In this document: positions 1-64,000 of the stretch, piece after piece
Layout: each line of letters begins with the position of its first letter
Position numbering within the stretch: the stretch's first letter is position 1
Assembly: GCA_964586385.1 (NCBI GenBank)
Contig: CAZPIM010000001.1
Span: 24,710 to 88,709, forward strand
Length of the DNA stretch: 64,000 bases
Source: an uncultured Anaerolineaceae bacterium
GTDB lineage: Bacteria > Chloroflexota > Anaerolineae > Anaerolineales > Anaerolineaceae
Direction: 5' to 3'
Notes under the pieces: generated by a model
Databases searched by the model: none
Told to the model about the DNA's origin: nothing
The model's input: only the letters and a program-made list of their open reading frames with translations
Made by a program: the position numbers and the translations under genes

Positions 1-809
1 TTTTCAAAAACTTTTTGAAGTTCAGGATATTTTTCTAAAACAAAAACGATCGGTAAAGTTTTTTTCCCTGTTTTTAAATCGAGCGAAGTTGATTTTCCAG
101 TGAGTTTTTCGTCGCCCCAAATACCAAGATAATCATCTTGTGCCTGGAATGCAATACCCAAAGCTGTTCCAAAATCTTTTAGATTCATGCGGTCAGATTC
201 AGTTGATTCCGCGATAATTCCACCTAATTCTGTAGATGAAGCAATTAATGCTGCTGTTTTTCCGGATATCATTTGGAAATACTCAGCACTTGAAATGGTT
301 GTTTTTGATTCAAAAAGCATATCCAAATGCTGGCCACCAGTCAAAGCCAAACATGTTAAATTGAATAATCTCGCAGCTTGATAGGCTACGTTTGGGTTTG
401 TTTTTCCAAGGTCTAAAATTGCCAATTGGGAAAGAGAAAACATAGCATCTCCGGTATTGATGGCTTGAGCGATTCCCCACTTTTTCCAAATGGTATGCTT
501 ACCGTGACGAAATTCAGATTGGTCTTCAATGTCGTCATGAATTAAAGAAAAATTATGTAAATATTCAAGTGCAGCAGCTGCCGGCAAGGCACTTCTCCAA
601 TCAGCACCACAAAGTTTGCAACATAATAACAAAATTATTGGGCGGATTCTTTTTCCTTTTCCTTTGCTATTATTTAATACCCAACCCATTTGGTATGACA
701 TCATCTCTTTCATACCCGAATAATCCATTGGTATATTATTATCCAGCATGGCTTTAAGAGAAATTTCGATTTCTGGTAAGAATAATTCTGAGAAAGTTTC
801 CAGGTTCAT
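1..809 (-). CDS. Polyprenyl (geranylgeranyl/farnesyl) diphosphate synthase, partial; C-terminus lies outside the window
   Basis: Absent from the ORF track because it runs off the window edge. My minus-strand translation from the ATG at 809 reads MNLETFSELFLPEIEISLKAML...GKGKRIRPIILLLCCKLCG...LHNFSLIHDDIEDQSEFRHGKHTIWKKWG...LGIAFQAQDDYLGIWGDEKLTGKS. Both Asp-rich motifs of trans-prenyltransferases are present (LIHDDIED and QAQDDYLG). The start lies 1 nt after the stop of the upstream idi gene. Confidence 0.85.
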   Translation of the reverse strand, partial: MNLETFSELFLPEIEISLKAMLDNNIPMDYSGMKEMMSYQMGWVLNNSKGKGKRIRPIILLLCCKLCGADWRSALPAAAALEYLHNFSLIHDDIEDQSEFRHGKHTIWKKWGIAQAINTGDAMFSLSQLAILDLGKTNPNVAYQAARLFNLTCLALTGGQHLDMLFESKTTISSAEYFQMISGKTAALIASSTELGGIIAESTESDRMNLKDFGTALGIAFQAQDDYLGIWGDEKLTGKSTSLDLKTGKKTLPIVFVLEKYPELQKVFE

Positions 810-810
810 T

Positions 811-1854
811 CTAATTTCCCACTTTGAAAATTTTTGTGTTTTGGAATTGTGAAATCGTACCTGATCCTGTGCCAAACATTGCTATACGCAAAACTCTTTC
901 AATAATCTCTATTTCCACAAATAAATCATCGATTGAACTTACTGCTTTCTTTAATATCACTCCAGCCATTCCTGCCAATTTCGCACCTAATGCTACTGTT
1001 TTTGCGATATCCATTCCTGATTTCAAACCACCGGATGCGATAATTACCGAATCTAATTTACTTTCTCCAATTTCGAACAAGGCTTTGCCAGTTGGAATAC
1101 CCCAATCCCGGAATTCCTCAGCTACACGAATATCTTTTTCTTCAGATAATCGATATCGCTCGACTTGTGTCCAGGACGTTCCTCCAGCACCGGATATATC
1201 AATTCCTGATACGCCAGCATTTATCAATTTCCGAGCAATGGCAGGAGATATTCCCCAACCCACTTCTTTAACAACAACTGGATGATCCAAGGAATTACAA
1301 ATTGATTCAATTTTATTCAAGAGACCCGAAAAATTTGTGTTTCCTTCCAGCTGAATTGCCTCTTGTAATGGATTTAGATGCAAAATGAGAGCATCAGCCT
1401 CAATCATTTCAATCGCTTTTTTACATTGCTCAATTCCATAACCATAATTCAATTGAACTGCTCCAAGATTTGCGAATAATAAAATATTTGGAGCAAATTT
1501 CCTCACTTGAAAAGATTCAGCCAATGTTGAATCTTCAATTGCCGCTCTTTGCGAACCAACTCCCATTGCTAAGCCATATTTTTCAGCAGTTAATGCAAGT
1601 CTTCGATTGATTTCGGTTGCCTGTGACGTCCCTCCAGTCATTGAGGAGATTAATATAGGCAATCCGACTTCTTTTCCAAATAACAATTGTCGTGTATCAA
1701 TTGATTTATAATCTAACTCCGGTAAAGCAGAATGATAAAACCGAAATTTTTCTAAACCTGTTTGCGCTTTCGAAGACACATCTTCAATTATATTGATATT
1801 GATGTGGTCGTTTTTTCTTGCGGCTATTGATTCATTTTCCATATCTTTATCCAT
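811..1854 (-). CDS. fni: Type 2 (FMN-dependent) isopentenyl-diphosphate delta-isomerase
   Basis: 347-aa ORF. The stretches PILISSMTGGT, GVGSQRAA, VKEVGWGIS and GIDISGAGGTSW match the IDI-2 TIM-barrel family. It is translationally coupled to the downstream prenyl synthase. Confidence 0.9.
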   Translation of the reverse strand: MDKDMENESIAARKNDHININIIEDVSSKAQTGLEKFRFYHSALPELDYKSIDTRQLLFGKEVGLPILISSMTGGTSQATEINRRLALTAEKYGLAMGVGSQRAAIEDSTLAESFQVRKFAPNILLFANLGAVQLNYGYGIEQCKKAIEMIEADALILHLNPLQEAIQLEGNTNFSGLLNKIESICNSLDHPVVVKEVGWGISPAIARKLINAGVSGIDISGAGGTSWTQVERYRLSEEKDIRVAEEFRDWGIPTGKALFEIGESKLDSVIIASGGLKSGMDIAKTVALGAKLAGMAGVILKKAVSSIDDLFVEIEIIERVLRIAMFGTGSGTISQFQNTKIFKVGN

Positions 1855-1944
1855 TTTTTTTTAATATACTCAGTATATCAAAACAAATTTGAAATTGCGG
1901 GGATTTTAAATCAAACTGCAAGTTTTCTGTTCTGTATTAATAAC

Positions 1945-1972
1945 TTGACAGAATTCAAAGGCAAGATACAAT
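1945..1972 (+). promoter_or_regulatory. Sigma-70-type promoter candidate for the ACP gene
   Basis: TTGACA (1945-1950), a 16-nt spacer, then TACAAT (1967-1972). An AGGAGG RBS at 1998-2003 precedes the ATG at 2010. Confidence 0.4.
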
Positions 1973-2009
1973 TTTCAAATATACGCAATCAAATTCACAG
2001 GAGGTACCA

Positions 2010-2246
2010 ATGAGTGATGTTTTTGGACAGGTCAAGGCTATCATTGTTGATGTTCTAAAAGTAGATGAAGGTGAGCTTGAACTAGATACTCGTTTTATTG
2101 AAGATTTAAAAGCTGATTCTATGGATCAATTTTTCCTTATTGATGGCTTTAGTGAAAAGTTTAATTTAGAAATCCCGGATGAGAAAGCGCGCCAAATTAA
2201 ATCTGTCGGTGATGCGGTTCAATATATAGAACAAAATTTAAAATAA
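2010..2246 (+). CDS. Acyl carrier protein-like (orphan ACP)
   Basis: 78 aa. DLKADSMDQ sits at the position of the ACP DSL/DSM phosphopantetheine-attachment serine. Size and helix pattern fit an ACP. No fab, PKS or NRPS genes are adjacent. Confidence 0.7.
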   Translation: MSDVFGQVKAIIVDVLKVDEGELELDTRFIEDLKADSMDQFFLIDGFSEKFNLEIPDEKARQIKSVGDAVQYIEQNLK

Positions 2247-2256
2247 AATTGACGAT

Positions 2257-2286
2257 AAAAAATGTGTCTTTACAGGCACATTTTTT
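2257..2286. terminator. Bidirectional intrinsic terminator between the ACP gene (+) and sucD (-)
   Basis: Stem AAAAAATGTG (2257-2266) pairs with CACATTTTTT (2277-2286) around a 10-nt loop. A and T runs flank it on both sides. Confidence 0.6.
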
Positions 2287-3151
2287 ATCGAATCAACATT
2301 CTCGCAATCTCTTCCGGATGATGTGCGATTTGGACTCCTGATACCTTTAGTGCATGGATTTTTTCTTCTGCTGTACCTTCTCCACTTTCAATAATTGCAC
2401 CTGCATGTCCCATCCGTTTTCCTGGAGGTGCTGATTCACCCGCGATAAATGCCACGACCGGTTTTGTCATATAACGTGCAATATAATCTGCGGCAATTTG
2501 CTCATCATTTCCGCCGATTTCTCCAATCATGACAACCTGATCCGTTTGAGGATCGGCTTCAAACATTTCTAATGTATCAATGAAATTCAATCCATGAATT
2601 GGATCCCCACCTATGCCAACGCATGTACTTGAACCAATATTGTTAGCTAACATAGCATACAAAACTTCATAAGTAAGTGTTCCTGATCGGGAAACAACTC
2701 CGACATTTCCTGGTATTGTAATATTTCCTGGAATGATCCCTACCTTTGCTTCTCCAGGCGTCAGTAAACCCGGGCAATTTGGACCAATGAGGTTTACATT
2801 TCTTTGATCCAGGAATTTCTTAACACGCATCATATCCCGCACTGGAATACCTTCTGTTATACAAACAACCAGTGGAATACCGGCATCCCCGGCTTCCAAC
2901 ATTGCATCGGCTGCAAATCTTGCTGGTACAAATATTACAGACACATTTGCCCCGGTCGCATTTTTTGCTATTTTTACAGAATCAAATATCGGAACTTTTC
3001 CATCAAAGATCCAATCCCCGCCTTTTCCTGGCGTCACTCCTGCAACAACATTCGTCCCATATTGAAACATTTGCCAACTGTGGAATAACCCCTCATTTCC
3101 GGTGATACCCTGGATTAAGATACGGCTATCTTTATCAACGAGGATACTCAT
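2285..3151 (-). CDS. sucD: Succinyl-CoA synthetase alpha subunit
   Basis: 288 aa. The stretches [17 protein letters not shown] and GHAGAI (phosphohistidine loop) are present. It overlaps sucC by 4 nt. Confidence 0.95.
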
Positions 3152-4290
3152 AGTGATTCTCCTTTGGCCAACTTGACAGAGGTTATTGCTGCGTTTACGA
3201 GAGTATCAGCTGTCAAGATCTCAGAATCCCGTAGTAATTTTCTACCTTCCTCATCATTGGTACCAACCAATCGGACAACAATTGGTATTTTTACAACGAT
3301 ATCTCTTAATGCAGATAAGATACCTTTTGCAACTTCATCGCATCGCGTAATACCCCCAAAAATATTTATCAGGATTACTTTTACTTTTGGGTCTGAAAGG
3401 ATAATTCTCAGGGCAGCAGAAACTTTATCGGCTCCTGCACCGCCACCAATATCCAGAAAGTTTGCAGGAGACCCACCATTTTGTTTAATGATATCCATAG
3501 TTGCCATTGCAAGACCTGCCCCGTTGACCATACAACCAATCTCACCATCCAGTTTTATAAAGGATAATCCGTATTTTCGGGCTTCAACTTCTGCATGTGC
3601 TTCGATATCAGGATCACGAAACTCAATTAATTCCGGATGACGATAAATTGCATTATCGTCGATGATCATTTTTGCATCCAAAGCCACCATTCTATGATCA
3701 TTAGTAATCACAAGTGGGTTTATTTCTGTTAATGTCGAATCTGTATCCAGAAAAGTTTGATATAAACCATGTAAAATTTTTATAAAAGATTTCCAATATT
3801 CACGTGGCAAATCAATGCCAATCGCAACATCTTTAGCCTGGAAATCCTGAAGACCTAATAATGGATCGATTCGTAATTTAAAAATTTTTTCAGGTGATAA
3901 TTGAGCAACTTCTTCAATATCGACCCCTCCCGCAGCAGAAGCCATTACGACAGGACAATTATTTGAACGATCATTAATGATCGAAAGATATATCTCCTGT
4001 TCAATGCTTACTGCCTCGTCTACAAGGATTTTCCGGACAGGAAGTCCTTTAATTTCCATTCCTAATATATCAGTGGCAAATTTTTCAGCTTCATTTGGGT
4101 CTTTTGCGAGCTTAATTCCCCCGGATTTTCCTCTACCACCAACTAAAACCTGCGCTTTAATTACTACCCTTCCCCCAAATTCCTCTGCAATTTGTTTCGC
4201 TTCTGAAGCGATATTGGCAACCCTACCTTTAGGAATCGGTACATCATAACGCTCAAAAATTTTCTTACACTGGTACTCGTGCAATTTCAT
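3148..4290 (-). CDS. sucC: Succinyl-CoA synthetase beta subunit (ATP-grasp)
   Basis: Starts [12 protein letters not shown]... and includes [11 protein letters not shown] and [15 protein letters not shown] prefer the ATG at 4290, which is preceded by GGAGA at 4295-4299, over the TTG at 4305 used by the ORF track. Confidence 0.95.
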
Positions 4291-4392
4291 TATTTCTCCA
4301 ATCAAGAAATATAAATAAATCTATGGAAAATTATAATGTTTGGTTCAGCACAAAATAATTGTTGTACAATCACTTTTTGGGTGATTTAGTAC

Positions 4393-4427
4393 AAAAAACA
4401 AACAACCGGGAAATTTTATTCCCGGTT
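4393..4427 (-). terminator. Intrinsic terminator downstream of the SPFH-HTH gene
   Basis: AACCGGGAA (4404-4412) pairs with TTCCCGGTT (4419-4427). On the minus strand this is followed by a T-rich run (plus-strand AAAAAACAAAC at 4393-4403). Confidence 0.65.
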
Positions 4428-4445
4428 GCATTTAATTCTCCGTAT

Positions 4446-5501
4446 TTATCCTTTTAAGAAATCTTCTAGTGCAGATTTGCTGATCCTGAATGCTGACCCA
4501 ATTTTTCTTGCTTTAAGGTCCCCGGCTTGAATTGCTGCCAAAACATCTTCTTCTGAAACACGCATGACTAATGCTGCTTCTGCAGGTGTCATGACATCCG
4601 ACATGCCATTACCAGTTGTTGTAGGCTGCTTGGATGTTGCCGCTCCTCCAGCTGCGCCTGTCATACCACTTAGAGATTGAGAAATTACATTTCCAAGACC
4701 AACTCCTGCTCCGATGCCGGCAGTCAATCCCGCTCCACCACTTTCATTTTGGGCAGCTTCTCTTAATGCGTCAGCAGCCTGTAGTTGCGTATAAGTTTGC
4801 ATATCTAACATTCCCATTGCCCGCAATTCTTCGGCAGACTTATCGGAAGGTTTAAGGTTGGAAATATAAAACGACTTAAGCAATAATCCGATCGCAGCAA
4901 AATCGTCTTGAACTTTTGCGCGTACACCCGCACCTAATTCTTCTGTTAAGCCAATTAACTCAGCAACGCTCTTAAGTGCAGCAGTTTCACCGAGTAAATC
5001 CTGTAATTTAGACAGAAGCATGGATCGCAGGCGGCCTTCGATATCGACCATCCGATAAATACCATTAGCCCCAACGATTTGAGTGACAAATTGCTGTGCG
5101 TCTTTTACTTCAAAACTAAATGAACCAAAACCCTGTAATAATGCTACACCAAGTCCCATACCTGGATTTCTGACCAAGATCGGTTGAGGCGTACCCCATT
5201 TTCGATCGACAAATTCCCGCATTGAAACGTAATAGACTTCTGCAGTAAATGGTGTTCGATCATTAAAGACTTTGCCAATCAAGTCAACTAACTTTGGGAT
5301 ATTGGCTGTGACGATTGTGTGTCTTCCCGGGCCGAATTCATCCAAGGCTCGCCCGTCTCGAAAGAATATTGCTTTTTGAGATTCTCTAACAATTACCTGC
5401 GAACCAATTCTTAAATCAGCGATACCGGTTTCAGGAAAACGATGAACAATTTCATCTTTCATCTCACTTGGATATTCGACTACATCAAATATTCTTGCCA
5501 T
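4446..5501 (-). CDS. SPFH/Band-7 domain protein (COG4260-like) with a Gly/Ala-rich linker and a C-terminal excisionase-type helix-turn-helix
   Basis: 351 aa. The N-terminal roughly 250 aa resemble the 'virion core protein-like' SPFH subfamily. The C-terminal sequence MTPAEAALVMRVSEEDVLAAIQAGDLKARKIGSAFRISKSALEDFL fits the excisionase/MerR-type HTH pattern. A GGAGA RBS lies upstream. Confidence 0.8.
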   Translation of the reverse strand: MARIFDVVEYPSEMKDEIVHRFPETGIADLRIGSQVIVRESQKAIFFRDGRALDEFGPGRHTIVTANIPKLVDLIGKVFNDRTPFTAEVYYVSMREFVDRKWGTPQPILVRNPGMGLGVALLQGFGSFSFEVKDAQQFVTQIVGANGIYRMVDIEGRLRSMLLSKLQDLLGETAALKSVAELIGLTEELGAGVRAKVQDDFAAIGLLLKSFYISNLKPSDKSAEELRAMGMLDMQTYTQLQAADALREAAQNESGGAGLTAGIGAGVGLGNVISQSLSGMTGAAGGAATSKQPTTTGNGMSDVMTPAEAALVMRVSEEDVLAAIQAGDLKARKIGSAFRISKSALEDFLKG

Positions 5502-5535
5502 TTTTATTCTCCATATATGAACCTAAAAAATATAA

Positions 5536-6072
5536 TCAGGATTTTTCCCCTGAATTAATGCCACCCATCATTACTTCTGCTCTAAGATTAAAAGCATCTA
5601 CTGCCTGTTGAGCTAAAACGGTTAAATGACGAATAGAAGCTGGAAGCCCATCTGTTCCAATCGAAGTCTCGACATTATCAACAGCTCTGCTGATTTCATC
5701 TACCGAGTCCATTAAAGCCAGATCATATTCATAAACCTTCGCCAATTCTTCTTCTCGGATTTTTACTGCATCAAAAAAAGGTGCATATCCATAGGAAGCA
5801 TGACGGATGCGATCAATAAACTGTCTGATCTTAATTGCAGATCTCTCCAAATCGTCGATAAACATTATTCCACCAGAGCTTATTAACTCAGTTTGAAGAG
5901 AAGAAATTCTTTGCCATTGTTGTTCAAATCGATCAGCAATCCCTTCCCGTAAAAGTTTATCTGATGCTCTGCGATTCTCCCGCTCAATATATCCATTAAA
6001 ACCAGGTATTTTACTCAATAATTTCCGAATGACATCTTGATTATCTGTAATTCGATTAAATAAATCACTCAT
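5536..6072 (-). CDS. Hypothetical protein that looks helical, co-transcribed upstream of the SPFH-HTH gene
   Basis: The start was moved to the ATG at 6072 (MSDLFNRITDNQ...) because AGGAGG lies 6 nt upstream. 178 aa, with no motif I recognise. A 34-nt gap separates it from the SPFH gene. Confidence 0.6.
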   Translation of the reverse strand: MSDLFNRITDNQDVIRKLLSKIPGFNGYIERENRRASDKLLREGIADRFEQQWQRISSLQTELISSGGIMFIDDLERSAIKIRQFIDRIRHASYGYAPFFDAVKIREEELAKVYEYDLALMDSVDEISRAVDNVETSIGTDGLPASIRHLTVLAQQAVDAFNLRAEVMMGGINSGEKS

Positions 6073-6262
6073 TTTTCCTCCTAAAGATCTACAAAAACTG
6101 TTGGATCTGATTAAATTATTATAGCGCAATCCAATATATTAATAATACAATCTGTCCAATAAACATATACGATATTTGAAGACGGAAGTTTCGACACAAT
6201 ATGCAAATTATCAAAAATATTTGCAGGGACCATGCCTGTAAGGATTTTGTAATGTCAAAGCC

Positions 6263-6290
6263 TTGAAATGTTTACTAATTTGGATATAAT
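6263..6290 (+). promoter_or_regulatory. Sigma-70-type promoter candidate for flp
   Basis: TTGAAA (6263-6268), a 16-nt spacer, then TATAAT (6285-6290). An inverted repeat TGCAAAT-N10-ATTTGCA at 6202-6225 lies just upstream. Confidence 0.45.
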
Positions 6291-6336
6291 ATGTCTATCA
6301 TTGAATAAAAAATTCTTTGGGAAGGAGGAAAATAAA

Positions 6337-6483
6337 ATGTTATTTGCACCGAAAGAAAAAGGTCAAGGTTTAGTTGAATATGCTTTAATTCTTGTTTTAG
6401 TAGCTGTTGTTGTAATTGTTATTCTTGCGTTACTTGGCCCCGCAATTGGAAGAATTTTCAGCAATATTGTTACTGCCATCTAA
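6337..6483 (+). CDS. flp: Flp/Fap family type IVb pilin
   Basis: The start was moved to the ATG at 6337, behind GGAAGGAGG at 6320-6328. The 48-aa product MLFAPKEKGQGLVEYALILVLVAVVVIVILALLGP... has the Flp G/XXXXEY processing motif followed by a hydrophobic helix. Confidence 0.8.
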   Translation: MLFAPKEKGQGLVEYALILVLVAVVVIVILALLGPAIGRIFSNIVTAI

Positions 6484-6510
6484 TAATAATCAACACTGAG
6501 ATAAAAATGA

Positions 6511-6548
6511 AAAGAGATCTCTATCACATATAGAGATCTCTTTTTAGA
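6511..6548 (+). terminator. Strong intrinsic terminator after flp
   Basis: A 13-bp perfect stem, AAAGAGATCTCTA (6511-6523) pairing with TAGAGATCTCTTT (6531-6543), with a 7-nt loop and a T-run. Confidence 0.8.
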
Positions 6549-6825
6549 TCAAATCCGAGAATAATTGTTTTTATGAGTTTTACTTAAAATTTATGTTTTT
6601 CTTTCCTTCTTTAATTTATATTTAACGATGTATAATCAAATTCAAACACTAATAAAAGCTGACTTCCCAAATAATGGCACAAATAATGCATATATAATTA
6701 TGTGAGAAGAGAGCGCGGGGAGGATTTGATATTTCGTTGGTGTTCTCCCTTGGATTTTTTCAATCTACCGTATAATAAATTTATTATTATTTTGTTTCCC
6801 TGATTATAAAAAAGGAGACGTAAGC

Positions 6826-7914
6826 ATGGCTAAAAGTGGACAAAAAAGTGGTCGTATTATCATTATTGTTGCATTAGTATTAATTGTTATTGTTTTAGGG
6901 TTAGCGTACGCATATATTCAACTGCGCCCCCTATTACAACCTCAAGCAGACCCAGCGCAACAAACACAAGTTCAAGTTGAAGAAATGGTCAATATAGTAA
7001 TTACTACACAATCGATCCCGAGAGGTGAAGTGATTACTGAGAATGTGGTGGCAATGATCCCTTTTCCTAAAAAGGAATTGGTTGAAGGTACATTCCTGAC
7101 TTCCTTGGATCAGGTAATTGGAAAGAAAGCAATGTATCCACTCGAACCACGTATGCCTGTAACTGCAAGTTTATTATTGGATTCTGTGACAGGTGGGTCA
7201 ATTGCATCCTTCGACATTCCTGTCGATAAAACAGCATTATCAGTACCAATTGGCCGTGAAGCTTTAGTCGCCTATGCACCACAGCCAGGAGACCATGTAA
7301 TGGTAATCGGTTGTATGTGGCTGGTTGATCTTGATCCTGAATATCAAACCATTTTGCCTAACTTCACAGCTTCTGTCACAAAGCAAATATTTAATGCTGA
7401 AAGCACCGTAGAATCCTTGTCAATTAATATTCAAGGTGGATCCACTGCATCTGCTCAAGGTCGAACCGAATTAGATCCAACTTTGAATGAACCTTTATAT
7501 GTTCAACCATCAGAAGCACAAAGACCAAGATTAGTTTGCCAGAATTTAATTCAAGACGCTATCATCTTACGAGTTGGCGAATTTCCTGTTGATGGTGTTG
7601 AAGAAGTTGCAGTAGTTGAAGAACCTGTTGTAACACCAGCCGGTGAAGAAGCTGTAGCTCCTGAACCTGAGCCAAAACCTGACATTGTCACATTAGTTGT
7701 CTCTCCTCAAGATGCTGTATTAATGAGTTACCTCCGTCAGTCAAATATTTCCTTCTCATTAGCCTTAAGAAACCCCAATAATATCCAGGAAATTGTCACT
7801 GATGCAGTCACCCAACAATACTTGATGGATCAAAAAGATATTCCACTACCCGCCAAATTACCTTTTGGTCTTGAGACAAGATCCGGAGAAGTTGCACCAG
7901 CCACAACTGAATAA
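6826..7914 (+). CDS. cpaB: Flp pilus assembly protein CpaB/RcpC-like
   Basis: 362 aa with an N-terminal TM helix (IIIIVALVLIVIVLGLAYAYI). A SAF-like region (TTQSIPRGEVITENV) sits in the typical CpaB position, directly upstream of cpaE/cpaF. There is an acidic/Pro-rich insert (VEEPVVTPAGEEAVAPEPEPKPD). Confidence 0.75.
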   Translation: MAKSGQKSGRIIIIVALVLIVIVLGLAYAYIQLRPLLQPQADPAQQTQVQVEEMVNIVITTQSIPRGEVITENVVAMIPFPKKELVEGTFLTSLDQVIGKKAMYPLEPRMPVTASLLLDSVTGGSIASFDIPVDKTALSVPIGREALVAYAPQPGDHVMVIGCMWLVDLDPEYQTILPNFTASVTKQIFNAESTVESLSINIQGGSTASAQGRTELDPTLNEPLYVQPSEAQRPRLVCQNLIQDAIILRVGEFPVDGVEEVAVVEEPVVTPAGEEAVAPEPEPKPDIVTLVVSPQDAVLMSYLRQSNISFSLALRNPNNIQEIVTDAVTQQYLMDQKDIPLPAKLPFGLETRSGEVAPATTE

Positions 7915-7972
7915 CATACTTTACTCACTTTCTTAAAAATAATCGGATAGAAAATGGAGTTTTGAAGGAATT

Positions 7973-9211
7973 ATGGCAGGACCAGAAAAAATTCGGGTAC
8001 TTATCGTCGATGACATTCAAGAAACCCGCGAAAACATTCGAAGAATGCTTCAATTTGACCCATCTATTGAAATCATCGGAGAAGCAAGGACTGGCAGAGA
8101 AGCAATAGATTTATCACATCAGCTACAACCTGAAGTGGTTGTGATGGATATCAATATGCCGGATATGGATGGGTTAGCGGCGACTGAAGCAATTCGCAAA
8201 CGACTTCCCTATATCCAAATAATTATTCTTTCGGTCCAATATGAATCCAGCTACATGCGTCGGGCAATGCTCGCGGGGGCTCGTGATTTTCTTTCCAAAC
8301 CTCCAATGATCGATGAATTAACCAATGCGATCCGACAAGCTGGAAAATTGGCAATAGAAGAAAAAAGGAAAGCCCAGGTAAATTTTGCCACCCTTGAAGC
8401 TGCCTCCAGCAGTGCAGCCGGTCAACGAATTCTTGGAAAGATTATCGTTGTTTATAGTCCCAAAGGTGGTGTCGGTTGTACCACGATCGCTACAAATGTT
8501 GCTTTAGGACTCCAGTCTGAAACAAGTCCTACTGCATTGGTAGATGCAAGCTTACAATTTGGTGACATTGCTGTGTTCTTAAATGAACAGGGTCGCAATA
8601 CCATTTTGGATTTGGCACCAAGAGCCGATGAACTTGATCCTGAAATTATTGAAGAAGTAATGATCAAACATCCCGGTTCAAAACTCGACATTTTGGCTGC
8701 GCCTCCAAGACCGGAATTTGCAGATGACGTGAATTCGGATCAATTCTCAAAAGTAATCAGGTATTTGCAACGTTTGTATAGTTTTATAATTATCGACACA
8801 ACCTCTTATTTAACAGACGTTGTTCAAGCATGTTTAGATATTGCAAACGTCATCATTCTTGTCGCAACCCAGGATATTCCTTCGATTAAAAGCTCCAATT
8901 TGTTCCTGGGATTATCAGATGCATCCGGCATCAATCGAAAACGCATTCTTTTTGTTGTAAATCGATTTGATAAACGTATCTCCATTTCTGGTGAACGAAT
9001 CGGAGAAAGTCTCCGACAACCAGTTGAAGTAATAATTCCTTTCGAAGATCGCGTGGTGACATCCTCGATCAATCGTGGAACTCCGTTCATTATTGAAAAC
9101 AAGATGGCTCCTATTTCAAGAAGTATTTTTTCAGTAATTGATAAAATAAAATTCAAGTTAGCTGAACAAGATGAAGAAGAAACAGCCACACAGGTATCAA
9201 ATCGTTATTAG
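7973..9211 (+). CDS. cpaE: Response-regulator receiver domain fused to a CpaE/TadZ-type (MinD/ParA-like) pilus ATPase
   Basis: 412 aa. The receiver carries the full CheY-type residue set: D13, D14, D59 (VVVMDINMPDMDG), S87 and K109 (FLSKP). The C-terminal half has a deviant Walker A, SPKGGVGCTTIATN. Confidence 0.85.
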   Translation: MAGPEKIRVLIVDDIQETRENIRRMLQFDPSIEIIGEARTGREAIDLSHQLQPEVVVMDINMPDMDGLAATEAIRKRLPYIQIIILSVQYESSYMRRAMLAGARDFLSKPPMIDELTNAIRQAGKLAIEEKRKAQVNFATLEAASSSAAGQRILGKIIVVYSPKGGVGCTTIATNVALGLQSETSPTALVDASLQFGDIAVFLNEQGRNTILDLAPRADELDPEIIEEVMIKHPGSKLDILAAPPRPEFADDVNSDQFSKVIRYLQRLYSFIIIDTTSYLTDVVQACLDIANVIILVATQDIPSIKSSNLFLGLSDASGINRKRILFVVNRFDKRISISGERIGESLRQPVEVIIPFEDRVVTSSINRGTPFIIENKMAPISRSIFSVIDKIKFKLAEQDEEETATQVSNRY

Positions 9212-9231
9212 AGGTATGGTAAGGGGACCCC

Positions 9232-10638
9232 ATGTCAATTTTAAGAAGAATTCAAGGTGAAGGTCAATCGAATAACAATCAACCTCCAAAGCCAGGTGGT
9301 TCAGATCCATTAAGAAATCCTGCAATTCAGTCACGCCGAATCAACGCGCCTTTAACTTCAAGTGCCAATGACACCTATCAGGATTTAAAAAATCGGGTTC
9401 AAACCAAACTTCTGGGTACTTTGGATCCAAGCATGGATGTCACCCAAACTGCAGATGTCAAAAGAACCATTCAAGAATTATTTGAACAAATATTAAACGA
9501 AGAAAACATCATACTTTCCAGACCTGAACGCGCACGAATGTTTGAACAAATATCTGCAGAAATTTTAGGTTTCGGTCCATTACAGAGATTGTTGGAAGAT
9601 GAAACCATTACAGAAATTATGGTGAATGGAGCAAAGAATATTTATATCGAGCGATTTGGAAAAATCCTTCGAGAGCCTATGGCGTTCGAAAATGATGAAC
9701 ATGTCATGCGCATTATTGAAAGAATTGTTGCTCCTCTTGGTCGTAGAATTGATGAGTCTTCACCGTACGTAGATGCCCGTCTCCCGGATGGCTCCCGTGT
9801 TAACGCGGTTATTCCTCCAATCTCGTTAGTCGGACCTGTTTTGACAATCCGAAAATTTGCCAAGACTCCAATCACTGTGGATAAGCTTGTTGAATTAGGA
9901 TCTATTACTCCAGAGGCGATCTCATTCCTTGACGCATGTGTTAAAGCTAGACTAAATATAGTAATTTCTGGCGGTACTGGTTCAGGGAAGACAACATTAC
10001 TAAACGTATTATCCGGATTTATACCTGCCGATGAGAGAATTGTAACAGTCGAAAATGCAGCGGAATTACAATTAAGACAGGAACATGTTGTTACTTTAGA
10101 ATCTCGCCCTCAAAATATTGAAGGAAAAGGTGAAATTACCATTCGTCAATTGGTTATCAATACATTACGTATGCGTCCGGATCGCATTATCGTAGGTGAA
10201 ATTCGCGATGAGGCTGCACTTGATATGTTGCAAGCTATGAATACCGGTCACGATGGATCAATGACAACAGCTCACTCGAACACGCCGCGTGATACGTTAG
10301 CACGTATGGAAACTATGACATTAATGGCAGGCATGGAATTGCCGGTGCGAGCAATTAGAGAACAGATCTCCTCAGCTATTGATTTAATTGTCCACCAATC
10401 TCGTATGCGTGATGGATCTCGTAAAGTTGTCAATATTACTGATGTCACAGGTATGGAAGGCGATATCATCACGATGACAGATATTTTCATTTTTGAGCAA
10501 GCAGGATTTGAAAACGGCAGAGTTATCGGACGATTACGCCCCACTGGACTTCGTCCCAAGTTCATGGAAAAAATTGAACAGGCAGGTATACATCTTCCCC
10601 CTTCAACATTTGGTATTGGAGACAGACGCCGCTATTAA
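9232..10638 (+). CDS. cpaF: CpaF/TadA secretion ATPase (type II/IV secretion NTPase)
   Basis: 468 aa. Walker A is GGTGSGKTTLLN, Walker B is IIVGEIRD, and the His box is GHDGSMTTAHSN. Confidence 0.95.
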   Translation: MSILRRIQGEGQSNNNQPPKPGGSDPLRNPAIQSRRINAPLTSSANDTYQDLKNRVQTKLLGTLDPSMDVTQTADVKRTIQELFEQILNEENIILSRPERARMFEQISAEILGFGPLQRLLEDETITEIMVNGAKNIYIERFGKILREPMAFENDEHVMRIIERIVAPLGRRIDESSPYVDARLPDGSRVNAVIPPISLVGPVLTIRKFAKTPITVDKLVELGSITPEAISFLDACVKARLNIVISGGTGSGKTTLLNVLSGFIPADERIVTVENAAELQLRQEHVVTLESRPQNIEGKGEITIRQLVINTLRMRPDRIIVGEIRDEAALDMLQAMNTGHDGSMTTAHSNTPRDTLARMETMTLMAGMELPVRAIREQISSAIDLIVHQSRMRDGSRKVVNITDVTGMEGDIITMTDIFIFEQAGFENGRVIGRLRPTGLRPKFMEKIEQAGIHLPPSTFGIGDRRRY

Positions 10639-10659
10639 TAAGGAAAGCAGGCAAAATTT

Positions 10660-11649
10660 ATGGATATCATCCAACTTATTAATGAAATAAATCCCATCGC
10701 AATCATTATTACCGGTGCTTCAGTTGCCTTGGTATTATTGATCATTGGTATAGTCATTACCGTCACTGCAGAACGAAAAACGCTGGAATTAGAACGATTA
10801 GGGCGTTATATTGAAGAAGATGAAATCCTATCAGAAAAAGAACGATCAACACCCCTTACAGATTGGTTGAATCGGCGGGTTGAAAAATCTACCATTGGTG
10901 AAAGGATTTCAAAGGATCTTTCAAGAGCAGATCTTAAGTTTAAACCGGGCGAATTTGTTGCTTTAGTTGTTATTTCTGCATTTGTTGTTGGGTTTGTCCT
11001 TTGGTTTATTGGTGGGCAAGTAATTGTAGTAGGAATAATCGGTGCCATTCTTGGGGCATTATTACCCAGAATGTATGTTAAAAGTCAACAGAAGAAACGA
11101 CTGATAAAGTTTGACCAGCAACTTCCTGATATGTTGAACCTTATGGTAAATGGTTTACGCGCTGGTTTTTCTACTATGCAAGCAATGGAAGCAATATCAA
11201 AAGAATTACCTGCTCCAATCTGTGATGAATTTCGCCGTGTTGTCCAGGAAATGCAACTAGGTATTTCAATGGAGACTGCCCTGGATAATTTATTAGCCAG
11301 AATCCCCAGTGATGATCTAGACCTTACGATCACAGCTATCAACGTTCAAAGGGAAGTTGGTGGTAATCTGGCGGAAATTATGGACACAATTTCGCATACT
11401 ATTCGGGAAAGGATCCGAATTAAAGGTGAAATTCGTGTCTTAACTACGCAAGTAATGTATTCAGGTCGTTTTTTATCAGTCTTACCATTATTTGTTATTG
11501 GCATTTTATATTTATTAAATCGTGACTATATGATGGAGTTCTTCAAACCAGAAAGCGTTCCATGCGGTTACATTGCCCTTGCTGTGGCCGCATTATTAAT
11601 TTTCTTTGGCTACATCACCATGAACAAATTGGGTGACATTGAAGTCTAA
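10660..11649 (+). CDS. tadB: TadB-type (GspF-like) pilus platform membrane protein
   Basis: 329 aa, polytopic. The T2SS-F-like region reads QLPDMLNLMVNGLRAGFSTMQAM. It sits directly after cpaF. Confidence 0.85.
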   Translation: MDIIQLINEINPIAIIITGASVALVLLIIGIVITVTAERKTLELERLGRYIEEDEILSEKERSTPLTDWLNRRVEKSTIGERISKDLSRADLKFKPGEFVALVVISAFVVGFVLWFIGGQVIVVGIIGAILGALLPRMYVKSQQKKRLIKFDQQLPDMLNLMVNGLRAGFSTMQAMEAISKELPAPICDEFRRVVQEMQLGISMETALDNLLARIPSDDLDLTITAINVQREVGGNLAEIMDTISHTIRERIRIKGEIRVLTTQVMYSGRFLSVLPLFVIGILYLLNRDYMMEFFKPESVPCGYIALAVAALLIFFGYITMNKLGDIEV

Positions 11650-11669
11650 GAAAAAAGGAGAGTGAAAGA

Positions 11670-12620
11670 ATGGTCATTATTATCATCATCGTCGCAGCAG
11701 TACTTCTGGGAGCAATTTTCTTAACCATCATTGGGTTGAGGAATCCAACTGGAGCGGATGATCGCATTCTAGATGCACGTCTTGAGGAATTAAGTCAATC
11801 TGGCGAGCCTGTGACTTTACGTAAATTGGAATTGTCGCAGCCATTTCAAGATCGTGTAATCTTTCCCGTAGCTCAAAAATTTGGGGAAATTGCCATTCGA
11901 TTCACACCACAAAATGCCAGGCAATCAATTGCAAGAAAGTTAGAGCTGGCTGGATCTTCTTCTAAAATTGATCCAACAATCATTTTATTCCTGCAATTTT
12001 TAGGCATGCTTTTCTTTGGTGGCGTCGTTATGTTCGTTCTGTCCATTGGATCACTTGGTTGGCCTTTAGGCAGAAAATTATTAGTTGGTTTATTATTTGG
12101 ATTAATTGGATTTTATTTTCCACAGTTATTGCTCTCTTCACAGATATCCCGGCGTCAAAAGGAAATCAGGAAAGCAATGCCGGATGCACTTGACTTATTA
12201 ACAATTTGCGTTGAAGCTGGATTGGGTTTCGACGCTGCAATGGCAAAAGTAAGTGAAAAATGGGAAACGCAGCTTTCAATGGCATTTGCACGCGTGATTC
12301 AAGAAATCCAATTAGGTAAAGTTCGCAAAGAAGCATTAAGAGATATGGCTGATAGAATTGGCATTTCTGAGATGACGAGCTTTGTTGCAGCTGTTATTCA
12401 AAGTGAACAATTAGGTGTTAGTTTATCCAAAGTATTAAGAATTCAAGCAGATCAGATGCGTATACGTCGCCGCCAATTAGCCGAAGAGGAAGCACATAAA
12501 GCACCAATTAAGATGTTAATTCCTATGGCTGGATTAATTTTTCCATCATTGATGATTGTATTGCTGACACCTGCTGGATTGCGTCTGTTCAGATCCGCAC
12601 TAGGCGATATGTTTAATTAG
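11670..12620 (+). CDS. tadC: TadC-type (GspF-like) pilus platform membrane protein
   Basis: 316 aa, polytopic. It contains AMPDALDLLTICVEAGLGFDAAM and appears to be a paralogue of the preceding gene. Confidence 0.85.
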   Translation: MVIIIIIVAAVLLGAIFLTIIGLRNPTGADDRILDARLEELSQSGEPVTLRKLELSQPFQDRVIFPVAQKFGEIAIRFTPQNARQSIARKLELAGSSSKIDPTIILFLQFLGMLFFGGVVMFVLSIGSLGWPLGRKLLVGLLFGLIGFYFPQLLLSSQISRRQKEIRKAMPDALDLLTICVEAGLGFDAAMAKVSEKWETQLSMAFARVIQEIQLGKVRKEALRDMADRIGISEMTSFVAAVIQSEQLGVSLSKVLRIQADQMRIRRRQLAEEEAHKAPIKMLIPMAGLIFPSLMIVLLTPAGLRLFRSALGDMFN

Positions 12621-12639
12621 ATCCTTTTTTGGTGAAAAT

Positions 12640-13425
12640 ATGACATTTCGGGGTACTAATATCCACCCCAAGCCTTTACGAATTTATCAAATAATATGGA
12701 ATTTGATTGATTTAATCTTTCCTCCACATTGTTCAGGATGTGATGTTTTAGGTTATCGCTGGTGTAAAGATTGCGAGTCACAGGTTAAGAAAATATCGCC
12801 CCCATTTTGTCTTAAATGTGGATCCCCGGAGAAATCTTCGAATTTTGCGAAAGATCATTGCATTGATCTGCTACAATCAATCGATTTTATCCGGTCTTAC
12901 GCAATTTATGAACCTCCCCTTTCCAGTGCAATAAAGAAATTAAAGTATCAAAACGATATTGGTATAGCACAAGTGCTGGCATTTTATTTGGTGGAATTGT
13001 ACAATGATTTAAATCTGAATATTGATTATGTCATCCCGGTTCCATTAGGAAAGAATAGAATTAAAGAACGTGGTTACAATCAAGCATCCCTAATCGCCAA
13101 ACCTTTTTCTTTGGCCATAGGACGTCCAATGAAAACACAGGCGCTTTTCCGGAATAAAGAGACTAAATCCCAAGTTGGTTTATCAAGGGAAGAACGCTCC
13201 GAAAATGTATCAGGTGCATTTACTGTCGATAATTCCAATCTACTTGGAAAGAATATTATTTTAATTGATGATGTAACCACAACCGGATCAACCTTAGAAG
13301 CCTGTGCAAGAGAATTGAAAAATAAAGGAGCAAAAAATATAGTAGGATTAACAATTGCAAGGGCAGTAAATACAAAATATGGTTTCAGTGACTTTGTATC
13401 AAATCAGGAAATTACCAAAACCTAA
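12640..13425 (+). CDS. comF: ComF family protein (ComFC-like phosphoribosyltransferase with an N-terminal double zinc ribbon)
   Basis: 261 aa. The N-terminus has CSGC...CKDC...CLKCG, and the PRT motif is IILIDDVTTTGSTL. Confidence 0.85.
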   Translation: MTFRGTNIHPKPLRIYQIIWNLIDLIFPPHCSGCDVLGYRWCKDCESQVKKISPPFCLKCGSPEKSSNFAKDHCIDLLQSIDFIRSYAIYEPPLSSAIKKLKYQNDIGIAQVLAFYLVELYNDLNLNIDYVIPVPLGKNRIKERGYNQASLIAKPFSLAIGRPMKTQALFRNKETKSQVGLSREERSENVSGAFTVDNSNLLGKNIILIDDVTTTGSTLEACARELKNKGAKNIVGLTIARAVNTKYGFSDFVSNQEITKT

Positions 13426-13441
13426 TTCCTAGGAGGATAAA

Positions 13442-14005
13442 ATGGCGATCAAAGTTGATATCTTTGCAAAAAATTTAAAAGTTACAGAGCGAATTGAAGA
13501 TTATTTAAATAAGAAAATAACGAAACTTTATCGATATTTAAATGATATTGAAGAAACCCGGGTCGATCTATCGTACCTCAAATCCGCTCGCAGCGCATCT
13601 GATAGGCAAGTAGCTCAGATCACTATCAGAGGGCGTGGATATATCCTAAGAACTGAAGAAAGAGCAGAAGATATTTTTGCAGCAATAGATGAAGCGATCG
13701 AAAAAATGCAACGCCAAATTGCCAGGTTAAAAGGGAAACGTGATAAAGGCCGCGGTGATGGTACGCCTCTTTCTGAATTAGCATCTGAATTACCAGAACC
13801 TATCGATATGGAAGATGCACCTGAAATCGCTCGAAGGAAAACATTCACTCTTATCCCGATGGATGAGTTGGAAGCAATTGAGCAAATGAAATTATTGGGC
13901 CATGAGAATTTCTTTGTTTTTTATGATATGAATTCTGAAAGCGTAAATGTTTTATACCGAAGACGAGATGGTGGCTACGGTATAATTGAACCCAAATTAG
14001 GATAA
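13442..14005 (+). CDS. hpf: Ribosome hibernation-promoting factor, long form
   Basis: 187 aa. It has an N-terminal sigma-54-modulation/RaiA fold and the C-terminal dimerisation domain typical of long HPF (FFVFYDMNSESVNVLYRRRDGGYGIIEP). An AGGAGG RBS is present. Confidence 0.9.
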   Translation: MAIKVDIFAKNLKVTERIEDYLNKKITKLYRYLNDIEETRVDLSYLKSARSASDRQVAQITIRGRGYILRTEERAEDIFAAIDEAIEKMQRQIARLKGKRDKGRGDGTPLSELASELPEPIDMEDAPEIARRKTFTLIPMDELEAIEQMKLLGHENFFVFYDMNSESVNVLYRRRDGGYGIIEPKLG

Positions 14006-14023
14006 AAATAATTGTAAACGTAT

Positions 14024-14058
14024 AAAGGATGTTCGAAATTTGCGAACATCCTTTTTTT
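14024..14058 (+). terminator. Intrinsic terminator after hpf
   Basis: AAAGGATGTTCG (14024-14035) pairs with CGAACATCCTTT (14043-14054), followed by a T-run. Confidence 0.8.
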
Positions 14059-14077
14059 ATACTTCCTGTCTTCTACC

Positions 14078-14106
14078 TTGCAACCTATATCTCGATAGAC
14101 TATAAT
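14078..14106 (+). promoter_or_regulatory. Sigma-70-type promoter candidate for efp
   Basis: TTGCAA (14078-14083), a 17-nt spacer, then TATAAT (14101-14106). Confidence 0.5.
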
Positions 14107-14140
14107 TCACCTGTTAAATTTCGTATAAGAAGGTGTATGG

Positions 14141-14701
14141 ATGATTGATGTAAATGAATTACGTAAAGGTGTTACTTTTGAATATGATGGAAATTTATTC
14201 AAAGTTATCGAGTATAGCCATAACAAACCCGGGCGTGGTGGAGCGACAATTCGCATTAAAGCCCGCAATTTGATTTCGGGTTCTAATATTGAAAAAACTT
14301 TCAATTCCGGCGAAAGAGTTCAAAATGTTCGCCTCGATTATCACAATGCACAATATTTATATTCGGATTCAGATTTTTATTATTTTATGGATAATGAAAA
14401 TTTCGAACAATATCCATTGAAAAGTGATATTTTAGGAGAGTCCGTTAACTTCTTAAAAGAAAACATGGATGTAAAAATCACATTTTACAATTCTTTAGCA
14501 ATTGATATTGAATTACCGATGTCTGTAGAATTAAAAGTCACCTGGGCAGAATTGGCCATTCGTGGAGATACAGCCTCTGCACAAACTAAAAAAGTTAAAG
14601 TTGAGACTGGTGCAGAAGTACATACACCATATTTTATTGAGACTGGTGATATTATTCGGGTTGACACGCGTACCGGGGAATATTTAACCAGGGTTTCTTA
14701 A
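14141..14701 (+). CDS. efp: Elongation factor P
   Basis: 186 aa. KPGRGGATIRIK aligns with the KPGKG loop of other EF-Ps, and the C-terminus reads GDIIRVDTRTGEYLTRV. The tip residue is Arg32 (CGT at 14234-14236). Confidence 0.95.
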   Translation: MIDVNELRKGVTFEYDGNLFKVIEYSHNKPGRGGATIRIKARNLISGSNIEKTFNSGERVQNVRLDYHNAQYLYSDSDFYYFMDNENFEQYPLKSDILGESVNFLKENMDVKITFYNSLAIDIELPMSVELKVTWAELAIRGDTASAQTKKVKVETGAEVHTPYFIETGDIIRVDTRTGEYLTRVS

Positions 14702-14706
14702 GAATT

Positions 14707-15039
14707 ATGCAAACTCCATTTGGTAAAGAATGTCGCTATTTTTACGGAGATTATTTCCGTGGGAAAAATCATGAAGAATGCCGCCTTCTTGACTCAACGA
14801 CATCTTCACATAAATGGACTTCCAAATTATGTAAGACCTGCCCTGTACCCGGCATTATTCTGGCTAACGCATGTCAATCCATGGTTTTGAAGGGATATGT
14901 TTCTGCAGGATTGTTAGGTATTGGAAAATCAATGAAGTTAACAGCCTTTTGTGAAAAATCTAAAAGTCAGGTAAATGAACCACAAATTGGATGCGGACTT
15001 TGTCATCCTATTTCTGACATTTTTGTGCCTAAAGAATGA
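14707..15039 (+). CDS. Hypothetical Cys-rich protein (8 Cys, two CxxC pairs)
   Basis: 110 aa. It begins 5 nt after the efp stop and overlaps the next gene by ATGA. CKTC and CGLC pairs suggest metal binding. There is no obvious RBS, so the call rests on operon position and the intact ORF. Confidence 0.5.
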   Translation: MQTPFGKECRYFYGDYFRGKNHEECRLLDSTTSSHKWTSKLCKTCPVPGIILANACQSMVLKGYVSAGLLGIGKSMKLTAFCEKSKSQVNEPQIGCGLCHPISDIFVPKE

Positions 15040-16259
15040 AGTTTACTGTACTGTTTGATTTAGATGGTACTTTATTACAGAATTTGGATTCTGTTTTTAT
15101 ACCTGCGTATATCGATTTGTTAGGAAATTATTTAGGCAAAGAAATTCCAAGCCAGAAAATTCAAATAGCTGTCCTTAAAGCTACACAATTCATGGAAGCT
15201 AATAATGATCCTAGCAAAACTCTTGAAGAATGTTTTGATGATTATTTTTATCCAAAGATTGGTTTATTAAAAAGCAATCTACAGGTAGAAATTGACCAGT
15301 TTTATCAGGAATTTTTTCCCTCTCTACGAGTTTATACAAGTGAATTGGATGAAGCCAAGTCATTGACAAATAAATTAATCGAAAAGGGAACCGATTTAGT
15401 TATCGCCACCAATCCGTTATTTCCAAGGGTTGCAATTACCCAAAGAATCCAATGGGCGAATTTACGACCTCAGATCGAAGATTATTCATTAATTACAAGT
15501 TATGAAAATTTCCATTTTGCAAAACCAAATCCAGCCTATTACGCCGAAATTCTTGCAAATCTTGGCTGGCCCGAAGGACCAGTGGTCATGGTCGGAAATG
15601 ATTGGATGAGGGACATAGAACCAGCTGAAAAAATTGGCATTCCCACTTTCTTTTTGGCGGAAGGAAACGAAAATTCTCTAAAATCTATTAATCCAAAGAG
15701 CTCGCAAGGTAGTTGGTACGATCTCGAACGCTGGATAGAAGAAATGATTCTGAATGGAAGTTCCATTGAACCTGAAAATTCCATTGAAGCATATATAGCA
15801 ATCCTTACATCAACTGCCGCAATAATTGACAATCTATTTAGGATTTCTAATAAGATCTCGTACTGGAACATTCGTCCTATCCCAACCGAATGGAGCTTAG
15901 TAGAAATCATTAACCATCTAGCTGATGTTGATGCGGAAGTTAACTTGCCTCGAATAAATCTAATCCAGGATGAAAATATTCCATTTTTCCCGGCAATTTC
16001 AACCGATGAATGGGCAAATGAACGAAATTACATACTAAATAACCCAATTGAAGAAATGGAGCGATTTCTTCAAAATCGGAAAATTTTAATCAATATTCTG
16101 TCTTCATTGCCAAACCAATATTTGGAAAAACAAGTCAACCACGCTATTTTCGGACCAACAAAAGTTCTGGAAATTATTAAATTTATTACACAGCATGATC
16201 GCATTCATATTAACCAAATTCACAACACGGTTTCACTATTAAATTCAAAAATAAGCTAA
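15036..16259 (+). CDS. HAD-superfamily hydrolase fused to a DinB/YfiT-like domain
   Basis: 407 aa. HAD motif I is LFDLDGTLL, and later motifs include VIATNP and VGNDWMRD. The C-terminal region (LVEIINHLADVDAEV ... QHDRIHINQI) resembles the DinB four-helix metal-binding fold. Confidence 0.7.
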   Translation: MKFTVLFDLDGTLLQNLDSVFIPAYIDLLGNYLGKEIPSQKIQIAVLKATQFMEANNDPSKTLEECFDDYFYPKIGLLKSNLQVEIDQFYQEFFPSLRVYTSELDEAKSLTNKLIEKGTDLVIATNPLFPRVAITQRIQWANLRPQIEDYSLITSYENFHFAKPNPAYYAEILANLGWPEGPVVMVGNDWMRDIEPAEKIGIPTFFLAEGNENSLKSINPKSSQGSWYDLERWIEEMILNGSSIEPENSIEAYIAILTSTAAIIDNLFRISNKISYWNIRPIPTEWSLVEIINHLADVDAEVNLPRINLIQDENIPFFPAISTDEWANERNYILNNPIEEMERFLQNRKILINILSSLPNQYLEKQVNHAIFGPTKVLEIIKFITQHDRIHINQIHNTVSLLNSKIS

Positions 16260-16325
16260 CTTTATAAGAGTTTTATTAGATTCGAGATTATCGTTATCCA
16301 AAATCTAGTCCACCTTTATATAGAT

Positions 16326-16334
16326 TGGTATAAT
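16326..16334 (+). promoter_or_regulatory. Extended -10 promoter element upstream of ftsH
   Basis: TGgTATAAT at 16326-16334. No good -35 element is present. Confidence 0.35.
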
Positions 16335-16380
16335 TCCTAAAAATTATCAAATATTTGACTTTCCGTGATGGGAGGCATCA

Positions 16381-18252
16381 GTGAATTCAAGAAATCAATC
16401 GTACGTAATCTACTTGCTGCTATTCATAGCCATTATCGTAATGGCGGTATATAGCTTTAGCCAGCGTAGTAGTGCGGAAGACCTGACAATCAACCAGGTA
16501 GCTGCTGATATTAGGGCAGGCAAAATATCCGAAATAGAAGATGACGAAAACAGACTAAGAGTAAAGTACTATGAAGATCTTCGTGAAGGTGTATCGAACA
16601 AAGAAAATTCTGCAACTCTTGTTGAGCAATTAATCGATCTAGGTGTAACGCCTGCTGATCTTGCGCCAGAAAAAATTAAAATCATGATTACACCCCCAAG
16701 TCCTTGGGTAGGTATTTTGACAGCTTTAGGATATATTTTTCCGTTTATTCTTTTAGGTGGGGCTTTCTTCTTTATTTTCCGTCAAGCACAAGGTAGTAAT
16801 AATGCTGCGATGTCATTCGGTAAATCTAAGGCGAGAATGTTTACAGGTGACCACCCAACCGTAACTTTTGTTGATGTGGCCGGTGTTGAAGAAGCCAAAG
16901 AAGAATTAAAAGAAGTTGTTGAATTTTTAAGAGAACCACAAAAATTTATTTCTCTTGGCGCACGTATTCCAAAAGGAGTTTTGTTAGTTGGACCTCCAGG
17001 TACAGGTAAAACATTATTAGCTAAAGCGGTTTCAGGCGAAGCAGGAGTTCCTTTCTTTTCGATTTCCGGATCTGAATTCGTTGAAATGTTCGTTGGTGTC
17101 GGTGCAAGCCGCGTTCGAGACCTTTTCGAACAGGCAAAACGTCATTCGCCTTGTATTGTCTTCGTAGATGAAATAGATGCTGTGGGTCGTCAACGTGGTG
17201 CAGGACTTGGCGGTAGCCATGACGAACGTGAACAAACATTGAATCAAATGCTTGTTGAAATGGATGGTTTTGATACGGATACAAACGTCATCGTAATGGC
17301 CGCCACAAACAGACCGGACATTTTAGATCCTGCCTTATTGAGACCAGGTAGATTTGATCGCCGTGTGGTCTTAGATCGACCCGATGTAAGAGGTCGTGAG
17401 GCTATCTTAAAAGTTCATATCAAAGGGAAACCAATTGCGAAAGAAATCGATTTAAGTGTTATCGCCCGTTCAACACCAGGTTTTGTTGGTGCAGATTTGG
17501 AAAATTTGGTTAATGAAGCAGCTATTTTAGCTGCCCGACGAAATAAAACAATGATCTCTCAAAGTGAATTTGAAGAATCCATCGAACGTGTTATTGCTGG
17601 CCCGGAACGAAAAAGTCGACTGATTAGTGAAGAGGAAAAGAAAATTGTCGCCTATCACGAAGCAGGTCATGCAGTAGTGATGCATGTATTACCAGAAGGT
17701 GATCCGGTCCAAAAAGTCTCAATAATCTCCAGAGGAATGGCGGCTGGTTATACATTGGCACTACCTTCCGAAGATAGAACTTTGATGGCAAAGAAAAAGA
17801 TGATGGCTGACATGGTTGGCTTGTTAGGTGGTCGCGCGGCTGAAGAGATCGTTTTTGATGATATTACCTCAGGCGCTTCCAATGACATCGAAAGAGTTAG
17901 TAAATTAGCCAGAACAATGGTGATGCGACTGGGAATGAGTGACGCTCTTGGTCCTATGGTCTATGGTCAAAAAGAAGAATTGATTTTCCTTGGAAGAGAA
18001 ATTTCTGAACAAAGAGATTACTCAGAACAGATTGCAGAAAAAATCGACCTGGAAGTCCGCCAATTAGTAAATTTAGCTTATTTGCAAGCTAAACAAATCT
18101 TAACTGATTATCGGGAAAAATTGGATGCTGTGGCGCAAAAACTTCTCGAGGTAGAGACACTTTCAAAAGAAGAATTTGAAAAAGTCTTTCCTTCTCCAAG
18201 TCAAAAGCGAAGCGGCATACCGGAATTAATTCCTAACGGAAATTTAATCTAA
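16381..18252 (+). CDS. ftsH: ATP-dependent zinc metalloprotease FtsH
   Basis: 623 aa with a GTG start behind GGGAGG. It has two TM segments, the AAA motif [13 protein letters not shown], the SRH region, and the zinc site HEAGHA. Confidence 0.97.
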
Positions 18253-18255
18253 ACT

Positions 18256-18296
18256 TAAAAAACACCATTCGAAATTACAAAGAATGGTGTTTTTAT
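18256..18296. terminator. Bidirectional intrinsic terminator between ftsH (+) and miaA (-)
   Basis: AACACCATTC (18261-18270) pairs with GAATGGTGTT (18283-18292). It is flanked by an A-run and a T-run. Confidence 0.75.
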
Positions 18297-19268
18297 TTAT
18301 AAATCAGGCGCTAGCCATCCATCATTGGAGTGTATGTATCGAATGATTTCACTCAGAAGTTCATCATGATTTGTAAACCATTGAATTTGTGGGTCATTCT
18401 CTTTAAACCAATTCGCTTGCCGGCGAACAAATTGCCTGGTATTACGTTTCATTAAGACTATTGCTTCATCCAAACTGATTGTTCCATGTACATATTGGTA
18501 AATTTCTCTGTAACCAATAGCAGACATCGACGAGTTAATCGGGGAGTATCCGTTCATAATAAGTTTTTTAACTTCATCAACGAATCCATCTTCGATCATT
18601 TTTTCAATTCTTCGATCGATTCGAGTGTATAACTCGTGCCGCTCAATTTTAATTCCTATCGTTTTACGACTGTATTTTGAAGAGGATATTCTCCTTTGAT
18701 CCGAAAATCTGTGTCCGGTTAATAATATCACCTCCACAGCACGTAAAGTCCGACGGAAATTTCGCTTATCAATTTGACTGGCAGCTATTGGGTCTACACA
18801 TTTCAAATACTCATAGAGATTATCTCTTCCCCTTACTACAACTTCCTTTTCCAGGATAGCCCGCAAATGATCATTCCGTTCCTGTGCAGGCATTGACCAG
18901 GCATGCAATACAGAATGAATATATTGCCCTGTACCTCCTACCAGAATTGGCAGCCTGTCTCGTGAGTGAATTTGATCGATGACCTTAAACGCTTCATTTT
19001 GGAATTTTGCTAAACTCCACGTCTCGTCCGGCTCAGAAACGTCAATCATATAATGGGGAACGGATTGCATTTCAGAATTAGTAGGTTTTGCAGTCCCGAT
19101 ATCCATGCCACGATAAAAATACCGGGAATCGGCTGAGACGATTTCACCTTTAAATGCTTTTGCCAGCTCAATCGAAAGAGCCGTTTTTCCGGATGCTGTC
19201 GGTCCAACAATAATAATGAGCGGATTTACAATATTATTCCAATACATTTTCAAACCACTCAATTTCAT
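18297..19268 (-). CDS. miaA: tRNA dimethylallyltransferase
   Basis: 323 aa. It contains the P-loop IIIVGPTASGKT and the stretches DSRYFYRGMDIGTAKP and GGTGQY. An alternative start at 19247 (M8) would reduce the overlap with yraN. Confidence 0.9.
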   Translation of the reverse strand: MKLSGLKMYWNNIVNPLIIIVGPTASGKTALSIELAKAFKGEIVSADSRYFYRGMDIGTAKPTNSEMQSVPHYMIDVSEPDETWSLAKFQNEAFKVIDQIHSRDRLPILVGGTGQYIHSVLHAWSMPAQERNDHLRAILEKEVVVRGRDNLYEYLKCVDPIAASQIDKRNFRRTLRAVEVILLTGHRFSDQRRISSSKYSRKTIGIKIERHELYTRIDRRIEKMIEDGFVDEVKKLIMNGYSPINSSMSAIGYREIYQYVHGTISLDEAIVLMKRNTRQFVRRQANWFKENDPQIQWFTNHDELLSEIIRYIHSNDGWLAPDL

Positions 19269-19602
19269 ATTTACTTGTGCCTGGATTTCGAATAATTGAT
19301 ATCACATCGATTTGCCAATCGCAATCTGGAATGTCATTCGATTCAAAGAAATCCCAAATCACTGTTTCAATATGTTCCAGTTTTTTTAAATCAACTGCCT
19401 CTTCCGGAAATCCATAATTTACAGATTGGCGTGTTTTTACTTCAAAAAAAATAAATCGATCGTCTTTAATCCCAATTAAGTCAATTTCCCCGGAGACTGT
19501 TCTGTAGTTGCATTCACGAATTAGAATGCCTTTTTCTTCCAGAAATTTTTTCGCTAATGCCTCTCCCCAATGAGCTAATTGTGATTTTGTATAAAATGTC
19601 AT
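19234..19602 (-). CDS. YraN-family (UPF0102) predicted endonuclease
   Basis: 122 aa. GEIDLIG...FFEVKTR is the typical YraN PD-(D/E)XK-like core. Confidence 0.8.
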   Translation of the reverse strand: MTFYTKSQLAHWGEALAKKFLEEKGILIRECNYRTVSGEIDLIGIKDDRFIFFEVKTRQSVNYGFPEEAVDLKKLEHIETVIWDFFESNDIPDCDWQIDVISIIRNPGTSKYEIEWFENVLE

Positions 19603-19837
19603 TATATTTCCTACATAACCTTTTTAAATTTGGATCCCTTTAAAGGAATTTTTAAAATTTCCGAGATTTCTTCTCTTCCGTGTTTATTATCTTCTAGGAA
19701 TTTCAATTGAAGATGACATTATTAATTATACTTTTTGACAATGCCCGATTAATCTTCAATCAATAATTTCTTCTAAAACTATCTATTCCTATCCAGACAT
19801 TATATAATCATTGATAATTTTTATGATCAGAGGGAAA

Positions 19838-20989
19838 ATGCCAACTGCAGAAATTATAACAATTGGAACTGAACTATTACTGGGAGAAATTCAAGATACG
19901 AACACAAGGCATATTGCAAGAATGCTCAGAAATGCTGGAATTGATCTTTATCGCACGACGACTGTTGGAGATAATCTCGATCGAATAGCATCAGTAGTGA
20001 GAGAAGCACTTGAGAGATCTAATATTATTCTAACTACTGGTGGTCTTGGTCCGACAGTCGATGATCCAACAAGAAACGCAATTGCAAAAGCACTCGATAT
20101 CCAGCTTGAATTTCAACCAGATTTGTGGGCTGATATTGAAAAACAATTTTTAAGGTATGGTCGTATACCTACCGAAAACAACAAAAAACAAGCTTATATT
20201 CCGGAAGGTTCGATACCGATAAAAAATCCAGTAGGTACTGCACCTTCTTTCGCGGCAAAAACTAAAAATGGTGTCATTATTTCATTACCTGGCGTGCCAA
20301 GAGAAATGGAATTTTTGATGGAACATGCAGTTATACCTTTGTTGCATAACATGTTTAAATTAGAAGGAATTATCAAAACTTTTTCGATACACACATCTGG
20401 TGCTGGTGAATCTCATGTTGATGAGATCATAGGCGATCTCGAATTGCTTCAAAATCCAACTGTCGGTTTGGTAGCTTATCCTGGTCAAATCGATATACGT
20501 GTGACTGCAAAAGCAAACTCTATTGATGAAGCAGATAAAATGATTTCAGATATGGTAAGTAAGATTGATCATCGATTAGGAAGCACAATATTTGGGTACA
20601 ATGAAACTACTTTAGAGCAGGTCGTTGCCAATATTTTACAAAAGGAAAAAGTGAGAATATCTGTTATTGAATATGGAATGGATGAAAATATATCCAAAAG
20701 GCTTAGAAAGCAACATTTATTACTTGAAAATTCGGTCAATTTATTGAAAAAACCTGAAAATGATGAGGTTTACCAACTTGCAAAAGAACTTTATGAACAG
20801 GACGAAGGCAATCTCATTCTTTCAGCCATATTAGATGCATCTTCACAGGAAAGTATGATCCTGAATCTGTTTTTGATTTATAAAAATAAAAAATTCGAAA
20901 AAGTTAGGTCATTTGGTGGACACTTTAATTTAGTTAAACCTTGGGCAGAAAATACCGCTCTTGATTTTATTCGAAAACAGTTTTGTTAA
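19838..20989 (+). CDS. cinA: CinA-like competence/damage-inducible protein (MoCF-binding domain plus KH-like domain plus a degenerate PncC-like C-terminus)
   Basis: The start was moved to the ATG at 19838 (MPTAEIITIGTELLLGEIQDTN...). It contains TTGGLGPTVDD. The C-terminal region lacks the AESCTGG-type motif and reads VIEYGMDE instead. Confidence 0.8.
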   Translation: MPTAEIITIGTELLLGEIQDTNTRHIARMLRNAGIDLYRTTTVGDNLDRIASVVREALERSNIILTTGGLGPTVDDPTRNAIAKALDIQLEFQPDLWADIEKQFLRYGRIPTENNKKQAYIPEGSIPIKNPVGTAPSFAAKTKNGVIISLPGVPREMEFLMEHAVIPLLHNMFKLEGIIKTFSIHTSGAGESHVDEIIGDLELLQNPTVGLVAYPGQIDIRVTAKANSIDEADKMISDMVSKIDHRLGSTIFGYNETTLEQVVANILQKEKVRISVIEYGMDENISKRLRKQHLLLENSVNLLKKPENDEVYQLAKELYEQDEGNLILSAILDASSQESMILNLFLIYKNKKFEKVRSFGGHFNLVKPWAENTALDFIRKQFC

Positions 20990-21013
20990 TTTAAACGAAT
21001 AGGAGAGGCAAAA

Positions 21014-22993
21014 GTGAAAGTAGATACACTTCTTACAAATGCAATTATATTGACGATGGATGAGGAGTATAGAATTTTTCAACATGGGGCAATAGCCATA
21101 AATGCGGATTCAATAATTGAAATTGGTGAAAATAGCGAATTAATTTTAAAATTTACGGCAAATGAAGTTATTGATTGTAATGGAAAGATCTTAATGCCAG
21201 GTCTGATCAATGCTCATACGCACGTACCAATGACTTTATTACGTGGATTATCCGATGATCTTCGATTGGATGTTTGGCTTTTAGGATACATGATGCCAGT
21301 GGAAAGAGAATATGTTAACCCTGAATTTGTCAGGCTTGGAACAAAAATTGCGTGTTCAGAGATGATTCAGGCCGGAATAACATGTTTCAATGATATGTAT
21401 TATTTTGAAGATGACGTTGCTGAAGCAACAGCAGAAGTTGGTATGCGAGCTATATGTGGTGAAAGTATTCTAAAATTTCCAACACCTGATGCGCAATCTT
21501 ATGAAGAATCGCTGGCATACTCGAGAGACTTTATCATCAAATGGAAAAATCATCCGTTAATTGTTCCTGCAATTGCTCCACATGCCCCTTATACCTGTAC
21601 TGCAGAGATTTTACAAAAATCAAAAGATTTAGCGATAGAATTTGATGTTCCACTTCACATTCACATCGCAGAAACCGCATCTGAGGTAGAAAATAGTAGG
21701 AACGAACACGGCATGCCTGTCGTTCCTTATGTGAAGAAGAACAAATTGTTAGATGCGAAAGTAATCGCAGCTCATTGTGTGCATATTGATCCAGGAGAAA
21801 TGCGAACCTTTAAAAGCACCAATACTGGTGTTGCGCACAACCCATCTTCCAATCTGAAACTGGCATCTGGAATCGCCCCTATTCGACAATTGATGGAATT
21901 AGGTGTTAATGTTGGAATCGGTACCGATGGACCTGCCTCAAATAATGATCTGGATATGTTTGAAGAAATCCGGTTGACGACTTTTCTTGCGAAAGGAGTA
22001 AGTGGAGATCCGACCACTCTTCCAGCAAAAACAACGCTTGCTATGGCTACGCGCATCGGTGCTAAAGCCTTGCATATTGGTGACATAACTGGTTCTCTGG
22101 AACCCGGTAAACGTGCTGATTTAATTACCATCAATATTTCGACGACTCATAACTCACCTGCCTTCCGCCACTTTCCGGAGGCACCATACAGCCAGGTTGT
22201 TTATGCCTCGAAAGCAACTGACGTGAATGATGTGATGGTCAATGGGAAATGGTTAATGAGGGATCGGGTTTTATTGACAATTAATGACAAAGAATTACTT
22301 ATCCAGGCGCAAGAATATGCGATAAGTATTGATCGTTTTATTTCTCAAAGAGAATCATCTGTAATTTCTAAACTTGTTGCGATCGGTGGAGCACATGAAG
22401 AAGAAAGTTTTGAAGTGCAAGTAAAGGTTCCGCTTCAAAATGCAGAAGAAATGAATTTAAAAATACAAAAAAGTGAATTGGAGATAATGAGAACACGCCA
22501 TTATCGCGAATATGATACCTATTTCTTTTTTGAAGACCAGGATCAGGGCCGATTGAGATATCGTGAAGATCACTTAATATCAGAGCGTGGAGAAATCACG
22601 AATGTTCGCTCGAGATTGACTTTAATCGGAGTTAAGAGTGAAAGTCATTATGAGGGTAAAGTAATTCTTTCGAGATCCAGATACATTGCACCGGCAACCC
22701 AAAGTCTGCGATTTTATAAAGAATATTTCAATCCAACAAATATGCTGGAAATTGAAAAAGATAGAAAACGTTACCTGGTGAAATACAAAGAAACAGAATT
22801 CTTTATAAATATTGATCAGTTTAAGCAACCTTTACTAGGCACATTTTTAGAAATTAAAAGCAGAACCTGGAGCCAAAGTGATGCTGATCAAAAATCCCGA
22901 TTGGCTGTAGAGTTATTGGAAGATTTAGGAATAGTGTCTGCGAATCCAATAACTGAAGATTATATTGAATTAGTTAGAAAAATCGCGAATTGA
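21014..22993 (+). CDS. MtaD-like amidohydrolase (5'-methylthioadenosine/SAH/adenosine-type deaminase) fused to a C-terminal CYTH-like domain
   Basis: 659 aa with a GTG start behind AGGAGA. Amidohydrolase metal ligands are LINAHTH, HIHIAE, AAHCVH and GIGTDG. From about residue 463 the sequence shows CYTH hallmarks: FEVQVKV, YDTYFF, RLRYRE, RLTLIGVK, RKRYLV and NIDQF...LGTFLEIKS. Confidence 0.8.
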   Translation: MKVDTLLTNAIILTMDEEYRIFQHGAIAINADSIIEIGENSELILKFTANEVIDCNGKILMPGLINAHTHVPMTLLRGLSDDLRLDVWLLGYMMPVEREYVNPEFVRLGTKIACSEMIQAGITCFNDMYYFEDDVAEATAEVGMRAICGESILKFPTPDAQSYEESLAYSRDFIIKWKNHPLIVPAIAPHAPYTCTAEILQKSKDLAIEFDVPLHIHIAETASEVENSRNEHGMPVVPYVKKNKLLDAKVIAAHCVHIDPGEMRTFKSTNTGVAHNPSSNLKLASGIAPIRQLMELGVNVGIGTDGPASNNDLDMFEEIRLTTFLAKGVSGDPTTLPAKTTLAMATRIGAKALHIGDITGSLEPGKRADLITINISTTHNSPAFRHFPEAPYSQVVYASKATDVNDVMVNGKWLMRDRVLLTINDKELLIQAQEYAISIDRFISQRESSVISKLVAIGGAHEEESFEVQVKVPLQNAEEMNLKIQKSELEIMRTRHYREYDTYFFFEDQDQGRLRYREDHLISERGEITNVRSRLTLIGVKSESHYEGKVILSRSRYIAPATQSLRFYKEYFNPTNMLEIEKDRKRYLVKYKETEFFINIDQFKQPLLGTFLEIKSRTWSQSDADQKSRLAVELLEDLGIVSANPITEDYIELVRKIAN

Positions 22994-23015
22994 TGGTTCA
23001 AAAAGGGAAATTTCC

Positions 23016-24482
23016 ATGAATGAATTCTCAAAATTAAATGTTCTTTATGTCGCCTCCGAAGCTGCTCCGTTGATAAAAGTTGGTGGACTCGGTGATGTCG
23101 CTGGCTCTTTACCGAAAGCATTACGTAAATTAATGCCTGAACAGATGAAAGGTTTTGCATTGGACGTACGATTAGCAATTCCTTTCCATTCAAAAATCAC
23201 TCAGAAGTTTTCTAATCTTCAATTAATTTGTTCTTATTTAGTTCCACACCCGAATGGTCCGATTCAAGCAAGGGCTTTTTATACAATTGTCGATGATGTG
23301 CCAGTTTATTTGATTGAAGGAAGTTCAATATTAACGGATCAAAACGTATATTCCAACGACACAAGCTCTGATGCCAGAAAATATATTTTCTTTTCTTTAG
23401 CTGCCATAGAATTAATGAAACAAATTAATTGGAATATCGATATTCTACATTGCAATGATTGGCATACGGCAATTTCAGTTTATGATATGAAATTACGACG
23501 CACACAGGACCTGTTTTTTAAAAACACGAAATCCGTTTTATCCATGCATAATCTACCATATATGGGTGCAGGTGCAGAATCTATCATTCACGAATTTGGT
23601 TTTTCTGGTTGTGATTGTCAGGGTTTGCCGGATTGGGCACGACATGTCCCCTTACCCATAGGTATATATGCAGCTGATCAATTACTGACTGTTTCTCCAT
23701 CCTATTCCCAGGAAATTTTAACACCTGAGTTTGGATGCGGATTACAGGATTTTCTTGAAAGTAGAAAAGAGTCAGTTGCAGGTATTTTAAATGGCATTGA
23801 TCAAACGATTTGGGACCCATCTACCGATACTGCAATTCACTATAATTTTGACATTTCCTCACTCGAAAATCGAGTAAAAAACAAACTGGCGTTACAAACA
23901 GAATTTGGAATGGTTAGGGACGAAAAGATTCCTCTGGTAATTTTGATAAGTAGAATGGATCAACAAAAGGGAATTGATATTGCAATCAATGGTTTGAGAC
24001 AAGTCATGGATCAACCGATGCAAATCATCTTCCTTGGGACTGGTGATCCATTTATCGAAACATCTTGCAGAAGTCTGGAATCTGAATTTCCGGAAAGAGT
24101 TCGCGCTGCCCTACGATTCGATTTGAATCTTTCACGTAGAATGTATTCAGGCGGTGACATTTTAGTCATACCTTCCCGGTATGAGCCTTGTGGTCTTACG
24201 CAAATGATTGCCATGCGATATGGTTGTATACCATTAGCCCGTGCGACAGGTGGTTTGAAAGACACGATTAAAGATCAAAAAGATAGTGAGAAGAATAATG
24301 GTTTTCTGTTTGAGAATTCAGATGCAGATTCTTTTTCTCAGACGATGCGCAGAGCATTAATTACATTTGACCAAGCAAAAATCTGGAGAAAACTTCAAAT
24401 TAACGGTATGAATACAGACTTTTCATGGGAAAAATCCGCCATAGAATACGCAAAAATTTATTTGAAACTTAAAGGAGTCTAA
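23016..24482 (+). CDS. glgA: Glycogen (starch) synthase
   Basis: 488 aa. It contains ASEAAPLIKVGGLGDVAGSLPKAL and the C-terminal GT-B motifs (PSRYEPCGLTQMIAMRYG). Confidence 0.9.
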   Translation: MNEFSKLNVLYVASEAAPLIKVGGLGDVAGSLPKALRKLMPEQMKGFALDVRLAIPFHSKITQKFSNLQLICSYLVPHPNGPIQARAFYTIVDDVPVYLIEGSSILTDQNVYSNDTSSDARKYIFFSLAAIELMKQINWNIDILHCNDWHTAISVYDMKLRRTQDLFFKNTKSVLSMHNLPYMGAGAESIIHEFGFSGCDCQGLPDWARHVPLPIGIYAADQLLTVSPSYSQEILTPEFGCGLQDFLESRKESVAGILNGIDQTIWDPSTDTAIHYNFDISSLENRVKNKLALQTEFGMVRDEKIPLVILISRMDQQKGIDIAINGLRQVMDQPMQIIFLGTGDPFIETSCRSLESEFPERVRAALRFDLNLSRRMYSGGDILVIPSRYEPCGLTQMIAMRYGCIPLARATGGLKDTIKDQKDSEKNNGFLFENSDADSFSQTMRRALITFDQAKIWRKLQINGMNTDFSWEKSAIEYAKIYLKLKGV

Positions 24483-24483
24483 A

Positions 24484-25740
24484 ATGAAAGTTCGAGCGGT
24501 GATTCTTGCAGGTGGGGAAGGAACAAGACTGAGCGTATTAACAGCAAAAAGAGCAAAGCCTGCTGTTTTATTCGCCGGTAAATACCGCGTCATCGATTTT
24601 ACATTATCAAATTGCGTCAATTCACAACTCTCGGATGTAATGGTTTTAGCACAATACCGCCCTCAATCCTTAATAGAACATATCGGATCAGGTGGTCCAT
24701 GGGATTTAAATCTTGATTTTACCGGGGGAGTACGAATTTTAACACCTTATAAAGCAAAAGCATCTGATTGGTTCGTCGGCACCGCTGATGCAGTTCAACA
24801 AAATTTTGCTTTTATAAAGAAAGGGAATCCGGACCATGTCATGATTCTCTCGGGTGATCATATCTATGCAATGAATTATCAAAATATCATAAAATTTCAC
24901 ATCGAAACCGATGCAGATGTAACAATTGCCTGTATTCCTGTACCATTCAATGAAGCATCGCGTTATGGGATTCTTGAATACGATTCGAACAATAAAATTA
25001 TAAGTTTTCAAGAGAAGCCAAATCACCCTGTTTCGAATACAGCAAATATGGGGGTTTACATATTCAAAAGTGAAGTTTTAAACCATGTATTGTGGGATGA
25101 TCATTCCTCATCTGATTCAAAACATGATTTTGGTAAAGATATTATTCCGAACTTATTACGAAATAATTTCAATGTTTATGCTTTTCCTTTTAATGGATAT
25201 TGGGTCGATGTAGGAACAATTGAAACCTATTGGAACGCCCATATGGAATTATTATCTCCGACATCACAATTTCGGTTATATGATCCAAATTGGGTCATTC
25301 ATACAAGATCATACGAGAGACCACCTGTTTTTATACACAAAAATGCAAAAGTTGAAAATTGTCTGATATCAGACGGGTGTATTATAGAAGAAAATGCCTT
25401 GATCCAGAATTGTGTTTTGTCACCCGGTGTTCATATCCGGAGAAACGCAGTTGTTAAAGAATCAATATTATTTACAGACAGTCAAATCCACGAAAATTCA
25501 AATGTCTATCGCTGTATTGCAGATAAGCGAGTAATTATTGGGAAAGATTCAAAAATAGGTGTGACGAATAATCCGATTTTAAAGTTAACACTGATAGGAA
25601 AAGATTCAATGGTTCCTGACGGCACCACAATACAACCGGGTGCCATCATTGGAGCCGATGTTATTGAGAGTGATTACCATTCCAGGAAAATTATGTCTGG
25701 AGAAATGATTCAAACCAGGAGATTACCATATGAAATATAA
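24484..25740 (+). CDS. glgC: Glucose-1-phosphate adenylyltransferase
   Basis: 418 aa. It contains ILAGGEGTRLSVLTAKRAKPAV..GKYRVIDFTLSNCVNS and a C-terminal left-handed beta-helix repeat region. Confidence 0.9.
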   Translation: MKVRAVILAGGEGTRLSVLTAKRAKPAVLFAGKYRVIDFTLSNCVNSQLSDVMVLAQYRPQSLIEHIGSGGPWDLNLDFTGGVRILTPYKAKASDWFVGTADAVQQNFAFIKKGNPDHVMILSGDHIYAMNYQNIIKFHIETDADVTIACIPVPFNEASRYGILEYDSNNKIISFQEKPNHPVSNTANMGVYIFKSEVLNHVLWDDHSSSDSKHDFGKDIIPNLLRNNFNVYAFPFNGYWVDVGTIETYWNAHMELLSPTSQFRLYDPNWVIHTRSYERPPVFIHKNAKVENCLISDGCIIEENALIQNCVLSPGVHIRRNAVVKESILFTDSQIHENSNVYRCIADKRVIIGKDSKIGVTNNPILKLTLIGKDSMVPDGTTIQPGAIIGADVIESDYHSRKIMSGEMIQTRRLPYEI

Positions 25741-27247
25741 AAGATCCGCAGGCATACTACTTCACCCATCCAGTCTGCCTGGACCAGATGGGATTGGAGA
25801 CTTAGGACCGGAAGCATATCGTTGGGTTACATTCTTAAAAGATTCAGGCTGCTCATTATGGCAAGTGTTACCACTTGGTCCGACCGGTTATGGGGATTCG
25901 CCTTACCAATGTTTTTCAGCTTTTGCCGGAAATCCTTATCTAATCAATCCAACTTCTTTGATCGATGATGGTTTACTAGATTTTGAAGATCTTGATCAAA
26001 GACCGATTTTTAATGACCAAAACGTAATGTTTGGTGAAGTGATCAATTGGAAATTGTTGCTATTGGAAAAATCCTACCAAAATTTTAAGAATTCAAAAGT
26101 ACTCACTAAAGAATTTGAAGCCTTTAAATTGGCTGAAAATGATTGGGTAATGGATTTTGCATTATTTATGGCAATAAAAGAATCTTTTGGTGGAGCATCC
26201 TGGGAAACCTGGGATAAAAAGTTCAGAACTCGAGATGAAAATACGATTCAAAACTTTAAACAAACGAATCTGGACAAGATTGAATCGCACATTTTCCGAC
26301 AATTCCTTTTCTTTCGCCAATGGAACAATCTGAAATTTTTTGCGAATAAAAATCAAATTAAGATTATTGGTGACATACCCATTTTTGTTGCATTTGACTC
26401 AGCAGATGCCTGGTCGCATCCGGAATTGTTTTACTTTGACAAGAATTTGAAACCGACAGTCGTTGCCGGTGTACCACCGGATTATTTCTCTGCTACCGGT
26501 CAGTTATGGGGAAATCCACTCTATCGTTGGGAAATACATAAACAAACTGGCTTCGAATGGTGGTTAAAAAGAATCAAAGCCACACTTAAACTATATGATA
26601 TTGTTCGTTTGGACCATTTTCGTGGTTTTGCAAATTATTGGGAAATTCCTGCAGGGAATCCCACAGCGGAAATCGGCCGTTGGGTTAATGGTCCAGGCGA
26701 AGATTTCTTTAGAACATTAAAAAAAGAACTCGGTGATTTACCAATCATAGCCGAAGATCTGGGGGAAATTTCTCCGGATGTTTTTGAATTACGGGATAAA
26801 TTTGATCTCCCCGGAATGAAAATCTGTCAATTCGCCTTTAGTGGTGATCCAGACGAACTATTCTTACCACACAATTATCCTGAAAATTGTGTGGCATATT
26901 CCGGAACACACGACAATGATACTGCTCTAGGTTGGTATAAGAGTGCACCTGAAATTGAAAAGGATTTTTACCGAAGATATCTTGCAAGGTCAGGTGAAAA
27001 TGTTTCCTGGGATTTAATTCGTGCTGTTTGGTCTTCTGTAGCATCAACTGTCATAGCACCATTGCAGGATTTTCTCTCATTGGATTCTTCAGCAAGAATG
27101 AATTTTCCCGGAAAGCCGAGTGGAAATTGGTCATGGAGAGTATCAATAGACCAAATCAATTCAAAATTAGGGACACAAATTCAAGAATTGAACTTTATTT
27201 ATGGAAGGTCAGCATTAAAAAAATCGGAAAAACAAAAAAATAATTGA
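25730..27247 (+). CDS. malQ: 4-alpha-glucanotransferase (amylomaltase, GH77)
   Basis: 505 aa. It contains RSAGILLHPSSLPG, DSPYQCFSAFAGNPYLI, VRLDHFRGF and IAEDLG. It overlaps glgC by 11 nt. Confidence 0.9.
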   Translation: MKYKRSAGILLHPSSLPGPDGIGDLGPEAYRWVTFLKDSGCSLWQVLPLGPTGYGDSPYQCFSAFAGNPYLINPTSLIDDGLLDFEDLDQRPIFNDQNVMFGEVINWKLLLLEKSYQNFKNSKVLTKEFEAFKLAENDWVMDFALFMAIKESFGGASWETWDKKFRTRDENTIQNFKQTNLDKIESHIFRQFLFFRQWNNLKFFANKNQIKIIGDIPIFVAFDSADAWSHPELFYFDKNLKPTVVAGVPPDYFSATGQLWGNPLYRWEIHKQTGFEWWLKRIKATLKLYDIVRLDHFRGFANYWEIPAGNPTAEIGRWVNGPGEDFFRTLKKELGDLPIIAEDLGEISPDVFELRDKFDLPGMKICQFAFSGDPDELFLPHNYPENCVAYSGTHDNDTALGWYKSAPEIEKDFYRRYLARSGENVSWDLIRAVWSSVASTVIAPLQDFLSLDSSARMNFPGKPSGNWSWRVSIDQINSKLGTQIQELNFIYGRSALKKSEKQKNN

Positions 27248-28231
27248 CTATAAATTATTTTTTACATTCATACTTTTGTAATTAGTTAAAGAGACCAGAA
27301 AAATACCAAAAAGAATTAATAATCCTCCGCAAATTTCACCAATTTGCGGAGATTCATTTAATAAAAGAAAAGCCAAAATAATTGTTCCAATCGGCTCAGC
27401 CATAAAAGCAACAGAAACAAAAGAAGCTGGAAGATAACCTAATGCCCAATTAAAGGTTGAATGTCCTATCAATTGTGGGAATATTCCTAGTAATATCATC
27501 CACATATAGGTGGAAGTTGAAAAACCAATGAAAGAAAATCCAGAAAAGGATACCCAAATCACAAGCACTATTGCTGCGATGGAATAAACACTAAATGCAT
27601 AAAAAGTTAATGAATATTTATTTCTTAACCGACGACCAACAATAATGTAACCAGCAATCATCCAGGCTCCGGCTAATGCCAGGAAATTACCCAAAAAATT
27701 TCTTCCCGATAATAAATCCCCCAATCCATCACAATTTAAGATGAACCCAGAATTGATACGACAGGATTGACTATTCGAAACAATAATACTGCCTATGATT
27801 GCAATTGAAATTCCAATCCAAATTTTTGGGTTGTTCTTTTCTCTTAATAAAAACGGAGAAAGAATAGCTACCCATAATGGAGTGGTTGTAACCAAAACGA
27901 CTGAACTTGCAACACTTGTATATTCGAGAGACGAAATCCAACTTGCGAAATGTAATGCAAGGAAAATTCCTGCAACTAAAAAACGAATAAAGTCATAACG
28001 ATCAATTGAACGAAACTCGCTCCTATTTTTTAATAAAACATATGGCAAAAGGATTATAGATGCAACCAGCATACGATATGCAGCTATAACAATCGAATGG
28101 GCATTTGATTGGCTAAACCGGATCAATATCGAGGAACTCGATATTGCCAGTATCCCAACTGTAAATATTATGAATATAAATAGATTATTTTGTTTATATT
28201 TTTGATTACCGAACATAACTTCGCTTGACAA
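27248..28231 (-). CDS. EamA/DMT-family transporter
   Basis: 327 aa with about 10 predicted TM helices in two similar halves, typical of the drug/metabolite transporter superfamily. Confidence 0.8.
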   Translation of the reverse strand: MSSEVMFGNQKYKQNNLFIFIIFTVGILAISSSSILIRFSQSNAHSIVIAAYRMLVASIILLPYVLLKNRSEFRSIDRYDFIRFLVAGIFLALHFASWISSLEYTSVASSVVLVTTTPLWVAILSPFLLREKNNPKIWIGISIAIIGSIIVSNSQSCRINSGFILNCDGLGDLLSGRNFLGNFLALAGAWMIAGYIIVGRRLRNKYSLTFYAFSVYSIAAIVLVIWVSFSGFSFIGFSTSTYMWMILLGIFPQLIGHSTFNWALGYLPASFVSVAFMAEPIGTIILAFLLLNESPQIGEICGGLLILFGIFLVSLTNYKSMNVKNNL

Positions 28232-28392
28232 ACATTTTCTGCTTAGCTAAAATTAATTTCACACAAATAGTGTCAGAATATTATTTATGTGAACAATGAA
28301 AATAATCTGACGCTTCATTATATCAACCAATAACCAAATTACTTTAATTTATTTCAGAAAAAAGAACAAAAATAGATTATTTGGAGGAATGT

Positions 28393-28803
28393 ATGACACA
28401 TGTAATTACCAGTTTATGCTTGCGAGACGGTGGATGTATGACGGTCTGCCCTGTTGAATGTATTATCCCCGGAAAACCGGAGGATCAATATCCCTGGTAT
28501 TATATTGACCCTGATACTTGCATCGATTGTGGTGCATGTGTCCCGGAATGCCCTTGGGAAGCTATCTTTCCTGAGGACGAAGTACCATCGGATTATGTAG
28601 CCAAAGGTGATGAAAAAATCTCCATGCCAATCGGCACACCCGGTTTTGATGAGATTTATGACGGCACAAATCATGATGGAGAAGCAGTTCATCTGGAAGG
28701 TACAAAAACCCTTTCAGCGGGTGATTTGGTTGACTTAACTCCGGCCACTGAAATAAATGCGAAGTTTTTCACAGAAGGACCAGGTTATAGCGCAGCTGGA
28801 TAA
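28393..28803 (+). CDS. Ferredoxin (7Fe-type [3Fe-4S][4Fe-4S] pattern) with a C-terminal extension
   Basis: The start was moved to the ATG at 28393, behind GGAGG at 28383-28387. Cysteine patterns are CLRDGGCMTVCPVEC and CIDCGACVPECP. Confidence 0.8.
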   Translation: MTHVITSLCLRDGGCMTVCPVECIIPGKPEDQYPWYYIDPDTCIDCGACVPECPWEAIFPEDEVPSDYVAKGDEKISMPIGTPGFDEIYDGTNHDGEAVHLEGTKTLSAGDLVDLTPATEINAKFFTEGPGYSAAG

Positions 28804-28825
28804 AACCAATTGTGAGAATAATCAC

Positions 28826-28856
28826 AGAGGAAGTCGCTTGACTTCCTCTTTTATTT
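28826..28856 (+). terminator. Intrinsic terminator after the ferredoxin gene
   Basis: AGAGGAAGTC (28826-28835) pairs with GACTTCCTCT (28840-28849) around a 4-nt loop, followed by TTTATTT. Confidence 0.75.
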
Positions 28857-28881
28857 CTACTTTTACCCCAGGAATGATGGT

Positions 28882-30318
28882 ATGAATACACAATTTCGAT
28901 ATGAAAAAGATTCACTCGGGCAGGTTGAAGTACCGGTTAATGCTCTTTTTGGAGTTCAGACGCAACGGGCAGTAGATAATTTCCCCATTTCAAATTTAAA
29001 GCCCTACAAAGCCTTTATATGGTCAATTGCAGCCATCAAGACATCTGCAGCACAAGTTCATATGGATTTAAACCTTTTGGATCCTGAAAAGGCTAAAGCA
29101 ATTATTTCAGCTGGCTTGGAAGTAATGGATGGAAAATGGGATGATCAATTTGTGGTTGACCCATTTCAAGCTGGAGCAGGCACCAGTCACAATATGAATG
29201 CCAATGAGGTCATAGCAAATCGGGCAACATTAATGCTTGGAGGAAAACTTGGTGATTATCTGGTAAATCCCAACGACCATGTCAATATGGGTCAATCGAC
29301 CAATGATGTAATACCAACTGCAATTCGGCTTGGTTGTTTATGTCGTTTGAAAGAACTTTTGGAAACAATATCCAATCTGAAAGCTGCATTGGAAAACAAA
29401 GCATCAGAATTTGACCCGATTGTAAAAAGTGGCCGTACCCACTTACAAGATGCTGTCCCTGTCAGACTTGGTCAGGAATTTGGTGCATATGCAAAAGCAG
29501 TCGAAAGAGACCTCGAACGTATTGTCAAATCATCCGATACTTTAAGAAGATTAGGTATCGGGGGAACGGCCACTGGCACCGGGCTGAATGCACATAAAGA
29601 ATATCATGATCGAATGGTGCGTAAACTTTCAGCGTTAACCAACCTGGATTTACATACATCCGACAATCTTTTTGAAAGCATGCAATCCACTGCAGATATG
29701 GCAGATTTTTCTGCTTCACTTCGTACATTGGCAATAACATTGACACGAATTGCGAATGATTTTCGATTGCTTTCTTCTGGACCTACCACTGGTCTTGATG
29801 AAATCCGTCTACCGGCGGTGCAACCTGGCTCAAGCATCATGCCAGGAAAAGTAAACCCAGTACTCGCAGAAATGTTAAATATGGCGATGTATCATGTAAT
29901 CGGCGATGATACAACTGTAATGCTCGCATCACAAGCAGGTCAATTGGAATTAAATGTGATGATGCCAATCATTGCCCATAACCTGTTTGAAATGATGCAG
30001 GTGATGATTGGAAGCGTCCGCGCTTTTACAGACAAATGTGTCATCGGAATTCAAGCAAATGTCCTAAAAGCCGAAGGTTGGTTGGAAAAAAATTCGATTA
30101 TTGTGACTGCTTTAAACCCATTAATTGGGTATCAAAAAGGTGCTGAATTAGTTAAAGAAGCAACCCAAAGGAATATTTCAATCAAATCTTTAGCATTGGA
30201 AAAAGTCAGCCAGGGTCAATTGGTTAATAAGAACACACTGGAAAGTATTACTGAACCGGAAATTATTGCGATATTCAGTGATTTAAGAAAATTTACTGAA
30301 GGCGGAATATTATCCTGA
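28882..30318 (+). CDS. Class II fumarase/aspartase family lyase (more AspA-like than FumC-like by eye)
   Basis: 478 aa. The family signature GSSIMPGKVNP is present. NFPIS and GQLELNVMMP resemble aspartate ammonia-lyases. Substrate assignment is uncertain. Confidence 0.85.
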   Translation: MNTQFRYEKDSLGQVEVPVNALFGVQTQRAVDNFPISNLKPYKAFIWSIAAIKTSAAQVHMDLNLLDPEKAKAIISAGLEVMDGKWDDQFVVDPFQAGAGTSHNMNANEVIANRATLMLGGKLGDYLVNPNDHVNMGQSTNDVIPTAIRLGCLCRLKELLETISNLKAALENKASEFDPIVKSGRTHLQDAVPVRLGQEFGAYAKAVERDLERIVKSSDTLRRLGIGGTATGTGLNAHKEYHDRMVRKLSALTNLDLHTSDNLFESMQSTADMADFSASLRTLAITLTRIANDFRLLSSGPTTGLDEIRLPAVQPGSSIMPGKVNPVLAEMLNMAMYHVIGDDTTVMLASQAGQLELNVMMPIIAHNLFEMMQVMIGSVRAFTDKCVIGIQANVLKAEGWLEKNSIIVTALNPLIGYQKGAELVKEATQRNISIKSLALEKVSQGQLVNKNTLESITEPEIIAIFSDLRKFTEGGILS

Positions 30319-31062
30319 GTTTTTCATTTGCATTTCCGCAAACAAACCCGCACCAACAATGCCTGCTTGATTTAGTAATTGAGCAGGCATAATTTTTGTT
30401 TTTAATGTCAGATTTTTTTCAATTTTTTCCCATTTTTTGCTAATTCCACCACCGATAATGAACAAATCCGGTGAGAATAATCCTTCCATAACTAAAAGAA
30501 ATCCATTTAATTCTTTTGCCCATTTCTTCCAGCTCAAATCATTTGCCTGCCTAGCCGCATCAGATGCGCGATGCTCAGCATCTTTCCCTTTAATTTTTAG
30601 GTGACCAAATTCAGTATTTGGCACTAAAACTCCATCAGAAAAAATTGCACTTCCGATTCCGGTTCCTATAGTTAATAAAATTACGACTCCTTTTTGATAT
30701 TCCTGGCCAACACCAAATCTCATTTCCGCCAAGCCAGCAGCGTCGGCATCATTTAAAGTATAAAAAGGAAGACCAAGCATGCTTGAAAATAGATGATCTA
30801 CATTTGTACCGATCCATTTTTCTGAAATATTAGCTGCAGAACGGGCAATACCGTGTTGAATGATGGCAGGAAACCCACAACCGATCGGTCCCTGGTAATT
30901 AAAAAATTTTATTAATTGTTCAACTTCTTTTACAACTTCCTTCGGTTCCGCTCCATCTGGGGTAGGAATTCGATTTCTATCAGTTAGCAAAACACCAGTT
31001 TGGGAATCTACAATTGCCCCTTTAATACCTGATCCGCCAATATCAAGACCTAATACTTCCAT
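30310..31062 (-). CDS. ppgK: ROK-family polyphosphate/ATP glucokinase
   Basis: MEVLGLDIGGSGIKGAIVD...RIPTP is typical of PpgK. The ATG at 31062 is preferred because GGAGGA at 31067-31072 precedes it; the ORF track starts at 31086. The 3' end overlaps the convergent lyase gene by 9 nt. Confidence 0.85.
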   Translation of the reverse strand: MEVLGLDIGGSGIKGAIVDSQTGVLLTDRNRIPTPDGAEPKEVVKEVEQLIKFFNYQGPIGCGFPAIIQHGIARSAANISEKWIGTNVDHLFSSMLGLPFYTLNDADAAGLAEMRFGVGQEYQKGVVILLTIGTGIGSAIFSDGVLVPNTEFGHLKIKGKDAEHRASDAARQANDLSWKKWAKELNGFLLVMEGLFSPDLFIIGGGISKKWEKIEKNLTLKTKIMPAQLLNQAGIVGAGLFAEMQMKNSG

Positions 31063-31076
31063 TATTTCCTCCGAAA

Positions 31077-32219
31077 TTATTGACATCCATTCTGTAAATG
31101 TTCCTCAAAGCTCACAGCAAATTCGTGTAAACCGGATCCGTCACACTTTGCTCGAAAATAATAATAGCTGGATTGTTCCGGATTTAGGACTGCATTTAAT
31201 GCAGACAAACTTGGATTACTGATTGGTCCAGGTGGAAGACCGGCATACAAATATGTGTTATAGGGTGAATCTATTTGTAAATCGATTAATGATAAGGGAT
31301 TCGTCCACCAGGTAGATTGTTGCTGATTAAACCCTAATGCATATTGAACGGTTGGATCGCTATCCAATTTCATATCTATACTATAACGATTTATATAAAC
31401 CGAAGCAATCGCAGGCATTTCGGAAGAGATGATGGACTCCCTTTCAACTATTGATGCCAGAATTACGACTTCATTAAGTGACATTCCATTTTCTGAAATT
31501 CTTTCGAGAATCTCCCCTGAAATGTTTTCTTCAAATCGGTTCGTTAGTAATCTCACAAAATCCGTCAAATCCGTCTCGCGATGTATGACATAATCACCTG
31601 GTGCCAGGTAGCCCTCTAATGATTCAGAATCGACAAAATCATTTTCAAACCACCCTCCTCCAGGATTCTTAACCAAATCTATAAATGCTTGTGGGTCAAT
31701 ATTTAAACCTGACCTTGGAAGTGAAGCTGCAATTTCCTCAGCTCTCCAGCCAGGCAAAACGGTGAAAGGAACAAGTTCAGGTGTAGGGTTGATTATTTTT
31801 TCGGCAATTTCAATTGCGTTCATTCCAGGTTCAATCTGAAAAACACCAGCTTGAACAAATCGGTCAAAACCACGATAAATCAAATAAACTCGAAAAATAT
31901 CTGCATTTTCAATGATTCGATCATCCATCAAACGAAAAGCTATTTGACCGATTGATTCCCCCTGTAAAATTTCGAAAACATACCCTTCTTCAGATATGAA
32001 ACTACTTTTTAGTAAATCATTTCCATTGCGATATAAATCATATGAGTATTTCAATCGATTTATTTGATTAAGTTCCGTTGATGGTTCACCATATTTTGAT
32101 ACGATTTCTGACGTAACAGATTGGTAAATCCAAATTAGCCCAATCAAGGATCCGCACAAGAACGTGAAAAATAAAAATAAAAGGATCGGACGAAAATTAC
32201 TTCTGTTTTTCTTTACCAT
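31077..32219 (-). CDS. mltG: Endolytic murein transglycosylase MltG (YceG-like)
   Basis: 380 aa with an N-terminal TM helix. The YceG-domain motifs ILASIVERE and DSDPTVQYAL are present. Confidence 0.9.
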   Translation of the reverse strand: MVKKNRSNFRPILLFLFFTFLCGSLIGLIWIYQSVTSEIVSKYGEPSTELNQINRLKYSYDLYRNGNDLLKSSFISEEGYVFEILQGESIGQIAFRLMDDRIIENADIFRVYLIYRGFDRFVQAGVFQIEPGMNAIEIAEKIINPTPELVPFTVLPGWRAEEIAASLPRSGLNIDPQAFIDLVKNPGGGWFENDFVDSESLEGYLAPGDYVIHRETDLTDFVRLLTNRFEENISGEILERISENGMSLNEVVILASIVERESIISSEMPAIASVYINRYSIDMKLDSDPTVQYALGFNQQQSTWWTNPLSLIDLQIDSPYNTYLYAGLPPGPISNPSLSALNAVLNPEQSSYYYFRAKCDGSGLHEFAVSFEEHLQNGCQ

Positions 32220-32249
32220 TAATTACTCCGGCTTTTTTTGGATTTTCAT

Positions 32250-32678
32250 TCATTCATTTATTTGTGAATCTAAATATGATTGAAGAATTACAGTAGCTGC
32301 CAATTCATCCATGTGACCTTTTCGTTTCTTTCTTTTTACTCCCATTTGCATTCGGGCTGCTCTAGCTTCATTCGTGCTGCCACTTTCGTCCCAAAGCACA
32401 ACTTGAATACCCGTGAATAATTGAATCATATCCGCCAATCGCTTACCTTTCCTTCCGGATGGAGACAATTCTCCTTCTTCATCTATTGCAATACCTACCA
32501 CAATTAATTTAACATCGTTTTTCTCGGCAACGGACACAATCATTTTGGCGTCGGTTTCCCTTTTCTCATGTTCAATAACGAATAGTGGATTAGCTATTGT
32601 TCCAGATAAATCACTTATTGCCAGACCAATTCTTTTATCACCTGGATCAACACATAAAATTCGATTATTCTCATTCAT
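32250..32678 (-). CDS. ruvX: Putative pre-16S rRNA nuclease / Holliday junction resolvase-like YqgF
   Basis: 142 aa. It contains ILCVDPGDKRIGLAISD and DESGSTNEA. Confidence 0.9.
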   Translation of the reverse strand: MNENNRILCVDPGDKRIGLAISDLSGTIANPLFVIEHEKRETDAKMIVSVAEKNDVKLIVVGIAIDEEGELSPSGRKGKRLADMIQLFTGIQVVLWDESGSTNEARAARMQMGVKRKKRKGHMDELAATVILQSYLDSQINE

Positions 32679-34173
32679 GAAGATTTACCTGAATGCGAAA
32701 TGGGATAAAAGGTAGCCGTTTCAGGAAGTTGGGGTTGATAGAAATATCACTTTGTTTTTTCAGATATTCACTTTTACTTAAAATACTGATAGCTGCGTTT
32801 ATACTTTTACCAGCAATCTGGTTTTTTATTAGATCGGTTTCAACAATTGGCTTTAACAATTCTGTTGCGCTTATTTTCCATCGCATATTGCCATTAATGT
32901 CAAAAACGGGTTGTGTAGTGATTTCTGTGGACATTGAATCAGGAATTCTTGTGTAACCAACCGGGAGATTCGCATTCATTATTTTATTAAGAATGTCATC
33001 CAGATCTTGTTGCTCTATCATCCAAACCGAGAATTCACAGCTTAGTTGATATTGAAAACTTTCTCCCGGAACATTCAACTCTGGAATTTTTTTCTCGTAA
33101 ATTATTTTTGACAATTTTAGAGAATCTTCCGGGAACAAGTAACCTTCGGGATGTTCCTTCTTAATTTCGTCGATTATTTCCTTTTCCATTTTTTCCAATA
33201 ACGCTGATTTGGCAAATTCATAATCAAATTCAGATGGAGATAATGTCTTTGTTTCGCTTCCACCACGAAATTCATCTGGATTCTCAACCATTATGTTTCC
33301 GCCAATTGGTCCTTCAATAGCATTGATCGCCATAGGAGGGACATTGCCAATAATACCGCCTTCTAAACTAACCGCTTGAACCTTTGCTTCCGAATTGATT
33401 ATGCCACTCAAAGTAAGAGCATTTAATGTCTTGAATCGGATCGGAGGTTCGGAGGAAGTCCGCACGATTGTTCCTTTCGGAATTGTCATTCCCCTGTCAG
33501 TTAGATTCCGGAATTTAAGATCGCCTATTGCAAAATTGCTTGGAATTCTAATCGTCCCGGTACTATTACCCTGATAGGTATCAGTCTTTACTTTGTAAAC
33601 AATCTCAAGTGGTATTGCTCCTGAAACGTTGCTGGATTTTATGTCCGGATTTGTCCATAAATCAAGGTCTATTTCCACCGGTTTTACAATTGTTGTTACG
33701 TCAACAATTGCAGAAGGAATGAAAAAAGTTATTAGTGCGATTAGTGATAAGCATCCTAGCAGGAAAAATAAAATCCTGATGAATCGATTTAATACCGGTG
33801 GCTTTCTTTTAATGATTTGAGATAAGAACTTGAATCTTGCTAATCTTTGCTCCTGATTTTCTAAAAAAGTTTTTCTCCTGATTTTTTTTGATCTTCTCCA
33901 TGGCTTTTTATTCGCCTCGGGGATTGAATTAAAAACTTGAATGCCTGCAAATTTGCTGACCTCAATAATTTTTTTCTCATCACAAACAATTGCCAATTGA
34001 GATCCAAGAGATTCTGCTTTTCTTAAAAGCAGCAACAAATCTTTTTCATTTAAAGAAACAGTGCCCTTATCCGGCCAAACGATCAAGATTCGATTAGCTT
34101 TGCTCCAATTCATATTATCAATGATTGAAAAGCAGTCATCAAAAGAATTAAGCTGAAGCAAATGTGTTTTCAT
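32671..34173 (-). CDS. Hypothetical single-pass membrane protein
   Basis: 500 aa. A soluble N-terminal domain of about 100 aa is followed by a basic stretch, one TM helix (ILFFLLGCLSLIALITFFIP), and a large region that looks beta-rich. It overlaps ruvX by 8 nt. I recognise no motif. Confidence 0.6.
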   Translation of the reverse strand: MKTHLLQLNSFDDCFSIIDNMNWSKANRILIVWPDKGTVSLNEKDLLLLLRKAESLGSQLAIVCDEKKIIEVSKFAGIQVFNSIPEANKKPWRRSKKIRRKTFLENQEQRLARFKFLSQIIKRKPPVLNRFIRILFFLLGCLSLIALITFFIPSAIVDVTTIVKPVEIDLDLWTNPDIKSSNVSGAIPLEIVYKVKTDTYQGNSTGTIRIPSNFAIGDLKFRNLTDRGMTIPKGTIVRTSSEPPIRFKTLNALTLSGIINSEAKVQAVSLEGGIIGNVPPMAINAIEGPIGGNIMVENPDEFRGGSETKTLSPSEFDYEFAKSALLEKMEKEIIDEIKKEHPEGYLFPEDSLKLSKIIYEKKIPELNVPGESFQYQLSCEFSVWMIEQQDLDDILNKIMNANLPVGYTRIPDSMSTEITTQPVFDINGNMRWKISATELLKPIVETDLIKNQIAGKSINAAISILSKSEYLKKQSDISINPNFLKRLPFIPFRIQVNLHE

Positions 34174-34219
34174 AAGATATTTGTAAATTATACAATAATC
34201 AAATTTTCTGAATGAAAAT

Positions 34220-34828
34220 TTAAATTCTAAGATCCTTCTTTAAATTTGCCAGTTCACTTGCAGAGAAATATTCCCATTCACCAGGTTTCAAACCCTCAAT
34301 CTTAATTGGTCCAATCGCGACCCTGATCAACCTTAATGTTGGCAAACCAACGGCGGCTGTCATGTGCCGAATTTGACGTTTTTTACCTTCGTTTAGAATG
34401 ATCTTTAGCCAATTTATTGGCCCATGTGGAGTTATTGGCTTTTCTCTTTCTGGAAAAAGTGGATCAGGTATTTTTTCCACAATACATGGCCTCGTCTTAT
34501 AGTTCCCTTTAATGATAGGGCCGATCGAAAGAAGTTCTAAATTTTCTACAGTAAGGATTCCTTCAACGAGAACATAATATATTTTTTGTAGATAGTGTTG
34601 CGGTGATGTGATTCGATGATTGATTTCACCATCATTTGTTAAAATAAGCAGCCCTTCACTATCCATATCCAGTCTTCCCGCAGAATAAACTTCAGGTTGT
34701 CGAATATATTGACTTAAATTCGGGCGATCCTCCGGGTCTGTAAATGAACACAAAACGCCAAATGGTTTATAGAATTTTATATATAGTGGCTTGGATACTG
34801 TCTTGATATTTCTCATAATTATGTTCAC
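34220..34828 (-). CDS. RsuA/RluE-family pseudouridine synthase without an S4 domain
   Basis: 202 aa. The catalytic motif is GRLDMDSEGLLILTNDG, and KKRQIRHM is also present. The ORF starts at a GTG; an alternative ATG lies at 34816. Confidence 0.85.
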   Translation of the reverse strand: MNIIMRNIKTVSKPLYIKFYKPFGVLCSFTDPEDRPNLSQYIRQPEVYSAGRLDMDSEGLLILTNDGEINHRITSPQHYLQKIYYVLVEGILTVENLELLSIGPIIKGNYKTRPCIVEKIPDPLFPEREKPITPHGPINWLKIILNEGKKRQIRHMTAAVGLPTLRLIRVAIGPIKIEGLKPGEWEYFSASELANLKKDLRI

Positions 34829-34902
34829 TTTAAATGTGACGAACTATAAGGGATTATAATATGATAAATTATTTCTGATTTATGTGGAGAACGAAAATAA
34901 AA

Positions 34903-35766
34903 ATGATCAAAAAAGTGCTCATATTTGGACTTGCAATGGTTTTTTCTGCATGCAATTTGCCAACAACCAGCTCAAATTCCCCGGATTTAGTTGCGACGCA
35001 AGTATCTCAAATTTTGACACTTACACCACTTAGTCCTTCAATTACCACCGAAGAATCAGATATAGTCTCAACTTTGTCGTTTACAACAACACCTACACCA
35101 ACACCTGAATTAACCAACACGCCAACATTCACCCCCACTATAATCCTTACGAATACAAATACACCAATTCCAACGGATGCTTTGATACCTTCCGGTGACC
35201 CAACTTGGAAAGAAATTTTTGGGAATGGAACCAGTTTCGGAATTAACCCAGAAGGTTATGATGATGGAAACACAAAGATATTCGTTGAGGATGAAACATT
35301 AACATTAATTAGTATAAATAGTACTGGTTGGCGAGGGTGGAGATTAGCAAGTCAAAAACCTGTAAACTATTTTCTAAAAGCCGATTTTAAAATTGAAACT
35401 TGCTCAGGAAGCGACCAATACGGAATCATCACACAATCACCTGATTATGAAAATGGATATGGTTATTATTTTGGATTGACATGTGATGGAAGGTATAGCA
35501 TTCAAAAGTGGAACGAAAGCGGTCTTTCAAACCTTGATGGTTGGAGTTCTTCTTCAGAAATTTTGACAGGTGATGCAAAAGAAAACTCCGTTTCCATTTT
35601 GAAAACAGGTGAAAATTTCAAATTCTTCGTTAATAACGTGTTGGTTTCTCAGGTAAACGATAGTTACTTTAAAAATCCCGGATTTTTTGGTCCTTTCATT
35701 GCAGGAATTTCCACCCCTAACTTTACTGTTCGATTACAAGAAATTGCATACTGGGTAATCCAATAA
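34903..35766 (+). CDS. Predicted lipoprotein with a Thr/Pro-rich linker and a beta-rich C-terminal domain
   Basis: The start was moved to the ATG at 34903. The signal peptide has a lipobox (LAMVFSAC). The TTTPTPTPELTNTPTFTPT linker is followed by a C-terminal domain of unknown function. Confidence 0.6.
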   Translation: MIKKVLIFGLAMVFSACNLPTTSSNSPDLVATQVSQILTLTPLSPSITTEESDIVSTLSFTTTPTPTPELTNTPTFTPTIILTNTNTPIPTDALIPSGDPTWKEIFGNGTSFGINPEGYDDGNTKIFVEDETLTLISINSTGWRGWRLASQKPVNYFLKADFKIETCSGSDQYGIITQSPDYENGYGYYFGLTCDGRYSIQKWNESGLSNLDGWSSSSEILTGDAKENSVSILKTGENFKFFVNNVLVSQVNDSYFKNPGFFGPFIAGISTPNFTVRLQEIAYWVIQ

Positions 35767-35784
35767 ATTTCAGGAGCATCATAC

Positions 35785-36360
35785 ATGTTTCAGGCAAATA
35801 TTTCACAACAGCAAGTGATTGAGTATGCAAGGAGAAAATTCCTGGAGGATCCAGTTTATCTTGATACGGAAACAACGGGTTTGGAAAAAAGTGACGAAGT
35901 TGTTGAAATCGCTGTCATTGATAAAAATGGAAACATCCTCATTAATACATTAATTAAACCAAAATCGATTATCCCCGATTCCGCATCGGCGATCCATCAT
36001 ATCACCAACGAAATGGTAAAAGATTCCCCGGAATTTCCGGATATTTGGCCAAATATTCAGGAACTGATCAAAAACAGACCCATAGGCATGTATAACGCAG
36101 AATTTGATGTCAGATTAATAAAACAATCAATGGAAAAATATAACAAATTCATTCCACAAAAGAATATCGCTTTTGACATAATGAAAATATTTTCAGATTT
36201 CAGAGGGATTGTCGATCCCAGAAGAAAAGCAATGCGAAGATTCAGATTAGAAGAAGCCGGCCGATATTTTGGTATTCCGATGCCAAATAGCCATCGAGCC
36301 CTAGATGATACGAAGTTAACCCGAGCAGTCCTTCATGCACTTATCGGTGAAAAATACTAA
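35785..36360 (+). CDS. DEDDh 3'-5' exonuclease (DnaQ/epsilon-like)
   Basis: 191 aa. ExoI is VYLDTETTGL, ExoII is YNAEFDVRLI, and ExoIII is HRALDD. Confidence 0.8.
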   Translation: MFQANISQQQVIEYARRKFLEDPVYLDTETTGLEKSDEVVEIAVIDKNGNILINTLIKPKSIIPDSASAIHHITNEMVKDSPEFPDIWPNIQELIKNRPIGMYNAEFDVRLIKQSMEKYNKFIPQKNIAFDIMKIFSDFRGIVDPRRKAMRRFRLEEAGRYFGIPMPNSHRALDDTKLTRAVLHALIGEKY

Positions 36361-36641
36361 ACAAAACAAATCAGGTGATATCCAATAATTTCCAATAATT
36401 ATTGCCAATAGGAAGATTTGATGAACTTTTAATCTCCTCAATTGCGTGATTTATAACAATAATTCTTCATGAGTAAATATTTTTACAAATTGGTTACTTA
36501 AGTAAGGTAATTAGGAAATGTTAATTTAAAATACCAGAAATTAAACGACAACGATCCAATAATGTTTTGATAAGGAAAAAATAGCAATTTCAAATAGAAA
36601 AGTATAGAATTTAAGAATATCTGTTCCAGAAAGTAGTCTTG

Positions 36642-38744
36642 ATGAATTTTCTTGAAAATCAAGTTGAAGTTGCTAAGCAAGCCTTAATCAAAAATATCTT
36701 CCTGTCAGGACAGGCAGGAACCGGCAAATCAACCACTGCACTTGCCTATCTAAATTTATTGCGAAATGAAAAAATATCAGGTAACAGGATTCTCGTTCTG
36801 GTTCCCCAACGGTCATTAGGGATTTCGTATCAAAAATTTCTGGATGATTGTGGTGATTTTAATGGCGGTGTTGTAACAATTCAAACCCTGGGTGGTGTGG
36901 CACAAAGAATGATTCGCCTTTTTTGGCCTGTCATAGCACCTTTGACCAATTTTTCAAAAGCAAAGCATAAACCAATTTTTTTGACCCTGGAAACTGCTCA
37001 GTATTATTTAAATAAAGTGTGTGAACCATACTTTGAAAAAGGTTATTTTGAATCAATTCGGACAGAAAAACCACGAATTCTCTCGCAAATCTTAGATAAT
37101 TTGAATAAAGCTGCTGTTGTTGGCTTTTCACATGAAGAAATAGGAAACAGGCTTAAATCCGCCTGGTCTCAAGAACCAGGCCACGTGAATGCCTATGATC
37201 AGGCACAGGAAATTGCCTGCAAATTTCGTGAATTTTGCTTTGAGAACAATTTCCTGGATTTCTCGTTGCAAATCGAAATTTTTTCGCGTTTTCTATGGAC
37301 TTCTTTTCTTTGCAACGAATATTTAAAAGACCAATACGATTATTTGATTTATGAGAACATTGAAGAAGATGTCCCCATTTTTCATGACATCTTACTTGAT
37401 TGGTTACCAAAATTTACGGGTAGCTTGATCATTCGGGACGATAATGCCGGATTTCGGTCATTTTTAGGAGCAGATCCAGTCAGTGCACAAAGATTTGAAA
37501 AAACTTGTGACTTACAATTTCAATTTAAAGATCAATTAAATGAAACCCATGAAATGCAATTACTCAAAAACCTTTTTTCTACAGTATTTCAATACCATGC
37601 ATCTTATGAAACAAGCGTTGATATTCAATCTGTGCTCACTGTTTCGTTTAATTCCTATTATCCAGAAATGATTGAAAAAATAACTAACCAGATATCCGAT
37701 TTAATCAATGTTGGTGTCCCACCAGGGGAAATCGCAATACTTTCTCCATTTGTTAGTGACGTTCTTCGCTATCAAATACAAAATCAATTTAAAAAACACG
37801 GAATCGAAATATCTTCTCATCGGCCTTCAAGGAGTCTTCGGGAAGAACCATTGACACAGGTGTTATTGACCTGGGCAAAAATAGCGCATCCGGAATGGGA
37901 AATGCGACCATCGGCTTATGAATTGCGCTTTGCATTAATGCACACAATTCAGGAAATGGATCCAATTCGTGCTGATCTGTTAGTAAGGTTAATTTTTAAA
38001 CCTAGAAATGATTTCTGGATCGCTGATATCACACAAACAAAACTGGAATTTCAGGAAAGAATTACCCTCACACTTTGTCATAGATATCAATTCCTTTTGG
38101 AATGGCTTTCTAATGCAAAGGACGACGATTCACATCTGGATATTTTCATTTCAAGATTATTTGGTGAGGTTTTATCACAACATGGATTTGGGTTTTTCGA
38201 AAATTATTCTGCTGCTGAAATTACCTCAAGATTAATTGAATCGATTCAAAAATTTCGTAAGGTTGTATCAACCAATCTTGAATTTGATGCAAATCATTTA
38301 TCTAAAGAGTATATCCAAACAATCAATAAAGGGATTATTGCCGCTTTGTATCTGGAATCATGGGAACAATCAAATGAAAATGCCGTTTATTTATCACCGG
38401 CATACACATTTCTTATGCAGAATCGATCCGTAAAATACCAATTTTGGTTAGATATCGGCAGTATGGGCTGGTGGCAAAGATTATTACAACCATTGACACA
38501 ACCGTATGTTCTGAGCCGAAATTGGAAAACTGGGGAAAAATGGACAGATGTTAATGAGTTTGATAATAACCAGACAAATCTTTCGAAATTGATCCAGGGA
38601 TTATTAAATAGATGCAGTGATGGATTATATGTTCATTCGACTGGATACAATGAAAGTGGGAATGAAGAAAAAGGACCTTTATTAAAATCGATTCAAAGAA
38701 TTTTGCGAAATTCAAAAAAGCCGATGGAGATTAAAGATGTTTAA
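36642..38744 (+). CDS. AddB-like degenerate SF1 (UvrD-like) ATPase without a nuclease domain
   Basis: 700 aa from the ATG at 36642. Walker A is GQAGTGKST. The UvrD motif II and III positions are degenerate (YENIEED and DDNAGFRSFLGAD). No PD-(D/E)XK motif or Cys cluster is present. It overlaps the next gene by 8 nt. Confidence 0.65.
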   Translation: MNFLENQVEVAKQALIKNIFLSGQAGTGKSTTALAYLNLLRNEKISGNRILVLVPQRSLGISYQKFLDDCGDFNGGVVTIQTLGGVAQRMIRLFWPVIAPLTNFSKAKHKPIFLTLETAQYYLNKVCEPYFEKGYFESIRTEKPRILSQILDNLNKAAVVGFSHEEIGNRLKSAWSQEPGHVNAYDQAQEIACKFREFCFENNFLDFSLQIEIFSRFLWTSFLCNEYLKDQYDYLIYENIEEDVPIFHDILLDWLPKFTGSLIIRDDNAGFRSFLGADPVSAQRFEKTCDLQFQFKDQLNETHEMQLLKNLFSTVFQYHASYETSVDIQSVLTVSFNSYYPEMIEKITNQISDLINVGVPPGEIAILSPFVSDVLRYQIQNQFKKHGIEISSHRPSRSLREEPLTQVLLTWAKIAHPEWEMRPSAYELRFALMHTIQEMDPIRADLLVRLIFKPRNDFWIADITQTKLEFQERITLTLCHRYQFLLEWLSNAKDDDSHLDIFISRLFGEVLSQHGFGFFENYSAAEITSRLIESIQKFRKVVSTNLEFDANHLSKEYIQTINKGIIAALYLESWEQSNENAVYLSPAYTFLMQNRSVKYQFWLDIGSMGWWQRLLQPLTQPYVLSRNWKTGEKWTDVNEFDNNQTNLSKLIQGLLNRCSDGLYVHSTGYNESGNEEKGPLLKSIQRILRNSKKPMEIKDV

Positions 38745-40983
38745 TCCCAGACCCAGGCAGGTAGAAGTATTAAAGTATCGTCAGGGAAAAATGGGAGTTT
38801 CAGCTGTCCCGGGTTCCGGCAAGACCCATACGCTTTCATTTTTAGCTGCAAATTTAATTTCTGAAGGTTATATTAATGACGAACAGGAAATCCTGATTGT
38901 CACTCTGGTAAACTCTGCTGTAAATAATTTTTCAAACCGAATTTCATCATTTATGAAAGAATTCGGACTGCTACCTAATTTGGGGTATCGGGTATTGACA
39001 TTACATAGCCTCGCGAACCAAATCGTACGTGAGAGACCGGACCTGGTTGGAATCGATAATAATTTTCAAATAATTGATGAGAGAGAGACCAATCAAATTC
39101 TCAATTCTTCGGTAGAAAATTGGATTCACCGGAACCATGATTTAATAAATTCTTGGTCAAAGGAAAATTTTTCAATAACTAACCCAAAAATGAAATCTGC
39201 CTGGCGGGAAGCAATAATTACAATTGCAAAAAATTTTATCCGTCAGGCAAAGGATCTCCAATATTCGCCGCATAACATTCAAGAAAAACTTCATTTTTTA
39301 AATATTTCGGACCCTTTACTTAGTTTAGGCGTTGATATCTATCATGATTATCAACGAGCATTGAATTATCGCTCCGCAGTAGATTTTGACGACTTGATTC
39401 GATTCGCTTTAATTGCATTGAAAAGTGACCAGGAATTTTTAACGCGTTTACGATATCGATGGCCTTATATTTTAGAAGATGAAGCCCAGGATAGCAGCCT
39501 GCTCCAGGAGCAAATTCTCCAATTATTGTGTGGCAGTAATGGCAACTGGGTTAGAGTCGGGGATCCGAATCAAGCAATTTATGAAACCTTTACTACTGCC
39601 AGTCCCGAACACCTAAAAAATTTCTTACTCCAACCAGATGTGGTGGCAAAATCCTTGCCCAATTCTGGCCGATCAGCTTTATCAATTATTAATTTGGCGA
39701 ATGAATTGATACTTTGGTCAAATTCATTCCATCCGATTCCGGATTTACGAAATTCTTTATCAAAACCGCTCATTTTGCCTTCACCTGTTGGTGATCCCCA
39801 ACCTAATCCACCAGATAAACCCAACATAGTAACGCTGTATGATAAAAAAATGTCCGCCATCAAAGAATTAGAGACTGTTGCATTTTCGGCCAGGAAATGG
39901 TTGATCGAAAATCCGGATCAAACTGCCGCAATTCTGGTTCCAAGAAATGATCGTGGCGCAAAATTGGTTGAAATATTACAAAATAATAAAATCCCATATA
40001 TAGAAATGTTGCAATCCAGTCAATCTACAAGAGAAACTGCAAAGATTCTGGCTGAAATCCTTGGGTTCATTGAAAATCCCACTCAAATTTTAAATATCAC
40101 ACGCATATTTTTATCATTCGATAAAATTTTCTTCAATCTGGAAAAAAATGAGAGGGAAGAAATCGTTCGGCTATTGCGATCATGTAGCAATATCGAGGAA
40201 TTCCTTTATCCAAAACCTTTGAATGACTGGCTGGATCGAATCGCATTACTCTCCATAGAAACAAAGGAATTTGTTGTACCGATTCTGGAGAAATTCCGGA
40301 TTTACCTGAACAAATGGCAGGAAGGGGCTGATTTGCCGATTCACCAATTTTTAATTTCTGTTGGTCAGGATCTTTTCCAGGAACAAACCGAACTGGCATT
40401 AACTCATAAATTAGCTTTGATTTTGGAGCAACTAGCGCATAATCATCCGGATTGGCAATTACCAGACTTCGTAAAGGAATTGGATCTTATCTCAGATAAC
40501 CGAAGGAAAGTTCTTGGATTTACAGAAGAAGATACAGGTTTCAATCCGGATTTGCATAAAGGCAAAGTCGTGGTGGCTACATACCACAAAGCCAAAGGCC
40601 TCGAATGGGACAGGGTTTATTTGACTTCTGTAAATAATTATGATTTCCCATCAGCACAAAAAAGTGATGACTCAATCAGCGAAAAATATTTTTATCGAAC
40701 TCCCATTAATTTGGAGGCTGAGGCAGTTGCCAAATTAAAAGCATTAGTCAATGAAGATATAGAAGAACTTTATCTTGAATATGGATCTACTACGGAAAAA
40801 TCAAGACTTGATTATGCCTCTGAAAGATTAAGGTTATTCTATGTTGGAATAACCAGGGCAAAAAAGGAGTTAATCGTTACATGGAATACTGGTGACACAC
40901 ATCACAGTTCGTCCAATCCGCTAACCGCGTCTATCCCTTTCCTGGCATTACGCACATATTTGGAGACTAACATTCATGATTAA
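38737..40983 (+). CDS. UvrD/PcrA/AddA-like SF1 helicase without a nuclease domain
   Basis: 748 aa. Helicase motifs are intact: AVPGSGKTHT, ILEDEAQDS, VGDPNQAIY, ATYHKAKGLEWDRV and FYVGITRAKKEL. Confidence 0.85.
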   Translation: MFNPRPRQVEVLKYRQGKMGVSAVPGSGKTHTLSFLAANLISEGYINDEQEILIVTLVNSAVNNFSNRISSFMKEFGLLPNLGYRVLTLHSLANQIVRERPDLVGIDNNFQIIDERETNQILNSSVENWIHRNHDLINSWSKENFSITNPKMKSAWREAIITIAKNFIRQAKDLQYSPHNIQEKLHFLNISDPLLSLGVDIYHDYQRALNYRSAVDFDDLIRFALIALKSDQEFLTRLRYRWPYILEDEAQDSSLLQEQILQLLCGSNGNWVRVGDPNQAIYETFTTASPEHLKNFLLQPDVVAKSLPNSGRSALSIINLANELILWSNSFHPIPDLRNSLSKPLILPSPVGDPQPNPPDKPNIVTLYDKKMSAIKELETVAFSARKWLIENPDQTAAILVPRNDRGAKLVEILQNNKIPYIEMLQSSQSTRETAKILAEILGFIENPTQILNITRIFLSFDKIFFNLEKNEREEIVRLLRSCSNIEEFLYPKPLNDWLDRIALLSIETKEFVVPILEKFRIYLNKWQEGADLPIHQFLISVGQDLFQEQTELALTHKLALILEQLAHNHPDWQLPDFVKELDLISDNRRKVLGFTEEDTGFNPDLHKGKVVVATYHKAKGLEWDRVYLTSVNNYDFPSAQKSDDSISEKYFYRTPINLEAEAVAKLKALVNEDIEELYLEYGSTTEKSRLDYASERLRLFYVGITRAKKELIVTWNTGDTHHSSSNPLTASIPFLALRTYLETNIHD

Positions 40984-41800
40984 TCTTAATCATTTTATAT
41001 TTAGTGCATACAAACTGCAGGATTATCTTGATTGCGAAAGACGGTTTGAATTAAAACACATTTTAAAACAATCCTGGCCAGCCATTCAATCGGAACCGGT
41101 CCAACTACTTGAGCAACAAATGCAAATAGGTGAACAATTTCACTTGTTAGCCCAACAATTTTTTACAAATATTCCTGAAGAATTGGTAGAAAAACAAATC
41201 GAAAATGATCAACTTGCCAGCTGGTGGAAAGATTTTCAAAATTTTTCACGCGTTTATTTGACCGAACCTCATTTTGCTGAATATAAAATCGGATATAAAC
41301 TAAACGAATTCCGCCTGACAGCGATTTATGATTTATTAGTGATGGAAAATAATAGAAAATTTAAGATTATTGATTGGAAAACCAATAAAAATAAACCGAA
41401 AAGCCATCAGATCAAACAAACAGTTCAATCCAGACTATATCCTTCAATTTTGGCACTAAATGGAGAGAATTTCCCCAAAACCAATCGTATCGACCCTGAG
41501 CAAATTGAAATGATTTATTGGTTCGCTAATTTTCCTGATCAACCGGAAATTATTCAATATTCAAGTTATCAACTTCAGGAAGATCTTGATTTCATAAAGT
41601 CTTTAATAAATCAAATATCTTCCAAAAATATAGGTGAGTTTTTAAAAACTGACCATACGCAATTATGCAATTTCTGCAAGTATCGATCTCTTTGTGAACG
41701 GGGAATTTCCGCAGGGTCGGTTGATGAATTGGATGAAGAAATTTGGCAGGAACAAATAATCGATATAGATTTTTCACAAATTGGAGAAATTGAATTTTAA
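40976..41800 (+). CDS. Stand-alone RecB/AddB/Cas4-type PD-(D/E)XK nuclease with Fe-S cluster cysteines
   Basis: 274 aa. It has an N-terminal Cys (YLDCERRF), the nuclease motifs IYDLL and KIIDWKT, QSRLY, and the C-terminal cluster CNFCKYRSLC (CX2CX5C). Confidence 0.8.
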   Translation: MINLNHFIFSAYKLQDYLDCERRFELKHILKQSWPAIQSEPVQLLEQQMQIGEQFHLLAQQFFTNIPEELVEKQIENDQLASWWKDFQNFSRVYLTEPHFAEYKIGYKLNEFRLTAIYDLLVMENNRKFKIIDWKTNKNKPKSHQIKQTVQSRLYPSILALNGENFPKTNRIDPEQIEMIYWFANFPDQPEIIQYSSYQLQEDLDFIKSLINQISSKNIGEFLKTDHTQLCNFCKYRSLCERGISAGSVDELDEEIWQEQIIDIDFSQIGEIEF

Positions 41801-44127
41801 TGGTTGCGCAAAAGGAATGGACAAGAAAACAATTTCCAAAAATTCCAAAGGAATTTGAAGAAAATTTTCCAAATAAATGGGTGCAACAACGATTCGTTGA
41901 ATTAAATATCCAAAACTTGGATTCCGCAAAAGCATTTATTGACCCAGATTTGTTTCAACCAAGAGACCCGCGAGAATTGCCTGATCTCGAAAAAGCAGCC
42001 ATAAGAATTCAAAATGCGATCCTTGAACATGAATCCATTGGTATTTGGGGAGATTTTGATGTCGATGGGCAAACATCAACAACGCTTTTGGTACAAGCAT
42101 TAAGACTTCTGGGTGCCAATCCACAATACCACATTCCTAATCGTGATAAGGAATCACACGGGATTCGGTTGCAAAATCTAAAAGAATTTTTGATTAATCC
42201 AATCAGTTTATTGATAACATGCGACACAGGCATTAGTGAAAATGATTCGATCGCTTTTTGCAATCAGAATGGAATCGATGTAGTCATCACGGATCACCAT
42301 GCGCTACCATCCTTTCTGCCGGATGCGTTTGCCATTGTAAATCCACAAAGGTTACAGGATGACCACCCACTCAAATCGTTAGCCGGAGTTGGTACAGCCT
42401 ATAAATTAATTGAGTATTTATACAAACTCTTTAATAAAGAATCTGATTTACATTTATTTGTCGATCTTGTAGCTTTGGGAACCATAGCAGATGTCGCCGT
42501 ATTAAGCCCGGAGAACCATTTCCTGGTTCAAATTGGAATTGAAAAAATCAGATCTGGAAATCGGTTGCTGATTAAAGAAATTCTCCAAAAAAAAGAAATA
42601 AATTCTGAATTTTTTAATGAAACCAGCATTTCCTTTGTCATTGCTCCATTATTTAATGCTTTAGGAAGATTGGATGATGCAGAACAAATTGTTGAATATT
42701 TCCTTTCAACAAATAATCAGGAAACGAGAATTTTTGCAAACATCCTTGATAATTTAAACGAAAAAAGAAAATTAATTACGGAACAAATAACTGATGCAAC
42801 GCTGGCATTAATCAGAAAAGAAAGATCTGAATCCGGAAATTCGATCGTTTTGCATCACCCGGATTGGCACCCAGGCGTTTTAGGAATTGTAGCTAATCGT
42901 CTTGTGGAGTTATTTAATAAACCGGTCATATTATTAACTGGAAATCCAGATCAACTAATTCGGGGGTCTGGGAGATCGACTGATGGTGTAAATATCATTG
43001 AAGCTATACGAAATTCCAGCCAATTATTGACTCATTTCGGTGGTCATACGATGGCAGCCGGGTTATCGCTTCCTTTTGAAAATTTAGAAGTCTTCAAAAA
43101 AGAATTCGAAAAGTCAGTTCAACATCAACTTTCCGAAAAAAAAATTTCACTAGACTTTATGGTTGATGGATTTATTGACTTCAACCAGATCTCGTTAGAT
43201 TTCGTTAAAGAACTGGAAATATTATCACCATTTGGATCCGGAAATCCACGTTTTATTTTTGCATGTAAAAATGTGAATATCGCCAGGACAGCAATTTTTG
43301 GGAAAAATAAACAACACCTAAAATTTTTTACAACTGATGAAAACAATTATCCAGTGGAATTATTGTGGTGGCAGGGTGCTAACCAATCTATACCCGATAC
43401 AAGCATTGATATTGCATTCCGTCCTGGTAAATCAGTCAATAAAGGGCAGGAGCAATTACAGCTCGAGATCGTTAAAATTCGTCCGTCAGAAAATGCTTAT
43501 GAAAAAATCAAGTCCGACAGTAAGCAATTGGAAATTTTTGACTTAAGACCGGAAAAACAAATAAATCTCGAAAAATTAATTAAAATCCCAAATAGTTTTA
43601 TTTGGGCAGAAGGATTGGAAAACAAAGAACTGCTTCCATTCAATCATCGAATTGATCTACATCCGGCTGAGAATCTAATCATTTACACTTGCCCGCCGAG
43701 CTTAGTTGAAATTGCAAAAGTTTGGAAATCGGTTAATCCAAAAAAACTTTATCTTTGCAGTGTAATACCAGAAAATAATACGATTAATTCACTTGTTTTA
43801 AAAGTTTCCGGAATGATCAACCTGGCAATCAGTCAACGATCAGGCATTTTTGATTTGGATCGTGTGGCTGCGTCGACTGGACACCGTACGAAAACAATCC
43901 GTGCTTTATTAAATTATCTTCAAGCGAAAGGTAAAATATCAATCAAAGAACATCCTGACACAAGCTTAATAATTGTTTTTAACGGGTCGGAAGATAAACA
44001 AATGGCTTTACTGTATGAAAATCAACTACGTTTTCTTTTCCAGGAGACAATATATTTCCAAAAATGGTATCAAAAAATAAATTCAGCGCAATTAATGGAT
44101 GAGGTTGTAGATCTTTTTTCGAGATAA
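41800..44127 (+). CDS. recJ: Single-stranded-DNA-specific 5'-3' exonuclease RecJ (long form)
   Basis: 775 aa. DHH motifs are GIWGDFDVDGQTS, ITCDTG and VVITDHH. The DHHA1 motif is GGHTMAAG. Its ATG shares one nucleotide with the upstream stop (TAATG). Confidence 0.9.
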   Translation: MVAQKEWTRKQFPKIPKEFEENFPNKWVQQRFVELNIQNLDSAKAFIDPDLFQPRDPRELPDLEKAAIRIQNAILEHESIGIWGDFDVDGQTSTTLLVQALRLLGANPQYHIPNRDKESHGIRLQNLKEFLINPISLLITCDTGISENDSIAFCNQNGIDVVITDHHALPSFLPDAFAIVNPQRLQDDHPLKSLAGVGTAYKLIEYLYKLFNKESDLHLFVDLVALGTIADVAVLSPENHFLVQIGIEKIRSGNRLLIKEILQKKEINSEFFNETSISFVIAPLFNALGRLDDAEQIVEYFLSTNNQETRIFANILDNLNEKRKLITEQITDATLALIRKERSESGNSIVLHHPDWHPGVLGIVANRLVELFNKPVILLTGNPDQLIRGSGRSTDGVNIIEAIRNSSQLLTHFGGHTMAAGLSLPFENLEVFKKEFEKSVQHQLSEKKISLDFMVDGFIDFNQISLDFVKELEILSPFGSGNPRFIFACKNVNIARTAIFGKNKQHLKFFTTDENNYPVELLWWQGANQSIPDTSIDIAFRPGKSVNKGQEQLQLEIVKIRPSENAYEKIKSDSKQLEIFDLRPEKQINLEKLIKIPNSFIWAEGLENKELLPFNHRIDLHPAENLIIYTCPPSLVEIAKVWKSVNPKKLYLCSVIPENNTINSLVLKVSGMINLAISQRSGIFDLDRVAASTGHRTKTIRALLNYLQAKGKISIKEHPDTSLIIVFNGSEDKQMALLYENQLRFLFQETIYFQKWYQKINSAQLMDEVVDLFSR

Positions 44128-44224
44128 ATCAATTATCCGGATTACATTATGAAAAATCACCTCGCAAATTCTTATTTTTTATGATAGTATTGGTACGTTT
44201 TAGGCAGCAACATCGTGTTGCTAT

Positions 44225-44280
44225 CTTTCCGCTCTCAGCTCATATTAAAGGTGTCTGAGGGCAATCCCGTGGAAAGGAGG
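44225..44280 (+). promoter_or_regulatory. Candidate rpsF (S6:S18-binding) autoregulatory leader structure
   Basis: The outer stem pairs CTTTCC (44225-44230) with GGAAAG (44271-44276). The inner stem pairs GCTCTCAG (44231-44238) with CTGAGGGC (44255-44262) and includes one G-U pair. The 3'-side asymmetric bulge AATCCCGT (44263-44270) contains CCG. The outer stem occludes part of the SD AGGAGG (44275-44280). Confidence 0.45.
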
Positions 44281-44289
44281 ATTACACTC

Positions 44290-44574
44290 ATGCGTAATTA
44301 CGAATTGCTCGTTGTCTTACAACCAGATCTCGATGAAACATCTTTTACAGATATCACGAAAAAAATTGATGGTTGGGTAACAGAAGCAGGTGGTAAAGTC
44401 GAAAAAACCGATAATTGGGGAAAACGGCGTCTAGCTTACCACATTCGAAAACAACGTGAAGGTCAATATGTTTTGTTCTTACTGACCTTACAACCATCAT
44501 TTACCACCGAGTTAGAACGCAATTTGCGTTTCTTAGAACCGGTAATGCGCCATATGATCACGTTGGTAGATTAG
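44290..44574 (+). CDS. rpsF: 30S ribosomal protein S6
   Basis: The start was moved to the ATG at 44290 (MRNYELLVVLQPDL...), behind AGGAGG. The product is 94 aa. Confidence 0.95.
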   Translation: MRNYELLVVLQPDLDETSFTDITKKIDGWVTEAGGKVEKTDNWGKRRLAYHIRKQREGQYVLFLLTLQPSFTTELERNLRFLEPVMRHMITLVD

Positions 44575-44627
44575 TTTTATTGTTTAGAAGTTGTTGGTTA
44601 TTTTCGAATTTTTTTTCGGGAGTTTTT

Positions 44628-45023
44628 ATGGGTCGTGGATTAAATAAAGTGATGATTATTGGTCAACTCGGCCGTGATCCAGAAATGAGGTTTACTCCTT
44701 CGGGTAGACCTGTCACAACATTTACAATTGCCTGTAATCGCACCTGGAGTTCTGCAGATGGTGAACGCCATGTTGAAACCGAATGGTTCAACATTGTTAC
44801 ATGGGGAAACCTGGCAGAAATTTGCAAACAATTTTTATCCCGAAATCAACAGGTTTACATTGAAGGAAGATTGCAATCCCGCAGATGGGAAGATTCCGAA
44901 GGATGTAAACACACAAGCATGGAAATCGTTGCTACCGAAATGATGATTCTGGGTGATCGCAAAGAAAATAACCATCATATTACTTCGTCTGAATTTGAAA
45001 TAAATGAGAATTACCCTTTTTAG
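44628..45023 (+). CDS. ssb: Single-stranded DNA-binding protein
   Basis: The start was moved to the ATG at 44628 (MGRGLNKVMIIGQLGRDPEMRFTPSGRPV...). It has an OB fold and a C-terminal tip ...NENYPF, where the usual acidic tip ends in IPF. Confidence 0.95.
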   Translation: MGRGLNKVMIIGQLGRDPEMRFTPSGRPVTTFTIACNRTWSSADGERHVETEWFNIVTWGNLAEICKQFLSRNQQVYIEGRLQSRRWEDSEGCKHTSMEIVATEMMILGDRKENNHHITSSEFEINENYPF

Positions 45024-45035
45024 GAGACTCCAAAA

Positions 45036-45314
45036 ATGACAAATGAAAATGGTCAACTTCGAAAAGGTCCTGTTGGTGGAAATCGCCGAACATTTGCTCC
45101 TCGTCCAAAAATATGTCAATTTTGTGTCGAAAAAGACACCAAAATTAACTATAAAGATATTGACTTATTACGTCGATATGTAATGGAAGATGGGAAAATT
45201 CGTCCACGACGCCAAACAGGCACCTGTGCAAAACACCAACGCGAACTTGCCGGTGCTATTAAAAGAGCACGAATGGTAGCATTGTTGCCTTTTGTTAATA
45301 CAATTGACGATTAA
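45036..45314 (+). CDS. rpsR: 30S ribosomal protein S18
   Basis: 92 aa. It contains [23 protein letters not shown]...[19 protein letters not shown]. Confidence 0.95.
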
Positions 45315-45393
45315 ATTATTCATCATCGAATAAATCATGGCATGGAGTGGTTTGCCACCCATGCCAATTTTTAATACCTTTTAGAGGTAACAT

Positions 45394-46665
45394 ATGACCA
45401 AAGAACAATCACCAAAAATCATCACCAAAAAACACAAAGCCCGTCTTGAAAGAGAACAAATTCAACGAAGAAGAATTCTCATTGTAGCATCCGTAATTGC
45501 TGCATTGATTATTATCGTTTTGATCTATGGCGTTCTCGATCAAACAGTGCTTAAAGCACAAAAAGCAGTCGCAAAAGTGGGCGATCAGTCCATCCGGAGC
45601 GATGAATTTATCAAGCAAGTCAAATTTCAACGCTATCAATTAAACCAACAAGCCCTTCAATATCAAAGTTTAAAACAAATATTTGGCACTGATTCAGAAA
45701 ACACTTCATATATTGACAGTTTACTATTGCAAATTCAAACCCAAATGGATGACAAAGAGACTCTCGGTAGTAGTGTTCTGGATAACATGATCAACGATAT
45801 TATTATTACAAATTATGCAAATTTAAATAATATAACAGTAAGTGATATTGAAGTCGATGAAGCATTTCAGGAGAATTTTGGTTTCTATCCGAATGGTACT
45901 CCAACACCTGAGAACACTGTAGCCCCGGTTGCAACATCGACTCTTAATCCAACCCAACAGGCAATCATTCCAGCAACGCCAACATCTGAGCCGACACCTA
46001 CAACCCAGGAACCTACACCTACAGAAGAACCGGTAGATTCGACACCAGTTGCTACTTCAACACCGCAAGCTACTGCAACCCTCTATACTAAAGAAGGATA
46101 TGATGCTCAGTTTCAAGAGATGGTCGATAATTATACGAGTATCGATTTTTCAAAAACCGATCTTCTCAAGTTGATGAAAAATCAATTGTTGGGAACAAAA
46201 GTGTATGAAACGATTACCAAAGATGTCCCAACAGAAGAAGAACAAGTTTGGGCACGACATATCCTGGTTGCAACAATCGAAGAAGCACTGGCTGTCAAAC
46301 AGCGACTGGATAATGGTGAAGATTTTGCGACAATTGCTGCGGAATTATCCATTGATACCAGCAACAAATTGACCGGTGGTGACTTGGGTTGGTTTGGACG
46401 CGGAAAAATGGTCACGGAATTTGAAGATGCTGCATTTGCAATGACAATCGGTGAGATTAGCAGTCCCGTTCAGACCACATCTGGTTTCCATATTATTCAA
46501 CTCATTGGCAAGGAAATTCGACCATTAAGTTCAACAGATCTTGATTCGAAGAAAGCAGCTGCATTTAGCGAATGGTTAACAGCTGAAAAAGAAAATGTAA
46601 CAATTGAAAAATATGATTCTGTCTGGAAAGCAGTTGTTCCTTCTGAACCAGCATTTGGACAATAA
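45394..46665 (+). CDS. Membrane-anchored parvulin-type peptidyl-prolyl isomerase (PrsA/SurA-like)
   Basis: 423 aa. It has an N-terminal TM helix, a Thr/Pro-rich linker, and a PpiC domain (ARHILV...GGDLGWFGRGKMVTEFEDAAF...SGFHIIQL). Confidence 0.85.
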   Translation: MTKEQSPKIITKKHKARLEREQIQRRRILIVASVIAALIIIVLIYGVLDQTVLKAQKAVAKVGDQSIRSDEFIKQVKFQRYQLNQQALQYQSLKQIFGTDSENTSYIDSLLLQIQTQMDDKETLGSSVLDNMINDIIITNYANLNNITVSDIEVDEAFQENFGFYPNGTPTPENTVAPVATSTLNPTQQAIIPATPTSEPTPTTQEPTPTEEPVDSTPVATSTPQATATLYTKEGYDAQFQEMVDNYTSIDFSKTDLLKLMKNQLLGTKVYETITKDVPTEEEQVWARHILVATIEEALAVKQRLDNGEDFATIAAELSIDTSNKLTGGDLGWFGRGKMVTEFEDAAFAMTIGEISSPVQTTSGFHIIQLIGKEIRPLSSTDLDSKKAAAFSEWLTAEKENVTIEKYDSVWKAVVPSEPAFGQ

Positions 46666-46674
46666 AAAAATTAT

Positions 46675-46708
46675 GAAAAAAAGTGAGCTAAATGCTCACT
46701 TTTTTTTT
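46675..46708. terminator. Bidirectional intrinsic terminator between the PPIase gene (+) and smc (-)
   Basis: AGTGAGC (46682-46688) pairs with GCTCACT (46694-46700). It is flanked by an A-run and a T-run, and the smc stop codon lies within the T-run. Confidence 0.8.
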
Positions 46709-49700
46709 ACTTAATCATCTCTTCACTGATCTCATCCAGTTTCAATGAAATCATCTGGCTGGTTGAATCACGCCCCATTGTGATTCCATAAATAACATCA
46801 GCCACCTGCACTGTATTTCGATTGTGAGTGATCACAATAAATTGGATTGTCTGGCTGAGTTCTTTGAGCAAATCACAGAATCGTCCGACATTTGATTCGT
46901 CCAGTGCAGCATCGACCTCATCCAAAACGCAAAATGGTGTAGGGGAAACTTTTAACAAAGCAAAAATTAATGCCACTGCTGTCAAACTTCGTTCACCACC
47001 AGATAATAGGGATAATCCCTGTTCACGCCTGCCAGGTAAACGTGCTTCAATGTCAATTCCTGTGTTATTAAAGTTCTCTTCATCCGTTAAGTATAATTTT
47101 GCTGAACCACCACCAAAAAGTTGAGAAAAGATATCTCTAAATTCAATCGAAACAGCATCAAAGGTCTTTTTAAATTCTTTTTGCATTAATTCATCGAGTT
47201 CAGCGATCACTTGTCTTAGGTCTTCATCTGCTTTTCTTAAATCCGCAACTTGTTCCGTCATAAATTCAAATCGTTCTTTTACGGAGGTAAATTCCTCGTC
47301 TGCATCCGGATTAATGGGACCAATTCTTCGTAAGTGCGCTCTTTTACGGGCGATATTTTCCTCTAATTCAGGATCGATATTTTCCAAACTCGGCAGTTGT
47401 TCCACGAGACCGACCAGAGGAAGTGGATTGGGACCGCTCATATCGGAAGAATATTCGAATTCAACAAGTCCAAAATCCTCTTCAATTCTTCTTTGCAAAT
47501 TTTCCAAAGTATCTTTATTTCTGGAAAATTCTAATTGTGTTTGAGAAACATAGCGTTCAGCGATGGATACGCCTTGTTGTGCATTAGCTTGTTCTTCCTG
47601 CAAACTCGCATAGCTGTTTTCCAATAACCTGAGTTTTTGCTCGGAAGGAGATATACGGTTTTGGAATTCTTCGATCTTTACCTGTATTTCTTGTTCTCTC
47701 GCATGCAATAACGCTTTTTGATCTTCCAGTTCTTCCGAATTCAAACTTAAATCTTCCAGACGCCGGGTGAGGATATTTTCCCGTTGCAAATCTGCATTTA
47801 AAAGTTGTTCATATTCGTTCACACGTTTTAAGGATTCATTTGCGGTCCGTTCAGCAACTACAGAATTTGTTCGCCAGTGAACCAAATCTGATTGCAATTC
47901 ATCGACCGGCAATCCGTCTAATTGCTGGTTTACCTCACGTACTTGAATTCTTGCAGCATCAATATTCTTGTCAATTGCAGATAATTCTTGAACCACCTTT
48001 TCGAATAATTGTTCACTGTTCGTAATTTGCTGACTGATCAAATGTGCTTGTGTTTTAAGCCATTCATTTTTTTGCTTTGCCTGTTCATAAAGAAGATTTG
48101 ATTGGTGAACGATCTTCATTTTTTCTTGAACATTGCGATCAATACTTTGGAGGTCGGTTCTTAATTTCTGAATTTGATTTCTTTTTTGAGTAAGTTCTTT
48201 TTCATTTTGATTTGAATTTTTTTGTGCGGATTCAATTAATGTATGGATCTGATCCAACGATTCCTGTAATTCTTTTTTCTGACGCGGGCGTGAAATTACC
48301 ATGGAACGGTTTTCCCGACCTGCAATAACCGATCCGCTACCAAAAAATATTTCACCACTTAAAGTAACAATCCGGCCATAGGTTGGTAATTTCTTTATCA
48401 TCGACTGAGCAGTTTTTCGATCTTCAACAATGATCGTGTTTTGCAAAAGAATTTGAATCGCGGATTGAATTTTTTTGTCAGATTTTATAAGGTCTGCAGC
48501 CCGACCTAATATATTTTCATTATTCCCAAATTCTATCTTTTCCTGATTTTTCAACAAAGCCAGAGGCATGATGACTGCCCTGCCTTGATCCTCAATGGAT
48601 AAAAGCTGCATTGCCGCATCTGGGTCTGACTCATCAAGTAATATCACCGCATCCAGGAACTCACCCAAAGCTGCACTGATTGCAGATTCGAATTTTTTTG
48701 GTACTTCAATTGAATTGCTGATCGGTAAATACTTTCCTGGAATACGCCCACTTTTAGAAGCATTGATAATCGTTTTTGCTCCCTGGTTTAACCCGGCTAA
48801 AGATGAATCCGCTTGTGTTAATACTTCTATTTGTGCAATTAAACGGGCTTGTTCAGAATGTAATTTTGTGATTTCCTTTTGGGCAATTTGATTTTTTTCC
48901 TCAATTGCATTAATTTCTTTATTTAATTGAGAAAGTAATAACTCAATTTTCTGTCTTTCTTCTTTTTCCTCAGATTCGTTTGTCCCAAGAGCATCAAATT
49001 TCTGTTTCGCATCAACAAATACTTTGATGGATGATGTCTGATCATTTTCAATTTTTTCAAAATTGTTTTTTAAGGTCGTAATTCTTTCATTCAGTTCATT
49101 CTTTTTCGCTTGTAATTCAACGGATTTAGTTTCCAATTGAACTAATTCCCGCCTTTTTTCCCTTACATTTTTTTCTATTTTTTCACGTTCTAGATTACGG
49201 GTTTCCAGAAGTTTTTGGGAGTTTTTCATTTGAAGGTTCGCTTCTTGAAAATCCTTCAAGGTTTGCTCATACTCATTTTTCAAACGAGTAATGGTAAGTT
49301 TTCTTTCTTTTATTTCTTCTTCCGTCCGAACAAGATCGGATTGTAGATTGATTTTCTGCGTCATAGCAGATCTCTGACGCTCATCTAAAACTGCCAATTC
49401 TTTACTGACTAATTCCCTGTTTTTATGATGATCAGCGGAAAGGGCATGCCAATCATTTAATTGAGTCCGAATTTCGTGCAATTCTTTTCGTAATGTAGAA
49501 ATTTGGACATCAAATTTTTCATAAGTCTCCCGGGATGAAGCTAATCTGGATTCTCTTTCCAGTAATTGCTTCTTCGATTGTAAAATATCCTTTTGCGCAT
49601 TATGCCAATGAAATCCATACCATTCCCGTAACAATACCTGTAAATCAGCCTGAATTGTTTTGAACTCAATAAATCTGCGAGCCTGACGTTCAAGACTTCT

Positions 49701-50312
49701 TAGCCTCGGTTCCAATTCACTTAAAATATCCTTCACCCGCTCTAAATTATGTCGCGTTTGTTCCAAACGGTTTAATGCTTCTTCTCTTCTGGTTCGATAT
49801 AATCCGATCCCAGCTGCCTCTTCGAAAAATTTTCTGCGTTCTTCCGGCCGAATTGATAAAGCAGAATCTACTAGACCCTGACCAATTAGCGTGTACGTAC
49901 GTTCAGCCAAACCGGATTGGGCAAATAATTCCTGGATATCTCTCAATCGAATTCTTTGGCCATTAAGAAGATATTCATTCTGGCCGTCCCGATAAGCTCT
50001 TCGGGTTACTGACACTTCCGTGAAGTCGATTGGCAACCAATTATCTTCGTTATCAAATGTGATTGTGGAGGAAGCCATGCCGGCTCTCGGACGTGTTTCA
50101 GAACCAATAAAAATCATATCTTCAGTTTTCTTACCTCTTAACAAGCGATAGGATTGCTCACCTAAAACCCACCGGATAGCATCAGCTATGTTGGATTTGC
50201 CGGAACCATTCGGACCTACAATCGCTGTAATTTTTCCGGGAAATTCAAAACTGGTTTTACTCGCAAAAGTCTTATAGCCATGCAATTCAAGATTTTTTAA
50301 ATGGGAATTCAT
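46707..50312 (-). CDS. smc: Chromosome partition protein SMC
   Basis: 1201 aa. It has Walker A GPNGSGKSN, long coiled coils, a hinge, the signature LSGGERSL, and Walker B VLDEVDAALD. Confidence 0.97.
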   Translation of the reverse strand: MNSHLKNLELHGYKTFASKTSFEFPGKITAIVGPNGSGKSNIADAIRWVLGEQSYRLLRGKKTEDMIFIGSETRPRAGMASSTITFDNEDNWLPIDFTEVSVTRRAYRDGQNEYLLNGQRIRLRDIQELFAQSGLAERTYTLIGQGLVDSALSIRPEERRKFFEEAAGIGLYRTRREEALNRLEQTRHNLERVKDILSELEPRLRSLERQARRFIEFKTIQADLQVLLREWYGFHWHNAQKDILQSKKQLLERESRLASSRETYEKFDVQISTLRKELHEIRTQLNDWHALSADHHKNRELVSKELAVLDERQRSAMTQKINLQSDLVRTEEEIKERKLTITRLKNEYEQTLKDFQEANLQMKNSQKLLETRNLEREKIEKNVREKRRELVQLETKSVELQAKKNELNERITTLKNNFEKIENDQTSSIKVFVDAKQKFDALGTNESEEKEERQKIELLLSQLNKEINAIEEKNQIAQKEITKLHSEQARLIAQIEVLTQADSSLAGLNQGAKTIINASKSGRIPGKYLPISNSIEVPKKFESAISAALGEFLDAVILLDESDPDAAMQLLSIEDQGRAVIMPLALLKNQEKIEFGNNENILGRAADLIKSDKKIQSAIQILLQNTIIVEDRKTAQSMIKKLPTYGRIVTLSGEIFFGSGSVIAGRENRSMVISRPRQKKELQESLDQIHTLIESAQKNSNQNEKELTQKRNQIQKLRTDLQSIDRNVQEKMKIVHQSNLLYEQAKQKNEWLKTQAHLISQQITNSEQLFEKVVQELSAIDKNIDAARIQVREVNQQLDGLPVDELQSDLVHWRTNSVVAERTANESLKRVNEYEQLLNADLQRENILTRRLEDLSLNSEELEDQKALLHAREQEIQVKIEEFQNRISPSEQKLRLLENSYASLQEEQANAQQGVSIAERYVSQTQLEFSRNKDTLENLQRRIEEDFGLVEFEYSSDMSGPNPLPLVGLVEQLPSLENIDPELEENIARKRAHLRRIGPINPDADEEFTSVKERFEFMTEQVADLRKADEDLRQVIAELDELMQKEFKKTFDAVSIEFRDIFSQLFGGGSAKLYLTDEENFNNTGIDIEARLPGRREQGLSLLSGGERSLTAVALIFALLKVSPTPFCVLDEVDAALDESNVGRFCDLLKELSQTIQFIVITHNRNTVQVADVIYGITMGRDSTSQMISLKLDEISEEMIK

Positions 50313-51079
50313 TTACTCAACTCTCTTTTACGAAAATTATCTTTAATCATTGAATCTTTATCTAAAAGTATTCCTAAATTAACTAATGCGAGATGAGCTG
50401 CTGCTTTCGCTGCAGCCTGTTTACTTTGCCCACTTCCAGAGCCATAAGGTTTCCCCTCAATAATCACTTCAACTTCAAATATTTTCGAATGATCAGGTCC
50501 AAAGGAATTCTTAGTCTGGTACTGCGGAGCTGGGTACCCCTGTGACTGTGCCCATTCCTGAAAAAGACTTTTCGGATCTTCATTTTTATTATTTTCCAAA
50601 ATATCTTCGGCTGCATCAATTAGTAATTGCTCAATTAATTGATTTACTGCAGGAATTCCCCCATCAAGATATAACGCACCAATCAGTGCCTCAAAAGTAT
50701 CACAAAGTAATGCCGGTCTGGTTCTTCCGCCAGCTTGTGCCTCACCTCTGCCCAATCGCATTGACCTGCCAAGATCAATTTTCACAGCAAATTCCGCCAG
50801 TTGTTCTGTGTGAACTAATGCAGACCGCATGCGAGTCAGATCACCTTCAGGCATTTCCGGGTAGCGATGATACAACCATGCACCTACGACAAAATCCAGG
50901 ACTGCATCGCCTAAGAATTCCAGTCTTTCATTGTCTTCTAACGCTTCCGGATGTTCATTCAAATACGATCGATGCGTAAGAGCTCTGCTTAATAATAACC
51001 AATCGCCTATTTGAAGATTTAATCGTTCAGCTAATTCCTGGGGGCTCTCCAATTTAGGAGCCTGAGAATCAATTTTCAT
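50309..51079 (-). CDS. rnc: Ribonuclease III
   Basis: 256 aa. It has the signature ERLEFLGDAVL and a C-terminal dsRBD. There is an ATGA overlap with smc, and a GGAGGG RBS. Confidence 0.95.
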   Translation of the reverse strand: MKIDSQAPKLESPQELAERLNLQIGDWLLLSRALTHRSYLNEHPEALEDNERLEFLGDAVLDFVVGAWLYHRYPEMPEGDLTRMRSALVHTEQLAEFAVKIDLGRSMRLGRGEAQAGGRTRPALLCDTFEALIGALYLDGGIPAVNQLIEQLLIDAAEDILENNKNEDPKSLFQEWAQSQGYPAPQYQTKNSFGPDHSKIFEVEVIIEGKPYGSGSGQSKQAAAKAAAHLALVNLGILLDKDSMIKDNFRKRELSK

Positions 51080-51215
51080 ACACCCTCCAAGAACTTATGG
51101 TGCGTTAACCACCTCAATCAGCTGAATCAAGTAGTTTACGCTCCACCAGTTCCAATCATGTTTAATTAAATTATATTTGAATTATTCAACTTGGTACCAA
51201 TAAATAAGAAACTTA

Positions 51216-51914
51216 TCATTCTCCTTTTCTTGGGAGATAATCTCCTTCAACCCATGTTTCTCCGTTTGGACCAATTTCTTTTTTCCAAACTGGCACAATT
51301 TCTTTAATGCGATCAATGCCATACTTGGCAGCTTCAAAAATACCAGAATTTCGATGACCTGAAGTACATATTACAACAACAGTCGGTGTTCCGGCATCCA
51401 TATACCCAATTCTTTGGATTAAAACAATTGTTTGAACATCCAACCATTTATTCCGGATCTCGGATGCAATTTGTTCCATTTTTGAAATTGCCATGGGACG
51501 ATATGATTCATACTCAAGACCGATTGTTTCATATTCTTTTTTGCCGTGAGTTTCACCTCGAATAATCCCGGTAAAAATTGCTGCCGCACCGGTGCTTTTT
51601 CTGGTTGATTCTTCTAAAAGCTTGTTGATGTCAATCGGTTGATCAGATATTTCTATGATAGTATCTGCACTTCCACCACTTACTGGGGGGAAAAATGCAA
51701 TTTCCGCCTGGTCAGGAATAATGTCATCCTTAAATGCAAATTGTTGATTTATGGAAACAATGACATTTGGTAAAACTTCAACCAGATTTGGATATTGTTT
51801 TGTGATTAAATTTCTTAATTCTTCTACATTCAATCTTTCAGGAACTTCCATTTCCATCCTTGGAAATGGAACATAATCTTTTAATTTCGCGAAATATAGC
51901 ACAGAAATTTTCAT
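51216..51914 (-). CDS. Molybdopterin synthase MoaD-MoaE fusion protein
   Basis: 232 aa. Residues 1-81 look like MoaD and end in FFPPVSGG (GG codons at 51672-51677). A MoaE domain follows directly (GAAAIFTGIIRGE..., VPVWKKE). Confidence 0.85.
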   Translation of the reverse strand: MKISVLYFAKLKDYVPFPRMEMEVPERLNVEELRNLITKQYPNLVEVLPNVIVSINQQFAFKDDIIPDQAEIAFFPPVSGGSADTIIEISDQPIDINKLLEESTRKSTGAAAIFTGIIRGETHGKKEYETIGLEYESYRPMAISKMEQIASEIRNKWLDVQTIVLIQRIGYMDAGTPTVVVICTSGHRNSGIFEAAKYGIDRIKEIVPVWKKEIGPNGETWVEGDYLPRKGE

Positions 51915-51941
51915 AATTTACCTATAAGAGTAAAACATAAA

Positions 51942-52424
51942 TTAATCATTAAAAACATCACCACTTTTTCCTCCTCGTTTTTCCACGAGGCGAATATTTT
52001 CAATATGGGCAGTTTTTTCAACAGCTTTTACCATATCATAGATTGTTAATGCCGATACAGCAACTGCGGTTAATGCCTCCATTTCGACACCAGTCTGGCC
52101 GAAAGTTTTTACAATAGATTCAATATTTACGATGGGTAAATCGTCATCGATTTGAAGTGAAACCTGAATTTGTGTTATTGCCAATGGGTGACAAAGAGGA
52201 ATTAATTCAGATGTCTTTTTTGCGGCTTGAATACCTGCAATTTGAGCAACAGTTAAAACATCACCTTTTTTCATCAAGCCAGCTCGTATCATCTCAACCG
52301 TTTCGGGTTTCAGAACAACCTGACCTTTCGCCTTCGCGATACGCTCGGTAGGAGCTTTTTGGCCAACATCTACCATGAAGGCGTTTCCGTCATTGTCGAT
52401 ATGTGTAAGATTTTTATCTGCCAT
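51942..52424 (-). CDS. moaC: Cyclic pyranopterin monophosphate synthase accessory protein MoaC
   Basis: 160 aa. It contains KGDVLTVAQIAGIQAAKKTSELIPLCHPL and GVEMEALTAV. Confidence 0.95.
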   Translation of the reverse strand: MADKNLTHIDNDGNAFMVDVGQKAPTERIAKAKGQVVLKPETVEMIRAGLMKKGDVLTVAQIAGIQAAKKTSELIPLCHPLAITQIQVSLQIDDDLPIVNIESIVKTFGQTGVEMEALTAVAVSALTIYDMVKAVEKTAHIENIRLVEKRGGKSGDVFND

Positions 52425-52484
52425 ACAGAAATTTTAACATCACCAGTGGTTTCATGCAATCCATTGACCATGGATTGAAAAGAT

Positions 52485-53300
52485 TTGCTTTATTCTGCTA
52501 TAATTGCGATCGTGAGTTTCCAGGTCGCAGGCTATCAATCCGAAGGTTATCTGATCGATACAGAGGTATATCAAGGCCCTCTTGATTTATTATTGGAATT
52601 AATCGAGAAAGCCGAATTGGATATCACCAAACTTGCTTTAGCCCAAGTTACCGATCAATATTTGGATTACATGCATCATCTCCAATCAGAAAACCCTGCA
52701 GAAGTATCTGCTTTTTTAGTTATTGCATCTCGGCTATTACAGATAAAATCTCTGGCATTATTACCAAGGCAAGCTGACATCTCCGGTGAGGAAGAAGAAG
52801 ACCCGGGTGAAGCTTTAGCCAGGCAATTGATTCTTTACAAACGATTTAAAGAAATTGCAAACCTACTAGCAGAGAGAGAAATTGAAGGATTAAAAACTTA
52901 CCTTCGCATGGCACCACCACCAAAATTGAATATTCAACCTAAATTGGATATCTCAGACCTGACCCTGGATCAATTAATTCAAGCTGCAAATGAAATATTA
53001 AAAACAAAACAAAACCTGGCTAATCTGGATTCGGTCGTTAATCTGCCCCGCATCACCATTCGTGAGCGTATTCAATCGATATTATCGATGATTAGTTATG
53101 ATCAAAAAAGCTCATTCAATTTATTGCTTGGAAACAAATATTCCCGGGTCGAAATCGTTGTGACTTTTTTGGCGCTACTCGAACTTGTTAAAAGACATAT
53201 TTTAGTCGCTAAACAAGATTCTCTATTTGGAAATATCGAACTTGCCCACCAGGAGAACAACGAATTTGCCCCAGATGATGAAATCGAGTTTGAAGAGTAG
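52485..53300 (+). CDS. scpA: Segregation and condensation protein A (kleisin)
   Basis: 271 aa. It contains YQGPLDLLLELIEKAELDITKLALAQVTDQYL and the C-terminal winged-helix sequence VVTFLALLELVK. The start is uncertain: the TTG at 52485 or a GTG at 52513. Confidence 0.85.
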   Translation: MLYSAIIAIVSFQVAGYQSEGYLIDTEVYQGPLDLLLELIEKAELDITKLALAQVTDQYLDYMHHLQSENPAEVSAFLVIASRLLQIKSLALLPRQADISGEEEEDPGEALARQLILYKRFKEIANLLAEREIEGLKTYLRMAPPPKLNIQPKLDISDLTLDQLIQAANEILKTKQNLANLDSVVNLPRITIRERIQSILSMISYDQKSSFNLLLGNKYSRVEIVVTFLALLELVKRHILVAKQDSLFGNIELAHQENNEFAPDDEIEFEE

Positions 53301-53318
53301 CCAATATATTATTAACTA

Positions 53319-53861
53319 TTATTCTTTGAGAAAGAGATCTTCCGTTACCATTTCATAAGGAAGACGATTACTTAACCAAACAATCATTAAACTCACATCG
53401 TCATCTGAATTTGCACTGTCTGTATGTTTTTCCCTGAATTCATTGGTTAATAATTCAAAAGAATCTTTAGCTGGCCACTTAATCAAAAACCCAGGCAGCT
53501 TACTTCGATCAGCATCTACCGGCAATATGATCCAGCCACGTTCGGTCAACATTTGAAAAACTGACTTTGCCAAATCCAGATTTAATTCTGCCCAGGCAGC
53601 TAATATTTCAGATGCAAATTTTGCTGATTTTTCAAATACAGTTGAACTCTCACGACTTTTTATTCCAATTGGTGCTTGGCTACTATCCCGAAAGCCTTGA
53701 ATTTTCACTAATTTCTTAATCTCAGAATTAATTGATTTTTGACGGAAATTTGGGAGAGATTCAAAACTTGAGAATACCGACTTAATTACCACTTTTCGAT
53801 ATTCCGGTAACATAAATTCGTTGATTGCATTAAAAGGTAAATATTCAATTTTTTCATTCAT
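53319..53861 (-). CDS. Hypothetical protein (orphan)
   Basis: 180-aa intact ORF on its own between scpA and the aldo/keto reductase gene. I recognise no motif, and no TM helix is apparent. Confidence 0.5.
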   Translation of the reverse strand: MNEKIEYLPFNAINEFMLPEYRKVVIKSVFSSFESLPNFRQKSINSEIKKLVKIQGFRDSSQAPIGIKSRESSTVFEKSAKFASEILAAWAELNLDLAKSVFQMLTERGWIILPVDADRSKLPGFLIKWPAKDSFELLTNEFREKHTDSANSDDDVSLMIVWLSNRLPYEMVTEDLFLKE

Positions 53862-53905
53862 AGAGATGAATTATAACGAAAATCTTAAATATGGGAATAT
53901 CAATA

Positions 53906-54850
53906 TTATGGCTTTTTAGTTACTTTTTTACTAATATCATCTAAACGCGCGACTTCATTTGCATCCAGATGCCAATTAATCACATTGGAATTCTGAAAAG
54001 CCTGGTCCAGATTTTTTACTCCAGGAATCGGTAATGCACCTTTCGAAATAACCCAATTGATGGCGACTTGAGAAGCACTTTTTCCGCCATGATCCGCACC
54101 GATTTTTTTTAAAGTCTCAATTAATGGTTTAAATCTTTGTAAATCGATTTTAGAAAACTTACTTGCACGCATACCTTTGAGGGGGTTCTCGTCCGAATAT
54201 TTTCCTGAAAGTATCCCCATCCCAATAGGGCTATACGCAATACATTTTATTCCAAGGTCATTGCAGGTTTTTAAGACACCATTCTCTTCAATTTCACGGT
54301 TCAGTAAGCTATATTCCACCTGATTCGATGCTAAATTCACACCTTGTTTGGCTAATGCTTCGTAGGCACGATGTGTCTGCTCTGCACTAAAATTTGAGAC
54401 TCCAACCGCCGCTATCAAATCTTGATGTTTTGCGTCTGCCATATATTGCATCCACGTCTCAATTCTTAGAGGCGGCAAGGGCATGTGTAATTGATATAAA
54501 TCAATTTTTTGTAAATTTAATCTTGCAAGACTAGATTTTAATGCTTTTGTAAAACTTTTATGATTTAGTCTCCATGGAAACGGCATGATCTTAGAAGCGA
54601 TTTTGAATTTGACATTCGAATTTTTGATCAACTCCCCTAAAATGAGTTCGGATTTTCCCTGCCCATAAACTTCTGCCGTGTCAAAAAATGTAATACCATT
54701 TTCTATACAGGAATTGAAGGCTTCCTGAATATCTTTTTCTGCATAGGTACTACCAAATCCCCAATACAAGCGGTCACCCCAAGCCCATGTGCCAATTCCT
54801 ATTTCTACTCCATCAAAAAATGGATGGAATTTTTGATTTTCATATTCCAT
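53906..54850 (-). CDS. Aldo/keto reductase
   Basis: 314 aa. The AKR pattern is present: FDTAEVYGQGKSE, IASK, LYQLHMP and IPGVKN. Confidence 0.9.
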   Translation of the reverse strand: MEYENQKFHPFFDGVEIGIGTWAWGDRLYWGFGSTYAEKDIQEAFNSCIENGITFFDTAEVYGQGKSELILGELIKNSNVKFKIASKIMPFPWRLNHKSFTKALKSSLARLNLQKIDLYQLHMPLPPLRIETWMQYMADAKHQDLIAAVGVSNFSAEQTHRAYEALAKQGVNLASNQVEYSLLNREIEENGVLKTCNDLGIKCIAYSPIGMGILSGKYSDENPLKGMRASKFSKIDLQRFKPLIETLKKIGADHGGKSASQVAINWVISKGALPIPGVKNLDQAFQNSNVINWHLDANEVARLDDISKKVTKKP

Positions 54851-54924
54851 TGTTCCCTCACCACGATTTCGTTACATCATTATACATGATCATGTTTTTT
54901 GCAATATTGCATCCTTTGTGTCTC

Positions 54925-54953
54925 TTGCACAAAAATACGCATCAACTTAGAAT
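54925..54953 (+). promoter_or_regulatory. Sigma-70-type promoter candidate for mutS
   Basis: TTGCAC (54925-54930), a 17-nt spacer, then TAGAAT (54948-54953). The -10 element ends 8 nt before the ATG at 54962, and no SD sequence is visible. Confidence 0.4.
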
Positions 54954-54961
54954 CAATGATT

Positions 54962-57538
54962 ATGAGTACTGATGACATAACTCCCATACGAAAACAATAT
55001 CTTGAAATCAAAAAACAATATCCAGATTCGATCGTTTTCTTTCGATTAGGTGATTTTTATGAAACCTTTGATCGAGATGCCGAAACCACATCTCGCGAAT
55101 TGGATATTGTTCTTACTTCCAGAAATGTAGCCAAAGGAATGCGAATTCCGATGGCTGGTATTCCATACCATGCTGTAGAAAATTATTTAGGCAGATTAAT
55201 AAATAAAGGATTTCATGTAGCAATTGCTGAACAAATTGGAGAACCCACAGGCAAAGGACTTGTCCACCGTGAAGTTGTCCGGGTGATAACACCAGGCACT
55301 GTTGTCGAACCAAGTTTATTAAAAAATGACTGGAACAATTATTTAGTAAGCGCAATCATAGCTGAAAACCATTTAGGAATTGCGTACGTTGATATTACGA
55401 CCGGAGAATTTTATTGCTCGGAAATGACCAGTAACGATCCTATCATCGATTTGCGTACCGAATTAACGCGACTTAATCCCGCGGAAGTGCTTATACCGGA
55501 ATCTCTTCGAATTCAAAATGAAATTGTTGGGCACATTACGACTTTAGCCAATTGGCATTTTGAATTGATCCGCTGTGAAGAAAATTTACGACAACAATTT
55601 AATACAACAACCCTGGATGGTTTTGGAGTTGCAGGATTTCCGAATGCCATACGAGCCGCAGGTGCGATCATCGATTATTTGCAAGATACCCAACCAACAG
55701 CATTAAAATTACTATCAAATCTTTCTATTTATTCAACATCCGAATTCATGAACCTGGATGCTGCTACCAGAAGAAATTTGGAGTTGACCGAAACAATACG
55801 TAAAAATGAAGCCAAAGGATCTTTATTGTACGTGCTCGATCGTACAACTACACCAATGGGGCACAGATTAATTCGACAATGGGTTTCAAAACCGCTTTTG
55901 GAGATTGATGAAATTTCCAGAAGACAAAATTCTGTAAAATTTTTTATTGGATCCGGGTTATTAAGGGCGGAATTGCTCCAGAAATTAAGATTCTTGAGTG
56001 ATTTGGAAAGATTGACTTCAAGGGTCATATCCGGACATGCAAACCCAAGAGATTTAACTGCCATCCGATCAACCTTACAAATAATCCCGGACATTCGGAC
56101 TTTATTACAAATTGACAATATTGACACAATTAAGTCTATAGTCGAAAGAATCAATTATTGCCGTCCTGAATCGGAACTTCTCCAATTAGCTATCGCTGAA
56201 GCCCCCCCTGCAACATTGCAAAATACAGGCGTAATAAAACCAGGTTATTCCAGTGAATTGGATCAGGTGATCTCGGCTTCACAAAATGCAAGAGATTGGA
56301 TCAATAACCTGGAAAATATTGAAAAAGAAAGAACAGGAATAAAAACTTTAAAAGTAGGTTATAACAAAGTATTTGGATATTTCATTGAAGTTACGAGAGC
56401 AAACGCAAATATCGTCCCGAGTGAATATATTCGTAAACAAACACTTGTGAATGCCGAGAGATTCATTACACCAGAGTTAAAGGAATATGAGACTCTTGTA
56501 CTAAATGCAGAAGATAGAATTAGAGAAATTGAAAATCGGATATTTAAACAGGTATGTGAAATCCTCTCACAATCCAGTAAAAAACTAATGGAAACAGCAC
56601 ATGCTTTAGCAGAATTGGATGTTCTTTTATCATTTTCTGAAATTGCAGTTTTAGGAAATTATGTTTGCCCGGAAATACTTAATGATTCCACACTTGAAAT
56701 TTACGACGGAAGACACCCGGTCGTCGAAACAAACATAACCAATCAAAGATTTGTACCTAATGATTCATTATTTGAACCAGGTGAAATCATACGGATAATC
56801 ACTGGTCCAAATATGAGCGGAAAAAGCACATTTTTGAGACAGGTAGCATTGATCGTTTTGATGGCTCAGATTGGTAGTTTTGTACCCGCAAGTTCCGCAA
56901 AAATTGGAATTACTGACCGTATTTTTACAAGAATAGGTGCCCAGGATGAAATTCATGCAGGACAATCTACCTTTATGGTGGAAATGATCGAGACTGCCAA
57001 CATCCTTAATCATGCCACAAACCGAAGTCTGTTAATTCTGGATGAAATTGGACGTGGAACATCCACATACGATGGCCTTTCTATCGCCTGGGCAGTTGTT
57101 GAATATATTCACAATCACCCAAAATTACGTTCCAGAACTTTGTTCGCTACTCATTATCACGAACTCACACAATTAAGCGATCTATTCCCCGGTGTGAGGA
57201 ATTACAATGTTGCCGTTTCCGAAGCAGACAACACAGTCGTGTTTCTCCATAAAATCGTTCAAGGTGGGACTGACAGGTCGTATGGAATCCACGTCGGACA
57301 ATTGGCAGGACTACCTCGCCCTGTTGTCCAACGTGCCTCAGAAATCTTACGACAATTAGAATTGAGTTCCGGAAAAGCTGTCAAGCACGATATGATGAGT
57401 GCACAACAAATGATACTTTTTCCTGAAACCAATCCAATTTTAAAATCACTGGAAGAGATGGATTTAAATTCATTAAGCCCAATTGAAGCATTGAATAGAC
57501 TCTATGAATGGAAAAGAAATTTCCTTAAACCAAAGTGA
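54962..57538 (+). CDS. mutS: DNA mismatch repair protein MutS
   Basis: MSTDDITPIRKQYLEIKKQYPDSIVFFRLGDFYETF is the canonical MutS N-terminus. Walker A is GPNMSGKSTFLRQ, and DEIGRGTSTYDG is present. The upstream extension in the ORF track (54899) is unlikely to be translated. Confidence 0.95.
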   Translation: MSTDDITPIRKQYLEIKKQYPDSIVFFRLGDFYETFDRDAETTSRELDIVLTSRNVAKGMRIPMAGIPYHAVENYLGRLINKGFHVAIAEQIGEPTGKGLVHREVVRVITPGTVVEPSLLKNDWNNYLVSAIIAENHLGIAYVDITTGEFYCSEMTSNDPIIDLRTELTRLNPAEVLIPESLRIQNEIVGHITTLANWHFELIRCEENLRQQFNTTTLDGFGVAGFPNAIRAAGAIIDYLQDTQPTALKLLSNLSIYSTSEFMNLDAATRRNLELTETIRKNEAKGSLLYVLDRTTTPMGHRLIRQWVSKPLLEIDEISRRQNSVKFFIGSGLLRAELLQKLRFLSDLERLTSRVISGHANPRDLTAIRSTLQIIPDIRTLLQIDNIDTIKSIVERINYCRPESELLQLAIAEAPPATLQNTGVIKPGYSSELDQVISASQNARDWINNLENIEKERTGIKTLKVGYNKVFGYFIEVTRANANIVPSEYIRKQTLVNAERFITPELKEYETLVLNAEDRIREIENRIFKQVCEILSQSSKKLMETAHALAELDVLLSFSEIAVLGNYVCPEILNDSTLEIYDGRHPVVETNITNQRFVPNDSLFEPGEIIRIITGPNMSGKSTFLRQVALIVLMAQIGSFVPASSAKIGITDRIFTRIGAQDEIHAGQSTFMVEMIETANILNHATNRSLLILDEIGRGTSTYDGLSIAWAVVEYIHNHPKLRSRTLFATHYHELTQLSDLFPGVRNYNVAVSEADNTVVFLHKIVQGGTDRSYGIHVGQLAGLPRPVVQRASEILRQLELSSGKAVKHDMMSAQQMILFPETNPILKSLEEMDLNSLSPIEALNRLYEWKRNFLKPK

Positions 57539-57540
57539 TT

Positions 57541-59001
57541 TTAGTTTTGAGTTCGTATTGGAAAAAATTGTTTTGATCGTTGATATTGCTGAGAAAAAAT
57601 GATATCTCCGCTTACTAATGTTCTTTGACTCAATATTTTCTTAAACAATGGCAAAACAGTGTCGTAAAATACGTTTTGCGTTGCAATTTCAGTCCAATAT
57701 ATCGCATGAGCGGCATATGAAACAACATTTTGCGGTTCAATCCTGTCAAAATCGTCAAAAAACCAACCGCATGATGTGTTCATTCTTTGCCGTTCTACCT
57801 GGGCGATTAATAAATATTGGATCTTAATACCTTCTGCTTCAGAAATTGGGCGATTAAGATATTTTCTCATAAATTGATCAAAATTAAGATCATCATTGAT
57901 CACTTCCCAATAAGCTTTACGGATTGACCAAACATCCTGCACGAACTTTTTCATGAATAACTCATATTCACGATCAACGATATCTGCGACCTGATCAATT
58001 GCTTCTCGTAATTGTTTTTTCCAATCACTTAGCGGAGTACAATCACATCCTGTTGACCAGCGTGCTACACCATGATGACAACTCCAGGAAGTCATTTCCC
58101 GAATCTTAATTGTCTTTTGTGGTGGATGTTGTCTGAACCAAAGTGCTGGAAAACTGTGTTGAATTGTTCGGGATGTTAATGCGCCATTCATCAGGTGATC
58201 TAAGAATTTATCGCGGAATGGTTGGTGATGACCATAAAGCTCCCCATCCGATGCAACCAGAATAAATTTTGGTTGTCCAGGTGCGCTTGAATTCTTTAAA
58301 CGCGGTAATATTTCTTCCATCGCAAATCGGTCAGCATTAATAGTTGAATTAGGTTCAAAACTGATTTTTGTACTTAAATCCATGTGATAAAAGAAAACAC
58401 CTATTTTTAGGTTGTTTTCTAATTCTACCCAGTAAGGTTGACTGACATCTAAATGTTGGGTATCCGCCTGCCATGGAGCAAGAATCGTAAATTCAATTCC
58501 ATTCTCAGCCATGATTTGAAGACTTTCCAAATCTACAGCAGTCTCAGGCAACCACATTCCGGTAGGTGCATGACCAAAACGCTTTTTAAAGTCTAGAATC
58601 CCCCACTCGATTTGAGTTTCTTTATCTTCCTTTTTCGAAAGCGGTAATATCGTATGGTGATAAGGTTGCGCTAATGCATTACCAACACCGTAAACTTCAT
58701 AATTATAATTTTCCTGTTTGATGATTTCTTTTACAGTCTCGGGGTAGTTTTTTTCCATCCAATCAAATAATGTTGGTCCGATATTAAAACTTATCCGTTC
58801 AAAATTTCTAAGATCAGTATTTGGTTTATAACAATGATGAAAAATCAATTCATTCCAGTTATTAAAAGGTACTGCTCCGCGTTCTATGGGAATTTGCCCT
58901 GTTATGGGATCTTCCCGATAAGGTTGATAAAAATGGCCGTGAATTCCAAATGCGATGTCATCAATCATGAGTTCTGTTCCTTCAGTAAAAAAATCATACA
59001 A
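57541..59001 (-). CDS. Glycoside hydrolase family 57 protein
   Basis: 486 aa. GIHGHFYQP and ASDGELYGHH are GH57-type motifs. An alternative start at M12 (58968) would remove the overlap with the upstream gene. Confidence 0.8.
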   Translation of the reverse strand: MYDFFTEGTELMIDDIAFGIHGHFYQPYREDPITGQIPIERGAVPFNNWNELIFHHCYKPNTDLRNFERISFNIGPTLFDWMEKNYPETVKEIIKQENYNYEVYGVGNALAQPYHHTILPLSKKEDKETQIEWGILDFKKRFGHAPTGMWLPETAVDLESLQIMAENGIEFTILAPWQADTQHLDVSQPYWVELENNLKIGVFFYHMDLSTKISFEPNSTINADRFAMEEILPRLKNSSAPGQPKFILVASDGELYGHHQPFRDKFLDHLMNGALTSRTIQHSFPALWFRQHPPQKTIKIREMTSWSCHHGVARWSTGCDCTPLSDWKKQLREAIDQVADIVDREYELFMKKFVQDVWSIRKAYWEVINDDLNFDQFMRKYLNRPISEAEGIKIQYLLIAQVERQRMNTSCGWFFDDFDRIEPQNVVSYAAHAIYWTEIATQNVFYDTVLPLFKKILSQRTLVSGDIIFSQQYQRSKQFFPIRTQN

Positions 59002-59896
59002 TTAATTCGTTCTGCAGAAAATTAATTTTCTGTGAAAACCTGGCAGGTAAAATCCCAAATTTTCTTGGTAATACATCCAAACGAGTAGTCCTATCTTCTG
59101 CTAGTGTATCTAACCAAAACAAGGAAACAGGGAATTTTTTCAAAAATTGATCCATGTATACAGCTAATATGCGCAAATATCCCGGTGATAATTGGATAAG
59201 TGAGCGTTTCAAGCCGATTGTATTTAATATCATTTCAACAATTTCCCGAAAAGTATAAACCTCTCCGCCACCAATTTCAAGAATCTCATTCAACGTTTCT
59301 TTATTTTCCATCGAGATTAATAAAGAAGTTATTAGATCATCAATCCATAAGGGTTGAAGTGCGCTTAGTCCATTCCCGGGGAGGAAAAAGAAACCAGGAG
59401 ATAATTTTAATAACCGTGCAAGAGAAACCACGAATTGATCCCCCGGGCCATAGACATTGGAGCATCGAAAAATAGTAAAGGGTATACCACTTTGTTCAAT
59501 CGATTTCTCTGCAATGGCTTTTGCTTTTAAAACCGGATAAGCAGAATTTTTATCCGATCCCAAATGACTCATGAAAAAAAAATGATTAATTTTAGATTGT
59601 TGAGCAGCTTCAATGATATTTTTTGTCCCGAGTATATCCACACCATTCAAATCCGCTCTGGTCGCTAACCGTTCTGTACCAGCAAAATGAAAAACAGTGT
59701 CAACATCCTTGAGGGCAGCCATTAATCCGCGAACATCATTCAAGCTACAAACTGTCACTTCTACAGGTGCATTTTTAGGTAAATTTGGAGATTGTTTTGA
59801 TGGTTTTAATAAAGTGCGAACCGGGTAGCCAAGAGACACCAGATTTCGTACCAGTGTTCTTCCGATAAACCCAGTTCCGCCTGTGACCAATATCAT
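58994..59896 (-). CDS. NAD(P)-binding SDR-family epimerase/dehydratase-like protein
   Basis: 300 aa with the Rossmann motif MILVTGGTGFIGRTLV. It is atypical or extended SDR-like. Substrate is unknown. Confidence 0.8.
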   Translation of the reverse strand: MILVTGGTGFIGRTLVRNLVSLGYPVRTLLKPSKQSPNLPKNAPVEVTVCSLNDVRGLMAALKDVDTVFHFAGTERLATRADLNGVDILGTKNIIEAAQQSKINHFFFMSHLGSDKNSAYPVLKAKAIAEKSIEQSGIPFTIFRCSNVYGPGDQFVVSLARLLKLSPGFFFLPGNGLSALQPLWIDDLITSLLISMENKETLNEILEIGGGEVYTFREIVEMILNTIGLKRSLIQLSPGYLRILAVYMDQFLKKFPVSLFWLDTLAEDRTTRLDVLPRKFGILPARFSQKINFLQNELIV

Positions 59897-60041
59897 TATT
59901 TTTAATTATAGCAGAGGATTGGTTGGATTAATTTTTTGCACAATTTTTCTCCGAAATTAATTAAGAAATCCATTGCTTAAAAACACAATTTGGCATAAGT
60001 CTTGCTACATAACAGATATTCCGAAATAGATTGAGGATTTT

Positions 60042-61382
60042 ATGTCTGAATTTGAAAAATATCAACAATATCGTCAAATTGGATTGCATTATTTTCCAGA
60101 TTCATTGCATTATCGAAATGAAGATATCAAAAAATGGATACCGGAATTTAAACGATTAAAAATATCCTGGCTTGTAGTAAAGTCCGAAACTGACAGAGCT
60201 ATACCTGAAGAATTTCTCCAATCATTAATTAAGGAGAAGATTTCTCCTATCATCACATTTAATTTGCCGATTAACACAAATATAAATAATCGGGAAATAA
60301 AAACATTATTCCAGGTCTATGCAAGATGGGGAGTTCGATATGTTGTCTTATTCGATCGACCAAATCAAAAATCCAACTGGACTGCCTCCAATTGGGTTCA
60401 AAATGACCTGGTTGATCGATTCCTCGATTTATATATTCCATTAGCGCGTTCAGCAATTGAAGAAGGACTCATCCCTGTTTTTCCACCGCTTGAGCCTGGA
60501 GGTAGTTATTGGGACACAGCTTTCTTGCGTGGATGCTTCACTAATCTTCAAAGAAGAAATCAAGAAATCATCATCAATAATTTAGTTCTATCTGCATACG
60601 CACATACTAATGGGAAAGATTTAAATTGGGGTTCTGGAGGACCTGAAAGATGGCCGGAAACTCGCCCGTATATAACTCCGGAAAATTCACAGGATCAAAA
60701 AGGATTTCGAATTTTTGAATGGTATCAGGCTATTGCCAAAGCTGTATTTCAAAAAGAATTAGGTATCATGCTTTTTCAGGCTGGGTTGAATAATTTTCCA
60801 GAAAATACATCTCCTAGAATGGATCAAAGAAATAATCCATGGAACACCCAATTAGAAATTATTAAATTATTGAAGAACAATAACAAACCGAAAAATAATG
60901 AAATTGGTGCATTCGAACCGATCCCACAAAATGTGTTGGCATGTAATTTTTATCAATTAGCAGACGAAGTTAGAACGGAAGAAAATAGTCATAGTTGGTA
61001 TGTAAATGGCCAACCACAATGTTCTTGTGTAGATGCGCTGATAGAAGAACAAAATCAAATAACAGAAAAAAATAGTTCCGGGAACCCCAAAGGATTTGTT
61101 TCAGATGATATTCATCCAATTCGCCATTATGTTTTATTACCGGTGTATGAATCCGGTGTTTCGGATTGGCACTTAAAAGTAGTACAGCCATTTGTAAAAA
61201 AATACCATGCGACGGTCGGTTTTTCCTTAAACGAAGCGTTACTTGCGGCGAATGTAACGGTAGTTGCAAGTTCGAAATCCATACCGGAAGAATGCCTCAA
61301 TGATTTACGAAAAGCTGGATGTTCCGTCGAGCGAATTAGCGGAGATGGCACAAGTATTGCAACACAATTGTTAGAGAGGTGA
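60042..61382 (+). CDS. Hypothetical protein immediately upstream of ftsZ
   Basis: 446 aa. The N-terminal two-thirds faintly resemble a glycoside-hydrolase-like TIM barrel (WGVRYVVLFDRPNQ, PPLEPGG), but I cannot place catalytic residues. The stop lies 3 nt before the ftsZ ATG. Confidence 0.55.
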   Translation: MSEFEKYQQYRQIGLHYFPDSLHYRNEDIKKWIPEFKRLKISWLVVKSETDRAIPEEFLQSLIKEKISPIITFNLPINTNINNREIKTLFQVYARWGVRYVVLFDRPNQKSNWTASNWVQNDLVDRFLDLYIPLARSAIEEGLIPVFPPLEPGGSYWDTAFLRGCFTNLQRRNQEIIINNLVLSAYAHTNGKDLNWGSGGPERWPETRPYITPENSQDQKGFRIFEWYQAIAKAVFQKELGIMLFQAGLNNFPENTSPRMDQRNNPWNTQLEIIKLLKNNNKPKNNEIGAFEPIPQNVLACNFYQLADEVRTEENSHSWYVNGQPQCSCVDALIEEQNQITEKNSSGNPKGFVSDDIHPIRHYVLLPVYESGVSDWHLKVVQPFVKKYHATVGFSLNEALLAANVTVVASSKSIPEECLNDLRKAGCSVERISGDGTSIATQLLER

Positions 61383-61385
61383 TAA

Positions 61386-62528
61386 ATGAACAATTTCCAA
61401 AGTCAAACCAATAGCAATCCTTACGAATTCAAACCATTCAAACCTGTCATGAAAGTCATCGGACTGGGTGGTGGTGGCTCCAATGCTGTAAATCGAATGA
61501 TTGAACTCGGTCTTCCGGGAATTGATTTTATTGCAGCCAATACGGATGCCCAGGCGTTAAAATCCTCTTTGGCACCGACCAAAGTCCAAATCGGACCATT
61601 GATTACACGTGGACTTGGTGCTGGTGGAAATCCGCAAATTGGATATGACGCAGCGCGTGAAAGTGTCCAAAACCTTGCTGATGCACTTGAAGGTGCTGAT
61701 ATGGTCTTTTTAACAGCAGGTATGGGTGGTGGAACCGGGACCGGTGCAATATCGATTGCTGCACAAGTTGCAAAACATATGGGTGCGGTCACCATAGCGA
61801 TTGTGACAACTCCTTTTGGATTTGAAATGGGTCGTCGTCAAGCGAACGCCCAAGAAGGGCTTGCCCGGTTAAGACAACAAGTTGATACATTAATCACCAT
61901 CCCGAATGACCGCTTACTAAAAATTGCTCCAAGAGATTTACCACTTGATATGGCATTTCGACTTGCTGATGATGTTCTTCGCCAGGGAATTCAAGGTATA
62001 TCAGAGTTAATCAACCAGACCGGATATATTAATATAGATTTTTCACATATTCGCAACATTATGAAGAATGGCGGCGGATCACTTCTCTCCATCGGTATCG
62101 GAAAAGGAAAAGAAAAAGCAAAACAAGCTGTACACAACGCCCTTCATCATCCATTGTTGGAATCAATCAATATCGAAAACGCAACGGGAATTATTGCAAA
62201 TATTACTGCAGGTGATGATCTTCCTTTCTCAGAAATTACAGAAGCTTTGAATCATCTTCATGAACTGACTAATCACAACGCCGAAGTTATTCCAGGTTTC
62301 ATCGTTGATCCCAGGCTTCAAGATAGATGCGAGATCATTCTGATCATAACTGGTCTTGGTGCTACACCGCTGGAAAATGTTCAAAATTATGTCAGAAGTG
62401 AAATTCCTTTAAAGCAATTCAACTTTTCTTCTCCTGCACCTGCACGTAAGGAATTTGAGAATGCCGAAGTATCAGTTAATACCTCGGACATCGACATCCC
62501 GGCGTTTTTACGAAGAAGAAGTCGCTAA
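61386..62528 (+). CDS. ftsZ: Cell division protein FtsZ
   Basis: 380 aa. It contains GLGGGGSNAVNRM, the tubulin signature GMGGGTGTGA, and the C-terminal conserved peptide DIDIPAFLRRR. Confidence 0.97.
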   Translation: MNNFQSQTNSNPYEFKPFKPVMKVIGLGGGGSNAVNRMIELGLPGIDFIAANTDAQALKSSLAPTKVQIGPLITRGLGAGGNPQIGYDAARESVQNLADALEGADMVFLTAGMGGGTGTGAISIAAQVAKHMGAVTIAIVTTPFGFEMGRRQANAQEGLARLRQQVDTLITIPNDRLLKIAPRDLPLDMAFRLADDVLRQGIQGISELINQTGYINIDFSHIRNIMKNGGGSLLSIGIGKGKEKAKQAVHNALHHPLLESINIENATGIIANITAGDDLPFSEITEALNHLHELTNHNAEVIPGFIVDPRLQDRCEIILIITGLGATPLENVQNYVRSEIPLKQFNFSSPAPARKEFENAEVSVNTSDIDIPAFLRRRSR

Positions 62529-62548
62529 GTTAGTGAATTGAGGATACA

Positions 62549-62752
62549 TTGAACGAGATTTATCAACAGGTTTACCAAAAATTCCCCGAAGTTTCTGGAA
62601 AAACACCAGTCAAGCATGTTCAACCGGACGGTCAAACATTGTTGGTATTCAAGGGGCAGGGAATTGGTCCAAATGGTACACGTATAGCAAGAATTGTTCG
62701 TGTCCTGGTAAACGACAAAGGAAAAATCGTAAAAATGACTACCTCCCGATAG
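62549..62752 (+). CDS. Hypothetical small protein (67 aa, TTG start)
   Basis: ORF 20 nt downstream of ftsZ, with a GAGGA-like RBS. It looks beta-rich and I recognise no motif. Confidence 0.4.
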   Translation: MNEIYQQVYQKFPEVSGKTPVKHVQPDGQTLLVFKGQGIGPNGTRIARIVRVLVNDKGKIVKMTTSR

Positions 62753-62770
62753 GTAAGATTGGAGAATAAA

Positions 62771-62989
62771 ATGAACGCATTCTTAAAAAAATACGAATTA
62801 ATCTTTTGGGACACTTTGACTGTATTGATGGCAAATTCAAAATTTGTACAAAAAACCATTCGAATTGCTTATCCAATATTTCAAGGGATTGACTATAAAA
62901 AATTATTAAAAGCAATCACAATTTCTGGAGTCTCTGGTTTTACTACAGGTTGGTTAATTTATTATGCGATCCTGTTTTTCAAAAACTAA
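62771..62989 (+). CDS. Hypothetical small membrane protein (72 aa)
   Basis: The ATG at 62771 is preceded by GGAGA. The C-terminal hydrophobic helix reads ISGVSGFTTGWLIYYAILFF. Confidence 0.4.
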   Translation: MNAFLKKYELIFWDTLTVLMANSKFVQKTIRIAYPIFQGIDYKKLLKAITISGVSGFTTGWLIYYAILFFKN

Positions 62990-63011
62990 TACTAGATTTT
63001 TGTAAAAAATA

Positions 63012-63041
63012 AAAATTGGTCAGGTTTGGCCAATTTTTTTA
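63012..63041 (+). terminator. Intrinsic terminator closing the ftsZ cluster
   Basis: AAAAATTGGTCA pairs with TGGCCAATTTTT (one G-U pair) around a GGTT loop, followed by a T-run. Confidence 0.55.
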
Positions 63042-63148
63042 TTTATATATATAACTAACAAAATGCCGCATAAAGATGATTTTTTACCAAATGCTTTTCG
63101 CATGCTAAAATAAATTCTGGATCAATGAAAAAATAGTAGAATTGAGAT

Positions 63149-63826
63149 ATGCGAAAATTCTTTGGGATCGTCTTTATCAGCATTATATTTTTTGCTTGCC
63201 TTTATGCAGGAATATACTTAGCAGAAAATACAGCACCCTCTCCAAAATCAAATACGAACTTTGTTAATTTTGAATCCGCAAACCAGAATAATATTTTATT
63301 AATTGTCGTCGATCAATTAGATCAAAGCCCAACGAATTTTATCTCGGCATGGACAATCGTTTTTTATTACCATAATCCGGATGGACTGATCATTTTACCT
63401 TTAAGTCTTCAGGGTAATGAAAACAATACACAAATTTCGGAAATTTTTCATTTGGATAACAAAAAATTTATCACAAAGCAATCGATAAATGCCTTCCAAC
63501 AAGAATTTGACATGAGTTGGGATGGCATCATATTGGTCGATTTTTATGCAATGCAAACTATCTTGCCCTGGATTTCTTCACAATCAATCAATTATTCGAT
63601 AGAAGAATTCATGACAAAGACGGCGAATACGGATAATTTATCATCCATAATTGACCCCATTTGTGATTCAATCTCACAAAACCTGGCACCTCTGGAATTT
63701 TTGAATTTCGAATCAATATTTAGTTCTCATCTTTTGAGCAATTTATCCGATGAAAAATTAAAATCCATTTGGACAAAGTTTTCTTCAGATTTTCCAATCG
63801 AATGTGAATTGATTTTGACCGAATAA
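63149..63826 (+). CDS. Hypothetical membrane-anchored protein
   Basis: 225 aa with an N-terminal TM helix. NILLIVVDQLD...WTIVFYYHNPDGLIILPLS faintly resembles the start of LytR-CpsA-Psr domains, but the conserved charged residues are missing. Confidence 0.5.
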   Translation: MRKFFGIVFISIIFFACLYAGIYLAENTAPSPKSNTNFVNFESANQNNILLIVVDQLDQSPTNFISAWTIVFYYHNPDGLIILPLSLQGNENNTQISEIFHLDNKKFITKQSINAFQQEFDMSWDGIILVDFYAMQTILPWISSQSINYSIEEFMTKTANTDNLSSIIDPICDSISQNLAPLEFLNFESIFSSHLLSNLSDEKLKSIWTKFSSDFPIECELILTE

Positions 63827-63874
63827 TTTTTTATATGACCTTTTGCTCCAATTCCCATCATTTTATTTTTCACA

Positions 63875-63883
63875 TGATATAAT
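63875..63883 (+). promoter_or_regulatory. Extended -10 promoter element
   Basis: TGaTATAAT at 63875-63883, upstream of the last, partial ORF. Confidence 0.35.
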
Positions 63884-63930
63884 TTTTCGGAAAAATAAAT
63901 TAATTAATAGATAACAAATTGGAGATTAAA

Positions 63931-64000
63931 TTGAATACAGAAACCCATCCAACCGTGGTTGAAGATAATGTTGTAGTTACTTTGGAATACGAATTGAAAG
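63931..64000 (+). CDS. Partial ORF, possibly an FKBP-type (SlyD-like) peptidyl-prolyl isomerase; N-terminal 23 codons only
   Basis: The TTG at 63931 lies 5 nt after GGAGA. The translation LNTETHPTVVEDNVVVTLEYELK resembles SlyD/FKBP N-termini. The fragment is too short to be sure. Confidence 0.3.
   Translation, partial: MNTETHPTVVEDNVVVTLEYELK

Follow-up and report, generated by a model that had tools for sequence, protein, structure and literature searches.

Described systems and the four-gene locus

AddB is an SF1-like subunit that has only the Walker A motif, targets AddA to DNA ends and recognises Chi (PMC3064778). In AdnA, the nuclease acts on the 5' strand and the ATPase can be dispensed with (PMC5314763). 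Nucleases of the AddB/AdnA type and of the Cas4 type act on the 5' strand, and RecJ is a 5'-3' ssDNA exonuclease (PMC5314763, PMC4846377) that depends on a 3'-5' helicase where ends are blunt or 3'-tailed, and that binds SSB-Ct through its C-terminal domain (PMC4846377). In known systems, UvrD or RecQ together with RecJ and SSB is enough for resection (PMC4846377, PMC2806897). In Synechococcus elongatus, loss of cas4, uvrD and recJcy increases transformation and plasmid maintenance, and these genes share an anti-plasmid phenotype with a PD-(D/E)XK gene (PMC10653904). A 2017 survey described an operon of unfused UvrD and Cas4-like genes in Clostridiales and proposed a role in repair, with no mention of RecJ (PMC5704561).

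The window analysed here is a stretch of 64,000 nucleotides from an uncultured Anaerolineaceae bacterium. It contains four genes whose features are listed in Table 1. An earlier note on this DNA knew of no characterised system with such an architecture. We likewise found none in the literature; however, the unfused UvrD and Cas4-like operon had already been noted (PMC5704561) and is probably the four-gene module described here.

The ORF table and the junction sequences agree with the earlier description of four same-strand ORFs that overlap without any intergenic DNA. The ORF1/ORF2 overlap recurs in 40 of 59 homologous loci (exactly 8 nt in 31) and the ORF2/ORF3 overlap in 36 of 47, so that the arrangement exceeds what chance would produce. 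Overlapping stop and start codons imply that the four proteins are co-translated in a fixed proportion. A GGAG Shine-Dalgarno sequence lies 7-12 nt 5' of each start. The first frame is open from an in-frame TTG at 36639, but ORF1 starts at the ATG in a 100%-identical database protein and in homologues despite this upstream codon. The leader is the sole intergenic DNA ahead of the four genes, and a promoter scan of it was uninformative. LexA-box-like sites (at most 1 mismatch to GAAC-N4-GTTC, within 150 nt 5' of ORF1) occur in 12 of the 76 loci homologous to this one, where 3.6 would be expected; this enrichment is a weak lead and lends weak support to a role of the module in resection.

Table 1. 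Coordinates of the four genes and of their features in the window
Feature	Position	Strand	Details
Leader	36361..36641	+	AT-rich intergenic, presumed operon promoter region; gap 278 bp
Cheo/LexA-box-like site	36615-36626		in leader; GAATATCTGTTC, 1 mismatch to GAAC-N4-GTTC
ORF1	36642-38744	+	700 aa counted from ATG (ORF table)
ORF1 Walker A	36708..36731	+	GQAGTGKS, residues 23-30 (translation)
ORF1 atypical motif II	37350..37370	+	YENIEED; family signature D-N-x-E-E, not canonical DExx
ORF1/ORF2 overlap	38737-38744	+	reads ATGTTTAA
ORF2	38737-40983	+	748 aa (ORF table)
ORF2/ORF3 overlap	40976-40983	+	reads ATGATTAA
ORF3	40976-41800	+	274 aa (ORF table)
ORF3 C-terminal tail	41696..41797	+	acidic linker ending IDFSQIGEIEF-COOH; predicted disordered, pLDDT <50
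ORF3/ORF4 stop/start overlap	41798-41802	+	reads TAATG
ORF4 (RecJ)	41800-44127	+	775 aa (ORF table)
RecJ C-terminal extension	43477..44124	+	residues 560-775; common to module-linked RecJs

Conservation and linkage of the four genes

Linkage was scored in a sample of 80 Anaerolineae genome loci, fewer of which were informative for each question. ORF1 and ORF2 are neighbours in 62 of the 67 loci informative for this pair, and 52 of 62 loci have the first three genes together. In 41 of 57, all four lie within the flank, with RecJ following; RecJ is missing from the cluster in the other 16. The complete arrangement was also found in 6 of 9 distant loci, compared at 21-39% identity. Acetivibrio clariflavus (Clostridia) and two Bacillota MAGs carry the same four genes, and the whole module is present on the Salinibacter ruber plasmid pSR56. 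The gene order is permuted at one locus (ORF1-nuclease-RecJ-helicase, L084), and at another the cluster is split into a helicase pair and a nuclease-RecJ pair (L090). ORF1 stands alone among unrelated genes at three loci (L029, L066 and L087). Such lone copies and the RecJ-less clusters mean that the four genes are not obligatorily linked. Nevertheless, judged from these comparisons, the block is conserved across several bacterial phyla, and the question raised earlier of whether it persists as a unit, RecJ included, is answered positively for Anaerolineae, Clostridia and elsewhere, permuted orders and plasmid copy included. At one locus (L085) the cluster is interrupted by an N6/N4 methyltransferase gene.

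The four proteins

The motifs previously quoted for ORF1 (GQAGTGKST, YENIEED and DDNAGFRSFLGAD) and for ORF2 (PGSGKTHT, ILEDEAQDS, VGDPNQAIY, YHKAKGLEWD and YVGITRAKK) are all found in the translations. In domain profile searches ORF1 fell into no curated family, its P-loop, DEAD, UvrD and ADDB_N matches all being sub-threshold. Its AF2 model (pLDDT 88, pTM 0.85) confidently predicts a full-length, four-domain SF1A helicase fold as in UvrD, AddB and AdnB, with Foldseek matches to UvrD (E 3e-20, TMq 0.59), AddB (TMq 0.62) and AdnB (TMq 0.67). Family members are always about 700 aa long and never fused to a nuclease. Walker A residues G23, G28 and K29 do not vary among 118 homologues, and K29 stays invariant in relatives at 24-30% identity as well. 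Both close and distant homologues have E241 and E242 without exception, and N239 almost without exception. The claim that ORF1 is a degenerate UvrD-like ATPase thus fits a diverged SF1A fold that keeps Walker A, as AddB does (AF2/Foldseek; PMC3064778). "Degenerate" describes its motif II well in that this deviates from canonical DExx, but less well in that D-N-x-E-E is strictly conserved, unlike a decaying motif.

By analogy, we propose that ORF1 is a non-motor or lagging partner comparable to the helicase-like part of AddB, AdnA or RecC, likened to AddB by its retained Walker A. Two results count against this placement: sequence similarity of ORF1 to AddB, AdnA and RecC is not significant, and the fold scores do not tell AddB/AdnB from plain UvrD. 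Alternatively, ORF1 could be an active ATPase or translocase with E241 or E242 as a displaced catalytic base, making ORF1 and ORF2 tandem or dual motors like those of AdnAB or RecBCD. The invariance of Walker A and of both glutamates, the arginines conserved at motif III/VI-like positions (e.g. R272 and R657) and the complete SF1A fold predicted with high confidence are compatible with such a two-motor machine. However, N replaces the canonical catalytic glutamate of motif II in nearly all family members, neither the glutamine of motif III nor the residues of motif V have been kept, and unwinding depends little or not at all on the analogous sites of AddB and AdnA (PMC3064778, PMC5314763). We regard a second active motor as very improbable.

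ORF2, with UvrD-helicase (2e-48) and UvrD_C (5e-23) domains, is by its motifs an intact UvrD-type SF1A helicase, and we propose that it is the 3'-5' motor of the module. No nuclease domain was detected in it by domain profile search, in line with the earlier reading of an intact UvrD helicase and of two proteins, ORF1 and ORF2, neither of which ends in a nuclease. It scores far under the PcrA, UvrD, Rep, AddA and RecB equivalog cutoffs (e.g. 137 against 911 bits). Among PDB sequences it matches PcrA, Rep and UvrD first, then AddA and AdnB, and AddA and RecB are more distant from it in sequence than PcrA, UvrD and Rep are, which counts against an AddAB/AdnAB-like module.

ORF3 matches PDDEXK_1 (3e-27), and C20, C231, C234, C240, D119, D133-W-K135 and Y155 are invariant in its family, Q151 nearly so. 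The folds closest to its AF2 model (pLDDT 85) are the AdnA nuclease domain (TMq 0.60) and ACE1 (TMq 0.58); Exo5 and Cas4 are further Foldseek matches, and AddB a weaker one. The best PADLOC match is a pAgo-associated Cas4-like nuclease (5e-13). The invariant Fe-S cysteines and catalytic residues identify a stand-alone Cas4-family Fe-S PD-(D/E)XK nuclease, as had been suggested, that is predicted to be catalytically intact. We propose that it acts on the 5' strand. Its tail of about 36 aa is 30% acidic and 5% basic and ends in [ED]-[ILV]-x-[FYW] in 102 of 118 homologues. This tail resembles the SSB C-terminus and may be an SSB-Ct-like docking peptide. It is present in the Salinibacter copy and in most of the copies sampled from Clostridia. 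Two distant loci without adjacent RecJ have a nuclease or helicase gene; only one of them (L088) has the nuclease gene, and that nuclease has no tail.

ORF4 contains DHH, DHHA1 and RecJ_OB domains, matches PDB RecJ 8y30 (2e-83) and exceeds the RecJ cutoff of TIGR00644 (490 against 396.9 bits). Its earlier identification as RecJ therefore holds, and on these matches we class it as a bona fide RecJ, a 5'-3' ssDNA exonuclease. The C-terminal extension, for which neither a Pfam domain nor a PDB sequence match was found, is homologous among the module RecJs of L001, L090, L085, L086, L081 and L091 (E 6e-75 to 5e-10).

A candidate resection module and its genomic context

We consider it somewhat better than even (about 0.55) that the block is a conserved, chromosomally inherited module for resection of DNA ends or gaps, like a disassembled AddAB/AdnAB with RecJ added. 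The best reading of its composition is a single motor, a single AddB/AdnA-like partner and a pair of nucleases for the 5' strand, which would generate 3' tails. ORF2, the sole canonical motor, would move along the 3'-ended strand and open the duplex, starting at a break or gap. ORF1 would pair with it as AddB, AdnA and RecC do with their motors, binding ATP without fast hydrolysis, targeting the motor to ends, guiding ssDNA and holding the nuclease. ORF3 would cut the displaced 5' strand as it is threaded through, and RecJ would then degrade that strand processively in the 5'-3' direction, possibly recruited via the SSB-Ct-like tail of ORF3 and the module-specific C-terminal domain of RecJ. 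With no AddA/AdnB-type 3'-strand nuclease in the module, the reaction would leave a 3' ssDNA tail without need of Chi-type attenuation, and this tail would pass to SSB and RecFOR/RecA. If this is correct, the locus encodes a so far uncharacterised machine, split into separate proteins and related to AddAB and AdnAB, which ready DNA breaks for repair.

The earlier proposal of a split AddAB-type machine thus survives in the domains, the AddB-like ORF1, the nuclease fold and the conserved block, but not in the role given to RecJ, and none of the four proteins reaches the AddA or AddB family thresholds. RecJ had been thought to supply the second strand-degrading activity. Because its polarity is 5'-3', it cannot stand in for an AddA/AdnB-type 3'-strand nuclease; RecJ and ORF3 are both of the 5'-strand type, and RecJ therefore duplicates that activity (PMC5314763, PMC4846377). 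Two 5'-strand nucleases in one module look redundant, which counts against the resection module.

The genes could instead form a loose repair operon of same-pathway, co-transcribed enzymes that act separately, with no AddAB-like heterodimer. A UvrD paralogue would be paired with RecJ, as it is in Deinococcus or E. coli, alongside a solo-Cas4 nuclease and an ATPase with an accessory role; the common pathway could be RecFOR presynapsis, mismatch repair, or the processing of forks or gaps. The PcrA/UvrD/Rep-like rather than AddA-like character of ORF2 fits this, as do clusters that are split or incomplete (L083, L087, L088, L090, L029 and L066) and the systems in which UvrD or RecQ with RecJ and SSB already suffices (PMC4846377, PMC2806897). 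Against it stand the ORF1/ORF2 and ORF2/ORF3 stop/start overlaps kept in most loci, the ORF1-ORF2 adjacency (62/67), the non-canonical SF1 fold of ORF1, for which an independent function is not obvious, the conserved docking-type tail of ORF3 and the joint transfer of all four genes onto pSR56. We judge a loose operon unlikely.

The neighbours in the window are housekeeping genes (RuvX, YceG, rpsF-ssb-rpsR, SMC and MutS), GC content is flat, no mobile features surround the block in the window, and the module of most relatives is syntenic among core housekeeping genes. This context bears on restriction of foreign DNA, in which, as with RecBCD, the module would break down linear or plasmid DNA that enters the cell, or would feed into a different immune system. 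Such a role would agree with the pAgo-associated match and ACE1-like fold of ORF3, the anti-plasmid phenotype common to the S. elongatus cas4, uvrD, recJcy and PD-(D/E)XK genes (PMC10653904), the methyltransferase gene within the L085 cluster and the toxin-antitoxin, recombinase and large-helicase genes around the pSR56 copy. However, the position among core genes is syntenic in the window and most relatives, the surroundings of the block contained no genes for Argonaute, restriction-modification or other defence and no CRISPR array, and vertical, class-wide conservation is unusual for defence islands. The module is also near-absent from plasmids (1-2 of 72,556), and ORF1 relatives were absent from phage collections and IMG/VR. 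We hold restriction to be distinctly unlikely. Matches to GajB were rejected as a sign of a defence system, being generic UvrD similarity with GajA absent.

Behaviour as mobile cargo, which the earlier note named as evidence against its reading, is seen once, in the pSR56 copy; this copy, plasmid-borne and next to a toxin-antitoxin gene and a recombinase gene, also counts against a chromosomal resection module. Such copies are rare on plasmids, and in the window the context is housekeeping. All four pSR56 proteins are nearer to those of the window than the Clostridia copies are.

Organisation and conservation of the gene block

The reading of positions 36642-44127 as four same-strand genes with no DNA between them was borne out: coordinates and overlaps agree with the ORF table, and every motif quoted in the earlier note is present in the translations. 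The only intergenic DNA at the module is an AT-rich leader of 278 bp 5′ of ORF1 and 87 bp 3′ of recJ, and a GGAG lies 7–12 nt 5′ of each start codon. ORF1 starts at the ATG (36642) and not at the in-frame TTG (36639), in agreement with a 100%-identical database protein of 700 aa and with all homologues.

Coordinates of the module and of other features (window positions, unless a locus or replicon is named)
Feature	Position	Strand	Remark
ORF1, diverged SF1A-fold protein	36639/36642-38744	+	ORF table
ORF2, UvrD-type helicase	38737-40983	+	ORF table
ORF3, Fe-S PD-(D/E)XK nuclease	40976-41800	+	ORF table
ORF4, recJ	41800-44127	+	ORF table
Candidate LexA (Cheo) box	36615-36626		GAATATCTGTTC
ORF1/ORF2 junction	38737-38744		GGAGATTAAAGATGTTTAA; 8-nt overlap
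ORF2/ORF3 junction	40976-40983		GGAGACTAACATTCATGATTAA; 8-nt overlap
ORF3/recJ junction	41798-41802		GGAGAAATTGAATTTTAATG; TAATG
ssb	44580-45023		in rpsF-ssb-rpsR
Genes of 294-aa protein and DEDDh exonuclease	34882-36360	+	directly 5′ of ORF1
500-aa ORF	32671-34173	-	overlaps ruvX start by 8 nt
N6/N4 DNA methyltransferase gene, locus L085	13238-14347		between nuclease gene and recJ
Nuclease gene, locus L088	13866-14630		no adjacent recJ
Nuclease gene, locus L090	16751-17539		
Module on plasmid pSR56 (L091)	NC_014028.1 10001-17884		four genes
Lone ORF1-like gene, megaplasmid pILYOP01 (L092)	902741-904714		

GAAC-N4-GTTC is probably the LexA box used in Chloroflexota, and a candidate box with one mismatch to this Gram-positive core is located 16–27 nt 5′ of the ORF1 start. 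Boxes with at most one mismatch were found within 150 nt 5′ of ORF1 in 12/76 loci against 3.6 expected (p ~3e-4, relatedness being ignored); over the whole window, boxes of this type are not enriched (14 matches vs 22 expected). These sites give a weak hint that the module may be under SOS control. Promoter and terminator scans were uninformative, promoter-like sites being scarcer than in a shuffled control, and Rfam and tRNA scans of the window gave zero matches.

Using one genome per species, ORF1 was found in at least 596 species, the top 80 being all Anaerolineae or other Chloroflexota. The loci of these 80 include related genomes, and the counts that follow do not represent independent events. 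ORF1 and ORF2 occur together in 62 of 67 informative loci, ORF1 to ORF3 in 52 of 62, and all four genes, with recJ, in 41 of 57. Junctions are also maintained: ORF1 and ORF2 overlap in 40/59 loci (by exactly 8 nt in 31), ORF2 and ORF3 in 36/47, and ORF3 and recJ overlap or lie at most 30 nt apart in 35/40. In two loci (L029 and L066) ORF1 stands alone, among unrelated housekeeping genes.

The strongest evidence for conservation of the block comes from distant relatives. Nine such loci, at 21–39% identity, were sampled, and in six of them the complete gene set fits within 10 kb. The gene order of the window is found in Acetivibrio clariflavus, in a Bacillota MAG (L089) and in a 'Clostridiales' MAG (L081), where a spore-photoproduct-lyase gene is close by. 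The order is permuted to ORF1-nuclease-RecJ-helicase in L084, a DNA methyltransferase gene lies within the block in L085, and L090 shows a 2+2 split, with three unrelated genes between ORF1-helicase and nuclease-RecJ. The other three loci harbour three genes without RecJ (L088), the ORF1-helicase pair only (L083) or ORF1 alone (L087). In both samples, the block behaves as the conserved unit that the earlier note had posed as a question, with tight translational coupling and linkage of the four genes across phyla. Cultured carriers of the cluster are A. clariflavus, Ornatilinea apprima and Salinibacter ruber M8.

Properties of the four proteins

ORF2 matches the UvrD-helicase (2e-48) and UvrD_C (5e-23) families, has a complete SF1A motif set and ends after UvrD_C without a PD-(D/E)XK nuclease domain. 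Judging from these motifs, it is the one canonical 3′-5′-type motor of the module. By the NCBIfam equivalog criterion it is not an orthologue of PcrA (137 bits, cutoff 911), Rep (133, cutoff 951) or UvrD (117, cutoff 1144); its score for AddA is 86 bits (cutoff 708), and the RecB cutoff is likewise far from reached. By sequence it lies nearer PcrA, Rep and UvrD, with AddA and AdnB more distant.

ORF1 has no match in NCBIfam, the AddB model included, and in Pfam it reaches only sub-threshold scores, with P-loop models and models of the UvrD N-terminus; of 16 ORF1 homologues, only 4 match ADDB_N, with a best E of 1e-3. In the PDB, sequence and profile searches reached nothing beyond P-loop matches with DEAD-box proteins, which were discarded as uninformative on the fold. 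The AlphaFold model, built with 118 homologues (pLDDT 88, pTM 0.85), displays a full-length SF1A helicase fold that matches AdnB (fold-comparison score TMq 0.67), AddB (0.62), UvrD (0.59, E 3e-20) and RecB (about 0.53), and these scores do not separate 'AddB-like' from 'UvrD-like'. In the family, Walker A residues G23, G28 and K29 are invariant. Motif II reads D-N-x-E-E instead of DExx, with N239 nearly invariant and E241 and E242 invariant even at 24–30% identity; a motif III remnant (D..G.R.F.GAD) and a motif VI-like G-L-x-x-R are kept. Calling ORF1 degenerate, as was done at first, is accurate with respect to the helicase consensus but not if decay is meant, the altered motif II site being under strong purifying selection. 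Because Asn occupies the position of the catalytic base, and by the precedent of AddB, this protein may bind ATP without fast hydrolysis. The Walker A of AddB stabilises the Chi complex and does not power unwinding (PMC3064778).

The ORF1 family, about 700 aa in length, comprises more than 4,000 clusters at 90% identity (577 representatives at E<1e-30 in a 50%-identity library) and is a largest-subunit family without name or annotation. Among roughly 150 best representatives none has a nuclease domain, and no natural ORF1-nuclease fusion of the Rosetta-stone type was found. Two matches of odd length (P0357 and P0384) were rejected as true fusions, since they have the appearance of gene-call chimeras. 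Recent paralogy between ORF1 and ORF2 cannot be claimed because BLASTP gives no significant similarity.

ORF3 matches PF12705 (3e-27, 96.5 bits vs a 22-bit cutoff). Among 118 homologues, C20, C231, C234, C240, D119, D133-W-K135 and Y155 are invariant and Q151 is nearly so. The cysteines follow the C...CX2CX5C pattern of the Cas4/AddB 'iron staple', and ORF3 has all the marks of Cas4/pfam12705 (solo-Cas4) proteins: D...D/ExK, QxxxY, and one N-terminal and three C-terminal cysteines. Since the catalytic and Fe-S residues are invariant, ORF3 should be catalytically active. The top fold match of its AlphaFold model (pLDDT 85) is the AdnA nuclease domain (TMq 0.60, rmsd 4.6–4.8), followed by ACE1 (0.58), then Exo5, Cas4 and MGME1, and more weakly AddB. 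A single-sequence PDB search gave no matches, and a profile search only marginal ones. A role as CRISPR adaptation Cas4 finds no counterpart in the genomic context, with no cas genes among the neighbours and no repeat arrays in the window.

A feature absent from the earlier note is the tail of ORF3, which follows the last Fe-S cysteine, is about 36 aa long, disordered in the model, 30% acidic and 5% basic. The C-terminus conforms to [ED]-[ILV]-x-[FYW]-COOH in 102/118 homologues: the window protein ends in IGEIEF, the pSR56 copy in EEIEF and three out of four Clostridia-type copies with a tail in PEISY, PEIAY or PEIPY, and the A. clariflavus and L089 nucleases keep an acidic tail with other ends (EELT, KIYQ). 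SSB C-termini have the same format, with DDDIPF in E. coli, EDDLPF in D. radiodurans and NENYPF in the window's own SSB. The latter, encoded just 3′ of the module, ends in ...EFEINENYPF and is acidic and Phe-terminal like ORF3. The RecJ C-terminal domain binds such acidic, Phe-terminated SSB tails (PMC4846377, PMC5314763), and in D. radiodurans RecJ, where binding concerns the SSB-Ct peptide, a pocket takes the terminal Phe (PMC4846377). By analogy, we infer that the ORF3 tail may tether the nuclease, either to RecJ or possibly to the two SF1 proteins. The only recJ-less locus with a nuclease gene among the sampled distant loci (L088, a single case) encodes a nuclease that ends right past the Cys cluster, without the acidic tail. 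In the L090 nuclease the tail is kept, but the last Fe-S cysteine is replaced by N (CxxC...N).

ORF4 is a RecJ, scoring 490.2 bits for the RecJ equivalog TIGR00644 (cutoff 396.9), with DHH, DHHA1 and RecJ_OB all above Pfam cutoffs and a PDB RecJ match at 2e-83. Its C-terminal extension of roughly 215 aa, which has no PDB sequence match, is homologous among module-linked RecJs of three phyla.

Relation to known break-processing systems

The module resembles AddAB of Bacillus subtilis (PDB 3U44/4CEJ) in having one active SF1A 3′-5′ motor, an SF1A-fold partner that keeps only Walker A and aligns with the helicase-like region of AddB, an 'iron staple' PD-(D/E)XK nuclease, and genes in an operon. 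It differs in that the nuclease is a separate polypeptide and the only PD-(D/E)XK protein, the AddA-type 3′-strand nuclease being absent, in that RecJ belongs to the block, and in the conserved D-N-x-E-E of ORF1. ORF2 is not, as AddA is, a helicase fused to a RecB-type nuclease, and ORF1 is not, as AddB is, a Walker-A-only helicase-like region fused to an Fe-S nuclease. Mycobacterial AdnAB (PDB 6PPR/9NP6) provides the best structural matches, through the AdnB motor for ORF1 and the AdnA nuclease domain for ORF3. It combines a lead motor with a lagging subunit whose ATPase is dispensable, and its AdnA nuclease attacks the 5′ strand (PMC5314763). However, canonical ATPase motifs and a C-terminal nuclease fusion are present in both Adn subunits, AdnB gives a 3′-strand nuclease, and AdnAB works without RecJ; in the module, canonical motifs are found in ORF2 only and a fused nuclease in neither SF1 protein, so that the likeness is structural only. 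The module therefore lies outside AddAB and AdnAB, its nucleases being unfused and the family HMMs unmatched. Of the split AddAB-type machine envisaged in the earlier note, the parts and their linkage (SF1A folds, one free Fe-S nuclease) are supported.

RecF-pathway resection (RecQ or UvrD with RecJ and SSB; RecJ in E. coli RecBC(D-)) offers a second parallel, in which a 3′-5′ helicase and RecJ yield a 3′ tail, as proposed here for the module. RecF-pathway genes are unlinked and include neither an Fe-S nuclease nor a diverged SF1 partner, whereas in the module the activities are hard-wired in one translationally coupled operon. By analogy, the module would work most like AddAB/AdnAB and the RecQ/UvrD-RecJ-SSB route.

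Literature searches yielded no experimental work on this architecture, in line with the initial impression that no characterised system has it, but an unfused UvrD and Cas4-like operon had already been reported. The accessible text of Hudaiberdiev et al. 2017 (PMC5704561) describes a monophyletic solo-Cas4 group in Thermoanaerobacterales and many Chloroflexi, and an operon of unfused UvrD and a pfam12705 Cas4-like protein, 'mostly Clostridiales' and in a non-defence context, for which repair was suggested. RecJ has 0 occurrences in that text, which reports no diverged SF1 partner family and no mechanism or experiment. The Clostridiales operon is probably the module described here, the cluster being found in A. 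clariflavus and Bacillota MAGs. What is new is a split, RecJ-containing helicase-nuclease whose largest subunit belongs to an unnamed family. Our searches found no literature linking Anaerolineae with AddAB or RecBCD, and Chloroflexota are not mentioned in Rocha 2005.

Cyanobacteria mostly lack AddAB and RecBCD (PMC12094033). In S. elongatus, plasmid maintenance and transformation rise when any one of four proteins is lost, namely a Cas4-like nuclease, UvrD, a RecJ paralogue or a PD-(D/E)XK protein (PMC10653904), and this cas4/uvrD/recJcy set is a suggestive parallel to the module. The cyanobacterial ACE1 (pAgo-associated Cas4 family; PDB 9IAB) shares with ORF3 the Cas4-family fold and four Fe-S cysteines, but sequence similarity is marginal (profile E 0.012) and there is no Argonaute gene at the module.

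The lead motor of AddAB and AdnAB travels along the 3′ strand, and the AddB/AdnA partner directs the enzyme to ends, its nuclease taking the 5′ strand (PMC3064778, PMC5314763). Cas4 enzymes are 5′-3′ ssDNA nucleases (cited in PMC5704561), and RecJ is a processive 5′-3′ ssDNA exonuclease that needs a 3′-5′ helicase at blunt or 3′-tailed ends (PMC4846377). The initial suggestion that RecJ may supply the second strand-degrading activity has to be corrected: RecJ does not stand in for the absent AddA nuclease, because it digests the strand that the AddB-type nuclease also takes. The module joins a canonical motor, a P-loop SF1A protein with a non-canonical motif II, an intact Fe-S Cas4/AdnA-type nuclease and RecJ. 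With these parts, ORF1 and ORF2 would form an AddAB-like heterodimer, ORF3 would open or trim the 5′ strand, and RecJ would then lengthen resection. As the module has no 3′-strand nuclease, the product would be a 3′ tail formed without Chi-type control. A more far-reaching reading, with a probability of about 0.3, would place the module next to RecBCD, AddAB and AdnAB as a fourth architecture among bacterial machines for break resection. On this view, a '5′-strand-only' resectosome of four subunits would work independently of Chi, with a single UvrD-type motor and an ATP-binding pseudo-helicase of a hitherto unnamed D-N-x-E-E family, its Cas4-family nuclease tethered by an SSB-Ct-mimicking tail to a dedicated RecJ lineage with its own C-terminal domain. 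It would be inherited vertically in Anaerolineae and some Clostridia yet able to cross phyla as a cassette, as on pSR56.

RecBCD, AddAB and AdnAB are the textbook bacterial break processors, and the start of recombinational repair is little studied in lineages such as Chloroflexota. If the four proteins cooperate, AddAB-type enzymes could be built from separate, exchangeable subunits for helicase, pseudo-helicase and nuclease, and RecJ would be physically integrated, joining 'RecBCD-like' and 'RecF-like' resection routes. Where the 3′ strand is spared, a Chi-type signal may be dispensable, and the module may explain the phenotype shared by the cyanobacterial Cas4-like nuclease, UvrD and RecJ paralogue.

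Genomic context, plasmid copies and the defence question

In the window, the module is preceded by genes for RuvX, YceG, a pseudouridine synthase and a DEDDh exonuclease, and followed by rpsF-ssb-rpsR and genes for a SurA-like PPIase, SMC, RNase III, ScpA and MutS. GC content stays level at about 36%, and genes for integrases, transposases, Cas proteins, Argonaute or restriction-modification are lacking near the module. PADLOC assigns ORF2 to GajB models (1e-45), which are generic for UvrD-like proteins, and ORF3 to a Cas4-like nuclease at family level (5e-13), both without partner genes; for Gabija, neither GajA nor an OLD-type gene occurs in the neighbourhood of ORF2. Relatives of ORF1 are absent from 50,697 phage records and from IMG/VR, and ORF1 matches occur in only 2 of 72,556 plasmids. 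The housekeeping neighbours, the lack of phage relatives, the rarity on plasmids and the partnerless PADLOC matches argue against a defence island, and a defence system was rejected as the primary reading.

The possibility, also raised earlier, that these genes are mobile, island-associated cargo finds no support in the window but is illustrated by one complete plasmid copy, on pSR56 of Salinibacter ruber M8 (56.5 kb; Rhodothermota). Its genes are annotated as hypothetical protein, ATP-dependent helicase, PD-(D/E)XK nuclease and recJ, and are flanked by genes for a recombinase, a SocA-type antitoxin, XRE regulators and a roughly 1,300-aa DEAD/DEAH helicase. Identities to the window proteins, ORF1 to ORF4, are 38, 41, 34 and 33%, against 25–28, 32–35, 23–28 and 28–31% for the Clostridia copies. 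Because all four pSR56 proteins are nearer to the window than the Clostridia copies are, the cassette was transferred whole, together with its own recJ, and mobility of the module is possible.

The Ilyobacter polytropus megaplasmid pILYOP01 encodes an ORF1-like protein on its own, with no helicase, nuclease or recJ gene close by. The protein (21% identity, covering 95% of its length) is annotated as UvrD-helicase domain-containing; on this sequence match, the ORF1 family extends to Fusobacteriota. Directly 5′ of ORF1 in the window lie genes for a 294-aa protein, unmatched in Pfam and NCBIfam, and for a 191-aa DEDDh/DnaQ-family 3′-5′ exonuclease. The same pair precedes the module in about 27/80 Anaerolineae loci, the closest relatives, but neither the Clostridia copies nor the Salinibacter one has it; the pair could reflect simple synteny or be a lineage-specific 3′-end nuclease accessory. 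Further 5′, in an otherwise housekeeping string (ruvX-yceG-ROK kinase), the 500-aa ORF has no NCBIfam match and a weak Baseplate_J-like Pfam match (3e-7).
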